Origin: Candidatus Bathyarchaeota archaeon | GTDB taxonomy: Archaea; Thermoproteota; Bathyarchaeia; Bathyarchaeales; Bathycorpusculaceae | Assembly (NCBI GenBank): GCA_963828195.1 | Contig: CAWHDT010000005.1 | Location: 736,001-800,000 of the forward strand | Direction of reading: 5' to 3' | Length of the DNA: 64,000 nt | Shown: positions 1 through 64,000 of the stretch, piece by piece | Position numbering within the stretch: position 1 is the first letter of the stretch | How the letters are laid out: each line of letters begins with the position of its first letter | Program-made: the position numbers and the translations under genes | Notes under the pieces: model-generated | Database searches by the model: none | What the model was told of the DNA's origin: nothing | The model's input: the letters and a program-made list of their open reading frames with translations, nothing else

Positions 1-688
1 ATTCTAGGGGTGCAGTCCACATTATGTGTGGGGTCATAGGTGCCGCGCCGCTTTCTTGTGTGAAGTATTCGTTGGCTGCTCCGCCTAACCAGTTAGATGC
101 GACTGAGACCCAGTTTTGGTTTTCCTGGTATATTGGTCGTGTCCAGTAGGCTGTTGGAAGTGGAGCGTAGCCGCCGTATGGTACAGTTGCTGATGGCGTT
201 TGTGTGACGGTGAATGTCTGTGAGGCGCTGCTTGGCTCATAAACGTCGCCGGCAGTTAATAGAACACCGGTTGTGGAAGTTGCGTTGACAGTCTGTACTT
301 GTCCTGGATAGCTGAAATACAATGTATAGTTTCCGACTTGGCTGGGTGTGAAGGTGAAGTCATATTCAGATCCTGGGTTAGAAACAAGAGGCACAAAAGT
401 GGTCACATTTGTTCCGTCGGGTTGAGTAATGACAAACGTGTAGTTTACGGCTCTGATTTCATTGGTGTAAGCTGCTCCGGATATCAGCGTATTAATCCAG
501 CCGAATATGAGCATTTGTTGGCCGACACCGCATGGGTTAGGTTCAACATCTGTAAACGCATAAGTTTCGAGAGTCCACGGAGGCGAGTGTGCACTAGCAG
601 ATGGTATTAAAGTCAATGTTCCTCCAATTGAAACTGTTAAAATTACTGCAATCATTATAGCCATGGCTTTAGTTTTTATATTTTGCAA
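1..688 (-). CDS. N-terminal part of a large secreted/surface protein (PQQ-like beta-propeller repeat type common in Bathyarchaeia); runs off the window edge
   Basis: Manual translation from TTG at 688 (AAGGAG upstream): MQNIKTKAMAIMIAVILTVSIGG signal peptide, then VEPNPCGVGQ...LPTAYWTRPI...SNWLG...PHIMWT; open to position 1. Not in the ORF track. Confidence 0.7.
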   Translation of the reverse strand, partial: MQNIKTKAMAIMIAVILTVSIGGTLTLIPSASAHSPPWTLETYAFTDVEPNPCGVGQQMLIFGWINTLISGAAYTNEIRAVNYTFVITQPDGTNVTTFVPLVSNPGSEYDFTFTPSQVGNYTLYFSYPGQVQTVNATSTTGVLLTAGDVYEPSSASQTFTVTQTPSATVPYGGYAPLPTAYWTRPIYQENQNWVSVASNWLGGAANEYFTQESGAAPMTPHIMWTAPLE

Positions 689-1000
689 TTTTTCTTTTCT
701 CCTTAAAGTCGATGGTCAACATCATCATCCGTGCGCTTATAAGACTAATAACTCAATTTCAGAAATGAAATTAGCGCAATACATGTTTCTAGTATGTACA
801 ATCCCTGCACACGCAAAAGTTGGCAGCAAAACAACTTGGTTATTTGAATTCAGGTTACGGGTCAATCGATTAAAGTCAATGAACACTTTGATGTCCAGAC
901 TGCTTCTACTTCCCGAAATACCAAACGCTTTTTTATTCCACTTTTTAACTTTAAATTATGGTTTAAGGTTACTTGTTAATTAACAAAATTTCAATCAAGG

Positions 1001-2011
1001 TTGAAATTTTTGAAAAACAAGAAACACAACTATGAGGAAACGTTAAGGATAGGTCTTAGGCTATACCGTGGATTAATTTTAAACTCGTTCGGAAGTAAGG
1101 CTCCATTGTTTGGAGGACACAAGTTAACTTATAACTGTAACCTTAAGTGTAAAATGTGTCCCTTCTGGAGAAGATCCAGCGAAAACTTAAGCACCCGAAA
1201 AGAAAAAGAAATTCTAAAACAACTCTACGATTCAGGCGTTTGCGCTGTTGGGTTTGAAGGTGGGGAACCGCTTTTGAGAAAAGATTTGCCTGAAATTCTT
1301 GCTTATTCGCGCTCTCTGCCGCTACATACCAGCATCATCACTAACGGGACACTCCTCAAATCAAGGGTAGATGAAATAGCGCCATACGTCAACGGCATGG
1401 TCTTTGTTTCATTGGATGGGTTGGAGAAAACTCATGACCGCATAAGAGGCGTAGATGGCTGTTTCAAAAGAGCAATAGAGGGCTTAACAGCCGCCAAAAA
1501 CAAGGTTTCCATAACAATCAACACGACCATAATGGCAGATAACTTTTATGAAGTGGAAGATTTGGTGAAATTGGCAAGGGAGTTAGGGGTAAAAATAGTT
1601 TTTTCCGTGGCGCACGAGTATCATGACATTGATGAATCTGCACCTAAAGCCGACGAAATCAAAAAAGTTGCTAAGCAGCTTATTGAATTAAAAAAGAAAG
1701 ACTATCCTATTATGAATTCAACTAATTATTTTAAGGTGATAGCTAAAGAAAAAAACTGGAGATGCAAGCCTTGGTCGGTTGTCAATATTGGAACGGATGG
1801 TCGGTTGGTTCTGCCGTGCTACGTTCATAATCAGTACGAGACGAGCGCATCTGTTTTTGAGAACAGTATCAAAGCTGCTTCCTCAAGTTTTGACTGGAAA
1901 ATAACGGATAACTGTGTAAAATGCAATCTTCACTGTTATGTTGAGCCTTCTTTGGTGCTTTCATGGGATTTACGGAGCTGGATAGACTGGATTTTCCCAG
2001 TTAAACCGTGA
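1001..2011 (+). CDS. Radical SAM protein with C-terminal Cys cluster (PTO1314-like)
   Basis: CNLKCKMC motif, GGEPLLR, ITNG, VSLDG; C-terminal CKPW...PC...CVKCNLHC. Confidence 0.8.
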   Translation: MKFLKNKKHNYEETLRIGLRLYRGLILNSFGSKAPLFGGHKLTYNCNLKCKMCPFWRRSSENLSTRKEKEILKQLYDSGVCAVGFEGGEPLLRKDLPEILAYSRSLPLHTSIITNGTLLKSRVDEIAPYVNGMVFVSLDGLEKTHDRIRGVDGCFKRAIEGLTAAKNKVSITINTTIMADNFYEVEDLVKLARELGVKIVFSVAHEYHDIDESAPKADEIKKVAKQLIELKKKDYPIMNSTNYFKVIAKEKNWRCKPWSVVNIGTDGRLVLPCYVHNQYETSASVFENSIKAASSSFDWKITDNCVKCNLHCYVEPSLVLSWDLRSWIDWIFPVKP

Positions 2012-2092
2012 AAAGATGAATTTTCATGCGTCTATGGATTATTCCTCCATATCTACTAATACACCAGAAAATTATAATTAGGTAATAGGTAT

Positions 2093-3565
2093 GTGATGAG
2101 AAAAGCGTTTTTGAATGCATTCTTGATAGCTCTGATGCTTAGCGGATTGGCTCTTGTCAGCAGTGCGCATTTTGGAAGGGCTCAAAGCGTAATAAACACC
2201 GGCGGCACAATTAGTTCTGACACCATGTGGACGCAAGATAACAGTCCATACACCCTTACGGGAAACTTGCTTGTAAGCAACGGAGCAACCTTAACCATCG
2301 CCGCAGGAGCAACAGTGAATCTTGACAACTACTATATAATGGTGAATGGAACGCTCGTTGTGTTAGGCTCTAATTACAGATCAATTTACATCAGCGAGGG
2401 GCAGATTATTTTTACCCAATTCAGCACTGGGTGGAGCGAGTTGACAGGTACCGGCTGCATAATCGAGAATGCCACACTTTATCAAACCTCAATATCCGAC
2501 ACAAACTCATTAAATATAAATAATGATTACATTACAGGCGGAATCACTGTTGCCTCATCTTCTGCAATTTCAAATAGCGCCATAACAGGAGATGTTGACG
2601 GCGGATTAATTTTGGGCAACACCATCAACGGCGAAGTTAGCGGTTCCACAATTTTAAATAACACCATCACGGGAGGAGTCGTGGGCAACGTGATTTCAAA
2701 TAACATTATTGTAGGAGGGATCACCGCCAGCGGCAATGATGTTATCTCAAACAATACAATTACAGGCGGGCTCCCGAATTCCGGTAACGGCATCTTTTTG
2801 AGCTCGCAGTTCCTTGGAAGCAGCGGTTTTCCCGTAATCCAAAACAACGTGATAGAAAACGTGACTGTAGGTGTATGCACCAACGTTTTCGTTGAGGCTC
2901 TTTTCAGCGTCAACATTCCGCTGGTGCAAAACAACATAATTGCCGAAAACTCGGTGGGGATAGAGTTCAGCATTTACACTTCAGAGCTGAATGCAACCGT
3001 GGCTTCAACATCAATTCAAAATAACACAATTGCCAACAATGGCGTTGGAATTGAGTTGACGGGTTCCCCTTTAACATGCATAATTCAATACAACAACATA
3101 GAGGCCAACTCAAACTACAGTCTTTATTTAAGCAGCCCAGACAACGTTAACGCAACTTACAATTGGTGGGGAACAAACGATGCGGACGCCATCAACCAGA
3201 CAGTTGACTTCACCTCAGGCACAGTTACTTTCGCGCCCTTCTTGATAGCACCAAACACCCAAGCCTCACCAAATCCAAACGCTCCAAATCCCACGCCAGC
3301 CCCAGTCTCTACTCCGTCGCCAACTCCATCGCCCACCCCGACGCCAACTTTGCCGCCTGAGCCAAGCGCATCCCCCACTGCAAACCCATCGCTCACCTCG
3401 ACGGCGCCTTCCGTTGCGTCGGTACAGCAACCCACATTGCTGTTTCCAGTTGAGTTGACCGTTGTAGCAATGGCAATTGTAATCTTGGCAGTTGCAATTG
3501 TCGCGTTCATGCTGGGGAAAAAAGCAGAGCGAAACAGCCCCCATGCGGCAGACTTCCAAATATAA
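2093..3565 (+). CDS. Secreted right-handed parallel beta-helix protein with Pro/Thr linker and C-terminal membrane anchor
   Basis: Signal peptide, WTQDNSPY, many IxNNxI repeats, NATYNWWG, PTPSPTP linker, hydrophobic C-terminal helix. Confidence 0.8.
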   Translation: MMRKAFLNAFLIALMLSGLALVSSAHFGRAQSVINTGGTISSDTMWTQDNSPYTLTGNLLVSNGATLTIAAGATVNLDNYYIMVNGTLVVLGSNYRSIYISEGQIIFTQFSTGWSELTGTGCIIENATLYQTSISDTNSLNINNDYITGGITVASSSAISNSAITGDVDGGLILGNTINGEVSGSTILNNTITGGVVGNVISNNIIVGGITASGNDVISNNTITGGLPNSGNGIFLSSQFLGSSGFPVIQNNVIENVTVGVCTNVFVEALFSVNIPLVQNNIIAENSVGIEFSIYTSELNATVASTSIQNNTIANNGVGIELTGSPLTCIIQYNNIEANSNYSLYLSSPDNVNATYNWWGTNDADAINQTVDFTSGTVTFAPFLIAPNTQASPNPNAPNPTPAPVSTPSPTPSPTPTPTLPPEPSASPTANPSLTSTAPSVASVQQPTLLFPVELTVVAMAIVILAVAIVAFMLGKKAERNSPHAADFQI

Positions 3566-3769
3566 ATTCAGATACTTTGCTTAACTAATCACCTTTCAGG
3601 CCGTTTAGGATTAGCAGATTTTCTTGAAGCCCATTTGTTTTAGGCATCTTTTTTCTATTTGGGAAATGCATTTTAACTTAATATCTTTGTACTATGAAGC
3701 GTTGGCTGGACGAAGGCTGCGTTTGAATGAAAATTAAGTATTCCTCAAGGTTCAGGTAGGTTATTTGCT

Positions 3770-4312
3770 GTGCCTACTCGAAACGCGATAGAGCATGTTG
3801 CAATGCGAGTTTTTCGCTTATTCAGTAAACTAGGTTTAACGGGGATTGTGCATTTGGTCGCTGAGAAGGGAACATTTTTGGAGTATTTTAAGGGCTTTGA
3901 GAAAAACCCTGCTGTTCGCGGGATCTTTGGGGAAGAAACAGAGGAAGTTCTAAAGAACCTGAAGATGGATTTCATCGCTTTTGGCTACATGGGTGTCAAC
4001 GACAAAGATGGGCACTTGTTGGTGAATAAGCGTTACTTGAGCAGCGGCAGCAAAGTAGACATTTATCTTGATGTCATTCATGAACTCTGCCATGTGAAGC
4101 AGCACATGGAAGGCAGAGAACTTTTTGATCCGCGATACGATTACGTGGATAGACCAACAGAAATTGAAGCCTACCGCTACGCCGTGCAGGAAGCCAAACG
4201 CATTGGACTAAACGCAGCAAGTATAAGGCAGTATCTAACAGTTGAATGGATGAGCGACGAAGTTTTGGACAGGCTAATAAGGAACATGGGTGTTAACCTT
4301 GAAGAACCCTAA
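3770..4312 (+). CDS. Hypothetical HExxH zincin-like protein
   Basis: DVIHELCHVKQ plus downstream RPTEIEAY. Confidence 0.6.
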   Translation: MPTRNAIEHVAMRVFRLFSKLGLTGIVHLVAEKGTFLEYFKGFEKNPAVRGIFGEETEEVLKNLKMDFIAFGYMGVNDKDGHLLVNKRYLSSGSKVDIYLDVIHELCHVKQHMEGRELFDPRYDYVDRPTEIEAYRYAVQEAKRIGLNAASIRQYLTVEWMSDEVLDRLIRNMGVNLEEP

Positions 4313-4821
4313 TTTTCGCTCCACTGCAAAATTTTCTGTACATTTTTTGTAAACTTAAAGATGTATTCATCCATGGTTTCGAAATTTTTCTCAGACGCCC
4401 CAGTGCACTCCCGCAAAGATTTGAAAATAACCAAATCTAATTTACTATGCTCGAGATAAGTTTCTTTGCTATACGGCAGGCGAAGGGAAAAAGGGTTTAT
4501 GCTTCCTTCTATAGCGGTTTTTCCTCAACCTTTCTTGGGCACGATTCCCCTTGTGGGCATAACGAATAAGTTGGGCACTGTTATGACCCCTCAATTCTCT
4601 GAACCTAAAAAATCGATTCTTAGCTCTACCCCTAACCTTCTGCACCTGTTTTCTTCGCCAATGCGCATTTTATTTTTTTAACGCTCATTACTCGTACGCC
4701 TAAGCAAATAACTTGATTTATCCTTAATTTTGTTTAATAGATATTGCTTAAAGATTTTGTCCTCCAGTTCACTAGATAATTTATAGCTAAGAATATTCTT
4801 ACTCCACAGTGGCGAGGGCAA

Positions 4822-5082
4822 ATGGAAGCAGCCACAACCAAGGTTTCCTCCAAGGGACAGATAATCATTCCTGCAAACGTGCGAAAAGCCGCCAGCTTAA
4901 AAAAAGGCGAAAGGATTTCGGCAATAGCAATAGATGACACTATTGTTTTGAAAAAAATAGTTGACAGGCCATTTGAGGAAACCATGAAACCAGTTTGGGC
5001 TAAAGTTCGGCAGATCGGCCTTGCGGAGGAAGACATAAACGCCCTCATCGACGAAGCGAAAACCAAAGATAGTTTTCTTTAG
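4822..5082 (+). CDS. AbrB/MazE/SpoVT family DNA-binding protein (orphan antitoxin-like)
   Basis: TKVSSKGQIIIPANVRK signature. Confidence 0.85.
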   Translation: MEAATTKVSSKGQIIIPANVRKAASLKKGERISAIAIDDTIVLKKIVDRPFEETMKPVWAKVRQIGLAEEDINALIDEAKTKDSFL

Positions 5083-5096
5083 GCACTTGACGTTAT

Positions 5097-5573
5097 TTAT
5101 TGACCAATTTGGATAATTTTAACATTGACTGTTCCATTACATGCCAGTTGATAGCTTGTTACATTGCCTGGAACAATGAAATTGAACTGCATTGAAGTGT
5201 CATAGCCAGACGCGCCGTAGAGATTTCTCGCTAATTGAAAAGTTCCAGTAAAATTAGCAAGGCATATATTTGTTAGTGGCTGCCCGTTTGTTGCAACATA
5301 GAAGTCAGTCTCGTTTAATATCACAGGCTTGGAAGAGCTCATTTCAGTGTTGATTATTATACTTGTAGCCCATCCATAATATGAATCATAATAGTAATGT
5401 GCACTGTTTTCTGATATGTAATAACTCTGAGTTGGTTGGCCAGGGGAGTTTGAACAAGTTACGATTACTGATGGTTTACTATTACTACTTAACGTTTGAA
5501 AAACTATCACACCACTTGTTACAACAAGTACACAAATTATAGCTATAATTAATGTGAGTAGTTTCTTATTCAT
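5097..5573 (-). CDS. Hypothetical membrane-anchored exported protein
   Basis: N-terminal KK plus hydrophobic helix; several N-x-S/T sequons. Confidence 0.6.
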   Translation of the reverse strand: MNKKLLTLIIAIICVLVVTSGVIVFQTLSSNSKPSVIVTCSNSPGQPTQSYYISENSAHYYYDSYYGWATSIIINTEMSSSKPVILNETDFYVATNGQPLTNICLANFTGTFQLARNLYGASGYDTSMQFNFIVPGNVTSYQLACNGTVNVKIIQIGQ

Positions 5574-5797
5574 TTTTCAAACGCTCGTTATCGCTTAGTA
5601 GGTTGGTTTCTTTTTAAAACTTACCCTTCTAGTGCATCCTCAATTATCTGTCAGCACTTAAAAGTTTAAGCCAACCCAACAAATAAGAATAGATTCTTTG
5701 GAATAATCCAATTCTGAAATATGCCTTTTAAGCCTTAGAAGCAACTTACTTATTCAAGGAGAATCTTGCAGAGTTTTGCGGAAGGCTTCAGATTCCA

Positions 5798-5998
5798 ATG
5801 TCAGCATTTGATAACCTTATAAAAATGTTGAAGCATCAGGGCTTCGTACTCTGGAAACATAAAATGACCCCAGATTCTGTTTTGGTGAAGTTGGCGAGCA
5901 TTAAACCTGGAAAGAGCGAAGTGATTTCTCTTCGATTCGATAAAATACAAGCAGAATCAGCAAAAATCAAAAACTACGTCTTTTACGGCTACGATTAA
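5798..5998 (+). CDS. Small hypothetical protein
   Basis: 66-aa ATG ORF filling the gap; no motif recognised. Confidence 0.35.
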   Translation: MSAFDNLIKMLKHQGFVLWKHKMTPDSVLVKLASIKPGKSEVISLRFDKIQAESAKIKNYVFYGYD

Positions 5999-6014
5999 AG
6001 AGCCCTTTACTTTT

Positions 6015-6395
6015 TTAAACGACGAATTCAACGCCTTCTAACGCCTTGAACCATTTATCCCCCGTTAAAAATTTCACTTTCATTTTTAATGCAAGATAGT
6101 ATCCAAGAGCATCAGCGTAAGATATGTCACAGCCTTTTTTCTTTAGCTGTAATCTCAGCTTTATTGAACCTTCAATTTCATCCATTCCAAAGTCAACCGC
6201 GTATTTGGCAAACACTTTAACTACCTGAGAAGCGGCTTCTGCTCCATGAAGCTCAAGAGTTCGGTAAGATATTTCCACTAAATTCAGCTTGGTCAAAAAA
6301 CCGTCGTGTTCTTCAAAATAAATCCTGTAATTTGGGTTATCGCTAAGATAAGCCAAAACAGCATAGCTATCGTAGAAGAATCTTGCTTTCTGCAA
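6015..6395 (-). CDS. vapC: PIN-domain VapC-type toxin
   Basis: FFYDSYAVLAY, NLVE, ISYADALG, FLTGDKWF; directly follows an AbrB antitoxin. Confidence 0.85.
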   Translation of the reverse strand: MQKARFFYDSYAVLAYLSDNPNYRIYFEEHDGFLTKLNLVEISYRTLELHGAEAASQVVKVFAKYAVDFGMDEIEGSIKLRLQLKKKGCDISYADALGYYLALKMKVKFLTGDKWFKALEGVEFVV

Positions 6396-6602
6396 TTATT
6401 CCCAGCCGCGTTTCATTTCGTCCTTTTCATGTTGCAGGTCTTTAAAGGGGTATTTGCCTCGAAGGGCTCGCACGTCCGATATTTTTCTAACAGTGATTTC
6501 TACCTCTTCCCCCTCTTTAAGACCCTCTTCGTCAACCAAAGCCTTCGGAAGCACTATTCCCAGCGAGTTTCCCCAGCACTTAACTTTCGCCTTCGCATTC
6601 AT
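6396..6602 (-). CDS. vapB: AbrB/MazE-type antitoxin (VapB)
   Basis: KVKCWGNSLGIVLPK signature; ATG at 6602 preferred over the track start at 6626. Confidence 0.85.
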   Translation of the reverse strand: MNAKAKVKCWGNSLGIVLPKALVDEEGLKEGEEVEITVRKISDVRALRGKYPFKDLQHEKDEMKRGWE

Positions 6603-6664
6603 AATTATACAAGTATAACTAACCACCGTTAAACCTTTTGCAGCTTTCCAAATAAAAGCAATTC

Positions 6665-6682
6665 TGGCAGGCCCGATGGGAT
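6665..6682 (-). repeat. Duplicated 3' end of tRNA-Arg (att-like direct repeat)
   Basis: tggcaggcccgatgggat (6665-6682) vs tggcgggcccgatgggat (9681-9698): 17/18 identical, same orientation. Confidence 0.75.
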
Positions 6683-6783
6683 GCGCTTAATTATCAGACT
6701 GCGTCAAAACTCAGCGCTAAAGCCTAAAAGCATCTATCCCTCAAGCTATTGCTCGGAATCCTTTGTCACTTGTTTTCGCTTTT

Positions 6784-8256
6784 TTATGACTTCACCAAGC
6801 TTATTAGCATTCCAACTCCAAGAATGTTGATGACTCTTCTCATATTGTAAGCCAGCATCGTGAATCCGACCTCTCCGTTCACCTTCCTCAGGCCTTTGAG
6901 CAACAGGTATGCCTGATTGAACGCCCTTTTCATCGTGCCGAACGGGTGCTCGACAATCTCCTTTCTCCTCTTGAGCTTGCCAGATCCCTCATCGCTCTTG
7001 AGCCTCGCCCTGAGCCTGTCGATGACATCCTGATACTCCGACCTGAAAATTATCCTGCCCTGCTTGCTCCTCGTACATCTGCTCCTGAGAGGACATGCGG
7101 CGCACGCTGCTGTCCTGTATAGCCTGCCGCGGTTCTTCCATCTGCCCTTCCAGAAGCCCATCACCTGATTGGCGGGACAGACGTATACGTCTCTGAGAGG
7201 ATCATACGCAAATCTTTGCGAGTAGAATTCAGGCGCTGGTACTCCCAACTTCTTGTTGGGCATGGTCTCTTCCGGTATGGCGACGTATGCGGTTATCCCA
7301 TTCTCCTCACATTTCTTCAGCTCACTCCCTGTACAGAATCCCTTGTCTGCCGTAACATCCAGCTTCTCCACCTCCAGAATCATCTTCGCTTTCTGAGCCA
7401 TTCCTGCGAGTTGGTACCTGTCGTTGGCGTCATTTGTGATGTCGTAATCGACCACAAGGTGGTTCTTGGAGTCTACTGCAGACTCAACATTGTAACAGAC
7501 ATCCAACTTCTGACTGTCGGTCATCATCAGTCTGCTGTCAGGGTCGGTGAGGGAGACCTCCTTCTGCCCTGTCTCCATCATCAAATTCTGAGACCGGACA
7601 TACTCCTGCTTCTTCTCTTCAAGCTCGGCGAGCTTCTCCCTTAACCTGTCGATCTTCACAGCGGCGGTACTGCTATCATCGTCCTTAACCTCCTGTTCAG
7701 CCTCGTCGTTCTCCTCCAAGTTCTTCAGGTACTGAGCTATCTTATCTTCGACGCGCTTCAACCTCTCTGGTAACGTCTTCTCGTTGAGGTTCCTCTTTGT
7801 GGAGTTCACGGCCTTGAACTTGCTCCCGTCTATGGCGACGAGCTGGGCATCGTAGAGATCTAGTGAGCGGCAGAGGTAGACGAACTCCTTGAACACGGGT
7901 TTGATGCAGCCGACGTTGTCTTTGCGGAAGTCAGCGATGGTTTTATGGTCAGGGGTGAGTTTCTTCATTAGCCACATCACTTCAACGTTTCTGTGGCATT
8001 CTCTTTCGAGTTTTCGGCTTGACCTTATCTGATTCAGGTAGCCGTAGACATACAGCTTGAGCAAGTCTGATGGGTTGTAGGGCGGTCTTCCTTCCTCGTT
8101 TGGGATGGAGTGTTTGAAGCCGAGCTTTTCCAAATTGAGGCTGTCGATGAAAGCGTCTATGAACCTGACTGGATTTTCCCTGTCAACGTAGTCATCAAGT
8201 TTGTCTGGGAAGAGTACGGTTTGGTCTCGGTGTGTTCCGTTTATGTGCTCGCTCAT
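6784..8256 (-). CDS. IS1182-family DDE transposase
   Basis: GRPPYNP, SSRKLE, PDHKTIADFR, AIDGSKFKA, TDPDSRLM, ADKGF, YVCPA, RRKEIVEHPFGTMK, LAYNMRR. Confidence 0.95.
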   Translation of the reverse strand: MSEHINGTHRDQTVLFPDKLDDYVDRENPVRFIDAFIDSLNLEKLGFKHSIPNEEGRPPYNPSDLLKLYVYGYLNQIRSSRKLERECHRNVEVMWLMKKLTPDHKTIADFRKDNVGCIKPVFKEFVYLCRSLDLYDAQLVAIDGSKFKAVNSTKRNLNEKTLPERLKRVEDKIAQYLKNLEENDEAEQEVKDDDSSTAAVKIDRLREKLAELEEKKQEYVRSQNLMMETGQKEVSLTDPDSRLMMTDSQKLDVCYNVESAVDSKNHLVVDYDITNDANDRYQLAGMAQKAKMILEVEKLDVTADKGFCTGSELKKCEENGITAYVAIPEETMPNKKLGVPAPEFYSQRFAYDPLRDVYVCPANQVMGFWKGRWKNRGRLYRTAACAACPLRSRCTRSKQGRIIFRSEYQDVIDRLRARLKSDEGSGKLKRRKEIVEHPFGTMKRAFNQAYLLLKGLRKVNGEVGFTMLAYNMRRVINILGVGMLISLVKS

Positions 8257-8462
8257 GGTTGTTCGCTTTCCTTGTTGTCAGTTTCCGCGGTTGGTTGCCA
8301 GGGCTCGTTTGTTATGATGAGGTAGGCGGTTTTTCCGAGGTATTCCTTTGGGCAGGTTACTTTGGCGCCAGTTCCGTGAGGAGTGACTTTTCTCTTGACG
8401 AAGCCGACGATTCCTTTCACAGTTAGCTCGTTGGTGGTTTGAAAATTAACTTTCCTTGGCAT
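8253..8462 (-). CDS. DUF2080-like transposase-associated small protein
   Basis: RKVTPHGTGAKVTCPKEYLGKTAYLII; lies inside the IS and overlaps the transposase start. Confidence 0.75.
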   Translation of the reverse strand: MPRKVNFQTTNELTVKGIVGFVKRKVTPHGTGAKVTCPKEYLGKTAYLIITNEPWQPTAETDNKESEQP

Positions 8463-8622
8463 AGTGCTCTATTAGAGCTATTACGTATTTATGTTTATTG
8501 CTCCCTCAAAAATCTATGGAGTTTTCGCACAGTCTGTTATTTAAGCGAATCCCTGAATGAGATCCTGAAAACTAGAAGAAACCTTATCCTCATCGATGAT
8601 TGTATAGACAGGAGGAATCATT

Positions 8623-8970
8623 ATGCTAGGAAATGAAGACAGCCTGGTAGTGTTATGGTCAAGTGGAGATAAAGAAGTCGCTCTTAAAATGGTTTTCATG
8701 TATACTCTAAACTCAAAACTGAGAAACTGGTGGAGTGAGGTTCGTCTGATTATTTGGGGGCCTTCTGCAAGGTTATTAAGTGAAGATAAAGATCTTCAAG
8801 ATGAGCTACAAAAGATGAAGAATGCAGGGGTTATCTTGGAAGCTTGTAAAGCCTGCGCAGACAAATATGGAGTTTCGCAGCATCTTGAACAGTTAGGCAT
8901 AGAAGTTAAGTACATGGGTCAACCATTAACAGACTACATTAAGTCAGGAAAAAAGATAATCACCTTCTAA
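8623..8970 (+). CDS. DsrE-family protein
   Basis: WWSEVRLIIWGPSA, LEACKACADKYG; AGGAGG RBS. Confidence 0.8.
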   Translation: MLGNEDSLVVLWSSGDKEVALKMVFMYTLNSKLRNWWSEVRLIIWGPSARLLSEDKDLQDELQKMKNAGVILEACKACADKYGVSQHLEQLGIEVKYMGQPLTDYIKSGKKIITF

Positions 8971-9030
8971 AATCCGTGTGCTGACCATTATTATGGAGAT
9001 CTGTAACTAGATATTTACTAGGGCGATTTT

Positions 9031-9702
9031 ATGAAAATAAGAATTAAGATGTTTTCAGATTATATTTGCCCCTTTTGTTATCTTGGCAAAGCAATTATTG
9101 ATAAACTTAAGAATCGATTTGATATTGAACTTGAACATGTTGGAATTGAAATTCATCCAGAAACTCCCATCAGCGGTGTTGATTTAAGAAAATGGTTTTC
9201 TGAAACGAGTGAGATGTATGAACATTTGAGGAGAAGAGGCAAAGAGTATGGTCTGAACTTTTGTGATATTAAGATACTCCCCAATTCAAGAAAATCTCTG
9301 ATTGTGGGTGAATATTCAAGAAAAATTGGCAAGAATGAAGAATTTACGAATGAAATATTCAAAGCCTATTTTGAAGACTGCCTGAACATTGGAAAAGAAG
9401 AGGTCATCATCGAAGTGGCTAAAAATATTGGTTTGACAAAACAAGATGTTGAAAACGCTTTGGAAGATCTTTTGTACCAAAAGAGATTCGCAAATAACTG
9501 CCTTGACGCCAGAAAACACAATGTTACAGGTGTTCCAACGTTTATCATAAATGATAAATACTCGATAATAGGTGCCCAGCAAGAACAAACGTTTATAGAA
9601 CTATTAGAAAAAATAGAGAAAGAAACTAACAAAATAGCGAATTTTCCTAAGGATTCTTTTAATACATTAAGTGAATCCAATGGCGGGCCCGATGGGATTT
9701 GA
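9031..9702 (+). CDS. DsbA/FrnE-family thiol-disulfide oxidoreductase
   Basis: SDYICPFCYLG, VTGVPTFIIN, IIGAQ; 3' end runs into the tRNA 3' end. Confidence 0.9.
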   Translation: MKIRIKMFSDYICPFCYLGKAIIDKLKNRFDIELEHVGIEIHPETPISGVDLRKWFSETSEMYEHLRRRGKEYGLNFCDIKILPNSRKSLIVGEYSRKIGKNEEFTNEIFKAYFEDCLNIGKEEVIIEVAKNIGLTKQDVENALEDLLYQKRFANNCLDARKHNVTGVPTFIINDKYSIIGAQQEQTFIELLEKIEKETNKIANFPKDSFNTLSESNGGPDGI

Positions 9703-9758
9703 ACCCATGACTTTCAGCTTAGAAGGCTGACGCGCTATCCGTACTGCGCCACGGGCCC
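9681..9758 (-). tRNA. tRNA-Arg (anticodon TCT), intronless, CCA encoded
   Basis: Reverse complement GGGCCCG-TGGCGCAGTACGGATAGCGC-G-TCAGC CT TCT AA GCTGA-AAGTC-ATGGG TTCAAAT CCCAT-CGGGCCC-GCCA folds as a cloverleaf. Confidence 0.97.
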
Positions 9759-9961
9759 GCTTGCGGGCACTCTAATGAAAACACTTACAAATATAATTTT
9801 ATCCCTAAGTATCCGTATTTATTAGACAGTGCTCTTAAACAAAGCCGCAGAGTTTCTGATGTTTTACGTAAGCAATTGGCAAAACGCTTTTCAAAAGAGG
9901 GTTCTTAAGATAACGCTGCCGCGGAAGTAGAAAGCAAAAAAAAGAAGTTTTCGGGGGGACG

Positions 9962-11590
9962 CTAATTGTTAGAGGTGGCAGCAATGTAGTCAGCCACGAA
10001 AATTGTGAGGTCTGCGAAGTTGATTTTGCCATCATGATTCAAGTCGCAGGCTGGGTTATACGTGCCATTCAGGTTGTATTGAACGTAGGCGGCTACAAAG
10101 TAGGTGACGTCCATGAAATTGACTGTGCCCGTATGGTAGAAGTCTATTGGGCTCGCGTTTGGGGTTGATGTTGGAACCGGAGTTGGTGAAGGCGTTGAGG
10201 ATGACGTGACGGTGGGAACGGACGTTGATATTGGAGTCGCCGTTGGTGCAGGAGTTGGGGTGGCAGGTGGCGCTACGTATGCATTGATGTAGTCTTGTCC
10301 CATAGTGTTCGGCGTGTAGCCGCTTGACAACAGCTCTTCGCCGTCGTAAGTTCCGCCTAAGCCGCTGCTGCTAAGCCAATAATAAGCCCCATCGCCGATT
10401 CCACAAGCATATTGAGCTGCGAGTAAATTACTCCACCAAGTCGCGTCATTTGCAGTGTTGCTGGACGAAGATAGGCATGAGCCTTCCTCATTAATTACCA
10501 AGGGCGCGCTGACGTCCATGCCGCTTTGTAGGCTTTGCAGTTGGGTTTCAAGCTGAGCAGTAGTCATCGGAACTCCGCCTGAACTCGAATCCTTCCCGTT
10601 CTGGTTCCAGTACGAAGTAAGATCTGAAGGCGCGTAATAGTAGAGGTGCGTTGTAAAAGCCAAATTCGTCGGGCTTCCGATCGCTGAAGATATCGCAGAT
10701 GCCCACCCAAGCGTCTGACCGACGTTTGGTTCCCAACCGCAGTTCCACTGCATAAAAATCAAGTTCGTTGAGCCTGTGCTTCTGACCGCATTGTACATTG
10801 TGGTTAGGTATGTCATGTAGCCTGAGGTTACTGTGTTGGTTGATGAACCCATAGGCTCATTCCAAGCCTCAAAGATCACGTTCGGATAAGCTTTAAGCGC
10901 GTTAGCCATCGAAGCCCAGTACGCAGTCCAAAAAGCCTGCTCATTAGCGTAGCCATTTGTGCTCTCCTCATAGCTCAGAAACGCTTGTCCTGCACTGTCC
11001 CAGTTGCCGCACATTGGTAGTCCTTGCGATCCGGCTTGGTTAGGTGTCAGGTATGGGTCTGAGCTGAACGAGCCTGAGCAGGCTGTAAGTTGGTATGGTA
11101 CAATGTTGACGTAGATGCCTGCTGCTTCAGCTTCACTGGCCAAAGTCTCAACGTAGCTCTGCACGTTTTCACCGTTCGCAGTACCATCAGCGCCATTTAG
11201 CATCCACCACTCGGGGTAAATGAAGACGCGTATCATGTTAACAGCCCAGACGCTCGATAGCTCTGTAAGCGTTTGGGTTACCGCTGTTGACGAGGCTGAC
11301 CCCCACTGGTCGCCCCAACTGTCGCCGCCTCCTGACCCCCACAGAATCAGATCCGGCGACATTCCGGCTACGCCCATGCCGCGCAGATAAACTGGGTTGT
11401 TGTTTGAGTCAAGTATCTGACCGCCTGAAGTATGCAACGGCAATGTTGCTGTTGCAGCGTAAACGTCGGATGAGCTAAAAACTGCGAACATGCTTATGGC
11501 AAAGATTGCAATGCAGCATAGTCCCACTGGCTTTGCAAGCTTCCTCAAACTAAGAGCGTGAGCTATACTCACTAAATTTTGTCCTTTCAT
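9962..11590 (-). CDS. Secreted GH5 (cellulase-family) glycoside hydrolase with P/T linker and C-terminal dockerin-like domain
   Basis: LHTSGGQILDSNNNPVYLRG, NMIRV, FEAWNEP (acid/base), THLYY, LVINEEG (nucleophile); twin repeats DFYHTGTVNFMD and DLNHDGKINFAD. Confidence 0.85.
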   Translation of the reverse strand: MKGQNLVSIAHALSLRKLAKPVGLCCIAIFAISMFAVFSSSDVYAATATLPLHTSGGQILDSNNNPVYLRGMGVAGMSPDLILWGSGGGDSWGDQWGSASSTAVTQTLTELSSVWAVNMIRVFIYPEWWMLNGADGTANGENVQSYVETLASEAEAAGIYVNIVPYQLTACSGSFSSDPYLTPNQAGSQGLPMCGNWDSAGQAFLSYEESTNGYANEQAFWTAYWASMANALKAYPNVIFEAWNEPMGSSTNTVTSGYMTYLTTMYNAVRSTGSTNLIFMQWNCGWEPNVGQTLGWASAISSAIGSPTNLAFTTHLYYYAPSDLTSYWNQNGKDSSSGGVPMTTAQLETQLQSLQSGMDVSAPLVINEEGSCLSSSSNTANDATWWSNLLAAQYACGIGDGAYYWLSSSGLGGTYDGEELLSSGYTPNTMGQDYINAYVAPPATPTPAPTATPISTSVPTVTSSSTPSPTPVPTSTPNASPIDFYHTGTVNFMDVTYFVAAYVQYNLNGTYNPACDLNHDGKINFADLTIFVADYIAATSNN

Positions 11591-11770
11591 TTCCTCTCTC
11601 TTCCCGAATTTTTCTGATTTGGGTTTAAGTTAACCTACTTCGCTTGAACCCGAGCCAAATTTACAATCCATTAGATAAAAGCTTACCCTATAGACACCCT
11701 ATAGATTATTTATCAAGCAACCGCTGAACAATAAACTAATGACTATTTACGTTTCGATAGGAAATTGCTA

Positions 11771-12793
11771 TTAGTCCCCTAAGTTGCCGACTCTTAGTTT
11801 GTCCACTTCAGCCTGCTCTGGAACTGCCACGACTAAGAATTTGTTTAAGGTTTCTCTGCCATAGTTCACTTTAACTTCGCCTGTTTTAGCATCGGAATAA
11901 CGGGCGGTTAATTTGGCAGCTGCTTCAATAGCTTTTTTGGTTTTTGGTCCCTGAAGAATCGTTATTGGACCGACAATTTCGGGCAACTCAAAGTATAGTT
12001 CATTTTTCGTTTTTCTGGCTACTAAAAGCTTGTTTTCAGCTTCGTTTCTTCCCACAACGATTTTGTTTTTACCCAACCGGAAGTGCCTCCCAACTCTGAG
12101 CAAAGCGATATCCGCCATGGAAATGCGTTTCTTGTGGGCGAAGAGGTCGCGGATTTTCTTTGCGTATTCCTCGTATGTTAGGAGACAGCCGCCTGCGGGA
12201 CAAGGATAATCCTTAATGTTGAATTCCTCTGCAAGCTTGAACTGCGGCTTTCGTGACCGTCCCTGAATATCCAGCAGTTTAGATCTGTCAACTAAACCCT
12301 TCTTTTCAGCTTCCGTTTCCGGCAGTAGTCTGGCAGAAAGCGGCCTTAGAACCTTGCCTTTCAAACCGCCTTCTTTTTCAATCAGCATCATGGCAGGATA
12401 ATGCTGAGACATAGGGCGCTCATCTAAAACTTCGCCAGTAAAAATGAAGGCTGCACCCATCTCTTTCGCGTATTTCTTGGCTTTTTTCATGAGGAAAATT
12501 CTGCAGTCGATGCAGGGGTTCATGTTTCTTCCGTAGCCGTGCTTGGGGTTGCGGAGCATCCGCAGGTAATCGTTTCCAGCGGCAACCATTTTCAGCGGCA
12601 CATTCAACTGTTTAGCTGCATCCACAGCTGCGCAACCGTCTTTTTTGCAGAGGCAAAAGGGGCTTCTGACATTGAAGGCGGTTACTTCGATGCCTTGCTT
12701 TACAATCATTTCTGTAGCAAGAATGCTGTCTAATCCGCCTGAAAGCAAACCTAAAGCTTTAACACGAGTCATGTAGCCAATAGCATTCTTCAA
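11771..12793 (-). CDS. ThiI/MnmA-like PP-loop tRNA thiolation protein with C-terminal NFACT-R/DUF814-like domain
   Basis: LLSGGLDS, NPCIDCR, TGEVL...RPMSQ, PAGGCLLT, VGRHFR, VVGRNEAEN. Confidence 0.8.
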   Translation of the reverse strand: MKNAIGYMTRVKALGLLSGGLDSILATEMIVKQGIEVTAFNVRSPFCLCKKDGCAAVDAAKQLNVPLKMVAAGNDYLRMLRNPKHGYGRNMNPCIDCRIFLMKKAKKYAKEMGAAFIFTGEVLDERPMSQHYPAMMLIEKEGGLKGKVLRPLSARLLPETEAEKKGLVDRSKLLDIQGRSRKPQFKLAEEFNIKDYPCPAGGCLLTYEEYAKKIRDLFAHKKRISMADIALLRVGRHFRLGKNKIVVGRNEAENKLLVARKTKNELYFELPEIVGPITILQGPKTKKAIEAAAKLTARYSDAKTGEVKVNYGRETLNKFLVVAVPEQAEVDKLRVGNLGD

Positions 12794-12996
12794 CCTGAAT
12801 AATAATCTAACGATAAAGGCAAGAAGAAAAAACCCGCCGAAACAAGAATTATCTTACTAACCTCATTTGGGGATGTATACAAGTTGTTAAGTGAACTTGA
12901 CTTGTTTGCGAAGCCCAGCATGTACGTTAAACCCAATCAAAGTTGACTTTTAAGCGAATCCCAATTGTCAAGAAGCTATAAAATCTCAGGGCTTTA

Positions 12997-14376
12997 ATGA
13001 AGATGGCAAGGAAGCGCTTGGAGGAGAAACAATTGGTTGTTGAAAAAACCCGAAACATAATCAGCTTCCAAGAATACGGCAAACAACAGGAAGCTAATGT
13101 AACAGTTCGGGAGTGGAAAAATTATAAATGGCAACTAAAAAACTCGGTAAAAACTGTTGCCGCTTTCGAAAAGGCTACAGGCATCGCATTTACAGAAAAA
13201 GAACATGAAGAACTCGAAAAAACAATCCTCAAATTCCCCCTAAGCATAACACCCTATTATGCGTCGTTAATTAAGAAAGAAAATTACGTCAATGACCCCA
13301 TATTTAAGCAGTCGTTTCCTAACCCAGCTGAACTAAAAATTTCAAAATACGACATGAAAGACCCACTACATGAAGACAAGGACAGCCCCACTAAAGGAAT
13401 TACTCACCGATACCCCGACAGAGTCCTTTTTCTAGTCAGCAACCAATGCGCAATGTACTGTAGACACTGCACAAGAAAAAGAAAAGTCGGCGATCCAGAA
13501 CATATTCCGTCAAAGCAACAGATAATCCGGGGAATCCGCTACATAGAAAACCACCGCGAAATACGTGATGTGCTGCTTTCGGGAGGAGACCCCTTTATGC
13601 TGCCTGACGATTTTCTGGATTGGATTCTAACGGAGCTAAACAGCATTCCACATATTGAGGTGGTACGAATTGGCTCAAGAATTCCAGTTGTTCTCCCCTA
13701 CAGAATAACGGATGAGCTGGTGCAGATGTTAAAGAAACATCATCCATTGTGGTTAAATACCCAGTTTAACCACCCAAGAGAATTCACATTATCTTCCAGA
13801 GAAGCCCTCAGAAAACTAGCAGATGCAGGAATCCCCCTGGGGAATCAAACTGTACTGTTAGCAGGCGTCAACGACTGCCCAAAAATAATGAAAAAACTCA
13901 ATCAAGAACTTGTACAAAACAGAGTAAGGCCATATTATCTGTTTCAATGTGACCTCTCAGAAGGGCTCACGCATTTTCGAACACCTATCGGAAAAGGCAT
14001 CGAAATCATGGAAAGCCTCGTAGGCCACACAAGCGGGTTTGCCGTCCCCAAATACGTTATAGATGCGCCTGGGGGAGGAGGAAAAATTCCTGTTATGCCA
14101 AACTACATTGTCTCATGGTCCACAAATAAAGTGGTCTTAAGAAACTACGAAGGCGTCATAACCACCTACAAAGAACCCGACGACTACAAATCCATTCAGT
14201 GCCAAAGAAACTGCGGCAAATGCGGTTTACCTCCAAAACTAACTGAAGACGAGCAGAACGCCGTGGGCGTGGAAAAACTGTTAGCGGACACCGATGAAAT
14301 ATCGCTTGTGCCAAACGGAAACCTGCGGATGAAACGAAGAGAAAAAGCAAGCGTAGGAGGTGTTTTGAATACTTAA
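12997..14376 (+). CDS. kamA: Lysine 2,3-aminomutase (radical SAM/PLP)
   Basis: [73 protein letters not shown]-terminal CQRNCGKC. Confidence 0.95.
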
Positions 14377-14389
14377 AATTAAAAATTAC

Positions 14390-14899
14390 TTGAAATTCAA
14401 AATCAGAAGCGTACTGCTCAAAGACGTAAAAGAAGTGTATAAACTGCTTTTGGCAAACAGACCATACGTCGGGTTAAATTCCAGGTACACCTACTTTCTT
14501 TTAGCAAAAGATTTTTCCGATACCTGTGTCGTTGCAGAACAAAATAACAAAATAATCGCGTTTTCCTCAGGGTACCTTCCTCCCGACAGACCAGAAACTT
14601 TCTTCAACTGGGAAATCGCCGTTGACAAAGAATATCGGGGATACAGCTTACAGAAACAAATGCTTCTTCATCAAATCCGAATAACAGACGCAAAATATTT
14701 TGAGTGCACAGTGAACCCGTCAAATGAAGCGTCAAGAAGAAACTGCTGTCAACTAGCTCAAATGCTAAACACCAAATGCGAAGAATACCTGCTTTTCAGC
14801 GAAGCAGATTTCGAAAATGATGGCCACGAACCAGAAATTCTCTACCGAATCGGACCAATTGCCAAAAGTGAAGTAAAAAATTTAGCTACCATACAATAG
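14390..14899 (+). CDS. GNAT acetyltransferase, EctA (diaminobutyrate acetyltransferase)-like
   Basis: LNSRYTYFLLAKDFSDTCVVAE, SGYLPPDRPETFFNWEIAVD, ECTVNPSNEAS, GHEPEILYRIGP follow the EctA pattern along the whole length. Confidence 0.8.
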   Translation: MKFKIRSVLLKDVKEVYKLLLANRPYVGLNSRYTYFLLAKDFSDTCVVAEQNNKIIAFSSGYLPPDRPETFFNWEIAVDKEYRGYSLQKQMLLHQIRITDAKYFECTVNPSNEASRRNCCQLAQMLNTKCEEYLLFSEADFENDGHEPEILYRIGPIAKSEVKNLATIQ

Positions 14900-14911
14900 A
14901 CAACAATGTTG

Positions 14912-14960
14912 AAGCAACCTCACCTTTTTTTAATCAAAAAAAGAAAAGTGAAGGTTGCTT
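14912..14960. terminator. Inverted repeat with T tract after the kamA-ectA-like pair
   Basis: aagcaacct-cac ... gtg-a-aggttgctt enclosing T/A runs. Confidence 0.45.
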
Positions 14961-15078
14961 AGATTTGCAAAGGCGGAAATCTATTTTTTTCAACATTCAG
15001 AGCTTGCCTAATCCCCTTTTTAGCAGAATAATTTAAAAACTCATATGAAAATAAAATATTGTACTTATTCGTAGAGGA

Positions 15079-16248
15079 TTGGACGTGGACATCAGCATCT
15101 TTATCCCCGTTTACAAAGAATCGAATCAGCTAGCATCCATGCTGAATAAGCTAAATTCTCAAAACGTAACGAAAGAAATTTTTGTAACAGTTGATGAGCC
15201 AACCCAAGATTTTTCAGAAAAAATAAAACAGTTAGAAAACAAAGACATCACATTCATCATTAACAAAGAACGCCTCGGGAAGGCAAACGCGCTAAATAGC
15301 ACCGTGAAGTTGTCATCTGCAAAAGTGCTGCTTTTCCTTGATTCCGACGTTGAAGTAAGTGGCGATAACGATTTTTTGAGAAAAATCGTCATGGAAACTA
15401 AAACGGCTGATGTTGTTGACATAAAAAAGAGGGTTGTAAAAGGAAAATCACTTCTATCCAAGATGGCTTATTACGAGTACTTCACCTTCAACGTTAGCGC
15501 TTGGTTATCGTCAAGGTACATGCATAAGTGTCCCGCCGTGAACGGCGCAGCATTCGCGATTAAACGGGAAACATTCGAGAAAGTCGGCGGCTTCCACAAA
15601 GTCGTTGCCGAAGACATTGACATTGCCACAAGAGCGTTCATGGAAGACAGCAGTTTCTCATACAGCACCGATGTTGAAGTAAAAAACGTTGTTTACTCCG
15701 AATGGAGAAAATGGTTTAAGCAGCGTCGAAGATGGGCGATAGGTCAAGCTTTGTGGCTGCAACTTTGGTACCGTGACTTAACGAAAAAGTTCATTAAAAA
15801 ACCGCAAGTTTTTCTGCCAAGCTTATTCTTCTTCTACCCATCCGTCGCGATTTTCTTTCTAAGCTTTCTGGTGCCAAACTTCTGGATGTATAATTCACTG
15901 CTGGTTTTCTCCCTGTTTTTGTCGGTGAAATTCAACATTTTACTACCTGTTTTTCTTGTTTCGCTTGCAACTGCGAACGTGATTAAAATACTGGTTATTT
16001 CGCTTTCCAGTTTCGGGTTAACTGCCGCTGTTTTCTATGGTTTCTCGAGAAAACTCGGTTTCAGGGAAATGAAGCTTCACGAATTATTCGTTTACTACTT
16101 TTTTTACTCAAACATATGGATAGCGCTGATAATTATCGGGTCGATCCAAGTGTTTGTTTTCAAGAAAAAAGTTGCGCCAGGCTGGAGAACTGAGCCGCCG
16201 AAAAGCAGCGCGCAACAAATCAGTCCTTCTTCATTGCCCGTGCCTTGA
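15079..16248 (+). CDS. GT2 family membrane glycosyltransferase
   Basis: IFIPVYKE, GKANALN, LFLDSD, VAEDID, QRRRW, C-terminal TM helices. Confidence 0.9.
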   Translation: MDVDISIFIPVYKESNQLASMLNKLNSQNVTKEIFVTVDEPTQDFSEKIKQLENKDITFIINKERLGKANALNSTVKLSSAKVLLFLDSDVEVSGDNDFLRKIVMETKTADVVDIKKRVVKGKSLLSKMAYYEYFTFNVSAWLSSRYMHKCPAVNGAAFAIKRETFEKVGGFHKVVAEDIDIATRAFMEDSSFSYSTDVEVKNVVYSEWRKWFKQRRRWAIGQALWLQLWYRDLTKKFIKKPQVFLPSLFFFYPSVAIFFLSFLVPNFWMYNSLLVFSLFLSVKFNILLPVFLVSLATANVIKILVISLSSFGLTAAVFYGFSRKLGFREMKLHELFVYYFFYSNIWIALIIIGSIQVFVFKKKVAPGWRTEPPKSSAQQISPSSLPVP

Positions 16249-16930
16249 GCTCTTTAGGCATCAACTCGATAGCATATCGCAAAGCGGTCCTGGGCATGGT
16301 CTTCCGGTTTTTAAAGACGAAGTCGAAAACTTCTTTTTGGTGCTTTCGGCTTTCTTCTTTAAGCAGCCACCCGTAACCTTTCTGCACAAGGTCATCTTCA
16401 TCATTCAACAGAACGTCACATATTTCGAAGGCTTCTGGCATGAAAAAACCTTTTTTTGCTGGAACAATAAGCGACACAGCCGCAGCCCGTTTAAGCCACC
16501 GGTTTGTTGAGGTAGCCCAGCTTTTCACTTCTGTTAAAGCTTCGGGGGACTTCTGGATTAAATCGCCGAGGGTGTGGTTGCAGAAGCTGTCGCATTTAGC
16601 CCAATTATTAATGTATTGCTCAATCCACATCTTGAATGTCGCCAAATCGTCTAGTTCAATGTGCTCGATGTAGTTGGGCAGCCAGAAAGAAACTATGAAT
16701 GCTTCTTCAGTGAAGCCAGAACGGAGAAGCTCTTCGCATAGGCTAAAAATTGTTTGCTTGTCTTGGATTTTCACTTGTTTCCAATATTTTTTAGCAATTT
16801 TGCCGACGACTTCATTTTTAACGCCGTAGTATTTTACCTGTTCTTTAAAGAAACGCTGAAAACTATTTTGTATTTGCGGATCTATGTTGGCGTTTAATTC
16901 CTCTCTTATTTGGGCAAGAATATTGTTCAT
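16220..16930 (-). CDS. DNA alkylation repair protein (AlkD-like HEAT-repeat)
   Basis: INNWAKCD, W...NRWLKRAA, DLVQKGYGWLLKE, MPRTALRYAIE. Confidence 0.85.
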   Translation of the reverse strand: MNNILAQIREELNANIDPQIQNSFQRFFKEQVKYYGVKNEVVGKIAKKYWKQVKIQDKQTIFSLCEELLRSGFTEEAFIVSFWLPNYIEHIELDDLATFKMWIEQYINNWAKCDSFCNHTLGDLIQKSPEALTEVKSWATSTNRWLKRAAAVSLIVPAKKGFFMPEAFEICDVLLNDEDDLVQKGYGWLLKEESRKHQKEVFDFVFKNRKTMPRTALRYAIELMPKELKARAMKKD

Positions 16931-17018
16931 AAAGCTAAAGCGGTTTTTATGAATTATAACTTTTTCTAATTATTTTCTGCGGAAAAGATGAGGGCAAAAA
17001 CAAAAAGGGAATTGACTG

Positions 17019-17306
17019 TTAGTAATCTTCCATTTGGTAGAGGTCGAGGTCGATGTTTAAGGGTTTTTCAGGTTCATGTGCCGATTCTAAATCGTAGAGA
17101 CACCGCGTTGCTTTTTCCAGTCTACTTGTTTTTTTAACAGGCACTTTATTTTTAACCATCCTGACGTTCATTTTGTTTTTCGGTTTACGAACTACGTTTG
17201 GACCGCCAATAACCATCGAGTGGTCAATGATTTTTGGAGCAACCTCAATCTTCGCGTCGTCAAAGCCCAAAGGCTTTAGTGCGTCGTCATGCAAATTTTT
17301 AGTCAA
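17019..17306 (-). CDS. Hypothetical protein coupled to the RHH gene
   Basis: TTG at 17306 overlaps the end of the RHH gene; no motif recognised. Confidence 0.5.
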   Translation of the reverse strand: MTKNLHDDALKPLGFDDAKIEVAPKIIDHSMVIGGPNVVRKPKNKMNVRMVKNKVPVKKTSRLEKATRCLYDLESAHEPEKPLNIDLDLYQMEDY

Positions 17307-17454
17307 CGCCTTTGCGCCTCCATACCTCAGCACTGATTAAATCGCGAATTGCAACCCTGATGGCTTCGGCGCGGTTAGGGTAGAATCTTTCGTCTACCAG
17401 CTGGTCCAAAGCTTTTATATACGTTTCAGGCAGATACAGAGTAATTAATTTCAC
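17299..17454 (-). CDS. Ribbon-helix-helix (CopG/CdrS-like) transcription regulator
   Basis: From GTG at 17454 (GGAGAGG upstream): MKLITLYLPETYIKALDQLVDERFYPNRAEAIRVAIRDLI. Confidence 0.85.
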   Translation of the reverse strand: MKLITLYLPETYIKALDQLVDERFYPNRAEAIRVAIRDLISAEVWRRKGVD

Positions 17455-17671
17455 TTTAATTGTCCTCTCCCAGATTAGTTGGTAAGTAAACAAACGATGT
17501 GTTGTGGAATATACCTCTATATAATATGCTTTAAATATGCCTATAACATGTTCGTGCCTGCGCATATAAGCTTTTTTTGAGTCATGTTGCAGTTTTCTGT
17601 CTATTTCAGCTAAGAAACCTTTAAGTTTTTATCTCTTGTTGAAACATCTAACATACTGGTGTACATGGTCA

Positions 17672-18961
17672 ATGCAGGTTTTCGTTAGAAGCTTCGGATG
17701 TTCGGCAAATACAGCTGACAGCGAGGTCATAGCAGGCTGCCTAGCGCAAGCAGGCTTCGGACTGGCAGCTTCAGAGTCAGAGGCTGACCTCCTAATCTAC
17801 AATACCTGCGCCGTGAAAGGTCCAACAGAAAACCGCATTATCGAAGCTTTGAAGCGTGTACCAAAAGGCAAGAAGGTCATTGTCGCAGGCTGTCTGCCTG
17901 TGATCAGTTTTGAGCGGCTGCAACGCGAGGTGCGTTTTGATGGCGCAGTTGGTCCCTCAGGCGGCGTCGGAATAGTTGAGGTGGTTGCCCGCGTTTTAGC
18001 TGGAGAAAAAGTTGTCGAACTGTCCAGTTTGAATCTTAAGCCCAAACTTGATTTGCCAAGAGTGAACTCTAATCCAGTTATCAGCGTTGTACCAGTAAAT
18101 TTCGGCTGTTTAGGCTCATGTGCCTACTGCTGCGTTGTTTTCGCGCGCGGCCGCCTACGAAGCTACAGCATAAAAGAAATTACTGATCGGGTGCGGTGCG
18201 ATTTTGAGGCTGGCACCAGGGAGTTTTGGGTTACCTCGCAAGATACAGCTTGCTACGGACAGGATTTGCACATTAACTTGGCAGACTTGCTTGGGGCTCT
18301 TGGGGATTTGGCGGGCGATTTTAAGGTTCGAGTTGGCATGATGACGCCAAACATGGTGACTGACATGCAAGGTCGCCTTGTTGAAGCTTTTAGAAGCGAT
18401 AAAATCTTCAAGTTTCTGCATCTGCCAGTGCAAAGCGGAGATGATGAAACACTCAAGCGGATGCGTAGATTTTACTCGGTTGAGCAGTTTAAAGAGATTG
18501 TGGCTGCGTTTAGGGCTGAGTTTCCCGACTTGACGCTTGCCACAGACGTTATTGTGGGTTTTCCGGGGGAAACAGCTGAGGCTTTTCAGAATACGCTTAA
18601 GCTCTTAGAGGAAGTTAAGCCTGACGTGGTAAATGTTTCGAAGTTTTTTGCTAGACCCAAAACGGCTGCGGCGCAGATTCAGGATGGTTTGGTTGATCGA
18701 GATGAGATTAAGCGTAGAAGCGCGGTCGCCGCAGAGGTGGCGAGGCGGGTTTCTTTTGAGCGGAATCAGCGTTGGGTGGGCTGGGAGGTCGAAGTGCTTG
18801 TCGATGAGAAGGGCAAAGTGGAGGGGTCGTGGGTGGGACGCAACTTCGCTTATAAACCCGTCGTTGTTAAAAGCACAGATAACTTGCTGGGCAAAACGGT
18901 TAAAGTTAAGGTTGTTGAAGCTTCAACTACTTACCTCAAGAGCGTAATATCTGAGGCATAA
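17672..18961 (+). CDS. tRNA methylthiotransferase (archaeal MtaB-like; UPF0004 + radical SAM + TRAM)
   Basis: SFGCSAN, NTCAVK, VAGCL, GCLGSCAYC, HLPVQSG, DVIVGFPGET. Confidence 0.9.
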   Translation: MQVFVRSFGCSANTADSEVIAGCLAQAGFGLAASESEADLLIYNTCAVKGPTENRIIEALKRVPKGKKVIVAGCLPVISFERLQREVRFDGAVGPSGGVGIVEVVARVLAGEKVVELSSLNLKPKLDLPRVNSNPVISVVPVNFGCLGSCAYCCVVFARGRLRSYSIKEITDRVRCDFEAGTREFWVTSQDTACYGQDLHINLADLLGALGDLAGDFKVRVGMMTPNMVTDMQGRLVEAFRSDKIFKFLHLPVQSGDDETLKRMRRFYSVEQFKEIVAAFRAEFPDLTLATDVIVGFPGETAEAFQNTLKLLEEVKPDVVNVSKFFARPKTAAAQIQDGLVDRDEIKRRSAVAAEVARRVSFERNQRWVGWEVEVLVDEKGKVEGSWVGRNFAYKPVVVKSTDNLLGKTVKVKVVEASTTYLKSVISEA

Positions 18962-19017
18962 GGTCACACTGGAATACTTAAATAATTTCGGTCACTGTAT
19001 TTTTGTTGTGTTGAGAA

Positions 19018-20442
19018 ATGACGGATTCACAATCGAGCATTTACTTTTTTAATACTTTAACGCGTAAGAAAGAATCTTTTGTTCCATTGGAACCCGGCAA
19101 AGTGAAAATGTACACGTGCGGCCCTACAGTTTATGATTATGCGCATATTGGTAATTTTCGGGCTTTTTTGTTTGAGGATTTGCTGAAGCGCTGGCTTGTT
19201 TACCGGGGCTTCAAAGTTACCCACGTCATGAACCTAACGGATATTGATGACAAAACAATTAAGGGCAGCCAAAAACAGCAGATACCGCTCAAGCAATACA
19301 CGGATTTCTATGTGAAAGCGTTCTTTGAAGACATTAAAGCGTTAAACATCCAGCCAGCCGACGTTTACCCCCGAGCCACCGAGTTCGTTCCAGAAATGGT
19401 TGCGTTAATCAAAACTTTAATGGAGAAAGGCTTCGCTTACAAAGGGGAAGATGGCTCAATCTACTATTCAGTCTGTAAATTTCCAAATTACGGTAAACTA
19501 TCAAACATAAAGGTTGGCGAGCTTAAGGCAGGTGCACGGGTAAGCCAAGATGAATATTGCAAAGAGGAAGCCCAGGATTTCGCGTTGTGGAAGGCTTGGA
19601 CGCCTGAGGATGGGGACGTTTTTTGGGAGACTGATCTGGGTAAAGGCAGACCAGGCTGGCACATCGAATGCAGCGCGATGAGCATGAAGTATCTTGGCGA
19701 AACCTTTGACATTCACTGCGGCGGAGTCAACAACATGTTTCCCCATCATGAAAACGAGATCGCTCAAAGCGAAGCTGCCACAGGCAAGAAATTCGTGAAT
19801 TACTGGCTGCACAATGAACATTTGCTTGTTGAAGGAAAAAAAATGTCCAAGCGCTTCGGCAACTTCTACACGCTCCGCGACCTCTTGGCCAAAGGGTACG
19901 ACCCGATTGCAATTCGTTACCTGCTTCTGTCCACACATTATAGGCAGCAGTTCAACTTCACTTTTGAAGGCTTAGAATCCTCGAAAAGCGCAATTGATAG
20001 GCTGAAGAATTTTGTTCGACGCTTATATGAAACAGACGGCAAGGACAGCAAGGGAAAAGTCGCCGCTTTTACTGAAAAGCTTGAGACGTGCTTCGGCGGT
20101 TCAATGGATGATGACTTGGATATTGGGATGGCGTTGGCATCATTGTTTAATTTTGTGCGGGAAATAAACAGTCTGCTTGACGCAAACATGGTAAGCAAAC
20201 AGGAAGCAGCGGATGTCGGCGGTTTGATGATGCGGGTAGATGAGGTCTTAGGCGTTATCGGTAAAGTGGAAGTGGAGGAAGCCCTGCCAGTGGATATTGA
20301 CGCACTCGTGCAGAAGCGAGAGGCGGCGCGAAAAGCCAAGAACTGGAAAGAAGCCGACGATATAAGAGCTCAGCTTAAAGCGATGGGTATTGTTCTTGAG
20401 GATACAGCACAAGGCATACGGTGGCACAAAGAGAAACCTTAA
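19018..20442 (+). CDS. cysS: Cysteine--tRNA ligase
   Basis: YTCGPTVYDYAHIGN, DFALWK, GRPGWHIECSAM, PHHENE, KMSKR. Confidence 0.98.
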   Translation: MTDSQSSIYFFNTLTRKKESFVPLEPGKVKMYTCGPTVYDYAHIGNFRAFLFEDLLKRWLVYRGFKVTHVMNLTDIDDKTIKGSQKQQIPLKQYTDFYVKAFFEDIKALNIQPADVYPRATEFVPEMVALIKTLMEKGFAYKGEDGSIYYSVCKFPNYGKLSNIKVGELKAGARVSQDEYCKEEAQDFALWKAWTPEDGDVFWETDLGKGRPGWHIECSAMSMKYLGETFDIHCGGVNNMFPHHENEIAQSEAATGKKFVNYWLHNEHLLVEGKKMSKRFGNFYTLRDLLAKGYDPIAIRYLLLSTHYRQQFNFTFEGLESSKSAIDRLKNFVRRLYETDGKDSKGKVAAFTEKLETCFGGSMDDDLDIGMALASLFNFVREINSLLDANMVSKQEAADVGGLMMRVDEVLGVIGKVEVEEALPVDIDALVQKREAARKAKNWKEADDIRAQLKAMGIVLEDTAQGIRWHKEKP

Positions 20443-21233
20443 ACAGCTTTACCTTCTAAAATCCATTCTTTTGTAGCATACTTTTCTTTGCAGAGCTTGT
20501 TTGCAAGCTCCACCTCGTATGGCGAAAGCTCGCCAGGCTCAAGCTGAATCTTGAGCATCGCCCTAAATCCCTGAGCCAACGCATTGGCAACGGTTTCAGG
20601 CATAATAGGGTGGCCGAGTTCGTTTTGGATGCTGGTGATTTTGCGTTTGGCGATGTCTGCGGCTTGAGTGCAACTTGCGTTTTTTAGTTTAAGAAGCTGA
20701 AACATTTTGGGCAGATCGACGCTTCTCAATACTGTGCCGTGCTGCAAGACGACGCCGCGGGTTATGGTTTGGCTGCTTCCTGAGATTTTTTTTCCGCCGA
20801 CCGTCATGTTGGGGCAGTTTTTGGCGTCGCCGACGCTAAAGTCAGCCGTTATCCCCAATAGCCTAAGCGCATCTTTAATCGCCTCATAAATCTTGGCGTA
20901 AACCGTGGTTATGTCCGCCGTGCCCAAGTCAGTTGCTTTGGCGATTACGCCGTAGGTAACTTCGCCCTCAAAATCGTGGAAGACGGTGCCGCCGCCGCTT
21001 ATACGCCGAACCACATCTACACCCAACTGCTTGCAAGCATCAAGGTAAACTTCGGCTTCGGGATTCTGGTTTCTGCCGACACTGACAGCTGATGGCTGCC
21101 AACGGTAAATCCGCAGGGTGTTTGGCACTTGCCCAGCAATCCGCGCCGTCAAAATCGCCTCATCAACCGCCATGTTCATGAACGCATTGTTGGTTTCAAG
21201 TGGAAGCAAACGCCAAGTATCCATACAATTCAA
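20439..21233 (-). CDS. Lipoate-protein ligase A / LipM-like protein
   Basis: NMAVDEA, VVRRISGGGTVFHD, KKISGSSQ, LQHGT. Confidence 0.9.
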   Translation of the reverse strand: MNCMDTWRLLPLETNNAFMNMAVDEAILTARIAGQVPNTLRIYRWQPSAVSVGRNQNPEAEVYLDACKQLGVDVVRRISGGGTVFHDFEGEVTYGVIAKATDLGTADITTVYAKIYEAIKDALRLLGITADFSVGDAKNCPNMTVGGKKISGSSQTITRGVVLQHGTVLRSVDLPKMFQLLKLKNASCTQAADIAKRKITSIQNELGHPIMPETVANALAQGFRAMLKIQLEPGELSPYEVELANKLCKEKYATKEWILEGKAV

Positions 21234-21350
21234 TCCTTCCTTATGGAAAAATGGGTATCACTTAAAACTGTTATGCAACATGAAAGTAAAGTTGTTTTTA
21301 GCAACCCTAATATGTGTGCACAATAATATTTTTTGTGAACAGGGACCTTA

Positions 21351-21860
21351 ATGCTCATCATTAAAGATTCAATGATCCTAATTCATCTTGCGGTAGAAGG
21401 CGTTTTGAAAGAGGCATGTATGATGTTTGGGCAAGTAATGATACCTTACGCTGTTCACAGAGAGGTAGTGGAAAAGGGAATTGACGCCAATCATGCGGAC
21501 GCGTACATTGTTCAAAAACTCAAGAAAGAAAAATACATTCAAGTCGTTGAAGTAACTGACAATATGTTGATGGACGAACTGAAACAATATGGATTACGAG
21601 GCGGAGAATTGGAGGCTGTAGCCCTATACATTCAGGAGAAAGCCGACATAATAGCATCCAATGACGATAAAGTGAGAAAACTGCGGTTGATCCTAAATCT
21701 TAACTTAGTGTCATCTCCCGAAATTGTCTTCCTACTGGCAAAAAACGGAATTGTCACCAAAAACAGGGCAATAGAATGTTTACGTGAGCTTGAAAAAATC
21801 GGGTGGTTCTCAAACAATGTATTATATTCCATTATATCGGAGGTGGATAAACTTGAGTGA
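21351..21860 (+). CDS. PIN-domain protein (DUF3368-like)
   Basis: IKDSMILIHL, IPYAVHREVVEKG, LRGGELEAVAL, SNDDKVR. Confidence 0.8.
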   Translation: MLIIKDSMILIHLAVEGVLKEACMMFGQVMIPYAVHREVVEKGIDANHADAYIVQKLKKEKYIQVVEVTDNMLMDELKQYGLRGGELEAVALYIQEKADIIASNDDKVRKLRLILNLNLVSSPEIVFLLAKNGIVTKNRAIECLRELEKIGWFSNNVLYSIISEVDKLE

Positions 21861-22170
21861 GACGACAAGCGTGGGAGTGAGGTTATCAAAGAAGTTTTTA
21901 GAGTACATTGACAAGGAAGCTGAAAGGGAAAGCGTAGATCGATCAGTCATCATCAGAAGATTAATAGAGATGGGCGCAGCAGAAGCTGAGAAAAACAAAG
22001 CGGCAAAACTCTATATGGAGGGCAAAATCTCGATAAGCGGCGCCGCTGAGATGGCTAAACTCACGATACCTGAGATGGTTGATTACCTTGTGTGCAAGGG
22101 TTTCAAGTCCGAGTATTCGATTGATGATTTCAGAAGAGGCGTAAGTCTGTTGGACAAAAAGCCCGAATAG
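21853..22170 (+). CDS. UPF0175-family RHH/HTH antitoxin-like protein
   Basis: TTG at 21853 after GAGGTGG; VDRSVIIRRLI, LYMEGKISISGAAEMA. Confidence 0.8.
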   Translation: MSETTSVGVRLSKKFLEYIDKEAERESVDRSVIIRRLIEMGAAEAEKNKAAKLYMEGKISISGAAEMAKLTIPEMVDYLVCKGFKSEYSIDDFRRGVSLLDKKPE

Positions 22171-22601
22171 CGAAAAACAAGAAGTTAGAGAACCAAGATG
22201 TACTGCCGCTGATTTTTTCAGTTAAGTTATCCAACGAACGGTAACAGGTGAACATGATGTATGAAAAACCAAAACGAGTCCGTTTTTGGCCAAATAAACC
22301 TGAAATAGACGTAACAAAAGTGACGAATTAATATTTTATTTCAATCAATTATTTGTCAATGGAACCCTAGCCTTTTTGCATCTTTCCCCATCTTTCAGTA
22401 TCTGTTCCTATCTTTCTGTATCTTCTTACACCTCAACCAGCAAACGAATCAAACGCAAAACAAAAAAAGCAACCCAAAAACAAATTTTTCGCAAAGGACA
22501 CCCCCCTACCTACTTTTTGTTGACGCACTCAGACACAAAAAGAGCAAATCATAAAGCCTTAAAACCTGAGCGTGCATTTTAAAGGCAAAGAGGAAATGTA
22601 A

Positions 22602-23483
22602 TTGAAGGTTATCTGTGGTCCAGCGTCGAAGGAGCTTGCTGAAGCGGTTTCAGCATCGGTGGGTTGCCAAAGTATTCCTGTGGCGTCGAAGGTTTTTCCC
22701 GACGGGGAATCGTATGTGCGTTTGGAAGGGGATGTTAAAGGAGAAACTGTGGCTATTGTGCAGACAACGTGTCCGCCGGCGCAGGATGGTCGGCTTCTTC
22801 AGCTGGCCTTCATGGCTGACGCCGCGAAGCGTGCTGGTGCAAGCAGGGTTTTAGCTGTTGTGCCGTATTTGGCTTATGCCCGTCAGGACAAGATGTTTCT
22901 CGCAGGTGAAGGCGTAAGCGTGGAAACCGTCGCTCGCATGCTCAAAGCGGCAGGAATCGATGAGATATTGACGGTTAACATTCACTCTGAATCTGCCCTT
23001 GCAAAGTTTCCGTTTCCCGCCAAAACAGTCAGCGCCATACCGCTTTTGGCAAGGTACTTTGTAGATAAAGGCTTCAAAGGCGCGTTCGCCCTCTCCCCTG
23101 ATAAAGGCGCCATGTACATTGCCCAGCAGGCGCAGGCAGTGCTAGGGGGAGATTGCGGGCACCTGAATAAAACCCGTGACCGATACACTGGACAGACCGT
23201 GCAGACGGCTGAGGGCTTAAACGTGAAGGGTCAAACCGTCATAATTTTCGACGACATCATCAGCACAGGCGGCACCATCGTGGGAGCAGCCAAAATCCTT
23301 CGCGAGCAAGGCGCCAAACACGTTTTCTGCACTTGCGTACACGGCTTGCTTATCGGCGACGCACAGAAACGCATCCTTGACGCAGGAGTAGAGGAAATCG
23401 TGGGGACTGACAGCGTGCCTGACGGTGTAAGCAAGGTTTCTTTGGCGCCGCTGTTGAGCCAAGAACTTAGGGCGCAAAAATAG
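22602..23483 (+). CDS. prs: Ribose-phosphate pyrophosphokinase
   Basis: FPDGESYVRL, PYLAYARQDK, SPDKGA, IFDDIISTGGT. Confidence 0.95.
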   Translation: MKVICGPASKELAEAVSASVGCQSIPVASKVFPDGESYVRLEGDVKGETVAIVQTTCPPAQDGRLLQLAFMADAAKRAGASRVLAVVPYLAYARQDKMFLAGEGVSVETVARMLKAAGIDEILTVNIHSESALAKFPFPAKTVSAIPLLARYFVDKGFKGAFALSPDKGAMYIAQQAQAVLGGDCGHLNKTRDRYTGQTVQTAEGLNVKGQTVIIFDDIISTGGTIVGAAKILREQGAKHVFCTCVHGLLIGDAQKRILDAGVEEIVGTDSVPDGVSKVSLAPLLSQELRAQK

Positions 23484-24532
23484 TGGTAAAACTTTTTTTT
23501 CTTTTGTCAGGCGAGAATGAGTCGCTGCCCGCAGCGGAGGTTAAAGCTATACTGGAGGCTGAAGGCTATCCTTACGCGAATGCTGAAGAGTTCGATCAGG
23601 TTTTGCGGTTAGAAGCAGAAGTAGGCAGCGTAAAGGCGGTTCAGGTTCGGTCGGCGTACACTCGGGTTTGTGCTTTGGAGCTTTTTGTTTCAAACGCGAA
23701 CCACGCCGACATTGCTAAGGCGGCTGCTGAAACCGACTTTAAATCCGTGCTTAAAGCTGGCGAAAGTTTCGCCGTGAGGATAAACCGCATAAAAAATTAT
23801 GCTGACCAAGCGCTAAACACGATGGCGCTTGAAGGCAAACTGGGCAAACAAATCCTAAACGGCACCGAAGACACCAAAGTCAGCCTCAAAAACCCCGATA
23901 AAACCTTCTTAGGCATAATAAGCAGTGAAAAACTTGTTTTAGGCTTGAAACTCACCGATATAACGTCTAAAACCTTCTCGGAACGACGCCCCCGAAAAAA
24001 ACCCTTCTTCCACCCGTCCGCAATGCCGTCAAAGATGGCGCGTTGCATGGTAAATCTGACGCATGCAAAAGCTGAGGATTTGCTGCTTGACCCGTTTTGC
24101 GGTACAGGCACTTCGCTTATTGAAGCCACCTACATTGGCTGCAGAGCGGTGGGGGTTGATGCGCAGAAGCGGATGGTTTTGGGGTGCAGGAAAAATCTGC
24201 GGCACTTCAACATTACGGCTGAAGGCTTAATCTGGGCTGATGCACGTCACTTGCCATTAACGAAGGCGGACTGCGTAGTTACTGACCCACCGTATGGACG
24301 CTCCTCAAGCACGCTCAAATCAACAACTAAGCAGCTGGTGCAGGATGTCTTGGCGTCTGCGTATGGCTTGCTGGGTATAGGGCAACGGATTTGTATTGCG
24401 TCTCCTAAGACATTAAACATTAAAGCGTTAGGGGTAGCATTGGGCTATAGGCATGTTGAGTCCCACTTCGCCTTTGTGCATAGAACGTTAACAAGAGAAA
24501 TCGCAGTGTTCGAGAAGGTGCAAAAAGAGTGA
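23483..24532 (+). CDS. trm11: tRNA (guanine(10)-N2)-methyltransferase, THUMP + MTase
   Basis: KPFFHPSAM, ARCMVNL, LDPFCGTG, VTDPPYGRS. Confidence 0.85.
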   Translation: MVKLFFLLSGENESLPAAEVKAILEAEGYPYANAEEFDQVLRLEAEVGSVKAVQVRSAYTRVCALELFVSNANHADIAKAAAETDFKSVLKAGESFAVRINRIKNYADQALNTMALEGKLGKQILNGTEDTKVSLKNPDKTFLGIISSEKLVLGLKLTDITSKTFSERRPRKKPFFHPSAMPSKMARCMVNLTHAKAEDLLLDPFCGTGTSLIEATYIGCRAVGVDAQKRMVLGCRKNLRHFNITAEGLIWADARHLPLTKADCVVTDPPYGRSSSTLKSTTKQLVQDVLASAYGLLGIGQRICIASPKTLNIKALGVALGYRHVESHFAFVHRTLTREIAVFEKVQKE

Positions 24533-25452
24533 GTATTCGCGTGGTGTTTTTGGGTACAAGCGGGAGCGTCCCGACATTAAAGCGGAGCTTGCCGTGTGTC
24601 GTTGTCCAGTGTCCAAAGGAACTCTGGATGTTTGACTGCGGCGAAAACACGCAGCGGCAAATGATGCAGGCAAAAGTAAGCTTCCACAAAAAACTCAAAG
24701 TCTTCCTCACACATCTGCATGGAGACCATGTGCTAGGGTTGCCAGGCGTTTTGCAGACGATGGCTCTGATGGACCGCAAAGAACCAGTCGCCGTGTATGG
24801 TCCGCCGGGAATTAAGGATTTTCTGGTCTGCACAAAAGAAACCCTCAACTTCGGATTAACTTTCCAAGTTGAAATCAACGAGATTCAGGGCGAAGGCACA
24901 ATCCAAGACGAAGAAAACTACACTCTAACAGCCGCCAAGTCTAACCATGCAGTAGAAAGCTACGCTTACGCGCTTATTGAAAAGCCGCGCCCCGGACGGT
25001 TCTACCCCAAAAAAGCCCAAGCGCTGGAAGTACCTGTTGGAGAGTTCTGGTCAAAGCTTCAAGGCGGCGAGGAAATAACGCTGCCAAACGGCAAAGTGGT
25101 TAAGCCCAGCGACGTAATGGGGGCACCTCGCGCGGGACGCAAAATAGTTTACACTGGAGACACAAAGCCGTTTGATGCGTTTGCAAAGTTTGCGGCAGGA
25201 ACCGACTTAGTTATTCACGAGAGCACCTTCGACGATTCACTAGCCGAAAAAGCCGCACACGACGGACATTCAACACCAAGCCAAGCAGCGGAGGAAGCAA
25301 AGGCAGCAGGGGCAAAAAAGCTGGTTTTGACGCATATTAGTGCACGGTATCCTGATGCAAGTTTGCTTTTGGAGCAGGCGAAAAAAGTTTTTGCGAACAC
25401 TGTGTTAGCTGAGGATTTTATGGAGTTGGAGTTGCCGCTTAATCAAGCCTAG
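24529..25452 (+). CDS. rnz: Ribonuclease Z
   Basis: FLGTSGSVP, DCGE, THLHGDHVLGL, YTGDT, HESTF, GHST, THISARY. Confidence 0.97.
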   Translation: MSIRVVFLGTSGSVPTLKRSLPCVVVQCPKELWMFDCGENTQRQMMQAKVSFHKKLKVFLTHLHGDHVLGLPGVLQTMALMDRKEPVAVYGPPGIKDFLVCTKETLNFGLTFQVEINEIQGEGTIQDEENYTLTAAKSNHAVESYAYALIEKPRPGRFYPKKAQALEVPVGEFWSKLQGGEEITLPNGKVVKPSDVMGAPRAGRKIVYTGDTKPFDAFAKFAAGTDLVIHESTFDDSLAEKAAHDGHSTPSQAAEEAKAAGAKKLVLTHISARYPDASLLLEQAKKVFANTVLAEDFMELELPLNQA

Positions 25453-26231
25453 GCGAGAAGCTGCTTTAGTTTTTTGACGCTTTCGGAAACGTCTGTTATG
25501 GATTCAACAATTACGGATTTGTCGTAGCCGATTTTCCGTAGGGTTTGCGCGAACAAGTTGTAGTCGATTTTGCCTTGACCGATGCCGAGGTGCTGGTCAT
25601 CTGAGCCGTCGTTGTCGCTTGCGTGGATGTGGACGATTTTGTCTGCCAGCAGTTGGAAGAAGGGTTCAATTTGGCCCTCCAAGTTAGCGTGCCCAAGATC
25701 CATCACGATGCCTACGGGCAGGTTTGTTTCTCGGTAGAAACGAGCGAACTCTTCAGGTTTACTCATGAAAAAATAGTATTTCGCGGGCAAATTCTCCAAC
25801 GCAATGTTTACGCCGTATTCTTCTGCTGCCCTGTAGAGTTCTTGGATGCTGTGGTTGTTTTGCTTCCAGTCAGCGCCGGGGTAGAATTGGCCGATGCCTG
25901 TTTTCGCTCCTGGATGAAAAACCCAAACCTTAGCATCTATTGCGCTGGCATAAGCCATGGATTGCTTGAGCCGTTTCATCGATGCGTTCAGCATAGTTTT
26001 GGAGGGCGAGGCAATGTTTATGTCTGCGAAGGGCGCATGCAACGAGTATTCTAAGCTGAGTGTTTTTGCGGCTTCTTTAAGGGTGGCAACTCGTTTTTTG
26101 TCAAGTTCATGCGTGCCATCATCTACAACTTCAATGGTGCGCGTGTTCATGCCGTCTAAACGTTTAACCATCCGATTGAACGGTTCACCAAGACAGTAAA
26201 GCATCGAAACACCAACTTTAGCTTTGGGCAT
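25449..26231 (-). CDS. Sugar phosphate isomerase/epimerase (AP endonuclease 2 TIM barrel)
   Basis: SLHAPFADINIAS, VFHPG, ALENL, MDLGHA, HIHASDN...DQHL. Confidence 0.85.
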   Translation of the reverse strand: MPKAKVGVSMLYCLGEPFNRMVKRLDGMNTRTIEVVDDGTHELDKKRVATLKEAAKTLSLEYSLHAPFADINIASPSKTMLNASMKRLKQSMAYASAIDAKVWVFHPGAKTGIGQFYPGADWKQNNHSIQELYRAAEEYGVNIALENLPAKYYFFMSKPEEFARFYRETNLPVGIVMDLGHANLEGQIEPFFQLLADKIVHIHASDNDGSDDQHLGIGQGKIDYNLFAQTLRKIGYDKSVIVESITDVSESVKKLKQLLA

Positions 26232-26373
26232 GCAACAGTTACCTTCCTGTTAAGAGATTAATTTGCTGCTTAAGAGTTTAAAACAAGCTTAATAACCTAA
26301 TTGAAACAAGCGAAAAAATTAGACAACCCAAAAGGTTTTTTTCTTCAGATAAGTGGCTATTTTTTGAAAAAGA

Positions 26374-26892
26374 CTATAGGAGTAGTTTTCTGCCCCACTG
26401 CGGCTGTGACCTAAATGAGTCCGGTCGGGTGGTTTTATACTGGACTTGCCTTACGCCCAGTGCCAGTTCAGTGAACTCTTTTATGGTTGTATATCGGAAA
26501 TCCCAGGTTGGCGTTCCGCAGCGTATGCCGCTGCACATGGTGTCCCCGTAAACGTACAGGCGTATTCCGCCGTAGTCGTAGGCGGCCTGTTTTTCTTCGC
26601 CGTATTTTGGTTCGGAGAGCACTTTGAAGGGCCAGATTTTGCAGGCTTCAGGCTTCATGTTTTGCAGTGCGCAGAAGTAGTTGTTTGCGTGGTTACAGAG
26701 GAAGGCGCATGAGCCGTCGCTGCCCCGTTTAATGTAGAATCGGTCTAAGCCCGCCACGGTTGTTTCCACGCCGAAAGTTTTCGCTAATTGCAGCCATTCC
26801 GCGGCGCCTAAGACCACGCTGTAGAGTTTGCAGCAGTAACCGCATGCTTTGCAACGCCAATCCGCTATGTTTTGCCATGGAACAAACTGCAT
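26374..26892 (-). CDS. YkgJ-family Cys-cluster protein
   Basis: CKACGYCC, CAFL, KPEACKIWPF. Confidence 0.85.
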   Translation of the reverse strand: MQFVPWQNIADWRCKACGYCCKLYSVVLGAAEWLQLAKTFGVETTVAGLDRFYIKRGSDGSCAFLCNHANNYFCALQNMKPEACKIWPFKVLSEPKYGEEKQAAYDYGGIRLYVYGDTMCSGIRCGTPTWDFRYTTIKEFTELALGVRQVQYKTTRPDSFRSQPQWGRKLLL

Positions 26893-27169
26893 TTTTTAGA
26901 GAACACTCTTTGCAAGGTCATGAAGTTATGAGATTAAAATCTTTTTCTTGATAAAAGCAGATTCGTAAGAAAACAAAAGGCACCTGAAAAAACTAAACAT
27001 TTCGGGAAAAAGCTCGCCTCCGCCCCCAAAAACTTGCTCCTCATATGCTATTGTACCGACAAAGTGTATCGACAAAACGTATTGACATCTACCGCCTGTA
27101 GATCCCAGTGGACAGAACGATTAAAACCAACCACTTGCGAATCTGATGGTGATAAAGAAACTAAAAAGA

Positions 27170-27661
27170 CTACGGTTTTCTGTACAGATAGATTGTGTGG
27201 GAGGGATAGCCTAACTGGGGGTTTTCACAGAAGTTCTCAACTTTCTCGGGATGCCAACCGATAATCTCGTAGTCATGCGAGACCACACGTGCACCTTTTT
27301 TGAGGTCACTTTCAAGTTTTGGCCTGATTTTCTCGTTGGCGCTCGTTGTCAAATACAAGTAAACCACATCAGCCGAGCTTAAGTTGACTTCGAACATGCT
27401 GCTATTCATTATGGTTACTCTATCGTCAAGCCCGCTCTGGTGAATCGTGCTTAACGCTTTTTTCGCCAAATCTTCACGCAACTCGATGCCGACGCCTCGG
27501 GCACCAAACATTTTCGCCGCCATAATCACGGTTCTGCCATCTCCAGAACCCATATCAAACAATACTTCACCAGCCTTCAAATCAGCAAGCTTTAACATAT
27601 ATTCTACAACACTGGTTGGACTTGGAACGAAAGGAGCAATAAACATCTTAAACTTCACCAT
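27170..27661 (-). CDS. Class I SAM methyltransferase (FAM173/aKMT-like protein lysine methyltransferase)
   Basis: APFVPSP, DMGSGDGR, GVGIE, ADVVYLYL, GARVVSHDY. Confidence 0.85.
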   Translation of the reverse strand: MVKFKMFIAPFVPSPTSVVEYMLKLADLKAGEVLFDMGSGDGRTVIMAAKMFGARGVGIELREDLAKKALSTIHQSGLDDRVTIMNSSMFEVNLSSADVVYLYLTTSANEKIRPKLESDLKKGARVVSHDYEIIGWHPEKVENFCENPQLGYPSHTIYLYRKP

Positions 27662-27673
27662 TTACTTTATGCT

Positions 27674-28018
27674 TTATGCCACGTAGGCGTCTTTTTTCGG
27701 AATCGGTCTTCTGGCTTCTCCGCATTTTGCACAACTTTGAGCGCATAAATCAAGGTATTTTTCTTCGTCCGCTGAACCAACGGCGACAGCTGCTTTCGTG
27801 CAGAGTTCGCTCGGCTCAGAACAGCCTTCTTCTTTGCATAGCTTCGAAATGTATGAACAAACTTCTTGGACATCTTGAGGTTCCAAGACAGCTCGGTTTG
27901 TGCGAACAAGCAAACATAGCTCCCTCGCCATAACACAGGTTTTAACGTATTTGATGCGTTCAAGAACTTCACTGCGTAAATTCTTTCGACTTATTTCCAC
28001 GCTTCGTAAATCCCCCAT
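27674..28018 (-). CDS. Cys-rich helical hypothetical protein
   Basis: ATG at 28018 after AGGTG; 9 Cys in 114 aa, including CAQSCAKC. Confidence 0.6.
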   Translation of the reverse strand: MGDLRSVEISRKNLRSEVLERIKYVKTCVMARELCLLVRTNRAVLEPQDVQEVCSYISKLCKEEGCSEPSELCTKAAVAVGSADEEKYLDLCAQSCAKCGEARRPIPKKDAYVA

Positions 28019-28119
28019 GGCACCTAAGCAATTAAGCAAATAAGCGGCTGGCTTTAAAAAGTTGCTGTTATTCCATAAAAACATACAATTTAACAAAAAA
28101 AGTAAACTGAATCATTTTA

Positions 28120-30990
28120 TCAAAAACGTTTACTTAACGATTTACGTTCAGCTTCCATAACCAACTCGTAAAATCGGTCTGAAGGCTTCGGTTCCTTTTC
28201 CAAAACAAGTGCAATATCCGCCGTTTGAACGCGTCGAGCACTTAATGCCACCGCAGCTGCTTTGCCATATTTTTCGATTAACTCAGCCGTACGCTTAGCC
28301 TGTAGCTGCAGCTTTTCCTCATCTTTAGCTAAATGTCCCTTTTTCTCAATTAACGGCGAAGCCTTTTCCTCATCCACTTTCAACATTCCAAGGGCAAAAG
28401 ACCCGCATCTTGGGCAGTGGGGTTTATCAGGTAAGTCTTTGATGCGAATGGTCTCCATATAATCCCAGCAGCTTGCGCACACAAAATTGCCCGTTTCATT
28501 GAGCAATCGTGCTTTAGCTGCCGCTATGAGCATGGCACGCATTTTTTCAGGCGGAATAAGATCAGTTTTCATGCTTACCCGCTCGATACCTACTCGAGCT
28601 ACTGGAGTAGCGTCTCCGCCTGTCGCAACAACTTGCAATCCCACGTCGCCATCACGGATCCGCTTTAGCACCATCACTAACCCGTCAGCGTCAAGGTCTT
28701 TAGAGAAAACCTCCTTCAGACCCTCTTCATAAATCAATGTACCTTCAAAACTCGAGATCAGCTTCTGGATGCTGACGTTGCTGAAGTCAGCCCACTTCTT
28801 CAGGGCGCCAAAACGCCTAGCCACCTGTATGACACGCCGTTTGAACAACCCCGTTTTCACCGTTGACCTAGTTAACGTGTCCTTAATTACCTGTGTACTC
28901 ATGCCTTTGAGTTCATTGAAAACTTCAACCAGCCTCTCAGCGCTCATGCTGCCCATGGTCTGCACAAAAATTCGGTAAGGATCATGCTGAACCACGATAC
29001 CTCGACCAAGCTTATCAGACAACACTTCTCCCAAGAACTGCGCTAAAGCACGATTAATCAAAGAACCAAAGTTGGAATGAATAATAACAAATTCACCCCA
29101 ATCCTCAACTACAATCCGCCTTGAAGTAGGAACGGCAAAACCCGAGTTCACCTGCTCCACCGTCTCAGCCAAAGCATGCAAAATAGTCGGTGCATCAGCT
29201 GCATAACGCTCAGAAAGCAAAGCACTAACCTGATCTGGCGTAAATCCATTTTGAATTTTTTCTTCCACGAAACCGCGTATTTCCGCTAGCTCCTGTGCTA
29301 TTTCATACGGGACTGGAATTTCTTCGCCTATCCAGCTGGGAATTGAACCGGTTGGGTCATCAACTGGGCGCACGTAAACTTTGTCTTCGGTGGCATGGAT
29401 TATTTGCCATGGGCTGCCTCGTATGATGAATTTTGTTCCAGGTTTGCCGTACTCAGCCATGAACGCTTCGTCTAAAACACCGATTGAAGTGTCGGATGAC
29501 TCATCAATCACGAGGAACTGCTTTTCCTCAGGGATCATGGATAAATTATCAAAATAGTACTCAAACAAAGCCTTGGATCGCTGAGGCTTCAAAGCGACCT
29601 GATCCTCAAAAGACACCCATGCCAAACGTGGAAACCGTTCATGCATGTACTTGAAGGCTTTTCCAACGTCTTCAATGGTTAAATTTTCATATGGGGCGGC
29701 GTTACGGGCTAATTCTAAAACACCGTTAAATTCTAATCGTCTATTCTTCAGCATCAAGCCTGCAATCTGATGGATCAAAACATCGTATGGTTTGTCTGGA
29801 ATTTGAAGGGGCTCTAATTCTTCGTTAAGCGCTCTTCGTGCTATAACTAAGGCTTCAAGCGTGTCGTCGGAATCCATGCCGATTATTACTCCCTCGGCAA
29901 CGTCTCCGTAAGTGTGGCCTGCCCGTCCCACGCGTTGAATAAGCCGGGTTACTTGCCTTGGACTCATGTACTGGATAACTAGGTCTATACGTCCGATATC
30001 TATGCCTAATTCGAGGCTGCTAGTAGCGATTAAGCCTTTCAGTTCACCCCGTTTTAACCCGGTTTCAGCAGCTATCCTTGAGACCTTAGCTAAGGAGCCA
30101 TGGTGGATCGAGATTGGAAAATCAATGTCCCAAACCTTAAATCTTGAAGCTAAAACTTCCGAAATTGAACGTGTATTTGTAAATAAAAGAACAGATTTTC
30201 TTTTGCTCATGTAATCGCGAATAATACGAAGTCTAGCCGCCACCTCTGGATGAGTATAGATTTTTGTTGCAAGCCTGACATCTTCCTCAGTTGGCTTGGG
30301 GTAGATAACTTGCAGCTTCACCATTTTAGCAACGGGTACACGAATGATTTCGACGGGTCGCTTGTTGCCAACAAGGAATTGGGCGACTTTTTCGGGGCTG
30401 CCAATTGTGGCGGATAAACCTATCATTTGGAAGTCTTTTCCAATATGGCTTCTGACCCGTTCCAGCGCTAATGACAGCTGGCTTCCCCGTTTGCTGTCAG
30501 CTAACTCGTGCACTTCATCAATTATTACCCACCTTAAGCTTTGCAGGTGTTGACGCAAAATCCAGCCGGAAAGTATAGCTTGCAATGTTTCAGGAGTCGT
30601 TATTAGAATGTCGGGCGGGCTTCGGGATTGACGGGTTCTTTCTTTGGTTTCAGTGTCTCCATGTCTAACCGCAAGTTTTATGTCAAGACTGTTGCACCAC
30701 CATTGAAGACGCTCAAGCAAGTCTCTGTTTAAAGCCCGCAACGGCGTGATGTACAGCACTTTTATGCCTGGAGTTTTAGGCTCCTTAAGAAGCATGCTTA
30801 GCACAGGCAGGAAAGCGGCTTCTGTTTTTCCCGTGGCTGTAGGCGAAATTAACAGGACATTTTTTCCTTCAAGGATTTTCGGTATTGTTTTTTCCTGCGG
30901 CTCTGTCGGTTTAGAGAATCCTTTCTGTTCAATGAGTCTTCGAACTGGCTTAACAAGCATTTCAAAAGCGTTTTCAGAAGTTGCCTGCAA
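28120..30990 (-). CDS. lhr: Lhr-family ATP-dependent helicase
   Basis: PTATGKT, TPLRALN, TTPE, DEVH, GLSAT, HHGSL, SLELGID, QRVGRAGH, C-terminal Zn ribbon. Confidence 0.92.
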   Translation of the reverse strand: MQATSENAFEMLVKPVRRLIEQKGFSKPTEPQEKTIPKILEGKNVLLISPTATGKTEAAFLPVLSMLLKEPKTPGIKVLYITPLRALNRDLLERLQWWCNSLDIKLAVRHGDTETKERTRQSRSPPDILITTPETLQAILSGWILRQHLQSLRWVIIDEVHELADSKRGSQLSLALERVRSHIGKDFQMIGLSATIGSPEKVAQFLVGNKRPVEIIRVPVAKMVKLQVIYPKPTEEDVRLATKIYTHPEVAARLRIIRDYMSKRKSVLLFTNTRSISEVLASRFKVWDIDFPISIHHGSLAKVSRIAAETGLKRGELKGLIATSSLELGIDIGRIDLVIQYMSPRQVTRLIQRVGRAGHTYGDVAEGVIIGMDSDDTLEALVIARRALNEELEPLQIPDKPYDVLIHQIAGLMLKNRRLEFNGVLELARNAAPYENLTIEDVGKAFKYMHERFPRLAWVSFEDQVALKPQRSKALFEYYFDNLSMIPEEKQFLVIDESSDTSIGVLDEAFMAEYGKPGTKFIIRGSPWQIIHATEDKVYVRPVDDPTGSIPSWIGEEIPVPYEIAQELAEIRGFVEEKIQNGFTPDQVSALLSERYAADAPTILHALAETVEQVNSGFAVPTSRRIVVEDWGEFVIIHSNFGSLINRALAQFLGEVLSDKLGRGIVVQHDPYRIFVQTMGSMSAERLVEVFNELKGMSTQVIKDTLTRSTVKTGLFKRRVIQVARRFGALKKWADFSNVSIQKLISSFEGTLIYEEGLKEVFSKDLDADGLVMVLKRIRDGDVGLQVVATGGDATPVARVGIERVSMKTDLIPPEKMRAMLIAAAKARLLNETGNFVCASCWDYMETIRIKDLPDKPHCPRCGSFALGMLKVDEEKASPLIEKKGHLAKDEEKLQLQAKRTAELIEKYGKAAAVALSARRVQTADIALVLEKEPKPSDRFYELVMEAERKSLSKRF

Positions 30991-31305
30991 TATAAGTTGA
31001 TCCTCGAATGATATGATAAACCGGAACTCTGATATAAAAAAGGTTAGGAAAGGTTTAGTAGAACTTCAGGTTTTTCTTAGCAATTTTAACTTTTAACGCT
31101 AATGTCTTCGTTAGTTGTTGCTGTTTTCTGGATATTAAAAGAGGTATTTTAAGAGCTTTCAACCATTTCATTTGATAATGTACGAGGGTATATACAAAAA
31201 ATTGTCTAAAAATACCGTGGAAACTTGTAATATATATTGGAAAGGTATGGAAAGTTTTTTATTCTATAATGATAAACCATGGAGTCGGTATACGGAGGAA
31301 AATAA

Positions 31306-31476
31306 ATGGCTAAATGTCCAAAATGCGGAACTGAAGTAGCAAAGACAAAAAAGAGCTGGAAAATGGCCGGTCGTCCAGATAAAGCTGGAAAACGCATGCA
31401 ACTAGAAATCGGACTCTATGAGTGCCCGAAATGCAGCAACGTATTCCGCGAAGTTTTAAGCAAAAAGAAAATCTAA
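31306..31476 (+). CDS. Cren7-like chromatin protein with two CxxC motifs (56 aa, below ORF-track cutoff)
   Basis: GGAGG RBS; MAKCPKCGTEVAKTKKSWKMAGRPDKAGKRMQLEIGLYECPKCSNVFREVLSKKKI has the Cren7 W...IGL(F/Y)...FR pattern. Confidence 0.75.
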   Translation: MAKCPKCGTEVAKTKKSWKMAGRPDKAGKRMQLEIGLYECPKCSNVFREVLSKKKI

Positions 31477-31603
31477 AATTGCAACCAAATCAAATTTAGT
31501 TGCATAACTTGCTCTCTTTTATTTTTTCTTTATTCTAAAAAGAGAAGTATTAAAACATAGTAACTCTTTATAAAAAGGAATACTTCGTAGCTGAGGCGCA
31601 AAT

Positions 31604-32287
31604 TTGAGCAATTCAAAAAGACTCTGGAAAAACGATTATTTCAAAACGGCAGTTGCCATAATACTGATCGCTGCAATTGTCCTCAGCTTCTTATTCGGCT
31701 TACAGTTTGCTCTTCACACCCCTGATCCGGCGTTAACTGTAGAAAGCGGCAGCATGAGCATCCCCTACGACAGCGCCGACAACTTCTGGGACAGCATAGC
31801 CCACCCATTCGACCGAACCCTAAGCATAGGCGACATCATCATAGTTCAAGGCGTAAACCCAAAAGACCTAAACGCCAATTACCCCAACAGCGACATAATT
31901 GTTTATCACGACCCATCAGACCCAAGCACGCTCATTGTTCACCGAATAGTTTCAAAGCAAGAAATTAATGGTACATGGTACTTCCAGACGAAGGGGGATG
32001 GCAACGGGCAGCAATGGCCAGCGATACCGTCACCTTCCGAATATGACGGCCGCACTATTTGGAGTAGTGCCCAATATAGTAGTACGGGGATTCCGCAAAG
32101 CTACGTGGTTGGTAAAGTTGTTATGCGCATTCCATGGCTTGGTTGGGTAACACTTTTCATGAGGGATAATACTTGGGGTTTGCCAGTGATTATTGCTCTT
32201 ATCATGTTACTCATTGTAATCGAATTTGTTGTGCCGATACTAAGAGAGAAAAAACCTGAACAACAGAACTCAGTGCAACCGCAGTGA
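31604..32287 (+). CDS. Signal peptidase I (Sec11/S26B type), copy 1
   Basis: TM helix, VESGSM (Ser), GDIII, LIVHR (His), TKGDGN, VVGKV...IPWLG. Confidence 0.9.
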   Translation: MSNSKRLWKNDYFKTAVAIILIAAIVLSFLFGLQFALHTPDPALTVESGSMSIPYDSADNFWDSIAHPFDRTLSIGDIIIVQGVNPKDLNANYPNSDIIVYHDPSDPSTLIVHRIVSKQEINGTWYFQTKGDGNGQQWPAIPSPSEYDGRTIWSSAQYSSTGIPQSYVVGKVVMRIPWLGWVTLFMRDNTWGLPVIIALIMLLIVIEFVVPILREKKPEQQNSVQPQ

Positions 32288-32456
32288 CAGATGCCCTCAT
32301 AAGTAACATTTTGATAAGAACAAAATCTAAAGATGACACAACACAGCTTACTAACTGCGCCGTCCGTCCTCTCCTATGTTTCTCTATTATAAAGCGGTAA
32401 GTTTTAAAACACAGCAACTCTTATGAAAAGCAATACTTCGTCGTTGAGGCACAAAT

Positions 32457-33131
32457 TTGAGCGATTTAAAACGGCTTTGGAAAAACGATTATTTCAAAAC
32501 GGCAGTTGCCATAATACTGATCGCTGCAATTGTCCTCAGCTTCTTATTCGGCTTGCAATTTGCGCTTCATACGCCTGATCCGGCGTTAACTGTAGAAAGC
32601 GGCAGCATGAGCATCCCCTACGACAGCGCCGACAACTTCTGGGACAGCATAGCCCACCCATTCGACCGAACCCTAAGCATAGGCGACATCATCATAGTTC
32701 AAGGCGTAAACCCAAAAGACCTAAACACTAACTACCCTAACAGCGACATAATTGTCTTCCACAGCCCATACGATTATGGCATGTTGATTGTTCACCGTAT
32801 AATTGGAACAGAAGTGGTTAACGGCACCACGTATTATCTAACAAAAGGAGACGGAAACGGGTATCCAGACACTTGGCCACAAACTCCGACACAGGGCTTA
32901 GACCCTTGGGACTACAGTTCTCCACCGGGAGTTCCAGCAAGCTACATAGTAGGCAGAGTCGTCATGCGGATTCCATTGCTGGGGTGGGTAACACTTTTCA
33001 TGAGGGATAACGCTTGGGGGCTACCAGTAATAATCGCTCTTATAATGCTGCTTATAGTCATCGAGTTTATTGTGCCAATACTAAGAGAGAAAAAGCCTCA
33101 ACAACAGAATACGATGCAGCCAAACCCATAG
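32457..33131 (+). CDS. Signal peptidase I (Sec11/S26B type), copy 2
   Basis: Same motifs; N-terminal ~100 aa nearly identical to copy 1. Confidence 0.9.
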   Translation: MSDLKRLWKNDYFKTAVAIILIAAIVLSFLFGLQFALHTPDPALTVESGSMSIPYDSADNFWDSIAHPFDRTLSIGDIIIVQGVNPKDLNTNYPNSDIIVFHSPYDYGMLIVHRIIGTEVVNGTTYYLTKGDGNGYPDTWPQTPTQGLDPWDYSSPPGVPASYIVGRVVMRIPLLGWVTLFMRDNAWGLPVIIALIMLLIVIEFIVPILREKKPQQQNTMQPNP

Positions 33132-33196
33132 ATGTCTTTATAAAAGTCAGGTCGATAAGGGATATTTAAAGGGCGTTGACCTAAGAGGGAAATGGA

Positions 33197-33757
33197 TTGC
33201 CAAAAGTTAAAGCTACAATCAGCATCGAGAACGTGGTAGCTTCCGCAACGCTGAATCAGAAAGTTGACTTGAACGCCGTGGTAAAGGGTTATCCAGGTGT
33301 CGAATATCGCCCTGAACAGTTTCCAGGTTTAGTTTTCAGGTTGAAGCGCCCCAAAACAGCGACTTTAATTTTTAGTTCTGGAAAGATGGTTTGCACGGGG
33401 GCCAAATCGGAGAAAGAAGCTCGCAGAGCTGTCATGAAAGTTGTTAAGGAACTGAAGAAAGGCGGAATAATAATCATCAGCAAGCCAGAACTCAAAATAC
33501 AAAACATTGTTGCTTCAGGCGGGTTAGGAGGCATGATAGATTTAGAAAAAGCAGCTTACAGCCTTGGCCATGCAATGTATGAACCTGAGCAGTTCCCAGG
33601 TTTAATATACAGGATGCAAGAACCAAAAGTCGTGATTTTGCTTTTTGCAAGCGGAAAACTCGTTTGCACTGGAGCCAAAAAAGAACAAGACGTTTATGAC
33701 GCCGTGGAAAAATTGCATACGCTACTTGAAGAAACCACTCTCATATTTTACGAATAA
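33197..33757 (+). CDS. tbp: TATA-box-binding protein
   Basis: Two repeats of I(E/Q)N(V/I)VAS...YxPEQFPGL...FxSGKxVCTGAK. Confidence 0.98.
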   Translation: MPKVKATISIENVVASATLNQKVDLNAVVKGYPGVEYRPEQFPGLVFRLKRPKTATLIFSSGKMVCTGAKSEKEARRAVMKVVKELKKGGIIIISKPELKIQNIVASGGLGGMIDLEKAAYSLGHAMYEPEQFPGLIYRMQEPKVVILLFASGKLVCTGAKKEQDVYDAVEKLHTLLEETTLIFYE

Positions 33758-33764
33758 ACTGGCT

Positions 33765-34403
33765 TTACTGTTTCTTTACTTGTTTCAAGATTGTCTTCAG
33801 GTCATCTTGGTCGATTGCGCCTAATTCGTAGAGAGTGTCAGCTACTTCGCTTATTTTCAGCAATGTATGAAGGCTTATTCCGTTTTTTTCAAGCTGTTGG
33901 TTGCCGCCTTCTTCTCTGTCCAGAAAAACGACAGCGTCAGTTACGACGCCACCTTCATCTCTAACAGCTTCTGTAGCCTTTTTGAGAGTTAACCCCGTGG
34001 TCACTAAATCATCAATCAGTAAAACTTTGTCCCCTGATGCCAGAAGCCCTTCCACCCGCCGGTCTCTTCCAGTCAATTGAACGCCTTGGCGCACATAAAG
34101 GAAGGGTTTTTTGAGGTTATACGCGACCTGGGACGCAAAGATAACTCCAGTTAACGGTATTCCCGCCATTCTATCAAAGCTTTTAACCCCAATTTGTTTG
34201 GTTATGTATTCAGAATAGAAATCGCAGATTTCGCGGTAAGCGTCTGGAAAACTGGGAATCACTCTTAAGTCAATGTAGTACGGGCTTGCTTTTCCGCTAG
34301 AAAGTTTGAACACCCCAAACTTTATTGCGTCAATTTTAAACAATATGTTTGCTATTTTGTCTTTCTTTTCTTGTGCCAATTTGTCTATTTTCAACTTTTT
34401 CAC
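33765..34403 (-). CDS. pyrE: Orotate phosphoribosyltransferase
   Basis: FKLSSGKASPYYIDLR, LIDDLVTTG, FLDREEGG. Confidence 0.9.
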   Translation of the reverse strand: MKKLKIDKLAQEKKDKIANILFKIDAIKFGVFKLSSGKASPYYIDLRVIPSFPDAYREICDFYSEYITKQIGVKSFDRMAGIPLTGVIFASQVAYNLKKPFLYVRQGVQLTGRDRRVEGLLASGDKVLLIDDLVTTGLTLKKATEAVRDEGGVVTDAVVFLDREEGGNQQLEKNGISLHTLLKISEVADTLYELGAIDQDDLKTILKQVKKQ

Positions 34404-35089
34404 TTCCTTTTTGATACCTGATATATTTTGTTTAGTTCAGGAATCAAGCATGCGGTCCTAGGCAAATCCTTTTGTATTATTTGCGCGAATTCTGTTTGGC
34501 TTGCCGCTGACGCTGTATGATAGGGCACTGCAACTTGAGGCTTAGTTAACCAAGCTATTTCGAAGCCTGTTTGCGGCGTGGCACCTGGAGCTATGCCAAC
34601 TGTGCAAAAGACTACGTCGAATTTTTCTTTTTGTCCCATAGTTGATAGTTCAGGAAACGGTAAACTGTCGGCTGTATGGTATACTTTGACGTCGTCTTCG
34701 CTAGTTACTATGTAAGTTACGGGTGCTTGAGCTGTGTGGTTGCATTTTTCTGCTTTAATTGAGACTTCGCCGATTTTTGTTTCGTCACCCGGTTTGACTT
34801 CCTTCAGTTTTTCTGCAGGTATGGCGTGTTGCAATTTTTTAGTTGAGGCTGAATCAGCGATTATTATGCAGTTTGTCGCTTTCTGGGTTTCTATTACGAG
34901 CCTGGGGTCTAAGTGGTCATAATGCTCGTGTGTTATTAGGATAGCATCCACATTTTGAAGGGTTTTGGCTTTGATGTCAACTGGGTCAATGGCAAGAGTT
35001 TTACTGGGGGTTTTTAGGATGATGCCAGCATACTGGTTAAACCACACGAATAAGATAGTGTTCTTCTCTGGTATTTTCTGAATTGACAA
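34400..35089 (-). CDS. Metallo-beta-lactamase-fold hydrolase
   Basis: IDP, LITHEHYDHLD, YHTADS, VPYH. Confidence 0.85.
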   Translation of the reverse strand: MSIQKIPEKNTILFVWFNQYAGIILKTPSKTLAIDPVDIKAKTLQNVDAILITHEHYDHLDPRLVIETQKATNCIIIADSASTKKLQHAIPAEKLKEVKPGDETKIGEVSIKAEKCNHTAQAPVTYIVTSEDDVKVYHTADSLPFPELSTMGQKEKFDVVFCTVGIAPGATPQTGFEIAWLTKPQVAVPYHTASAASQTEFAQIIQKDLPRTACLIPELNKIYQVSKRK

Positions 35090-35295
35090 CTTGATCCCTC
35101 AAAGATAATTATGTACACAGCGTTAAAGAAGTTGCGTTATTCGTCTCCTTCATAAGAAAAATAACCGAATTTCATATTGTACTCGTGTTAAATGGAATGC
35201 TTTCGGTGCAATGGAAGCCTCAGATTCGACTCTTAACGTTGATCATTATGATGACTTGCCGGTTACGTCAGCCTTAAAAAGAATAGTGACTCAGC

Positions 35296-35772
35296 CTAAA
35301 GCCTTTTTGTCATGACATAGGCGTCTTCGCCGTCTGAATAGTAACCGTTGATGGTTCGGGTAATTTCAAATCCTAACTTTTTATAGAGCGAAATTGCCGC
35401 TTCATTTGTCACTCTGACTTCTAGGAAGCATTGTTTAGCTTTATAATATTGCATGCCTTCTAAAGCTCTGGTGATTACTGCTTGGGCAATACCTTTGCGC
35501 CTGTGCTGTGGCAAAACCGCTATGGATACTACATGTCCTTTTCTTATTAATCCGCCGAAACCAAAATTTGACAAGCCAACTTCAATACGGCACATGGTGT
35601 AACCTGCAATTTCCCCGTTTTCTTCCGCCACAATAAAGGTCTCAGGAAACCGTTGGTGTAAGTCCATAAAGAAAAAGTCACTATAGTTTTCTGGCAGGCA
35701 CACCCGGTTTATTTGCATTACGCTTTGTAAATCGTCAGGGATGAATTTGCGGAGCTTAAAGGTTTGTTGCAT
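35296..35772 (-). CDS. N-terminal protein acetyltransferase (Ard1/RimI)
   Basis: CLPENY, KGHVVSIAV, LEVRVTN, YYSDGEDA. Confidence 0.92.
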   Translation of the reverse strand: MQQTFKLRKFIPDDLQSVMQINRVCLPENYSDFFFMDLHQRFPETFIVAEENGEIAGYTMCRIEVGLSNFGFGGLIRKGHVVSIAVLPQHRRKGIAQAVITRALEGMQYYKAKQCFLEVRVTNEAAISLYKKLGFEITRTINGYYSDGEDAYVMTKRL

Positions 35773-35867
35773 TGTTTCGCCTTCTAAACCACATTTCACC
35801 GTTGCAACTTAAATGTTACGCTTTATAGGTCAAACCGTAATCTTTTTGTTTTCCGGAACAGAATTGT

Positions 35868-37157
35868 TTAGGTCTTTGTTTCTTCGGGCGCCATGAACAC
35901 GGACAAAGTGTTGCTGCCTTGAGGCATCGCCCAAACTCTTGACGCTGAACCCGCAATTTTCAATGCTTCGGCAAAAGCGTCATTTACGGCTCTGGCTGTC
36001 TTCAACTTGAATATGCTTGTTGCATAGTAATCAGGCAAGGAAGATACCAGTATGATTTGATGGCCCTGGAGGGCTTTTAAAAGATAATAAGCCTTGTGAC
36101 CACCCAAAACAAAGTTGCGTTTAATTTCATGTTCAACATTTTTTAAATCCCCAAAACGAGTCATCCAATCATAAAACACTGGATTCCCGTGCCCTTCGGG
36201 ACATTCAGCGACAAGAATTATAACTCCTCCACGTTTAACTGCGTCCAATGCGTTGTCTAGCGCTTTGTAGGCTTGGTACAGATTCATATCTGCTGGATAA
36301 CCGCCTGCACTTACAACTATTATGTCTGCTCGACGGTCCACTGTTACGCGGTACATTTCGTCAACCAGCTTTACGGCTTTCAGAAATGCCTGCTCTAAAT
36401 CCCCCGCGAAAGCTTTTACGATTTCGCCTTTCTTGTTCACGACAACGTTTAAGATAAAGTCTACTTTAGCCAGTTTTGCTGCTTCCGTCATGTCGCAATG
36501 CACTGGATTATCTTCCAGAACTCCCGTTCGTGAGTTGGCGTGAAGGAGCATGGCATGATTTTGCTTGATTGTTTCTTCTCCGCATACCGCTGGCAAAACG
36601 CTTTTTCTGCCACCCCCGTAACCAGCATAATAGTGGAAGCCAACATCTCCCAAAAGCACTTTCACGTCTGCTTCGGCGAAAACGCGGTTAACATGAACTT
36701 TGTTGCCATGTGTCTTAGTTGTGCCAACATAAACTAAATCTTGAGCTCGGCAGTCGTGGCTAATGGTTGTTACCTGTTTAAGCGCTTCCACGCCAAGCAA
36801 CGCCTTTGCTTCTTCAGGCTTAACCGCTCTGTGGGTCCCACAGCCGAAAATAACGGTGATATTCTTATCTTCGACGCCCGCTAGATTCAATTCGGCAAGA
36901 ACCGGCAAAAGCATTGCTTCACTTGGTGCTTTTCGAGTTGCATCATCAACAACAATAGCAACTTTGCTTTCAGCCTTGGCAATTTCACTTAAACGTCTAG
37001 AACCAACCGGGATGGGGTCTTTTAGGGCTCGCTCAACCTCCGCCTTAGCATCCGCTGCACCCTCTCGTTCCGCAGGCTCTATAGATCCTAGAAGGTTTCG
37101 TGCAGGAACCCGGATGCAAACGTCTGTTTTTCCGTAGGGAAGCCAAATATCAACCAT
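35868..37157 (-). CDS. larA: Nickel-pincer-dependent lactate racemase (LarA) family protein
   Basis: VDDATRKAP, GCGTHR, HDC, FHYYAGYGGGRKS, NLYQAYK, ECPEGHG. Confidence 0.85.
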   Translation of the reverse strand: MVDIWLPYGKTDVCIRVPARNLLGSIEPAEREGAADAKAEVERALKDPIPVGSRRLSEIAKAESKVAIVVDDATRKAPSEAMLLPVLAELNLAGVEDKNITVIFGCGTHRAVKPEEAKALLGVEALKQVTTISHDCRAQDLVYVGTTKTHGNKVHVNRVFAEADVKVLLGDVGFHYYAGYGGGRKSVLPAVCGEETIKQNHAMLLHANSRTGVLEDNPVHCDMTEAAKLAKVDFILNVVVNKKGEIVKAFAGDLEQAFLKAVKLVDEMYRVTVDRRADIIVVSAGGYPADMNLYQAYKALDNALDAVKRGGVIILVAECPEGHGNPVFYDWMTRFGDLKNVEHEIKRNFVLGGHKAYYLLKALQGHQIILVSSLPDYYATSIFKLKTARAVNDAFAEALKIAGSASRVWAMPQGSNTLSVFMAPEETKT

Positions 37158-37468
37158 GCCAAGTCACATTAATTAAAATGACACGGCGCAGGAAACTATT
37201 AAGGCTTATCAAAATTGAGTCTCGGGAGATAAGTGCGGCAGCTTCTCTGTCAGCCGTTTTAACGCTACTCAAATCAAGAACCATGCAGCCTGCTCCGCCA
37301 CCTCGATTCCTTGCTTCAGAAAGCTAAGTTCTTCCGCCAACCTTGTTTTTCAGCGGAAAATTTTGCTCTCTCAGTTTTCTTTTTTTGAAAAAAAAATAGG
37401 TTTTCAATCAAAAAAATATTAAAGCTTAAACAACCCAGTTGTTTCACTCTTACAGGAGGAAAAATTGA

Positions 37469-38746
37469 TTGAAGCTTATCTATGTTGCAATAGACGGCAT
37501 GGGAGATTTACCAATAAAAAATTTAGGCAACAAAACACCTCTGGAAGCCGCTGAAACTCCAAATATGGATGCTTTGGCCAAAAACGGCAAAACCGGGTTG
37601 ATGTACACGGTGAAGAAGGGTGTTGCACCCGAGAGTGATGTTGCCGTTATTTCGCTTTTAGGTTATGACCCATTCAAGTACAGCACTGGCAGAGGCGTCA
37701 TCGAAGTTGCTGGCGCAGGATTAGAAATGAAGGATGGTGATTTAGCGTTAAGGTGCAACTTCGCAACTTTAGGCCAAGGAAAAACAATAATTGACCGCCG
37801 AGTAGCAAGAACACTCACCACCGAAGAAGCCACCGAACTAAGCAAGGCAGCTAACGAACAGATCAAACTTGAATCGTACCCCGCCACTTTTGAGTTCCGA
37901 AACACATTGGGGCACAGGGCTGTTCTCCTAATTAAGGGCAAAGGGAAGCCTCTTTCAAGCAACATAACAAACAGTGACCCAGCCTACACAATAGTTGACG
38001 GCATCGGCGTGGCGCAGGCACAAGTTGAAATGGTGCTGAAAACATGTGAACCAACCGACAAAACGGAACAAGCCAAAGTTTCCGCAGCGCTGGTAAATGA
38101 GTTTATCGAAAAAACCCATAATCGGTGGGAAAATCACCGTGTAAACGTAAAACGTGTGGCTGAGGGCAAGCTTAAGGCAAATGTTGTTTTAACTCGAGAT
38201 GCGGGGCATCTTCTCCCTAAATTCTTCAACATAAACCAGCACTACCACGTCAACTTTGCAGCTTTAGCAGATATGCATGCTGAACGGGGTATCGCGCAGT
38301 TGGCAGGCATGGACTCCATGCTTTTGCCGCCGCCTTCAGGAAATCTCCAGAAAGACTGCGAAATAAGAGTCAAAGCCCTGATAGACGTGCTTCCCAAGCA
38401 TGATTGCTTCTACATTCACCTTAAAGGTCCAGATGAACCTGGACACGACGGCGACTGCGCCAAAAAAACACAGATTATCTCAGCCATAGACAAATACTTC
38501 TTTGGTCCATTGCTAAAACAGATTTCGCTAAAAGACAACATTATCTGCATAACCGCTGACCACGCCACGCCATGCGAACTAAAAGTTCACAGCGACACAC
38601 CCGTTCCAGTTTTAGTTTCAGGCGACAAAGTAGACAATGGGAAAGCTGTCAAGTTCTCAGAGAAAGAATGTGCAAAAGGAACCTTAGGTACAATAGAAAG
38701 GGGATGCGAATTAATGCCAAAACTAATGGAACTAATGAAAAAATAA
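37469..38746 (+). CDS. apgM: Cofactor-independent phosphoglycerate mutase (archaeal ApgM type)
   Basis: IDGMGD, KTPLEAAETPNMD, PESD, LGYDP, HLKGPDEPGHDG, TADHATP. Confidence 0.9.
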   Translation: MKLIYVAIDGMGDLPIKNLGNKTPLEAAETPNMDALAKNGKTGLMYTVKKGVAPESDVAVISLLGYDPFKYSTGRGVIEVAGAGLEMKDGDLALRCNFATLGQGKTIIDRRVARTLTTEEATELSKAANEQIKLESYPATFEFRNTLGHRAVLLIKGKGKPLSSNITNSDPAYTIVDGIGVAQAQVEMVLKTCEPTDKTEQAKVSAALVNEFIEKTHNRWENHRVNVKRVAEGKLKANVVLTRDAGHLLPKFFNINQHYHVNFAALADMHAERGIAQLAGMDSMLLPPPSGNLQKDCEIRVKALIDVLPKHDCFYIHLKGPDEPGHDGDCAKKTQIISAIDKYFFGPLLKQISLKDNIICITADHATPCELKVHSDTPVPVLVSGDKVDNGKAVKFSEKECAKGTLGTIERGCELMPKLMELMKK

Positions 38747-39092
38747 TCTGGAAAACCTAAAATCTTAACCAGCGCATAGCATGGTTCAAACGACAATTTT
38801 TTAGTTATTTAAATTATTTTTTCGGGCGTTTGCTTACTGGAAAAACGGGGAAGCGTATCTTAGACGAAGCACGAAAATTAATCTGTTTTTGTAATTTCTT
38901 CAATTTTGTTTTTTCGGGTTTTGCCGCAAACATGAGACATCGTTCATCCTCAATTTCACAGCCGCATTTTTCAATTTCACGGATTTACGTGGCTTTTTTT
39001 CAGGTGAATCGTTGCAATTTTGGATTTCAGGCGGGCAGTATATTCATAAGCTTTTTGGGGTATTATAATGTGGGTAGAAATTAAATTTGGGG

Positions 39093-39230
39093 GTGAATAG
39101 GACGGAAAAATGTAATATTTGCGGCGCGGAAATTTCGGAAGAAGTTTATTATCTCAACGAAGGTTTATGTGAAAAATGCTACAATGAGAATTTAGAGAAA
39201 GACGATACATTTAGAAACGGGGATGCCTAA
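39093..39230 (+). CDS. Putative 45-aa zinc-finger microprotein
   Basis: MNRTEKCNICGAEISEEVYYLNEGLCEKCYNENLEKDDTFRNGDA; two CxxC; start uncertain. Confidence 0.5.
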   Translation: MNRTEKCNICGAEISEEVYYLNEGLCEKCYNENLEKDDTFRNGDA

Positions 39231-39519
39231 AAAGTAATAACACCCGTTTGCCGTTCCTACAAAATGGCAGCGGTAAAATCGATGTTTTAAACAAACCACC
39301 TGTGCAGATCAATGGAATGAACTTAAGAGAAGTTCAGGCGCTCACGGAATTGGAAACTATGGGTTAATTTTATATAGTAAATGAGTTGTTAAAACAAGAA
39401 CCATGTATTTAATTCAATATTGGCGCAGGGGCTTTGTTGTATGAGGTTTTTCAAAAATAAAGGTCAGCTATTTCCAAGCAATCTTGTGGACTTTTTGAGA
39501 AAAATGGGAGGCATCGAAA

Positions 39520-40983
39520 TTGAGTAGTGTGCCGCCAAAAATAACTGACGAGGAAGCGAAGAATGCCGAGATAATTGCTCGACAAGACCGCATACCTATT
39601 TGGTCTTTGTCTTTCCTATTCATTGGAATACTTGGAATGGGGTACATTTTTATCTTTTTTGACATATTCAACATTAACGTCTCATTTATTCAGACCGCAT
39701 TGACACTGCATTGGGCAACATCGCCTACTGCGTCAGCAATTACGAGTCTGGAAGGATTCGTGGTACTTTTGAACCTGATAGGCTACGTTATAGGTGCGTT
39801 GATTCTCAGCCCGCTTTCAGACAGGTTCGGCAGAAGAGACATGCTGATAGTGACACTTTTGATAACAGGGTTAGGTTCTATTTTCAATGCGCTCGTCACC
39901 ACATATCCTGAATTTGCCGCTGCAAGATTCATAACGGGATTAGGAGTTGGGGCTGATCTTGCAATCGTTAACTCCTACCTTAACGAAGTTGCTCCCAAAA
40001 ACGGAAGGGCTCGATACACATCTTTCCTATTTGTTCTTGCAGGCATCGGAACAGTTCTCGCCGTTTGGCTTGGCCTAATATTAACTACGCCGGCGGCAGC
40101 GTTTCCTTATGGTCTTTCCTTCGCGGTCGGAGGAGCTGGCTGGTTTGCTACAAACGGGTGGCGACTGATGTATGGCATAGGCGGATTTTTAGCTTTATTC
40201 GGCGTTTTGCTCAGATTTGGACTGCCCGAATCTACCAGGTGGCTCATAACTCATGGGCGACCTAAGGAGGCGGAGAGAATTGTGTCGGAAATGGAAGCAC
40301 GAGCGCTGGATTCCATGGAGGAACTTCCACCGTTACCGGCAGCCATTCCCATCGTTCAGAAGGTTAAGCCGGCTCCTTACTCCGAAATCCTAAAGAATAA
40401 ACTCTATAGGAACAGAACCATTCTTCTCTTTTCAGTTTGGTTCTTCGGATACATGACAGTGTATATTAATGCAGCTGGGCTTTCATCACTTCTCGCTGGA
40501 GTCGGCTACGCTTTCCCCGAAAACGGCATGGTTGTTGCTTTAGGCATCTTTGGGTTCTTAGTAGCGGGTGTAATGGCTGCCTTTATTGGAGACAAATTGG
40601 AGCGAAAACTTTGGTTGCCGATTGCAGCCGTCTTCACCTTCATCGGAGGAGTATTTATCGCCTTTGGAGTTAATCATTTCGACATTGCGGTCACTGGCGC
40701 ATTCTTAATCTTTTTCGGAATGGACTTTTGGATTCCAATAGCCTACACATGGGTCACAGAGAGCTTCCCGACGCGTGCAAGAGCAACGGGCTTTGCAATG
40801 GCAGACGGACTAGGTCACCTAGGAGGAGGAATCGGCTTGATAATTGTCGGGGCACTGATAGCTTCAGGTCTACCGATACTTACTCTGTTCGTCATAATTG
40901 CATTGTTCCAGATAATATCCGCCGTCATCGCACAATTTGGACCAAAGACCGCAAACAGGAGATTAGACGAAGTCTCGCCTTAA
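39520..40983 (+). CDS. MFS transporter (sugar/organic-acid type)
   Basis: LSDRFGRR, RFITGLGVG, LNEVAP, GWR, LPES.RWL, ESFPTRARATG. Confidence 0.92.
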   Translation: MSSVPPKITDEEAKNAEIIARQDRIPIWSLSFLFIGILGMGYIFIFFDIFNINVSFIQTALTLHWATSPTASAITSLEGFVVLLNLIGYVIGALILSPLSDRFGRRDMLIVTLLITGLGSIFNALVTTYPEFAAARFITGLGVGADLAIVNSYLNEVAPKNGRARYTSFLFVLAGIGTVLAVWLGLILTTPAAAFPYGLSFAVGGAGWFATNGWRLMYGIGGFLALFGVLLRFGLPESTRWLITHGRPKEAERIVSEMEARALDSMEELPPLPAAIPIVQKVKPAPYSEILKNKLYRNRTILLFSVWFFGYMTVYINAAGLSSLLAGVGYAFPENGMVVALGIFGFLVAGVMAAFIGDKLERKLWLPIAAVFTFIGGVFIAFGVNHFDIAVTGAFLIFFGMDFWIPIAYTWVTESFPTRARATGFAMADGLGHLGGGIGLIIVGALIASGLPILTLFVIIALFQIISAVIAQFGPKTANRRLDEVSP

Positions 40984-41284
40984 ATCAAAATGGAGCCCCA
41001 AAGACAAGCTATTAGGCGAAAGGCATAGGTGAGAGGGCTTCGAGCAAATACACTATACATGCTCTGATGTCGTCTTCTCCTGAATGCATTAGCAGCATTA
41101 AGGTTGAACAGATTGGAGAAAGCCAAGTCCTTCATAATGCTGATGAGATAGCGGAAATTAACACAAGCCAATCGAATAAGGCAAGGCCAACGCGCAGATA
41201 TTCTGGGCATTTATGACTTTGATGACACAGCAAATCGGGTTTAGAATCTGACATAAGCAAAGCTTCGCCAACATCAAGCATTTT

Positions 41285-41536
41285 TTATTTCGATGCCACT
41301 GGAGCGCGTCGTGTCCTCGTCTTTTGCCAGACAGCAAATGTTATCAGAACAAGCACCAGAATAATGATGGAAACTGGGGCTAAAACGGCAGAGCCGCGTA
41401 AAAGATAAGCGACACCTAAAATGATTACTACACCCAACGCCAATACTGGTGAATCGCCGACTAGAAAGTCCTTCCAGAACGAAAAAAAACTTTTAATTCC
41501 TTTCCAGAGCTTTTTTGGCGCTTTATCGGCAGGCAT
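41285..41536 (-). CDS. Small membrane protein
   Basis: ATG at 41536 overlaps the upstream TAA; FWKDFLVGDS plus two TM helices. Confidence 0.65.
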   Translation of the reverse strand: MPADKAPKKLWKGIKSFFSFWKDFLVGDSPVLALGVVIILGVAYLLRGSAVLAPVSIIILVLVLITFAVWQKTRTRRAPVASK

Positions 41537-42303
41537 TATGCTTGAACCTCCATCCCACACGTATGAACTCGTTTGAAATAAGCAACTAATCCCAAGGTTG
41601 CGAAGAAAATTATCGCCAGGAGTACTAGTAAAAATATATCGCCCATAGGCCATTGGACACCAACCCCTTCACCCATCCAGAAGACCCCAAAAACGGTTAG
41701 CAGATTACCTACGCCCAACTTCATATAGTTCTCAGGTACTTTGGCAAGAGGCTTCGCAACCACAGCACCTATTACCGACATCACTCCTACACCGACAAAA
41801 GCCCCGAGCGCAGCAGTTCCTAGTTGACTATGACTTCCACTGGCTAAACCAAAACTGATTACAATCATGATGACTTCCATACCTTCCAAAAGCACGCCTT
41901 TGAAGCTGATGGCAAAAGCTAAGGAATCTCGTTGGCCTCGAAGAATCCCTTTTGTAGTTGAAAGCGTCGCTACTTCTTTGTTGTATATGTCGCGTTCGTT
42001 ATGTATCGCCTTAAACCCCGTTTGTCGCAGTATAGCTTTTGTGAGCCATTGTAATCCAAAGATAAGCAGCAGAGTTCCAACTACGATTCGCAAAACATAG
42101 AGGGGAAAATACTGAATTAAGGCAGTGCCGACTACCAGCACAATCACAACTAAACAAGCTATGGCAAGTAATGCGCCTTCAAATGTGGAACGCCAGCCTC
42201 TAGTAATACCTGATGCCAAAATGATGGTAAGAGCCTCGACTGCTTCAACCGCGCTGGCCAGCGTCACTGTAATAAATAAAAGAACTGTACTTTGGTCAAT
42301 CAT
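41536..42303 (-). CDS. COG4280-like membrane protein (LysE-superfamily-like metal transporter fold)
   Basis: Internal repeat ASAVEAVEALTI / GVLLEGMEVIMI; WLTKAILR; VPENYMK. Confidence 0.7.
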   Translation of the reverse strand: MIDQSTVLLFITVTLASAVEAVEALTIILASGITRGWRSTFEGALLAIACLVVIVLVVGTALIQYFPLYVLRIVVGTLLLIFGLQWLTKAILRQTGFKAIHNERDIYNKEVATLSTTKGILRGQRDSLAFAISFKGVLLEGMEVIMIVISFGLASGSHSQLGTAALGAFVGVGVMSVIGAVVAKPLAKVPENYMKLGVGNLLTVFGVFWMGEGVGVQWPMGDIFLLVLLAIIFFATLGLVAYFKRVHTCGMEVQA

Positions 42304-42657
42304 GGAAAATCATGACTTCTTCATTAGAATGGTGATTTCGTTTCGCGCGTTACCTAAAAATCCTTCAGTTGTTCCCACATTATTGAAGCATGGGTCCTCA
42401 GTGAGTGGGTTTTTCGTGATATTCTCCTCGTCTTCAAACCAAAACATTTCTGGTCAGCGCTTTTACCTATGAATGTGCATGAGAGTTTTTTAGTCTTATG
42501 CGTGTTAGTTATAAGTAAAAGAGGAAAATGCCGAACAAAAATGCACATTGCCAATTCGTCTTAGCCGAAGTAGAAAAGAAGGGTACTTTTTAGTTCTTGA
42601 AATCAGGTTAAAAAATAGGCGCTGGCAGGTTTGGCTTCTGCCCCGCACCTTTCTCAA

Positions 42658-43083
42658 CTAAGTTTTTGATGGCTTGCTAAAATATTTTTTAAGCGGATCC
42701 CAATACCACTCTACCCAGCCCTCAGCGGCGTCGTCTGCGATCTCTTCTGGAACATTCGAGTGCACCATAACAAGTTCTGTTCCTTCAGACACCTTACTGA
42801 AACACAACTCTAACCTGGAAGGGCCCGCGCCTTCTGGAAAATCAGTTGAAGTCCACTCTTGAACCGCCCGTTTTCCATCGTCTAGCTCAAGGTATTTCCC
42901 AAAAATGTACCCGTCCCAAGCCGTGAATTTGCCTCCGACCACGGCTTTGCCCGTGGCTTTGGTGCCTGTAAATTTGCTGTGTTTTTTCGGGTCAACATAG
43001 GCGTCATAAACCTCTTGGGGCGAGGCTGGGATAACTACTTTTTGTTTTATGGTTTTAACTTTTGCTTTCATAAAAAACCTCAC
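42658..43083 (-). CDS. SRPBCC/AHSA1-domain protein
   Basis: ASPQEVYDA, VGGKFTAWDGYIFG, GWVEWYWDPLK. Confidence 0.85.
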   Translation of the reverse strand: MRFFMKAKVKTIKQKVVIPASPQEVYDAYVDPKKHSKFTGTKATGKAVVGGKFTAWDGYIFGKYLELDDGKRAVQEWTSTDFPEGAGPSRLELCFSKVSEGTELVMVHSNVPEEIADDAAEGWVEWYWDPLKKYFSKPSKT

Positions 43084-43134
43084 CTACTGGAATAGTAGTT
43101 AGAAGGGTTTTTTAACCTTAACGTTAATTAGCCA

Positions 43135-43365
43135 TTGGGCAAAAAAATGGGCAGATGCACCGTCACGAAAGGCCAACGCAGAATAGGCAGAACAATACGC
43201 AAGCTAGAGGGAAGCGTTGAGCTTAGCGCCAAAGAGAGCAAGGCGAAGGAAGCGGAGAAAAATTATAAGCAGCAAACTCAATCATCAGTGGGTTGCGCGG
43301 ATGATTCGCCAATCCAGAACTTGCGAGACCCCTCAAAATGGAAAAAAGACGAAACAAAACCTTAG
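43135..43365 (+). CDS. Small basic hypothetical protein
   Basis: 76-aa ORF in the gap; no motif. Confidence 0.35.
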   Translation: MGKKMGRCTVTKGQRRIGRTIRKLEGSVELSAKESKAKEAEKNYKQQTQSSVGCADDSPIQNLRDPSKWKKDETKP

Positions 43366-43823
43366 GAAACCCAAAAAGAAATTCAGTCGATTTTCAATGG
43401 GAAAATTTTAATTAAATTTAAAACGATTTGCTCAGCGAATCAAACGTTCAACAAGATAGAGATTTGGGAATCCATTTGGGGTTTACGGTTTATAGGGGCT
43501 TGTTAAACGCTGATTCGCCGAAGCAATTCTTATTTTCTGTTCTGCTTTGCTTATTTCTCGGCAAACAATATAGAGTCCTTTTAGTGTTCTTAAGAGTTTC
43601 ACAAATATTCTATAGAAACTAAAAGTAAAGCTATATTTTATAAAGAAAAATTTTTATGAAGCCAATCATGTGGAGAATTTCTCAAAGCTGCTAATTCACG
43701 ACTCGAATTGTTAAACAAACAGTGCCCTAAGTCGTTTCGACCACTATTAGATTACTTGTTAGCATTGGCGCGGTTTGTTTAAGTTTTTTAAGCTGGAAAC
43801 GTCTATGTTTACTGGGGAAAGTT

Positions 43824-44183
43824 ATGTCGGCTTCTTTAGACATGGAAAATGATTGGAATTTTAGGGTTTTTGATAAACGGTTGATTATCGCTAAAACCAA
43901 AAATGAAAGTGTGCGTAAAGTTGCGGTTTTGGATGTTTTGACGAATTTGATGTTTGCAGTTGAGGTACCTGACATGATTTCGATGCATGAGTTGAGTATC
44001 GACACGGAGTATTTGGCTAACTTGAGAGTGTACACCTCAAAAAATGTGGGCAGTGTAGACAACGGCTTTATCGATTTTTTTGAAGCTTTAGATATTGACC
44101 AAAACATCGAAGACTTCATTAAAGCGTACTGGATTTACCCCAGCAAAATACGTTTTGAACTAATCGATATTGAAGAGCCATGA
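43824..44183 (+). CDS. Hypothetical protein
   Basis: ATG ORF ending just before the ftsY stop; globular composition. Confidence 0.55.
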   Translation: MSASLDMENDWNFRVFDKRLIIAKTKNESVRKVAVLDVLTNLMFAVEVPDMISMHELSIDTEYLANLRVYTSKNVGSVDNGFIDFFEALDIDQNIEDFIKAYWIYPSKIRFELIDIEEP

Positions 44184-44184
44184 T

Positions 44185-45090
44185 CTACCGCAGTACCATG
44201 TTGACAAATTTTTCGGGGTTAAACAATTCCAAATCCTTATAGGTTTGCCCCACGCCGATGAACAGAATAGGTTTCTGAGTCACGTATGTCACGCTTAAGG
44301 CTGACCCGCCTTTTACGTCCGCATCTACCTTCGTTAGAATTGTTGCGTCTATACCGACAGCTTTGTTGAATTCTTCAGCCTGCATAACTGCGTCGTTACC
44401 AATCAGAGAATCAACAGCTAGTATTGTCAGGTCCGGGCAAACGACACGCTTTACTTTTATCAGCTCGTTCATCAGATTCTGATTGGTCTGCATCCTGCCC
44501 GCGGTGTCAACTAAAACAATGTTGATTCCATGTGATTTAGCATGGCTTACTGCATCATACGCTACTGCCGCGGGGTCTCCGCCGTAACTGCTTTTTATAA
44601 CGCGGATGCCTAAGCGTTTTCCATGCTCCTCAAGCTGCTCAATTGAGCCGGCGCGGTAAGTATCGGCGCCAGCAAGCACTACAGAGTAGCCTTTATCCCG
44701 GAGAAAATGTGCAACCTTCGCGATTGTGGTTGTTTTTCCCGTTCCGTTAATGCCTACAAACATTAAGATAAAGGGTTCTTTCTTGGCGCGTTTTTCCTCC
44801 GCCATCTTGAGCAAATCGATTTTTTTGCTGGTAAGCATGACTTCTAAAAGCACTTGTCTGAGATTTTCCTCGACAATTTTTGTTCTATCTTCGAGGCGTT
44901 TCACTTGGACGCCTGAGAGGCGTTTTATGAGGTCATCGCTGATTTTTTCCGCCACTGGATAAGCAACGTCGTTTTCACACAGACTCATTTTGAATTCCGA
45001 TAGAATAGGGTTTAGGTTTTCTGCTTTAAGCTCTGTGGTGGTAACTTTGTTTACTAAGCCTTTGAAACCTGACTTGAGCTTCTCAAACAT
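44185..45090 (-). CDS. ftsY: SRP receptor FtsY
   Basis: GINGTGKTTTIAK, DTYRAG, DTAGR, TKVDAD, GVGQ. Confidence 0.97.
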   Translation of the reverse strand: MFEKLKSGFKGLVNKVTTTELKAENLNPILSEFKMSLCENDVAYPVAEKISDDLIKRLSGVQVKRLEDRTKIVEENLRQVLLEVMLTSKKIDLLKMAEEKRAKKEPFILMFVGINGTGKTTTIAKVAHFLRDKGYSVVLAGADTYRAGSIEQLEEHGKRLGIRVIKSSYGGDPAAVAYDAVSHAKSHGINIVLVDTAGRMQTNQNLMNELIKVKRVVCPDLTILAVDSLIGNDAVMQAEEFNKAVGIDATILTKVDADVKGGSALSVTYVTQKPILFIGVGQTYKDLELFNPEKFVNMVLR

Positions 45091-45094
45091 CGCT

Positions 45095-45553
45095 TCAAGG
45101 TTTCCCTTCTCTTGCGTTGCCGAGCATGGTTTCCAGCCTGCTTCTGCCAGTGTTGATTCGGTCAGCCACCTGCGTAAATTGTTGTTGAGCGGCGTTCATG
45201 GTTTTTTCCAGCTCATCGAGGCGTTCTTTGAGGGTTGTTTTTGCTTCCGGTAGAGTTTTCTCCATCGATACCCCCGCGCCCATTCCAACAATTATTTTGT
45301 TTGTGTCTACAAGTTTAACTTTCACGTATGCGCTGCCGCCGATTGGAACCAGAAGTTCAGAGTTTTCTTTCTCCTTTTCAATTCCATCCAGCGTCAAGTT
45401 AGCGTAAGTTAAGTCGGTGATGGCGGCGTTAACCATACTGATTCTTTGCTGCAGAGCATCTGCTGTTTGCTCTAAATAACGCATTTCCAAGCTGAGTTTA
45501 CGAAGTTCCTCTTCAGACTTGTCTCTTTGCGCCAAATGTTTATTCTCCAGCAA
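45095..45553 (-). CDS. pfdA: Prefoldin alpha subunit
   Basis: ELLVPIGGSAYV, IVGMGAGVSMEK, coiled coils; conserved synteny. Confidence 0.93.
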   Translation of the reverse strand: MLENKHLAQRDKSEEELRKLSLEMRYLEQTADALQQRISMVNAAITDLTYANLTLDGIEKEKENSELLVPIGGSAYVKVKLVDTNKIIVGMGAGVSMEKTLPEAKTTLKERLDELEKTMNAAQQQFTQVADRINTGRSRLETMLGNAREGKP

Positions 45554-45767
45554 CGATTTTCTTTAAAATCGGATTCTCAATCTGGTCTGCAGAAACTTCT
45601 TCCACACTGGTTATTTTGATGTGGCACCTTTTTACTCGGTGTCTGCTGCCTATTTCAGCGTAAACCTTCTCCACTGCATGCTCACTTTTATCTGCCAGTA
45701 ATTCTCTTGCGAAGGGGGTGTTCAGCCTTGGCTTGCTGATTTGGCCGGTTACTTTGAAAGCCTTCAT
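45540..45767 (-). CDS. rpl18a: 50S ribosomal protein L18Ae/LX
   Basis: HAVEKVYAEIGSRHRVKR; between aIF-6 and pfdA. Confidence 0.92.
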   Translation of the reverse strand: MKAFKVTGQISKPRLNTPFARELLADKSEHAVEKVYAEIGSRHRVKRCHIKITSVEEVSADQIENPILKKIVAGE

Positions 45768-46447
45768 TTTTCTTCTTCCTGCACCACATCCAGCGCATTC
45801 CCAATAATAAACATCTCGGGTCCAGTGGTCATAGATCCAGCTACGGCGGCGTGTGAATTGGCAAGTAAACCCGTTCCAACGTAAGGAACACCGCAGTTTA
45901 TGGTGCCTACGTCAACGGGAACTTTGAAAACGGTTTCTAAGATTTTTCTCTCCTCATCCTTCAGCAGCGGGTGAGCTAGAACGCCTTTGTTTGTTGCAGT
46001 TGCTAAGGAGCCAACGTAAGGTAACCCCGCGATTTCTGTTGGCACCGCTTCAACGCCTAAAGCTTCGGAGATTTGTTTTATTTCGTTTTCTTTAAAGCGA
46101 GGATCCACAACTGCACCTTTGTCGTTGGCTAAGACTAGGTTGCCGTAAGCTGTTTTTTTGGTCTCCATAATTGTAAGATTGCCTTCAAAGGCTGATTTGA
46201 TTTGTGTGAGTTCTTCTTCGCGGACATAGTTTGGCAGCAACATCCCGTTTGAGTTTGCGCAGGCTAATGCTCCGCCCAGCACTGAGCCGCCGATGGATGT
46301 GTAGATCAGTTTGGTTTTTAGCCAATCTGCATACTCTTGAGCTTTCTCATGCGGAACCATTCTTGGAATCAACACTACGTTTTCGGTTGCCAACGCGTAC
46401 ACGCCGATGCTTGCGCTTCCAACTATGCTGGATAAATAAACCGTCAA
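45764..46447 (-). CDS. eif6: Translation initiation factor 6
   Basis: IGVY, ANSNG, GNLVLANDKG, VGS...TNKG, GTINCG, TTGPE. Confidence 0.95.
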   Translation of the reverse strand: MTVYLSSIVGSASIGVYALATENVVLIPRMVPHEKAQEYADWLKTKLIYTSIGGSVLGGALACANSNGMLLPNYVREEELTQIKSAFEGNLTIMETKKTAYGNLVLANDKGAVVDPRFKENEIKQISEALGVEAVPTEIAGLPYVGSLATATNKGVLAHPLLKDEERKILETVFKVPVDVGTINCGVPYVGTGLLANSHAAVAGSMTTGPEMFIIGNALDVVQEEEK

Positions 46448-46882
46448 GAACTAATTTCTCCTGATGATCAACGTTGATGGCGAAGTTTCATAGCACACTT
46501 CCTATTTTAGATTGCGGTACCTATAACTGTTTACAGTTTCAATTTGGGTTCTTGGTTGCTTTGCTCTCCATGCTTTTTGTGGCTGTTTTTTGGCGCAAAT
46601 AGCAGGTATCCTCTTAGGCAGGGCAGTCAGGTTCGGGTTTTTAGGGGTTAGTTTGGGGTTTGGCGGAATTAAAAACGTGCGCATTAATATGCTGAATGCG
46701 TGGAGAAGTGTGTTGGCTCGGCATTAAGCGAAGTCTGAAACTTAAGTTGCCTTTTGTGAAAAAAAGTGCTGCGGTGCTGGCAAAACGAAAAATTGTGGGC
46801 TCCGCACAATCTTTTTAAAGTTGAAAAGAAACGTTAAGATAAAGTATGATTCAGCGAAGAGAGTTTAAGGTGGGTTTTAACT

Positions 46883-47956
46883 TTGACGTCTAAAGGTCCT
46901 TTACTTATGACTTCTTGGAGGGCAACCGGCTCCTGCAACGCCCGATGCCGATACTGCAATGTTGACGCTACGGGTAAGCATGCTCCAAGAGAAATGACTA
47001 CAGAAGAAGCTTTCCATTTGGTTGATGAAGTGCACAAGTTTGGCGTAAGATGGTTCGGCATAAAAGGCGGAGAACCCTTAACGCGGCAAGACATTTTTAA
47101 AATTGTGGGCTACGCAAAAAGTCTCGGTCTAAACGTTTGCCTATTAACGAACGGATGCTTTGTGGACGGAAAAATTTACGATAACCTTGTTAAAAACCAG
47201 GTTTGGACGTCCGTCAGCATCGATGGACCCGAAGAGATCAACGATCAACTGCGTGGAAAAGGTTCATACAAGAAGGCGCTGGCAGCCATCGAAAAATTGT
47301 CTGAGGGCAAAATCCTAAATGGCTTAGCCTGTGCAATTACGAACATTAACTACCAGCATTTAGATCACGTTGCCGAGTTAGCCGACAAATACCATGCAAA
47401 CTTTGTCTGGTTTAACCATCTTGTTCCCAGCGGAAGAGCGAAGACAACGATGGAGTTAACCCCGACGCCCGAGCAGTATGAGTGGACGCTCAACCACATA
47501 TGGGACTTAAGTCAAAAGTACGAGGGCAAATTTGAAATTCACGTTCACTGCCCACATTATGCGCGTGTGGTGAAACAAAGAAACCCACCGAACTTTGACG
47601 AGTGGTATGAACATAAATTTCATGGAAAATGCACCTACTTTGCTTTCGGAGGATACGTTAGCGTGACCGAAAACGGCGATTTAATCCCGTGCTTCTACAC
47701 TGATCTTCAGCCTTCGGAACCAATGATGCTTGGAAACATCAGGCAGAAAAGCCTCACTACAGCGTGGAAAGAAATTCAAGGATCGAAATATTACAGAAGC
47801 TTCCAAGACAGAAACGTGCTGAAGGGTAAATGCGGAGTCTGCGAATACCGCGAGTTATGCGGTGGCTGCCGAAACAGAGCTTACGCCTACACAGGAGACA
47901 TCTACGAGTCCGACCCCGCATGCATGTATGTACCTGAAAGCCTACGCAAAAAATAG
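46883..47956 (+). CDS. Radical SAM/SPASM-domain protein (NirJ/Ahb/PqqE-like group)
   Basis: CNARCRYC, GGEPL, LTNG, SIDG; SPASM motif GKCGVCEYRELCGGCR...DPAC. Confidence 0.9.
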   Translation: MTSKGPLLMTSWRATGSCNARCRYCNVDATGKHAPREMTTEEAFHLVDEVHKFGVRWFGIKGGEPLTRQDIFKIVGYAKSLGLNVCLLTNGCFVDGKIYDNLVKNQVWTSVSIDGPEEINDQLRGKGSYKKALAAIEKLSEGKILNGLACAITNINYQHLDHVAELADKYHANFVWFNHLVPSGRAKTTMELTPTPEQYEWTLNHIWDLSQKYEGKFEIHVHCPHYARVVKQRNPPNFDEWYEHKFHGKCTYFAFGGYVSVTENGDLIPCFYTDLQPSEPMMLGNIRQKSLTTAWKEIQGSKYYRSFQDRNVLKGKCGVCEYRELCGGCRNRAYAYTGDIYESDPACMYVPESLRKK

Positions 47957-48080
47957 CACTCCGCCAACTCTTTTTCCAACTACAAAAAATAGTCGATTAA
48001 GAAAGAAGATTGTTTAAGGTAAATGGCTAACCGTAATTTTCGCAAAATCTGGCGGATTGATTGGGAAAGGATAGGTTGTT

Positions 48081-48587
48081 TTATGATTGGTGTTGTTTGA
48101 TGAATTTGGAGAGGTTGATTATTTCGAGGTCGCCTTTGCATCTGGGGCAGGTTGTTTGGATTTCGGGTGCTTTTGCTCCGATTTTAATTGGCACTCCGCA
48201 ATGGCAGCAGTAGTAGGTTAGGGTTTTTCCTTTCACCGCGAGGTTTTTGGTGAGGGCGCCTGCCTCTTTTTGCATCTGGGATTCTTTGTCTTTCTTTTTG
48301 TCAGGACCCGTTTTTTTCTCGGTGGAGAAGTCTTTGCAGGTTTCTGCTTGGACAAAATACGTGTTAAACCCGGCCTTCACAGGTGTCAGGGCTTCGCTGG
48401 TTTTTTTGCATGAATCCTCGTTGAAGTAGCCGCAGTCTTCGCATGTCTTCTTATTTTGATACTCTTTCTTTATTACCCAAAAACAATCTGCACAGTAAAC
48501 TTTCTCCTGCCCATTTGCAGTCACAACTAATCCTGAACCAGAGAAGGATTTCTTGCAGCTACTACATTCAAACTTCATAGCGTTCAC
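48081..48587 (-). CDS. Multi-zinc-finger hypothetical protein
   Basis: CSSC, CADC, CEDC...C, CCHC, CPRC motifs. Confidence 0.65.
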   Translation of the reverse strand: MNAMKFECSSCKKSFSGSGLVVTANGQEKVYCADCFWVIKKEYQNKKTCEDCGYFNEDSCKKTSEALTPVKAGFNTYFVQAETCKDFSTEKKTGPDKKKDKESQMQKEAGALTKNLAVKGKTLTYYCCHCGVPIKIGAKAPEIQTTCPRCKGDLEIINLSKFIKQHQS

Positions 48588-48813
48588 GTTAAAATTACTA
48601 TTTATCTAACTTTTATTTATTGTTTGATGCTTGAAAATACCATAATGTACGCTGACGGGCAATTAATTTTTGCGGTGAGAAAAAAAACGTCGATAGTGTT
48701 AGTTTTTGACCTTGACCTAGGTCTTATCTTGATTTTACTATCGTGTTTTTTCGTTTAATGAAGGGTAAGCTCTAAGAGGGGGAGCATTATACTGCTTGGG
48801 TAGGTGGATACAT

Positions 48814-48942
48814 TTGTCTAGAAAAGCAAAGAAAGCTGAAGGACTTGAACAACATAAAAAATTGCAACGCGAAAAAGATATGAAAAGAAAAGAGAAAAAA
48901 CAGGTTTCACTTCCAGCTAAACATACGAAGGGCAAGAAATAA
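48814..48942 (+). CDS. Putative 42-aa Lys-rich microprotein
   Basis: AGGTGG RBS then TTG: MSRKAKKAEGLEQHKKLQREKDMKRKEKKQVSLPAKHTKGKK. Confidence 0.5.
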   Translation: MSRKAKKAEGLEQHKKLQREKDMKRKEKKQVSLPAKHTKGKK

Positions 48943-49113
48943 GTAGCCTTCGCTAAACAGCCATTTTCCTCGAAAATTTCATCACTATTTCTATAATAAC
49001 GCGAAAAGTTTCAAACGTTTTAATGTACACAAGGATTTATGGATGCTTCTCAGATGTTCAAAAACGCGAAATAGAACTAAGAAAAGTGCTGGGAAGGCTA
49101 TCTTTGCTTACGT

Positions 49114-49212
49114 CTAGACGTTTCCGTCGCAGTGGCAATGTTCGCGTTGTTCTGGGTCATCTGGTTCATCGAAGAAAAAGAAAAGTTTATGCCTATTTTT
49201 TCTTTTGGACAT
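49114..49212 (-). CDS. Putative 32-aa peptide ending in an HCHC motif
   Basis: MSKRKNRHKLFFFFDEPDDPEQREHCHCDGNV; AT-rich TATA-like sequence about 20-25 nt upstream. Confidence 0.35.
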   Translation of the reverse strand: MSKRKNRHKLFFFFDEPDDPEQREHCHCDGNV

Positions 49213-49388
49213 GTTCTTATCTCAACTTAAATTTAATATTGAACTGGTATAAACGTATTTTTGATTTTGCTCCCCTGTAGCTTGAGGTGTTGTTCCCAGC
49301 AGGTTTTTCGTGTCACGAGAGTTGTTGCCGACCGAGCGGAAACTAATTATTGCAGATAGGGAATTCCTCATGATGAGGAGTTTAGTGT

Positions 49389-51161
49389 ATGTTCATTAAA
49401 GATCCTGTCTGTGGGATGCCTTTAGACCCGTCTACAGCTCAGTTCATGACGAATTTTTTGTCCAGGCAATATTATTTTGATAGCGAGTACTGCATGAGCA
49501 GCTTTGTCGAAGGCGCCAAAATCGCTTATTTCTCCATGGAAATCGGCGTAAACCCTGATATGCCAACTTACAGCGGGGGCTTAGGCATTCTTGCGGGCGA
49601 CGTGATCAGGTCAAGTGCGGATTTGAGGATTCCGTTAGTTGCAGTGACTTTAATCAGCAGGAAAGGCTATCTGAGGCAGAAACTAACGCCTGACGGATGG
49701 CAGATTGAATCTCCCGAAGAGTGGGATCCTTCAAAGTTCATGAAGCTTTTACCCGAAACCACAATCGTCAAAATCGGCGGGCGCGACGTCAGAGTAGGCG
49801 TGTGGGTGTATGAGCAGGAGAGCCCAACGGGAGGAACCATCCCCGTGCTTTTCCTAACAACCGACGTTGAAGGGAACACGCAAGAGGACCGGGAAATCAC
49901 TGATTTTCTTTACGGAGGAGACGAAAAATACAGGTTGAAGCAGGAAATAGTGTTGGGTATAGGCGGGCTGCGCATTCTTGAGGCGTTGAAAATTAACGTT
50001 AAGAAATATCACATGAATGAGGGTCACAGTAGTCTTCTTACTCTTGAGCTGTTAAAGAACAATGATTTAAACGCTGACAAAGTAAGGAACCTCTGCGTTT
50101 TCACCACTCATACCCCTGTGGCGGCGGCATTTGACAAGTTTTCGTATGATATGCTTTCAGAAACTCTTGAAGCTGAAATGCCTGTGGAAATTTTGAAAAA
50201 ATATGGTGGGTCCGACAAATTGAACATGACGCTTCTGGCTCTAAATCTTAGCAAGTACACTAACGGTGTTACAGAAGCACATATGGAATTCTCAAGGAAA
50301 CTTTTTCCAGGATATCATATACAGGAAATAACTAACGGCGTTCACTCCTACAATTGGACCTGCCCATGTTTTAGAGCGCTATTTGACAGGTATATTCCTC
50401 GGTGGGCGAATGAGCCGGAGCTTCTGGTCAGAGTTGACGCTATCCCCGATGAGGAGTTATGGGAAGTCCACCAGATGGCTAAGCAAAATTTACTTGATTT
50501 TGTTCAAACCAGCACGGGGGTCAAGATGGACAGCGAAGTTTTAACTTTAGGGTTTGCTCGAAGAGCCACAGAGTACAAACGAGCCACAATGATATTTTCA
50601 GATCTTGACAAACTTAAGGAAGTTAAAAGCCAGGCTAACATTCAACTTATTTTCGCTGGAAAAGCACATCCGAAGGACACGGCGGGAAAAAACCTCATCA
50701 AAGACATCTATGAATACATTGACCGCTTGAAAGGAGAAATCGAAATCGTCTATCTTGAAAACTACAACATGGAAATGGCGGCGAAACTTACTTCTGGAGT
50801 TGATGTCTGGCTCAACACGCCCCTGCCGCCGTATGAAGCTTCAGGAACAAGCGGTATGAAAGCAGCACACAACGGCGTCGTCAACTTCAGCGTCTTAGAT
50901 GGCTGGTGGATCGAGGGTTGCGTAGAAGGCCTCACGGGCTGGGCGATAGGTCCGCCGCCTGATCAAGCCATCAGCGAGGAAGAAAGACGAAAACGAGAAC
51001 TTGGCGACCTCTACAACAAACTGGAATACCTCATAATTCCTAAGTTCTGCCAGCAGCGCGACGACTGGATCGACATGATGAGAAACTCCATTGGCAAAGT
51101 TGCATATTACTTCAATACGCATCGCATGGTGCGAAAATACGCCACAGACGCCTACCTTTAG
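49389..51161 (+). CDS. glgP: Alpha-glucan (glycogen/maltodextrin) phosphorylase with N-terminal YHS-like domain
   Basis: AYFSME, YSGGLG, HMNEGH, FTTHTP, ITNGVH, GFARR, FAGKAHP, EASGTSGMKA; N-terminal KDPVCGM...YYFDSEYC. Confidence 0.93.
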   Translation: MFIKDPVCGMPLDPSTAQFMTNFLSRQYYFDSEYCMSSFVEGAKIAYFSMEIGVNPDMPTYSGGLGILAGDVIRSSADLRIPLVAVTLISRKGYLRQKLTPDGWQIESPEEWDPSKFMKLLPETTIVKIGGRDVRVGVWVYEQESPTGGTIPVLFLTTDVEGNTQEDREITDFLYGGDEKYRLKQEIVLGIGGLRILEALKINVKKYHMNEGHSSLLTLELLKNNDLNADKVRNLCVFTTHTPVAAAFDKFSYDMLSETLEAEMPVEILKKYGGSDKLNMTLLALNLSKYTNGVTEAHMEFSRKLFPGYHIQEITNGVHSYNWTCPCFRALFDRYIPRWANEPELLVRVDAIPDEELWEVHQMAKQNLLDFVQTSTGVKMDSEVLTLGFARRATEYKRATMIFSDLDKLKEVKSQANIQLIFAGKAHPKDTAGKNLIKDIYEYIDRLKGEIEIVYLENYNMEMAAKLTSGVDVWLNTPLPPYEASGTSGMKAAHNGVVNFSVLDGWWIEGCVEGLTGWAIGPPPDQAISEEERRKRELGDLYNKLEYLIIPKFCQQRDDWIDMMRNSIGKVAYYFNTHRMVRKYATDAYL

Positions 51162-51206
51162 ACGCTGTCAAAGCTTTTTCCGACCAGTGGAGCAGAAAGC
51201 TTGAAC

Positions 51207-51923
51207 TTAATAATACTGTTTCAACGGGTTTAGTGGGTCTGTCGCCAACTTTACGGAAGAGGGAACTAACATGTTGCGCCAGTCTTTTTCTAATTTGCAT
51301 TCTTCAGCCCCATCAACATTGACGTGTTGAATATTGAGAGCATATTCCATCGCTTGGTCCTGTGGGTTTTCAAGCTGAAGCATCTGCTCAAGGCTTAAAT
51401 TTTCGAAAGCGCGTCTAATTGGGCGCATCGAGTTGCCATGGCAGGAGATAGCCACGTTGCAGGCATCCTGTTGGAACCATTTTTTCAGCTGGTCGATAAA
51501 GGGCAAAGTGCGGCTTTCAACCATCTTGAGGCTTTCCCCTTCAGGAGGCGCAAAATCGTAGCCGCGGTGAATTTTTGCGAACCACTCAGGTTTTTCAGCT
51601 TTAAGCTCAAGTTTGCTTTTGCCCTGCAACGTGCCGTAGCACCGTTCAATCAGGCGGTCATCCACAAAAACTGGAACGTTGACGTGCGGCTTTAGGACAA
51701 TTTCAAGGGTTCGCTTCGCCCTCAAAAGATGCGACGTAAATGCATAATCAATTTTTTGGTTTTCCAGCTGTTTAGCAACCTGCTGCGCCTGCAAAACGCC
51801 TTTCGGAGTTAAATCTGGGTCACGCCAGCCTGAGAATATGCCGTTGCTGTTGTCGGTGGTTTCAGCATGTCTAAAAACGAACAAATTACATTTCATAAAC
51901 TTCGTCACCATGTAGTTGCGCAT
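51207..51923 (-). CDS. Histidine phosphatase, dPGM (GpmA)-like
   Basis: RHAET, FSGW.DPDLT.KG, FTSHL.RA, LIERCYG.LQG, PPEGESL, CHGNSMR. Confidence 0.85.
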   Translation of the reverse strand: MRNYMVTKFMKCNLFVFRHAETTDNSNGIFSGWRDPDLTPKGVLQAQQVAKQLENQKIDYAFTSHLLRAKRTLEIVLKPHVNVPVFVDDRLIERCYGTLQGKSKLELKAEKPEWFAKIHRGYDFAPPEGESLKMVESRTLPFIDQLKKWFQQDACNVAISCHGNSMRPIRRAFENLSLEQMLQLENPQDQAMEYALNIQHVNVDGAEECKLEKDWRNMLVPSSVKLATDPLNPLKQYY

Positions 51924-53297
51924 TTATGAGGACGCAAAATTTCTTAATTCTTTTATATTGTGTATTTCTATCGAGTTGCTCGCATGCTTAATTGTAGTTC
52001 TCATAGCTGCAGTGAACAAAACGGTTTCTTCATCCTCCACAAGATACATTTTGTGAAGTTGATTTGCAACTGCGGATATTTTGTCTTTCTCTTCCGTGTA
52101 GTTTATATAGACTGGATACACGCCGAATATTAGTTCCAGTTGTTTTTTAACTTTGATTTCAGGAGTGACGGCGATTATGGGTTGGGTAATCTTGAAGCGA
52201 GCTATCATCCGCGCCGTGTAGCCTGACCGCGTTAAAGGTATAACTTTGTAAATCGGCATACATTGGGTAATATCGCGGATTGCCCTGCTTACCGTGTCAG
52301 AAATGTTGATGTAAGGCGTTTCTTCAACGTTGCTTTTAACGGCTTTTTCATTTTCATTTGCTATGCGAGTCATCATTTCAACGGCTTCGACTGGATATTG
52401 ACCAACCGCGGTTTCTCCTGAAAGCATTATGGCGTCGGACCCGTCAAGTATAGCGTTCGCCACATCACTAACTTCAGCGCGGGTTGGATTTGGCTGATTA
52501 ATCATCGATTCCAGCATCTCAGTAGCGGTGACAACAAGCTTGCCCTTCTGATTACACAGTTTGATGAGAGCTTTCTGAACCAAAGGCACTTTTTCAGGTT
52601 CAATTTCAACGCCCAAATCACCTCTCGCAACCATTAACCCACTGGCCGCGTCTAAAATCTCTTTGACGTTTTGAACGCCCTCAAAATTCTCGATCTTAGC
52701 GATTATTCCGCCTTCAAACCCGTTGGCCTGGGACAGGTTTTTCACGTCCTCCGCGTTCCGTGTGAAGGAAAGTGCAACGTATTCGACGTCAAGTTTTTTT
52801 GCGAAACTTATAATCTCCAAGTCTTTTTCGGGAAAAGTTGGAACTGAAAGATGCTTATTGGGAATGTTAACTCCTTTGCCGTCTTCTATGACGCCGCCCT
52901 CCAAGGTCAAAAGCCGAAGTCTTCGCTCTTTCCTTTCAACCACTTGTGTCCTGATTTTACCATTATCGATGTATATCTCATCTTTAACCGATACTTCATC
53001 AAAAAAATCATGATTGAAACAGACTTCTTCCCCATCGAAGCCTACTTCAAAAACGTCTCCTTTGCTGACGACTTTTCGTTGAGATGCTCTAATTCTAATT
53101 TCTGGCCCTTTGATGTCAATTATTATGGGGATATCAGCAATTTCCCTCACACTTTCTATAATCGACTCGTATTGAGCGAGATTTCCATAAGCAGTATTTA
53201 TTCTTACCCCGTTCATTCCAGCTTGGAACATTTTTTGAATCGTTTCCTTTGAAGAGCTGGCTGGACCGACGGTGCAGATGATCTTTGTTTTCTTCAC
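51924..53297 (-). CDS. pyk: Pyruvate kinase
   Basis: KTKIICTVGPAS, DIKGPEIR, IIAKIEN, MVARGDLGVE, PTRAEVSDVANA, MLSGETA. Confidence 0.97.
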   Translation of the reverse strand: MKKTKIICTVGPASSSKETIQKMFQAGMNGVRINTAYGNLAQYESIIESVREIADIPIIIDIKGPEIRIRASQRKVVSKGDVFEVGFDGEEVCFNHDFFDEVSVKDEIYIDNGKIRTQVVERKERRLRLLTLEGGVIEDGKGVNIPNKHLSVPTFPEKDLEIISFAKKLDVEYVALSFTRNAEDVKNLSQANGFEGGIIAKIENFEGVQNVKEILDAASGLMVARGDLGVEIEPEKVPLVQKALIKLCNQKGKLVVTATEMLESMINQPNPTRAEVSDVANAILDGSDAIMLSGETAVGQYPVEAVEMMTRIANENEKAVKSNVEETPYINISDTVSRAIRDITQCMPIYKVIPLTRSGYTARMIARFKITQPIIAVTPEIKVKKQLELIFGVYPVYINYTEEKDKISAVANQLHKMYLVEDEETVLFTAAMRTTIKHASNSIEIHNIKELRNFASS

Positions 53298-53467
53298 TTA
53301 AACCTCTTCCTGCGCAAGCTAAAATGTGGGGACTCAAAGTTAAGGTTAACGGACTGACTAAGCCTGTTACTCGGTCGCTATGAAAACTCCGCGGTGTATT
53401 CACAATAAAACCTATATGGCACAAGCAACAAACAATAATTGTTCATTGTTTTAGGTGGTGTCCACTT

Positions 53468-53836
53468 TTGTCCAAAATAGCTGTAAGCAAAACTCAAATT
53501 GTTGAAAAAAAGAAAAACCTACTTAACAGCGTGTCCTTTGATAGCGGCTTCCATTTCTTCATAGATCTTGGAAGATACACGGGAATAACCGCGAATGGCA
53601 CCGTTGAGTTCGCCGAAAAAATCCAGATAATACCTGTTCAATCCGTCAATTTCCACTTCCGTCGGCAAGATTTCCAAAAATGGTTCCGAAACACTATCGG
53701 CGACGAAGAACTAGCCAAAAGAATCGACCTGATTAAAGCAGATTCGCAGGATGAACAATTGAGAAATGAGCTTTCTAAAACGGTTCAACTGCGCGTCGCT
53801 GAGTTGGCGAGAGATCAAATGCAGACTACTTACTGA
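53468..53836 (+). CDS. DUF5752-like protein
   Basis: GFHFF...G.TA...EF, SVNFHF.R.DFQKW...IGDEELA. Confidence 0.7.
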   Translation: MSKIAVSKTQIVEKKKNLLNSVSFDSGFHFFIDLGRYTGITANGTVEFAEKIQIIPVQSVNFHFRRQDFQKWFRNTIGDEELAKRIDLIKADSQDEQLRNELSKTVQLRVAELARDQMQTTY

Positions 53837-54082
53837 ATAGCCGCAGGCGTGAGCGAAGAATCCAATGGACCCATTAAAAAAAGGCAGTAATTGACTACTT
53901 TATCAATCCACGTGGGCTTTTCTTTAGAGACCTCGAGTTCCAGCCGAGCCCTCTTTCCTTTTTACCTTTCCATCTATTGCTAAAATGCAGGTGTGAACAT
54001 TACTTTGTTTTCAAAAGCCATTATGAAACGTTTTTCAAAGAGCTAACAAAAAAGAGGAAGGAAATGCTTTGTTTTTAAGGTT

Positions 54083-55204
54083 TTAAGTTGCTGCTAAGCC
54101 TGCTGCTGAGCCTGGAACCGAACTGACTGTGGTAACCTGCCATAAGCTTCCATCGCTGTATACTTTGAACCCTGTAATGCTGCCGCCGTTGAGTGCGTAT
54201 AGGTACTGGCTGTTTTTGCTGAATGCCAAGTCAAGTGTGGGTATGTTAAGTTTTGCTTCTAAGGAGCTTGTCAGGGTTAATGTGGCGGGTCCTGTGATTG
54301 AGAATGTCGATATGGTTCCTTCGTGTGCGTCAGAAGTGTAGACAAAGCCATTATTACTGATGGCTACCCAGCAGGGTGCTGCACCATAAGTAGGCATAGA
54401 ACCGCTGACAGTTCTCAGGTTCCCCTGGTCAGATAGAACATATGAAGTAAGCGTGCCGTCATACATGCCCAGACCGGCAGTACCAGTGCTACCTGCAGCT
54501 TCGCTAACGACTATAGTGTCGTAACCTGTGAAAGCAAATCCATAGGGTCCATCGCCAACGGAAGGATGAGTTGTCGGTGCACTGGCTACGCCCATTGAGT
54601 TTACTATGTATGTGTCGATGATGTTTGTGCCTTTTTCTGTAACAACCAGAACGTTTCCGTCGGGGTTGAATCCTATCTGCTCCGCTGAAGTACCAGATGC
54701 TGCACTCAGAGGTTGACTTGACCCAGCTAGGTAGCTTAATGTACCAGAATTGCTAAGCCAAAATCCAGCTATGTTTCCAGTTCCGCCAGCGTTCAGCACG
54801 TAAACCCAGTTGTTGCTGACAGTTAAGCTAACCGGCATAGATCCATGGGAACTCGTCTGACTCAAATAAGTTAACCAACCGTTAGACGCTACGCTGAAAA
54901 CTGAAATACTGTTGCTTCCCGCATTAACAACTAGTAAAAAGTCGCCATCGCTTGTTAAGGCTATTGATCCTTGGCTTGCAAGTGCTGCTCCTGTTCCCAT
55001 GCCATTTGTTGAGAAAGAGCTGACGTATGCTAATGATCCGTCAAAAGCTCGGCTATAGAACAGAACATGATTTCCTGCTGAAGCGTTATCCATCGTATAT
55101 ACGGCGCCGGCGTTTCCAAATCCTGCATTTACAAAGCTTGCCGCCACAATCATTGCTGAAACTGCAACTATAATGCTTAAAATTGCTAGAATTTTTCTTT
55201 TCAT
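54083..55204 (-). CDS. Secreted lactonase-family 7-bladed beta-propeller protein
   Basis: Signal peptide, VYTMDNA, VNAGSNSISVF, PVSLT, APCWVA. Confidence 0.8.
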   Translation of the reverse strand: MKRKILAILSIIVAVSAMIVAASFVNAGFGNAGAVYTMDNASAGNHVLFYSRAFDGSLAYVSSFSTNGMGTGAALASQGSIALTSDGDFLLVVNAGSNSISVFSVASNGWLTYLSQTSSHGSMPVSLTVSNNWVYVLNAGGTGNIAGFWLSNSGTLSYLAGSSQPLSAASGTSAEQIGFNPDGNVLVVTEKGTNIIDTYIVNSMGVASAPTTHPSVGDGPYGFAFTGYDTIVVSEAAGSTGTAGLGMYDGTLTSYVLSDQGNLRTVSGSMPTYGAAPCWVAISNNGFVYTSDAHEGTISTFSITGPATLTLTSSLEAKLNIPTLDLAFSKNSQYLYALNGGSITGFKVYSDGSLWQVTTVSSVPGSAAGLAAT

Positions 55205-55389
55205 TAAAACACCACTCAACTCGATTAAACTTGAAACACTTAAGGAAATGTGGTAACTGCGAAACAGCAACAGATTCCCAGAAAAACCCCTCGGCTAAAA
55301 AGTTTTGTGGCGCTTGGTTAGACAGATTGATTAAGGGCTTCGAGAATTAGAAACCAAGCGCCAATTCGAAACAAAAAGGTAGGGTTGAT

Positions 55390-56922
55390 TTGGTTCCCAG
55401 CATTGAGTTCCTTGTAGCGGCGTTCCTGCTTGTAGCTTTCTTAGCGGCTCTGCTGTCAACAAGGCTCAAAATACCGTACACTTTAGTTTTGGTTTTAACA
55501 GGCGTTATTATCACCGTGGTCGCGTCTTCTTTTACTCTGCAAGGCGGGTCTTTCGAGAGCCTGATTTCCCAATTAAGATCACTCAGCGCCCAACTTCTCC
55601 AAGGCGGCGGAGGCGGACTTTTCGTAGGCGTCGTTGTCCCCCCTTTGATTTTTGAGGCGATGATTCACCTTCGCGCCAGCGATCTGCGGGCTGTAATTAA
55701 GCCGTCGTTGGCGCTTGCAACGGTAGGTGTATTGATAGCCACTGGGGTCGGCGGACTTATCCTATGGAGGATTGTCGGTCTTTCACCGACTGTTTCTTTT
55801 CTTTTTGCCGCATTAATAGCCCCCACCGACACAGTTACGGTTTTGGAGATTTTCCGACGGGTCAAAGTTCCATCCCAATTAAGTACGCTGCTTGACACTG
55901 AAGCAGCCTTCAACGATGCGACAGGCATTGTCCTGTTCACCATAATACTTTCAACTGTCACTCTTCAAAAAGTAGCGATCTCCCAGACAGTACTCAACTT
56001 CAGCTTCACCCTTGGCGCAGGCGTCTTAATCGGGTTAGCTGTCGCATTTTTGGGTGAAGTGCTAACGAGCTTGATAGCGGACAGAGTGGCTGAAACCATC
56101 TTAGCGGTTGCAGTGGTGTACGGGTCATACGCGTTAGCAACAGGAATAGGAGCGTCAGGGCTGATAGCTGTCGCCGTTGCAGGCTTGTACTTTGGCAACT
56201 TCACGATGCGCTCCGCCATGGAACCTGCCTCAAAAGAAGCAGTGACGACATTTTGGCAGATCGCGGCTTTCCTGGGAAACTCGGTAGCGTTTCTTATCAT
56301 CGGTTTAGATACAAACATCATCACTCTGTCGCAATCAATTCTGCTCATTGTAACTGCATATGCTGCTGTAACCATAGCCAGAGCCGCCACAGTATACCCA
56401 ATCCTCGCAGTTTTCAACAAAATCGGAGACAAAATATCCGTTGTTTGGCGCAACATCGCTATGCTCGGCGGAGTCCGAGGAGCTTTATCCATTGCGCTCG
56501 TCGCCACAATAACCGCTTCAGCAGTAGTTTCCAAAGCGGATATAAACACTATAAACACGATGGTGCTTGGAGTTGCCTTCATATCAATCATGTTCCAAGT
56601 GCCTTTGCTTTTCCGCTATGTAAAGAAAAAAATACCTCAAACCGTCGGCACACCAGAAACAGAAATTGACGAACAATTCGAATTGATTGCCGCACATATG
56701 GAGGAAATAAGAAAACTGAAATCAGAAGGCAAAATATCAAACGAGGAATTCACAAAAAAAATCGAAGAAAACAAAAAGAAACTAGACGAGCTGATCGCAA
56801 CCTCCCCCATCACGGTGGAAACAAGAAAAATTATCCGCGCAAGAGCTTCTGCATTATATAATTCTTTCCCAAAAAGACCAAAACGCAAAACAGAAGAAAA
56901 AGACAAAAACAAAGAGACATAA
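55390..56922 (+). CDS. CPA1 Na+/H+ antiporter (NhaP/NhaG-like)
   Basis: PPLIFEA, IAPTD, EAAFNDATG, ASGLIAV, GGVRGALSIAL. Confidence 0.92.
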   Translation: MVPSIEFLVAAFLLVAFLAALLSTRLKIPYTLVLVLTGVIITVVASSFTLQGGSFESLISQLRSLSAQLLQGGGGGLFVGVVVPPLIFEAMIHLRASDLRAVIKPSLALATVGVLIATGVGGLILWRIVGLSPTVSFLFAALIAPTDTVTVLEIFRRVKVPSQLSTLLDTEAAFNDATGIVLFTIILSTVTLQKVAISQTVLNFSFTLGAGVLIGLAVAFLGEVLTSLIADRVAETILAVAVVYGSYALATGIGASGLIAVAVAGLYFGNFTMRSAMEPASKEAVTTFWQIAAFLGNSVAFLIIGLDTNIITLSQSILLIVTAYAAVTIARAATVYPILAVFNKIGDKISVVWRNIAMLGGVRGALSIALVATITASAVVSKADINTINTMVLGVAFISIMFQVPLLFRYVKKKIPQTVGTPETEIDEQFELIAAHMEEIRKLKSEGKISNEEFTKKIEENKKKLDELIATSPITVETRKIIRARASALYNSFPKRPKRKTEEKDKNKET

Positions 56923-56970
56923 ACCAAAAACTTTTAACGCCTATTTATTCAGTGTTTAAGTAGTGATTTT

Positions 56971-57840
56971 ATGTCTTCTTTTGAGTCAATAGATGTTAAC
57001 GGCGTTAAGCTGGGTTTTGTCGAGAAAGGAACTGGGGCGCCAGTGATTCTTATTCATGGAATTCCGACAGATTACAGAGCGTGGGCGAATCAAATGGATG
57101 TTCTGTCGAAAAGTTTCAGGACATTAAGTTACAGCAGACGATGTGCCTACCCTAACCAAAATAAAGATTGCACAAGCAGCACAATCGAAAACAACGCCGA
57201 AGACCTTGGCAAATTCATTGCTCTAAAGGAAGCTGAACCTGCACATTTGATCGGGCACTCATATGGCGCATTCGTCGCGCTCTACTACGCATATAAGCAT
57301 CCTGACACTGTTCGCAGTCTGATCCTAGTTGAACCTTACGTGCCCACTCTGATTGTTAAAGACCCACAAAACCGCGGTGAAATATTGGAACTGCTGCTAA
57401 GAAAACCCTCTGTTGCACTTGCAGCACAAAACTTCTTAAATAAATCACTCAATCCAGCACTAAAATATCTCGATCAGGGAAACCAAGAAAAAGCAGTTGA
57501 AGCATTTCTAGACGGCGTTCAAGGGAGACCAAACTCGATAAGCCAACTTACCGACCCAATTAAATCGATGATGCTAAATAATGCAGAAACGATTAAGGAA
57601 TTGACTTTGAAGCCGCCTCCATTTACGAAAAAAGAAGCAAACGCAATCGCCATGCCAACGCTACTGATCAGCGGAGAGAACACTGTGAAAGCTCTGTCGG
57701 CAATTGCAGAGGAAGTTTCAAAAAACATTCCCAAAATTCAAGTGGCGAAAATTCCGAGTTCGGCGCATTTTCCGCATTTTGAAAACCCAGACGCTACAAA
57801 TGCTGCAATAATAAAATTTCTCTCTATGAAGACAACATAA
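56971..57840 (+). CDS. Alpha/beta hydrolase
   Basis: LIHG, GHSYG, PTLLISGE, AHFPH.ENP. Confidence 0.9.
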   Translation: MSSFESIDVNGVKLGFVEKGTGAPVILIHGIPTDYRAWANQMDVLSKSFRTLSYSRRCAYPNQNKDCTSSTIENNAEDLGKFIALKEAEPAHLIGHSYGAFVALYYAYKHPDTVRSLILVEPYVPTLIVKDPQNRGEILELLLRKPSVALAAQNFLNKSLNPALKYLDQGNQEKAVEAFLDGVQGRPNSISQLTDPIKSMMLNNAETIKELTLKPPPFTKKEANAIAMPTLLISGENTVKALSAIAEEVSKNIPKIQVAKIPSSAHFPHFENPDATNAAIIKFLSMKTT

Positions 57841-57899
57841 AAACAAAGCGGCGCACTGCGCGGATAAGTTAGCGCAATTTGTCGCTAGTTTTTCCTATC

Positions 57900-58568
57900 T
57901 TATGAAACTGTTGCATTATTTGGGTAGCCTCTGCTTTCCCAATAGCCCAAGTAGCTTGTGTCGTTTGACACCTCGATTTCTGTTATCCACTTAATCCATT
58001 TGTATCCATATTGACCTTGGGCAACAAGCATGAAAGGCCACCCTAAATCGGGGGTAAGAGTAACATTGTTCATTTTGAAAGCAATCATTATGTTGTTTTG
58101 AATTATGTAGCTCATAGGAAGCGCCGTCGTGTACCCGTCAGAAGCGTGGAAAATAACCACCGTCGCGTTTGGGCTGGCTCCAGCTTCCTGCAGCAAATCG
58201 TTTACCAAAATCCCCGTCCAAAGAATGGTCGCGCTCCAGCCTTCAACGCAGTGAATGGTCACAACCTGCTGGTACACCTGGTAATTGTTCACCAACTCGT
58301 CGTAGCTGCTTTGAACCGTTTGGTTCACAAGCCCCGTGACGGTTAACCTGTAGGCCGTCTGGTTCAGGTACTGCGTCCCCTTGACTGTATTTTCATAAAC
58401 GCTGCTGATTGACGACAGATTTCGACCCTGATACTGACGGAGCTGTGTAGGATACGATATTGTGGGCGGAGATACAAAGGAGGATTCAGCGACCAACCCA
58501 ACAACTACAATAGCAATCAGTATGCACGTAGCGTAAAACAGTGACTTGTGAGCTTTTATTTTCTCCAT
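57900..58568 (-). CDS. Molybdopterin-dependent oxidoreductase (sulfite oxidase/MsrP-like), membrane-anchored
   Basis: IHCVEGWS, DGYTT, GWPF.LVA, YGYKWIKWI, GYWESRGY. Confidence 0.88.
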   Translation of the reverse strand: MEKIKAHKSLFYATCILIAIVVVGLVAESSFVSPPTISYPTQLRQYQGRNLSSISSVYENTVKGTQYLNQTAYRLTVTGLVNQTVQSSYDELVNNYQVYQQVVTIHCVEGWSATILWTGILVNDLLQEAGASPNATVVIFHASDGYTTALPMSYIIQNNIMIAFKMNNVTLTPDLGWPFMLVAQGQYGYKWIKWITEIEVSNDTSYLGYWESRGYPNNATVS

Positions 58569-58703
58569 TCTTTCTACCTGTGAAAAGAAATTAGCGCCCG
58601 CGTTTTTAGAATCCTGCGATAGAAAAGACGCTTGAAATCTACCTTTTCAATGACCAATCTTGCTTAAAATGGTTGTGCACCCGAATTCTTGTTGCATTGT
58701 CGT

Positions 58704-58937
58704 TTAGCTGTTGGAGTTAGAAAAACCAGTTAAATGAAGCTCACTTGAACACTTGTTGCAGCGAACCACCAGTTCCTCCAAGCCCTGATTATTCACTTTT
58801 GCTTCTAGAATATAGTAAGCCTCTTCTGTGCAATCGTCAGGGGAAATTGAGGTTCCGCATTCTGGACATTTGAAATCTCCGTTCTCGCCTGTTTGGGTCA
58901 AATCCATTATGTACACCGTTGTTTGCTTCACCCTCAT
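58704..58937 (-). CDS. Small zinc-ribbon protein
   Basis: GDFKCPECGTSISPDD, RCNKC. Confidence 0.65.
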   Translation of the reverse strand: MRVKQTTVYIMDLTQTGENGDFKCPECGTSISPDDCTEEAYYILEAKVNNQGLEELVVRCNKCSSELHLTGFSNSNS

Positions 58938-59411
58938 GCATCCTTTCCCTCGTTTTGGTTTTCAACCACCATTAAGAGTAAAAACTATTAATCGATTTTC
59001 CATATTTACACACAAATCTCTACCAGATTCCCTCCAGATGGCAAAAGACTCGAAAGGCAAAAAAATGGTTAACCGAATTCAGCTTACAAGTCCGCAACTT
59101 AGCTTCACCCTTAACTTAATTGAATCATTTATGGCATCTGAAGAGCCTGTGTGAAAACCTGTTATAAGTCTCGACAAATTAGCATCTTGGCTTAATTGCT
59201 CTTTTACCGCAATCAGCTGTATGTTAATTCTTGGATTGTTTGGAAGAAGAAGAAAAACGATTCTTCCAAGCTTCTTCTTTTAAAAAAAAATATAGCGCGC
59301 GCTGCAGAATTTTCGCGCTGGCCAGTAGACACAAATGTAGTTGAGAGTAGACTGAGAGAGACCGCAAACCCGACTGCTGAGGCAAAAACCAGCTAAAAAC
59401 CGACCAGCGAT

Positions 59412-60185
59412 TTACAGCATATTAAAATAAGATAAACTTTGAGAAGAGTTTGCTGAGATGCCGGTTAAAAAAGCGTTTCCAATCACCATCATGTTCTGGG
59501 AAATGTCTACGTTTTCAGCGCTTACCTTATGCGAGGTCAAGACCATATGGAAGTCGTGTCCTAAAGTGTTCGGGTACAGCGCTGTCCAAACAAGTTTTCC
59601 GTCAACATAGAAATCCACTACGTGTCCGAGGCTTAAGTAGACGGCTTTGAAGCTGTGCTGCGTCAGCTCCGACGATTTAAGCGCGAGCACTGGTTGCCAA
59701 ACGAAAAATCCAGGTATTTGCGGAGATTGAATGTAAGCGTACCATGTGTTGCCTGTTTCGGGAAGAACAAAGCCAAATTCGTCTCCCTTGTATTTTGTTG
59801 TGTCGTCGGCTGCAAAAATGGCAAATTGATCTTGCCCTGTGTTTGAGATTTATTTGATGCTGGTTGTTACTTGAGCACTTAGAACTAAGGCTCCGTCGGC
59901 TTGTATGGCGGTGTAGGATGCTATGTCTTGGTACATGTCTGTTCTGTTGCTGCCGCAAAAAATTGCCGAGTTGTCGCTCATTGAGGGCGGGGTGCCATTT
60001 GTGTTGTAAACGTTGAAAATGCCTGGGTTGTTTGCTGCCAAAACAATCCGGTTGACAACGTTTTGCACCTCAACTTGCGGAGACGCTTCTGTCGTATAAT
60101 AGCTTAGGATGGGTTGAGCTACCGCTATAAAAGCGATTGCTAAAGCTAGGGCTATTAAGAATCCCCCTCGAACTCTCCCTGACAT
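59412..60185 (-). pseudogene. Exported beta-sandwich-like protein interrupted by one in-frame TAA
   Basis: ORFs 59850-60185 and 59412-59690 share a frame; reading past TAA (59850-59852) gives ISNTGQDQFAIF...DEFGFVLP...VDFYVDGKLV with no further stop. Confidence 0.7.
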
Positions 60186-60606
60186 TGTTAGTAAGCGTTG
60201 ATTTCCGATTCAACCTATAACACTTGCGGATAAAAAGTAAAAACTCAGTTACCCAATTAGAAATGGAGCTGACAAAAAATCTTCGGGAAAAGCAAGTAAA
60301 TAAATTGCTCCCCACATCTATTTTGTTGCCTCTCCAAAAATGAGCACCCATAATGACGGACTCAACAGAGGAACGCAAGAAACACAAATCTTGCACCTAT
60401 GACGATAGAGTTTTACCCAATTATGGAACAGGGGAGGCACGGGCGAAAAAAAGTCCCACGCCGAGAGAACTTGACCAAGCTAAAAGCAACGCTCAGCTAT
60501 GCGGTTAAGTGTTAGGTTACGTGGGAGACAAACAGCCCGCAAAAAAGTTTAGAAAAAAATGATAATAAAAAAAGGTTTGGTTTTTGTTTTAACTATTTGG
60601 TTTGTT

Positions 60607-61725
60607 TTAACCCGTTGATAGATGTTGCCCGTTAAAGGTGATTGATTGGATTGTGGCTTCATCTATTTGAACTACGTTAGATGGTAGAGCTACGTATTCT
60701 AAGCTGGGTGAAAGACTTTGTCCGTCATGTATAACCCACCAGAGAAATTGAACAACTGCTGTCGCCTGAGCTTGAGTCATACCCGGCACCACATCAAGTT
60801 CCTGATAAACCAGCAAATACGTGAAACTAACTATGGGGTACGCTTGCGGCTCTTGAGCATTAAGGAGGTTGACGTTTGCCCAGCTTTGATCACCAGCAGG
60901 CAAACCGCTTGAGGCAACTGCTTCCACAGCATCCTGTATAGAACTAAGAGATGGCAAAACCCAATTCCCAGCGGGATTCTGAACTGCAGCAACGGTCATG
61001 TTGTTCTGAAGTGCATAAGCGAGTTCAACGTATCCGACCATATATGGGGTTCCTTGCACAACTGAGGCAACTCCAGGGTTCCCTTGTGCACCGATTCCTA
61101 CTGGCCACGCCACTGTTTTGCCCTGTCCAATTGAACTGTTCCATTCACTGCTTGAGGCACTTAGGTATCCAGTGAAAATAAAAGTTGTTCCTGACCCGTC
61201 AGAGCGGTGAACTATCTGTATAGGTTGAGCTGGAAGCGAAGTGTTTGCGTTCAAGCTTTGAATTTCAGGATCATTCCACATAGTCACTATGCCTTGAAAG
61301 ATGTCGGCGATGACTTTACCTGTAAGGTTCAGACCAGTTGGGACACCGGGCAGGTTGTATGCAATTGTGACTGCTCCGATGGTTTCAGGGATGTGTAGCG
61401 CGTTTGGAGCTTGCGCCATCTCTGCGGCGTTTAATGGTGCATCTGACGCGGCGAAATCTACTGTTTTACTTTCAAAATCGGTTACGCCTGTTCCGCTGCC
61501 TACACCGTCGTAATTGATTTGTACCTCTGGCTTAACCTGAGTAGTGTATTGGTTTATCATGGCTGTAAGGAGAGGTTGAGGAAAGGTTGCTCCGGCAGCA
61601 TTTAATGTTATAGTTTTTTGGGAAGAGTTTGATGGTGGCTGGCTTAAGAGGCCGCTTGCCAAGGCACTGACGATTATGACAACGGTTGCGAGAACGGCTA
61701 TACAGATTATGTATTTAGATTTCAT
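60607..61725 (-). CDS. pstS: Phosphate ABC transporter substrate-binding protein
   Basis: AGATFP, GSGTG, DFAASDAPL, HRSDGSGTT, GYVEL.YA, YPIVSFTY. Confidence 0.95.
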   Translation of the reverse strand: MKSKYIICIAVLATVVIIVSALASGLLSQPPSNSSQKTITLNAAGATFPQPLLTAMINQYTTQVKPEVQINYDGVGSGTGVTDFESKTVDFAASDAPLNAAEMAQAPNALHIPETIGAVTIAYNLPGVPTGLNLTGKVIADIFQGIVTMWNDPEIQSLNANTSLPAQPIQIVHRSDGSGTTFIFTGYLSASSSEWNSSIGQGKTVAWPVGIGAQGNPGVASVVQGTPYMVGYVELAYALQNNMTVAAVQNPAGNWVLPSLSSIQDAVEAVASSGLPAGDQSWANVNLLNAQEPQAYPIVSFTYLLVYQELDVVPGMTQAQATAVVQFLWWVIHDGQSLSPSLEYVALPSNVVQIDEATIQSITFNGQHLSTG

Positions 61726-61952
61726 TATTTTTACATCCTATAGTGAAACCTTAATACTGATGACATGTTATTCACTTGCATAAGAAACTTGTCTATATAA
61801 ACTAAATTAACTTAGTGTATTCTAACTTCATCCCGAAAATATGAATCAAAAATTTGGTTCATGAAAGCATAAACAGTTAATATTCAAATTGAATAGTCAA
61901 TTCTGAATCATTTGCTGCTATACCTCAAATATACAGTTCACAGGGATCGGAA

Positions 61953-63785
61953 ATGAAGATAAGCGTAAAAACAGTAATTGCTTTACTAGCTACAACACTG
62001 TGCTTACTGCTAATTCTTAACTTTGTCTCTGATTCGGTAATCCAAACCAATTTTTCAAATATAGAGCAAAGCCAAGTCACTCAGACAATAGCAACAACTC
62101 AGGCTGCAATAATAAACATGGTTTCTGCGTTAGATAGCGAACTTGTTACCTGGTCCCAACTTAACAGCACTTACGAATTTATGCAAAACCAAAATATCGA
62201 ATATTATCAGCAGACGTACTTAACGGCTTCTTCCCTGTCAAATCTGGGCGTAAACTTTGTGATTTTCCTAAATCAAAATGGCAATTTTGTTACCGGTGAG
62301 GGTCTAAACACAACGACGATGCAGCCGATGCAAATCCCGCAGGACATCATAACATTAATGTCAAACAACGGTTTGATTTGGAATTTAAAAAGCGTAGGCA
62401 GCGACACCAGAGGTTTTATTATGTCAGAGGAAGGGCCACTGATGTTAGCTTCAAGACCGATCCTTATGGCCAACGGAGCTGGACCAATAGCTGGACCCGC
62501 AATGGGCACTCTAATTTTCGCCACATATTACAACTCTAATGAAATCAAAAAACTAACATACGTCATGAATCTCCCAATGTCTATTGAGACCATCGGCAGC
62601 TGGGAAACAGAAAATAACATTCATAATTCAACCCTCTCAGCATCCTACATTAGACCAGTGAATCAGCAATACATCAATGGTTATGACATAATTGATGACA
62701 TAAACGGGCAACCAATATTGGCCGTTGGGGCAACGATGCCAAGAACCGTTTACGACCAAGGATTAGCCACCATAAGTTACATTGACCAAGTCCTTTTGGT
62801 TGCTGGAATAATATTTAGTGCTATTATAGTGTTGTTTTTAGAATTTTCAGTGCTCAGGCGATTAAGTAAATTGACAAACGTTGCAAGTAAACTGGGAAAG
62901 CCAGAAAATCTGTCTCAAAAGCTACCTGTTTCGGGAAACGACGAGATAACCTGGTTAACTTTATCATTCAACGGGCTGCTTCAGGAAATACAGAGGCAAA
63001 GCCTCAAGCTTCAAGAATCAGAAAGAATGTCAGCGATTGGCGAACTGGCACGGCAGGTTGGGCATGACTTGCGCAATCCCTTGACCAGCACAAAATACGC
63101 AGCGTATTATCTTAGGCAGAAAGGAGATAAGTGCAGCGATGAAGATAGAGAAAAAATGCTGAATATTATTGAGGGTGACATTAGGCGATCTGATAAAATC
63201 ATCAATGACCTTATGGAATTTTCAAGTGAAATGTGCTTGGAAGTTGAGAAGTGTTCGCCTAAATCACTTTTGAAAGGTGCCCTATCAAGGAGTCAAGTTC
63301 CCGAGAACATATCACTGAAAAATCATGCTTTAGAAACACCGACCATGTTGGCTGATGCATGCAAAATTGAGCGAGTTTTCACAATAATCATAAAAAACGC
63401 TGTGGAGGCAATGCCGAAGGGGGGAACCTTGGAAATACAGAGCACTCAGAAAGACTCTGACGTACAGATAACTTTTGCTGATACGGGCGAAGGCATCTCA
63501 CCGGAGCTTCTGCCAAAAATTTTCTCGCCGTTGCTGACTACAAAAGCACAGGGAATGGGGATTAGCTTAGCAATTTGCAAACGTATAGTAGATAATCATG
63601 GCGGCAAAATAGAGGTTGAAAGCACTGTAAGCGTGGGAACAACGTTTAAAATTACTTTGCCTATTAAACCGCAAATACATCAACAGGACCAAAGAAAGCT
63701 TATGTCTAAACCAGATCCGTTGCTTCACTACAAAAACAGCGCAGTTATAACGCTCAATGGATCAAGCAACCTTAACAATAAATAA
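61953..63785 (+). CDS. Membrane sensor histidine kinase (CHASE4-like sensor, HAMP, HisKA, HATPase)
   Basis: TM, WSQLNSTYEF, TM, GNDEI..L..SFN, GHDLRNPL, NAVEAM, DTGEGI, TTKAQGMG. Confidence 0.92.
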   Translation: MKISVKTVIALLATTLCLLLILNFVSDSVIQTNFSNIEQSQVTQTIATTQAAIINMVSALDSELVTWSQLNSTYEFMQNQNIEYYQQTYLTASSLSNLGVNFVIFLNQNGNFVTGEGLNTTTMQPMQIPQDIITLMSNNGLIWNLKSVGSDTRGFIMSEEGPLMLASRPILMANGAGPIAGPAMGTLIFATYYNSNEIKKLTYVMNLPMSIETIGSWETENNIHNSTLSASYIRPVNQQYINGYDIIDDINGQPILAVGATMPRTVYDQGLATISYIDQVLLVAGIIFSAIIVLFLEFSVLRRLSKLTNVASKLGKPENLSQKLPVSGNDEITWLTLSFNGLLQEIQRQSLKLQESERMSAIGELARQVGHDLRNPLTSTKYAAYYLRQKGDKCSDEDREKMLNIIEGDIRRSDKIINDLMEFSSEMCLEVEKCSPKSLLKGALSRSQVPENISLKNHALETPTMLADACKIERVFTIIIKNAVEAMPKGGTLEIQSTQKDSDVQITFADTGEGISPELLPKIFSPLLTTKAQGMGISLAICKRIVDNHGGKIEVESTVSVGTTFKITLPIKPQIHQQDQRKLMSKPDPLLHYKNSAVITLNGSSNLNNK

Positions 63786-64000
63786 CCAATTTTGGCTTAA
63801 GCTCATCTTTTCATTTAGACAGCTTAAGTTCTTTGACTCTCTAAATTTGCGTAGAATAATATCGAGAAGACCACGTCTTAGCTAAAAAGAAAACGGGTTT
63901 CGCAATCTCGATATCAGCGGCGTTTTTGTTATAAGCCTTTGTTTCCGATTTGGTTGTGATAAACGAAGTCTTCTATGTCCCTGCGTACCCTGAGGCTTTT

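What the first reader, a model, noticed from the sequence alone, without database searches (positions are those of the whole stretch)
12997..14899. Lysine 2,3-aminomutase paired with an EctA-type acetyltransferase: candidate hybrid osmolyte pathway
Seen: kamA is followed after 13 nt by a 169-aa single-domain GNAT that matches EctA along its length (LNSxYxY.LL..DF.DT.VVAE; SGY.PP.RP.T.F.W..AV; T..P.N.AS; HE.E.L.RIGP), then a hairpin. No ectB or ectC is in the window. Established: methanogens make N-epsilon-acetyl-beta-lysine with AblA (KamA) plus AblB, a longer and different GNAT, while EctA acetylates 2,4-diaminobutyrate in ectABC. This KamA keeps the acidic residues linked to lysine binding ([13 protein letters not shown]), so it looks like a lysine rather than glutamate aminomutase. 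Inference: an EctA homologue was recruited to acetylate beta-lysine, giving a non-orthologous route to N-acetyl-beta-lysine or a new acetylated diamino-acid solute.
Basis: partly seen in the sequence, partly recalled or inferred. Interest (0 to 1): 0.75.

Follow-up and report, generated by a model that had tools for sequence, protein, structure and literature searches.

The report
Beta-lysine operon with EctA-like acetyltransferase
Some soil and peat Bathyarchaeia carry a two-gene unit, a lysine-to-beta-lysine enzyme plus an acetyltransferase from the ectoine (EctA) family, that most likely makes the stress-protectant N-acetyl-beta-lysine by a route databases mislabel as ectoine synthesis.

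Summary
kamA (12997-14376) is an AblA-type lysine 2,3-aminomutase: 742 bits against a 525 cutoff, with lysine-binding Asp and PLP-Lys equivalents kept. It is followed by a 169-aa GNAT (14390-14899) that only just passes the EctA model (130 vs 120.6 bits) and folds like EctA (TM up to 0.86), then a hairpin. The 96%-complete genome gave no AblB or EctC hit and no EctB above cutoff.

The pairing is not chance. In 301 class genomes the GNAT occurs in 10, always beside an AblA-type KamA, and no other genome has such a KamA. The pair recurs in at least six flanking contexts with no conserved third gene. By contrast, 75 of 80 metagenomic EctA relatives and 5 of 5 EctA genes of another family in the same phylum sit in ectA-ectB(-ectC) clusters, none with kamA.

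The Bathyarchaeial proteins form a separate clade, probably sister to canonical EctA. Their fixed changes lie in acceptor-site elements: Asp/Glu to Gly28 and Gln to Glu75, each 134/134 vs 75/75.

Best reading (about 0.6): a non-orthologous replacement of AblB making N-acetyl-beta-lysine. The product is untested. Two genomes keep the GNAT without KamA. Here the GNAT's ancestral ATG is ATA.

The parts
12977..12984 (+). TATA-like box (TATAAAAT) 13-20 nt upstream of the kamA ATG; possible archaeal promoter giving a leaderless or near-leaderless transcript
   Evidence: Read from the sequence only; no promoter scan or transcript data. Inference.
12997..14376 (+). kamA/ablA: lysine 2,3-aminomutase (radical SAM, PLP), 459 aa
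   Evidence: TIGR03820 742.2 bits vs cutoff 525.4; Glu, Arg and EpmB models all below cutoff. LAM_C and Radical_SAM domains. PDB 2A5H E = 4e-143; D319, D356, K363 and C151/155/158 correspond to D293, D330, K337 and CxxxCxxC. dN/dS 0.07-0.11 against relatives.
14356..14362 (+). Shine-Dalgarno-like GGAGGTG inside the end of kamA, 6 nt before the ancestral GNAT start
   Evidence: Sequence and junction alignment. Function inferred.
14369..14371 (+). ATA at the position of the ancestral GNAT start codon (ATG in 10 of 10 relatives, overlapping the kamA stop by 8 nt)
   Evidence: Alignment A3. A 330-nt contig of run X1 covers 14090-14419 with no differences, but X1 may be the source sample.
14390..14899 (+). 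EctA-family GNAT acetyltransferase, 169 aa from TTG (176 aa if translation starts at the ATA); proposed beta-lysine N-acetyltransferase
   Evidence: TIGR02406 130.4 vs 120.6. AF2 model pLDDT 94.3. Foldseek top 10 all EctA, TM 0.78-0.86. Clade-specific G28, E75, V27 and D41. dN/dS 0.06-0.18.
14912..14960 (+). Hairpin with internal U7 run 13 nt after the GNAT stop; likely transcript end of the two-gene unit
   Evidence: RNA fold -21.4 kcal/mol, z = -3.78, 0 of 200 shuffles as stable. Terminator function inferred.

Best explanation
kamA and the GNAT form a self-contained, translationally coupled two-gene unit. KamA (AblA-type) converts L-lysine, which the genome can make via LysA, into beta-lysine. 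The GNAT belongs to a sister subfamily of the ectoine enzyme EctA and uses acetyl-CoA to acetylate beta-lysine. By analogy with EctA, which acetylates the distal amine and leaves the amino-acid head intact, the target is most likely the distal epsilon-amino group, giving N-epsilon-acetyl-beta-lysine, a neutral zwitterionic compatible solute. The GNAT therefore fills the role that the unrelated, longer AblB/YodP acetyltransferase plays in methanogens, Methanoperedens and Bacillus. Shown here: gene identities, the fold, conserved coupling, no detectable ectB/ectC/ablB, and clade-specific changes in acceptor-site elements. Inferred: the substrate, the acetylated nitrogen, the product, and its role as a stress protectant in an accessory, laterally mobile module of soil and peat Bathyarchaeia.
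For: Identity: KamA passes the AblA equivalog and keeps the lysine-binding Asp and PLP-Lys equivalents. Coupling: in 301 class genomes the GNAT is in 10, and an AblA-type KamA lies directly beside it in all 10 (9 over cutoff, 1 cut by contig ends). None of the other 291 has a KamA over the AblA cutoff. kamA is directly upstream in 13 of 16 close genome loci. At least six different flanking contexts occur with no conserved third gene. The two genes overlap by 8 nt in 10 of 10 relatives. Both genes are frameshifted together in L018. Both are under purifying selection. Not ectoine: no EctC, no EctB over cutoff and no AblB in the 96%-complete genome; AblB is over cutoff in 0 of 301 class genomes. 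Contrast set: of 80 metagenomic EctA-family loci, 0 have kamA and 75 have ectB and/or ectC directly downstream; the other 5 end within 351 bp. In the phylum, 5 of 5 higher-scoring EctA genes are in ectABC clusters and 6 of 6 Bathyarchaeial ones are in kamA pairs. Divergence: the clade is separate (96* together with P0127), and the placement outside canonical EctA is not rejected and has higher likelihood (p-AU 0.78). Fixed differences are G28 vs D/E, E75 vs Q and V27 vs L (each 134/134 vs 75/75) and D41 vs mostly H. They lie in the alpha1-alpha2 loop, beta4 and alpha2 of a pLDDT 94 model; general GNAT knowledge places the acceptor site there. Substrate supply: LysA is present. Precedent: kamA-ablB makes this solute in a freshwater archaeon under salt stress (PMC11337218, passages read).
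Against: There is no biochemical or metabolite evidence, and no RNA data could be obtained. Two genomes (behind L014 and L015) keep an intact GNAT with the clade signature but have no KamA anywhere, so the GNAT may have a KamA-independent substrate, or these may be recent losses. The source habitats are soil, peat and bog, not saline. In this window the GNAT's ancestral ATG is ATA, so expression here may be reduced or start at the TTG. The residues of EctA that contact diaminobutyrate could not be looked up because the structural paper is not held, so linking G28 and E75 to substrate choice rests on general GNAT architecture. The tree backbone is poorly resolved. Completeness is 96%, and the control genomes for the EctC search rang nowhere, although the tblastn probe also found nothing.
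Confidence: 0.6

Rival explanations
1. The unit is KamA-coupled, but the product is not N-epsilon-acetyl-beta-lysine. The GNAT might acetylate the beta-amino group of beta-lysine, or a further-processed or other diamino acid, giving an undescribed solute.
For: The clade is 31-45% identical to context-verified EctAs and has its own fixed residues, so regiochemistry cannot be read from homology. The orphan GNATs in the L014 and L015 genomes hint at a substrate available without KamA. Other KamA cassettes with unknown products exist in the same class.
Against: No third enzyme is conserved beside the pair across at least six contexts. EctA-family chemistry is acetylation of the distal amine (established knowledge; the 6SJY and 6SLL titles).
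Confidence: 0.15
2. Catabolic or detoxifying role: acetylation is the first step in disposing of beta-lysine, as in the aerobic Pseudomonas beta-lysine pathway via 6-acetamido-3-aminohexanoate (recalled, not checked here), rather than solute synthesis.
For: Bathyarchaeia are regarded as peptide and amino-acid fermenters (PMC9534799, passages read). The chemistry would be the same.
Against: No beta-lysine 5,6-aminomutase or 3-keto-5-aminohexanoate cleavage enzyme was found in the genome (the control for one search was silent). No aminotransferase, deacetylase or thiolase is conserved next to the pair. Making beta-lysine only to degrade it needs downstream genes that were not seen.
Confidence: 0.1
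3. The GNAT is a true diaminobutyrate acetyltransferase, as databases name it, making N-gamma-acetyl-diaminobutyrate from DAB supplied by a generic aminotransferase. The kamA adjacency would be unrelated.
For: It passes the EctA equivalog cutoff and has the EctA fold. Three class-III aminotransferases exist in the genome.
Against: The score is marginal: 125-137 bits for the clade against 159-207 for EctAs with ectB/ectC context. Two positions invariant in 75 of 75 context-verified EctAs are changed in 134 of 134 clade members. There is no EctB over cutoff and no EctC. Co-occurrence with AblA-type KamA is perfect in the class sample.
Confidence: 0.07
4. Neighbourhood without a functional link: two unrelated genes inherited together by synteny.
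For: Close relatives share the flanking thiI-like and GT2 genes, so part of the conservation is plain synteny.
Against: The pair stays together in at least six different flanking contexts, with an 8-nt start/stop overlap, and shows joint presence and absence across 301 genomes.
Confidence: 0.03

Closest known systems
[quoted passage not shown] Methanoperedens and some bacteria
   Same: A two-gene operon with an AblA-type lysine 2,3-aminomutase directly coupled to an acetyl-CoA-dependent GNAT. The predicted chemistry and product are the same. The module is mobile and patchy, as reported for kamA-ablB (PMC11337218, passages).
   Different: The acetyltransferase is not AblB. There is no match to TIGR03827 (266 positions) in the genome, and none over cutoff in 301 class genomes. 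It is instead a 169-176-aa single-domain EctA-family protein. Surveys keyed on the AblB orthologue (K21935, as in PMC11337218) would not detect it.
EctA, L-2,4-diaminobutyrate N-gamma-acetyltransferase of the ectABC(D) ectoine pathway (PDB 3D3S, 6SK1, 6SLL, 6SJY)
   Same: Same fold (TM 0.78-0.86, rmsd 1.6-2.5 A, 31-35% identity). It passes the family HMM. It shares most family-invariant residues: N30, S31, Y33, Y35, F72, W74, R83, G84, T107, N112, S115, H146, E149, G155, P156.
   Different: It is never next to ectB or ectC and always (with 3 exceptions in 16 loci) next to kamA. It forms a separate clade. It has a lower HMM score class. The invariant Asp/Glu of the LDLNS motif is Gly, and the invariant Gln after the conserved Trp is Glu.
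Short-KamA + two Ddl-like ATP-grasp ligases + GNAT cassette of other Bathyarchaeia and many bacteria
   Same: It is also built around a KamA-family aminomutase and a GNAT in the same archaeal class.
   Different: It has a different KamA paralogue (367-378 aa, 487-517 bits, below the AblA cutoff), two ATP-grasp ligases, and a generic (Acetyltransf_3/1) GNAT that is not EctA-family. The unit here has no ligase.

Membership tests
AblA-type lysine 2,3-aminomutase (TIGR03820) | Score over the curated equivalog cutoff, and below cutoff for the glutamate, arginine and EpmB models | tested here: met
   742.2 vs 525.4; Glu 465.8 vs 650; Arg 378.4 vs 600; EpmB 248.6 vs 369.3
AblA-type lysine 2,3-aminomutase (TIGR03820) | CxxxCxxC radical-SAM cluster motif, PLP-binding Lys, and the two Asp that bind the lysine epsilon-amine in 2A5H (the roles of D293 and D330 are recalled from the literature) | tested here: met
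   C151/C155/C158, K363, D319 and D356 align without gaps to 2A5H C-motif, K337, D293 and D330
EctA (TIGR02406, EC 2.3.1.178) | Family HMM over the curated cutoff | tested here: met
   130.4 vs 120.6, which is marginal. EctAs with ectB/ectC context score 159-207
EctA (TIGR02406, EC 2.3.1.178) | EctA three-dimensional fold | tested here: met
   Top 10 Foldseek hits are all EctA, TM 0.78-0.86; model pLDDT 94.3
EctA (TIGR02406, EC 2.3.1.178) | Genomic association with ectB and ectC (ectoine pathway) | tested here: not met
   No EctB or EctC hit in the Bathyarchaeial loci or the own genome, against 75 of 80 and 5 of 5 in the comparison sets
EctA (TIGR02406, EC 2.3.1.178) | Residues invariant in context-verified EctAs: acidic residue in the L-D-L-N-S motif and Gln after the conserved Trp | tested here: not met
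   G28 and E75 in 134 of 134 clade members, against D/E and Q in 75 of 75 EctAs
EctA (TIGR02406, EC 2.3.1.178) | Acetylation of L-2,4-diaminobutyrate | not testable with these tools
   Needs an enzyme assay
AblB / YodP beta-lysine N6-acetyltransferase (TIGR03827) | Sequence membership (about 270 aa, family HMM) | tested here: not met
   No hit for the GNAT. 0 matches in the own genome. 0 of 301 class genomes over cutoff, best 45.5 bits
AblB / YodP beta-lysine N6-acetyltransferase (TIGR03827) | Operonic coupling to an AblA-type kamA | tested here: met
AblB / YodP beta-lysine N6-acetyltransferase (TIGR03827) | Acetylation of beta-lysine at N6 | not testable with these tools
   Needs an enzyme assay or product identification

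The most novel reading that the evidence does not exclude
The EctA-sister acetyltransferase does not simply copy AblB. With its relocated acidic residue (Asp28 lost, Glu75 gained) it acetylates a different nitrogen or a different diamino acid, so peat and soil Bathyarchaeia accumulate an acetylated beta- or diamino-acid solute that has not been described. The G28/E75 pair would then be a natural two-residue specificity switch within the EctA fold.
Probability: 0.17. Interest if true: 0.75.

Novelty: new variant of a known kind. Interest (0 to 1): 0.58.

Why it matters
1. Annotation. Every member of this clade that I scored (125-137 bits) passes NCBI's EctA equivalog cutoff, and sources name them diaminobutyrate acetyltransferase. 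That wrongly suggests ectoine capacity in Bathyarchaeia. Conversely, surveys of N-acetyl-beta-lysine potential keyed on AblB (e.g. K21935 in PMC11337218) miss these genomes.

2. Physiology. It gives a concrete, testable stress-protectant pathway for an abundant uncultured archaeal lineage of soils and peat, carried as a small accessory module present in only some strains.

3. Enzymology. It is a natural case of the EctA fold apparently re-tuned to another substrate, with a sharply defined pair of changed positions that can be swapped experimentally.

4. Biotechnology. It offers a compact two-gene route to a beta-amino-acid solute.

I found no paper in the held library linking Bathyarchaeia, or an EctA-type enzyme, to beta-lysine acetylation. 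That library lacks most subscription journals.

Tried and rejected
- **EctA contact residues:** the EctA structural paper (Richter et al. 2020) is not held, and two further searches found no open text naming the diaminobutyrate-contacting residues. My recollection that D33, Y38 and W79 of the P. lautus enzyme are discussed there is unverified. By the alignment, D33 corresponds to G28 and Q80 to E75.
- **Metagenome scan:** A tighter 11-sequence alignment worked.
- **KamA outgroups:** the KamA homologue search returned only the same Bathyarchaeial clade in its top 120, so the origin of this KamA relative to AblB-partnered AblAs was not resolved.
- **Fusions:** the search for longer or fused relatives of the GNAT found 8 proteins: 6 EctA-EctB fusions, 1 EctA-EctC fusion and 1 odd fusion. 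None was a KamA or ATP-grasp fusion. That tool calls such a blank weak evidence.
- **P0125:** its genomic context could not be obtained (38% identical, same YVG/WE signature). It was not in the phylum sample.
- **Transcription:** no RNA holder was listed for the stretch. The laid DNA contigs were short fragments, and none spans both genes.
- **Weak negatives:** PF06339 (EctC) and PF09043 (KamD) searches of the own genome rang in no control genome, so those two negatives are weak. The EctC negative is backed by tblastn with two EctC probes.
- **L020:** it was dropped from all counts as a generic GNAT matched through one peptide pattern, then used as a tree outgroup.
- **Complex prediction:** not used, because no protein-protein binding is claimed.
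Full report
**What is there.** On the + strand, an ATG-initiated 459-aa ORF (12997-14376) is followed after 13 nt by a TTG-initiated 169-aa ORF (14390-14899). The first is a radical-SAM/PLP lysine 2,3-aminomutase of the AblA type. It scores 742.2 bits on TIGR03820 (cutoff 525.4) and falls below cutoff on the glutamate, arginine and EpmB models. It aligns without gaps to the solved enzyme 2A5H (E = 4e-143), so that the cluster cysteines, the PLP lysine (K363) and the equivalents of D293 and D330 (D319, D356) are all kept. The role of those two Asp in binding the lysine side chain is recalled from the literature, not checked here. The second ORF is a single-domain GNAT whose only NCBIfam hit is the EctA equivalog, at 130.4 bits against a cutoff of 120.6. 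Thirteen nt after its stop lies a stable hairpin (14912-14960, -21.4 kcal/mol, z = -3.8) containing a U7 run.

**One correction to the gene model.** In 10 of 10 relatives aligned at the junction, the GNAT begins at an ATG seven codons upstream of the window's TTG, and that ATG overlaps the kamA stop codon by 8 nt. This is the classic arrangement for translational coupling. In this window the codon is ATA (14369-14371), still preceded by GGAGGTG at the usual distance. A 330-nt contig from one public run covers the junction with no differences, though that run may be the source sample. So the 13-nt gap is a secondary feature of this strain. The protein here either starts at the TTG, losing seven poorly conserved residues, or is initiated inefficiently at ATA. 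Pairwise dN/dS of the window's GNAT against nine relatives is 0.06-0.18 where dS is not saturated, and 0.07-0.11 for kamA, so the gene family is clearly under constraint.

**The rest of the ectoine pathway and AblB were not found.** The genome holding the window is 96% complete in 9 contigs.
- It has no match to the AblB model.
- It has no EctC by Pfam (the controls were silent, so this alone is weak) or by tblastn with two EctC probes taken from verified clusters.
- Its only EctB-like hits are generic class-III aminotransferases: best 227 bits against a 552 cutoff, 28-30% identity.
- It has a single KamA-family gene and a single EctA-family gene.
- LysA is present (470 bits, cutoff 298), so lysine can be made.
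- No beta-lysine 5,6-aminomutase or 3-keto-5-aminohexanoate cleavage enzyme was found (the first control was silent).

**The pairing is conserved and behaves as a unit.** A scan of species-representative genomes found 16 close loci, nearly all labelled Bathyarchaeia/Bathyarchaeota MAGs. A seventeenth, L020, is a generic GNAT and was dropped. kamA lies directly upstream in 13 of the 16.

In an even sample of 301 genomes of the class, the GNAT occurs in 10, confined to two families. All 10 have an AblA-type KamA immediately adjacent: nine above cutoff, and one cut by contig ends. None of the remaining 291 has a KamA above the AblA cutoff, and none of the 301 has an AblB above cutoff.

The genes flanking the pair differ in at least six ways:
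- thiI-like and GT2, as in this window;
- glycosyltransferases;
- QueT and an IS605-type TnpB;
- fasciclin and MFS;
- RpiA;
- Rio kinase or a xanthine-dehydrogenase-type protein, with an HD protein and SdhA.

No third gene is conserved. In one genome both genes are frameshifted together (L018).

**The exceptions matter.**
- L016 is an N-terminally truncated GNAT left at the window-type site in a genome that has an intact pair 40 kb away.
- L014 and L015 are intact 226-aa GNATs at the site where relatives L012 and L019 have the pair. Their genomes have no KamA anywhere.
- L015 is labelled Acidoferrum but carries archaeal aIF-1A, Rio kinase and KH-domain genes, and is probably misbinned.

**How it relates to EctA.** A search of 1.8 billion representatives shows a gap. 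Members of this clade are at least 62% identical to the window protein, and everything else is 47% or less. To get EctAs whose function is supported by context, I scanned metagenome contigs with a small alignment and obtained 80 loci.
- None has kamA.
- 75 have ectB and/or ectC directly downstream on the same strand. The other five end within 351 bp of the gene.
- Two were confirmed as full ectABC by NCBIfam, and their EctAs score 195 and 207 bits.

In a 401-genome sample of the phylum, 11 genomes have an EctA-family gene. Five belong to another family (1.6-1.7 Mb genomes), score 159-182 bits, and are all ectA-ectB-ectC. Six are Bathyarchaeia, score 127-137 bits, and are all kamA-GNAT.

Trees rooted on three generic GNATs recover the Bathyarchaeial proteins as one clade: FastTree 83, and IQ-TREE with a mixture model 96* together with the fragment P0127. 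The divergent P0125 attaches next, at 86-90. The backbone is unresolved. An AU test does not reject canonical EctAs forming one clade that excludes this group, and that tree has a log-likelihood 16 units higher than the free-search tree (p-AU 0.78). The safest statement is that this is a sister subfamily of EctA. Whether it descends from a diaminobutyrate enzyme is open.

**Residues that distinguish the subfamily.** I compared 134 clade members with the 75 context-verified EctAs.
- Shared family invariants: N30, S31, Y33, Y35, F72, W74, R83, G84, T107, N112, S115, H146, E149, G155, P156.
- Fixed differences:

| Position | Bathyarchaeial clade | Context-verified EctAs |
|---|---|---|
| 27 | V, 134/134 | L, 75/75 |
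| 28 | G, 134/134 | D 72 + E 3 of 75 |
| 75 | E, 134/134 | Q, 75/75 |
| 41 | D, 133/134 | H, 58/75 |

- Further differences occur at positions 36, 39, 59, 95, 106 and 118.

An AlphaFold model (pLDDT 94.3, pTM 0.88) has the EctA fold. The ten best PDB matches are all EctA structures (TM 0.78-0.86), and the next hit, a generic GNAT, has TM 0.70. In the model, G28 lies in the alpha1-alpha2 loop, D41 at the end of alpha2, E75 in beta4 next to the invariant Trp, G106 in beta5, and N118 in alpha4. General knowledge of GNAT enzymes places the acceptor-substrate site on these elements.

So an invariant acidic residue has been lost at one wall of the presumed acceptor site and another gained at a different wall. 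That is what one would expect if the distal ammonium/carboxylate head of a longer substrate had to be anchored elsewhere; beta-lysine puts the reacting amine one to two bonds further from the head group than diaminobutyrate does. This last step is inference. I could not read the paper that defines the diaminobutyrate contacts. P0125, only 38% identical, has the same YVG and WE signature, but its genomic context is unknown.

**Most likely mechanism.** KamA makes beta-lysine from lysine. The coupled GNAT acetylates it with acetyl-CoA, most probably on the distal epsilon-amine as EctA does with its substrate. This would give N-epsilon-acetyl-beta-lysine, the compatible solute made in methanogens, Ca. 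Methanoperedens and Bacillus by AblA with the unrelated AblB/YodP. That a freshwater archaeon uses this solute and induces kamA-ablB with salt is documented (PMC11337218, passages read), so a non-saline habitat is no obstacle. The module's patchy distribution and varied insertion sites suggest an accessory, laterally moving stress module. I put this at about 0.6. The rivals are a different acetylated product (0.15), a catabolic or detoxifying role (0.10), a true diaminobutyrate acetyltransferase (0.07) and no functional link (0.03).

**Relation to earlier notes of this scan.** These are unchecked AI notes, treated as leads. Other windows were reported to carry KamA cassettes with ATP-grasp ligases and an acetyltransferase, in some cases described as EctA-like or fused.
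- I verified in two class genomes (G014, G028) that the shorter KamA paralogue seen (367-378 aa, below the AblA cutoff) sits with two Ddl-like ATP-grasp ligases and a generic GNAT, separate or fused. This is a different module from the one here, which has no ligase.
- I could not show that the 'EctA-like' acetyltransferases of the PurD-type cassettes belong to the YVG/WE subfamily. A search for longer relatives found only EctA-EctB and EctA-EctC fusions plus one odd fusion.

**Literature.** Searches of the held library were as follows.
- 'acetyl-beta-lysine' + 'EctA': 6 papers; passages of PMC9128505 read, the rest seen as listings.
- 'Bathyarchae' + 'aminomutase': 4 papers, listings only.
- 'Bathyarchae' + 'compatible solute': 37 papers, 15 listed; passages of PMC9534799 read, which discuss trehalose only.
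- 'Bathyarchae' + 'acetyl-beta-lysine': 2 papers, judged from their listings to be general methanogen reviews.

None describes an EctA-type beta-lysine acetyltransferase or this pair in Bathyarchaeia. The library lacks most subscription journals, so this is not proof of absence.

**Verdict.** It is a new variant of a known kind of system: the two-gene beta-lysine acetylation route, with a non-orthologous acetyltransferase from the EctA family. It has a practical consequence for annotation and offers a clear, cheap set of experiments.

Noticed in passing
window 14369-14371: The ancestral ATG start of the GNAT (ATG in 10 of 10 relatives, overlapping the kamA stop by 8 nt) is ATA in this genome. 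The only canonical start left is the TTG at 14390.
   Followed up: partly
window 12977-13005: A TATA-like box (TATAAAAT) lies only 13-20 nt upstream of the annotated kamA ATG, and a second in-frame ATG lies at 13003. The transcript may be leaderless and the true start may be the second Met. The N-terminal ~10 residues are not conserved in relatives.
   Followed up: no
L014 5980-6660; L015 3622-4302: Intact 226-aa GNATs of this clade carry a ~55-aa C-terminal extension, in genomes with no KamA at all. They sit at the same site (aIF-1A, Rio kinase | GNAT | HD protein) where L012 and L019 carry the kamA-GNAT pair. L015 is labelled Acidoferrum but its genes are archaeal, so it is probably misbinned.
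   Followed up: partly
L016 6001-6354 (same contig as L006): An N-terminally truncated GNAT remnant (residues 51-169) lies between the thiI-like and GT2 genes, with kamA deleted. An intact pair lies about 40 kb away on the same contig. This is a trace of relocation or duplication of the module.
   Followed up: no
L125 (G014:C8) 1175-5005; L126 (G028:C8) 2794-6596: Other Bathyarchaeia carry a different KamA module: a short KamA (367-378 aa), two D-Ala-D-Ala-ligase-like ATP-grasp enzymes and a generic GNAT, which in L126 is fused to one ligase. The product is unknown.
   Followed up: partly
L009 6741-8012: An IS605-type TnpB (OrfB_IS605 + Cas12f1-like TNB domain) lies directly downstream of the kamA-GNAT pair in one genome, in keeping with the module's mobility.
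   Followed up: no
window 9962-11590 (-): A 542-aa secreted-looking GH5 cellulase-family protein with a Thr/Pro-rich linker and a C-terminal dockerin-like repeat (DLNHDGKINFADL), unusual-looking for an archaeon.
   Followed up: no
window 11771-12793 (-): A 340-aa protein combining a ThiI/MnmA-like PP-loop ATPase domain with a C-terminal NFACT-R_2 RNA-binding domain. It is syntenic with the pair in the closest relatives but not part of the module.
   Followed up: no
P0163, P0185, P0182, P0399-P0405: Canonical EctA occurs fused to MarR-type regulators (two representatives), to EctB (one representative and six longer proteins) and to EctC (one). No fusion to KamA was seen.
   Followed up: no
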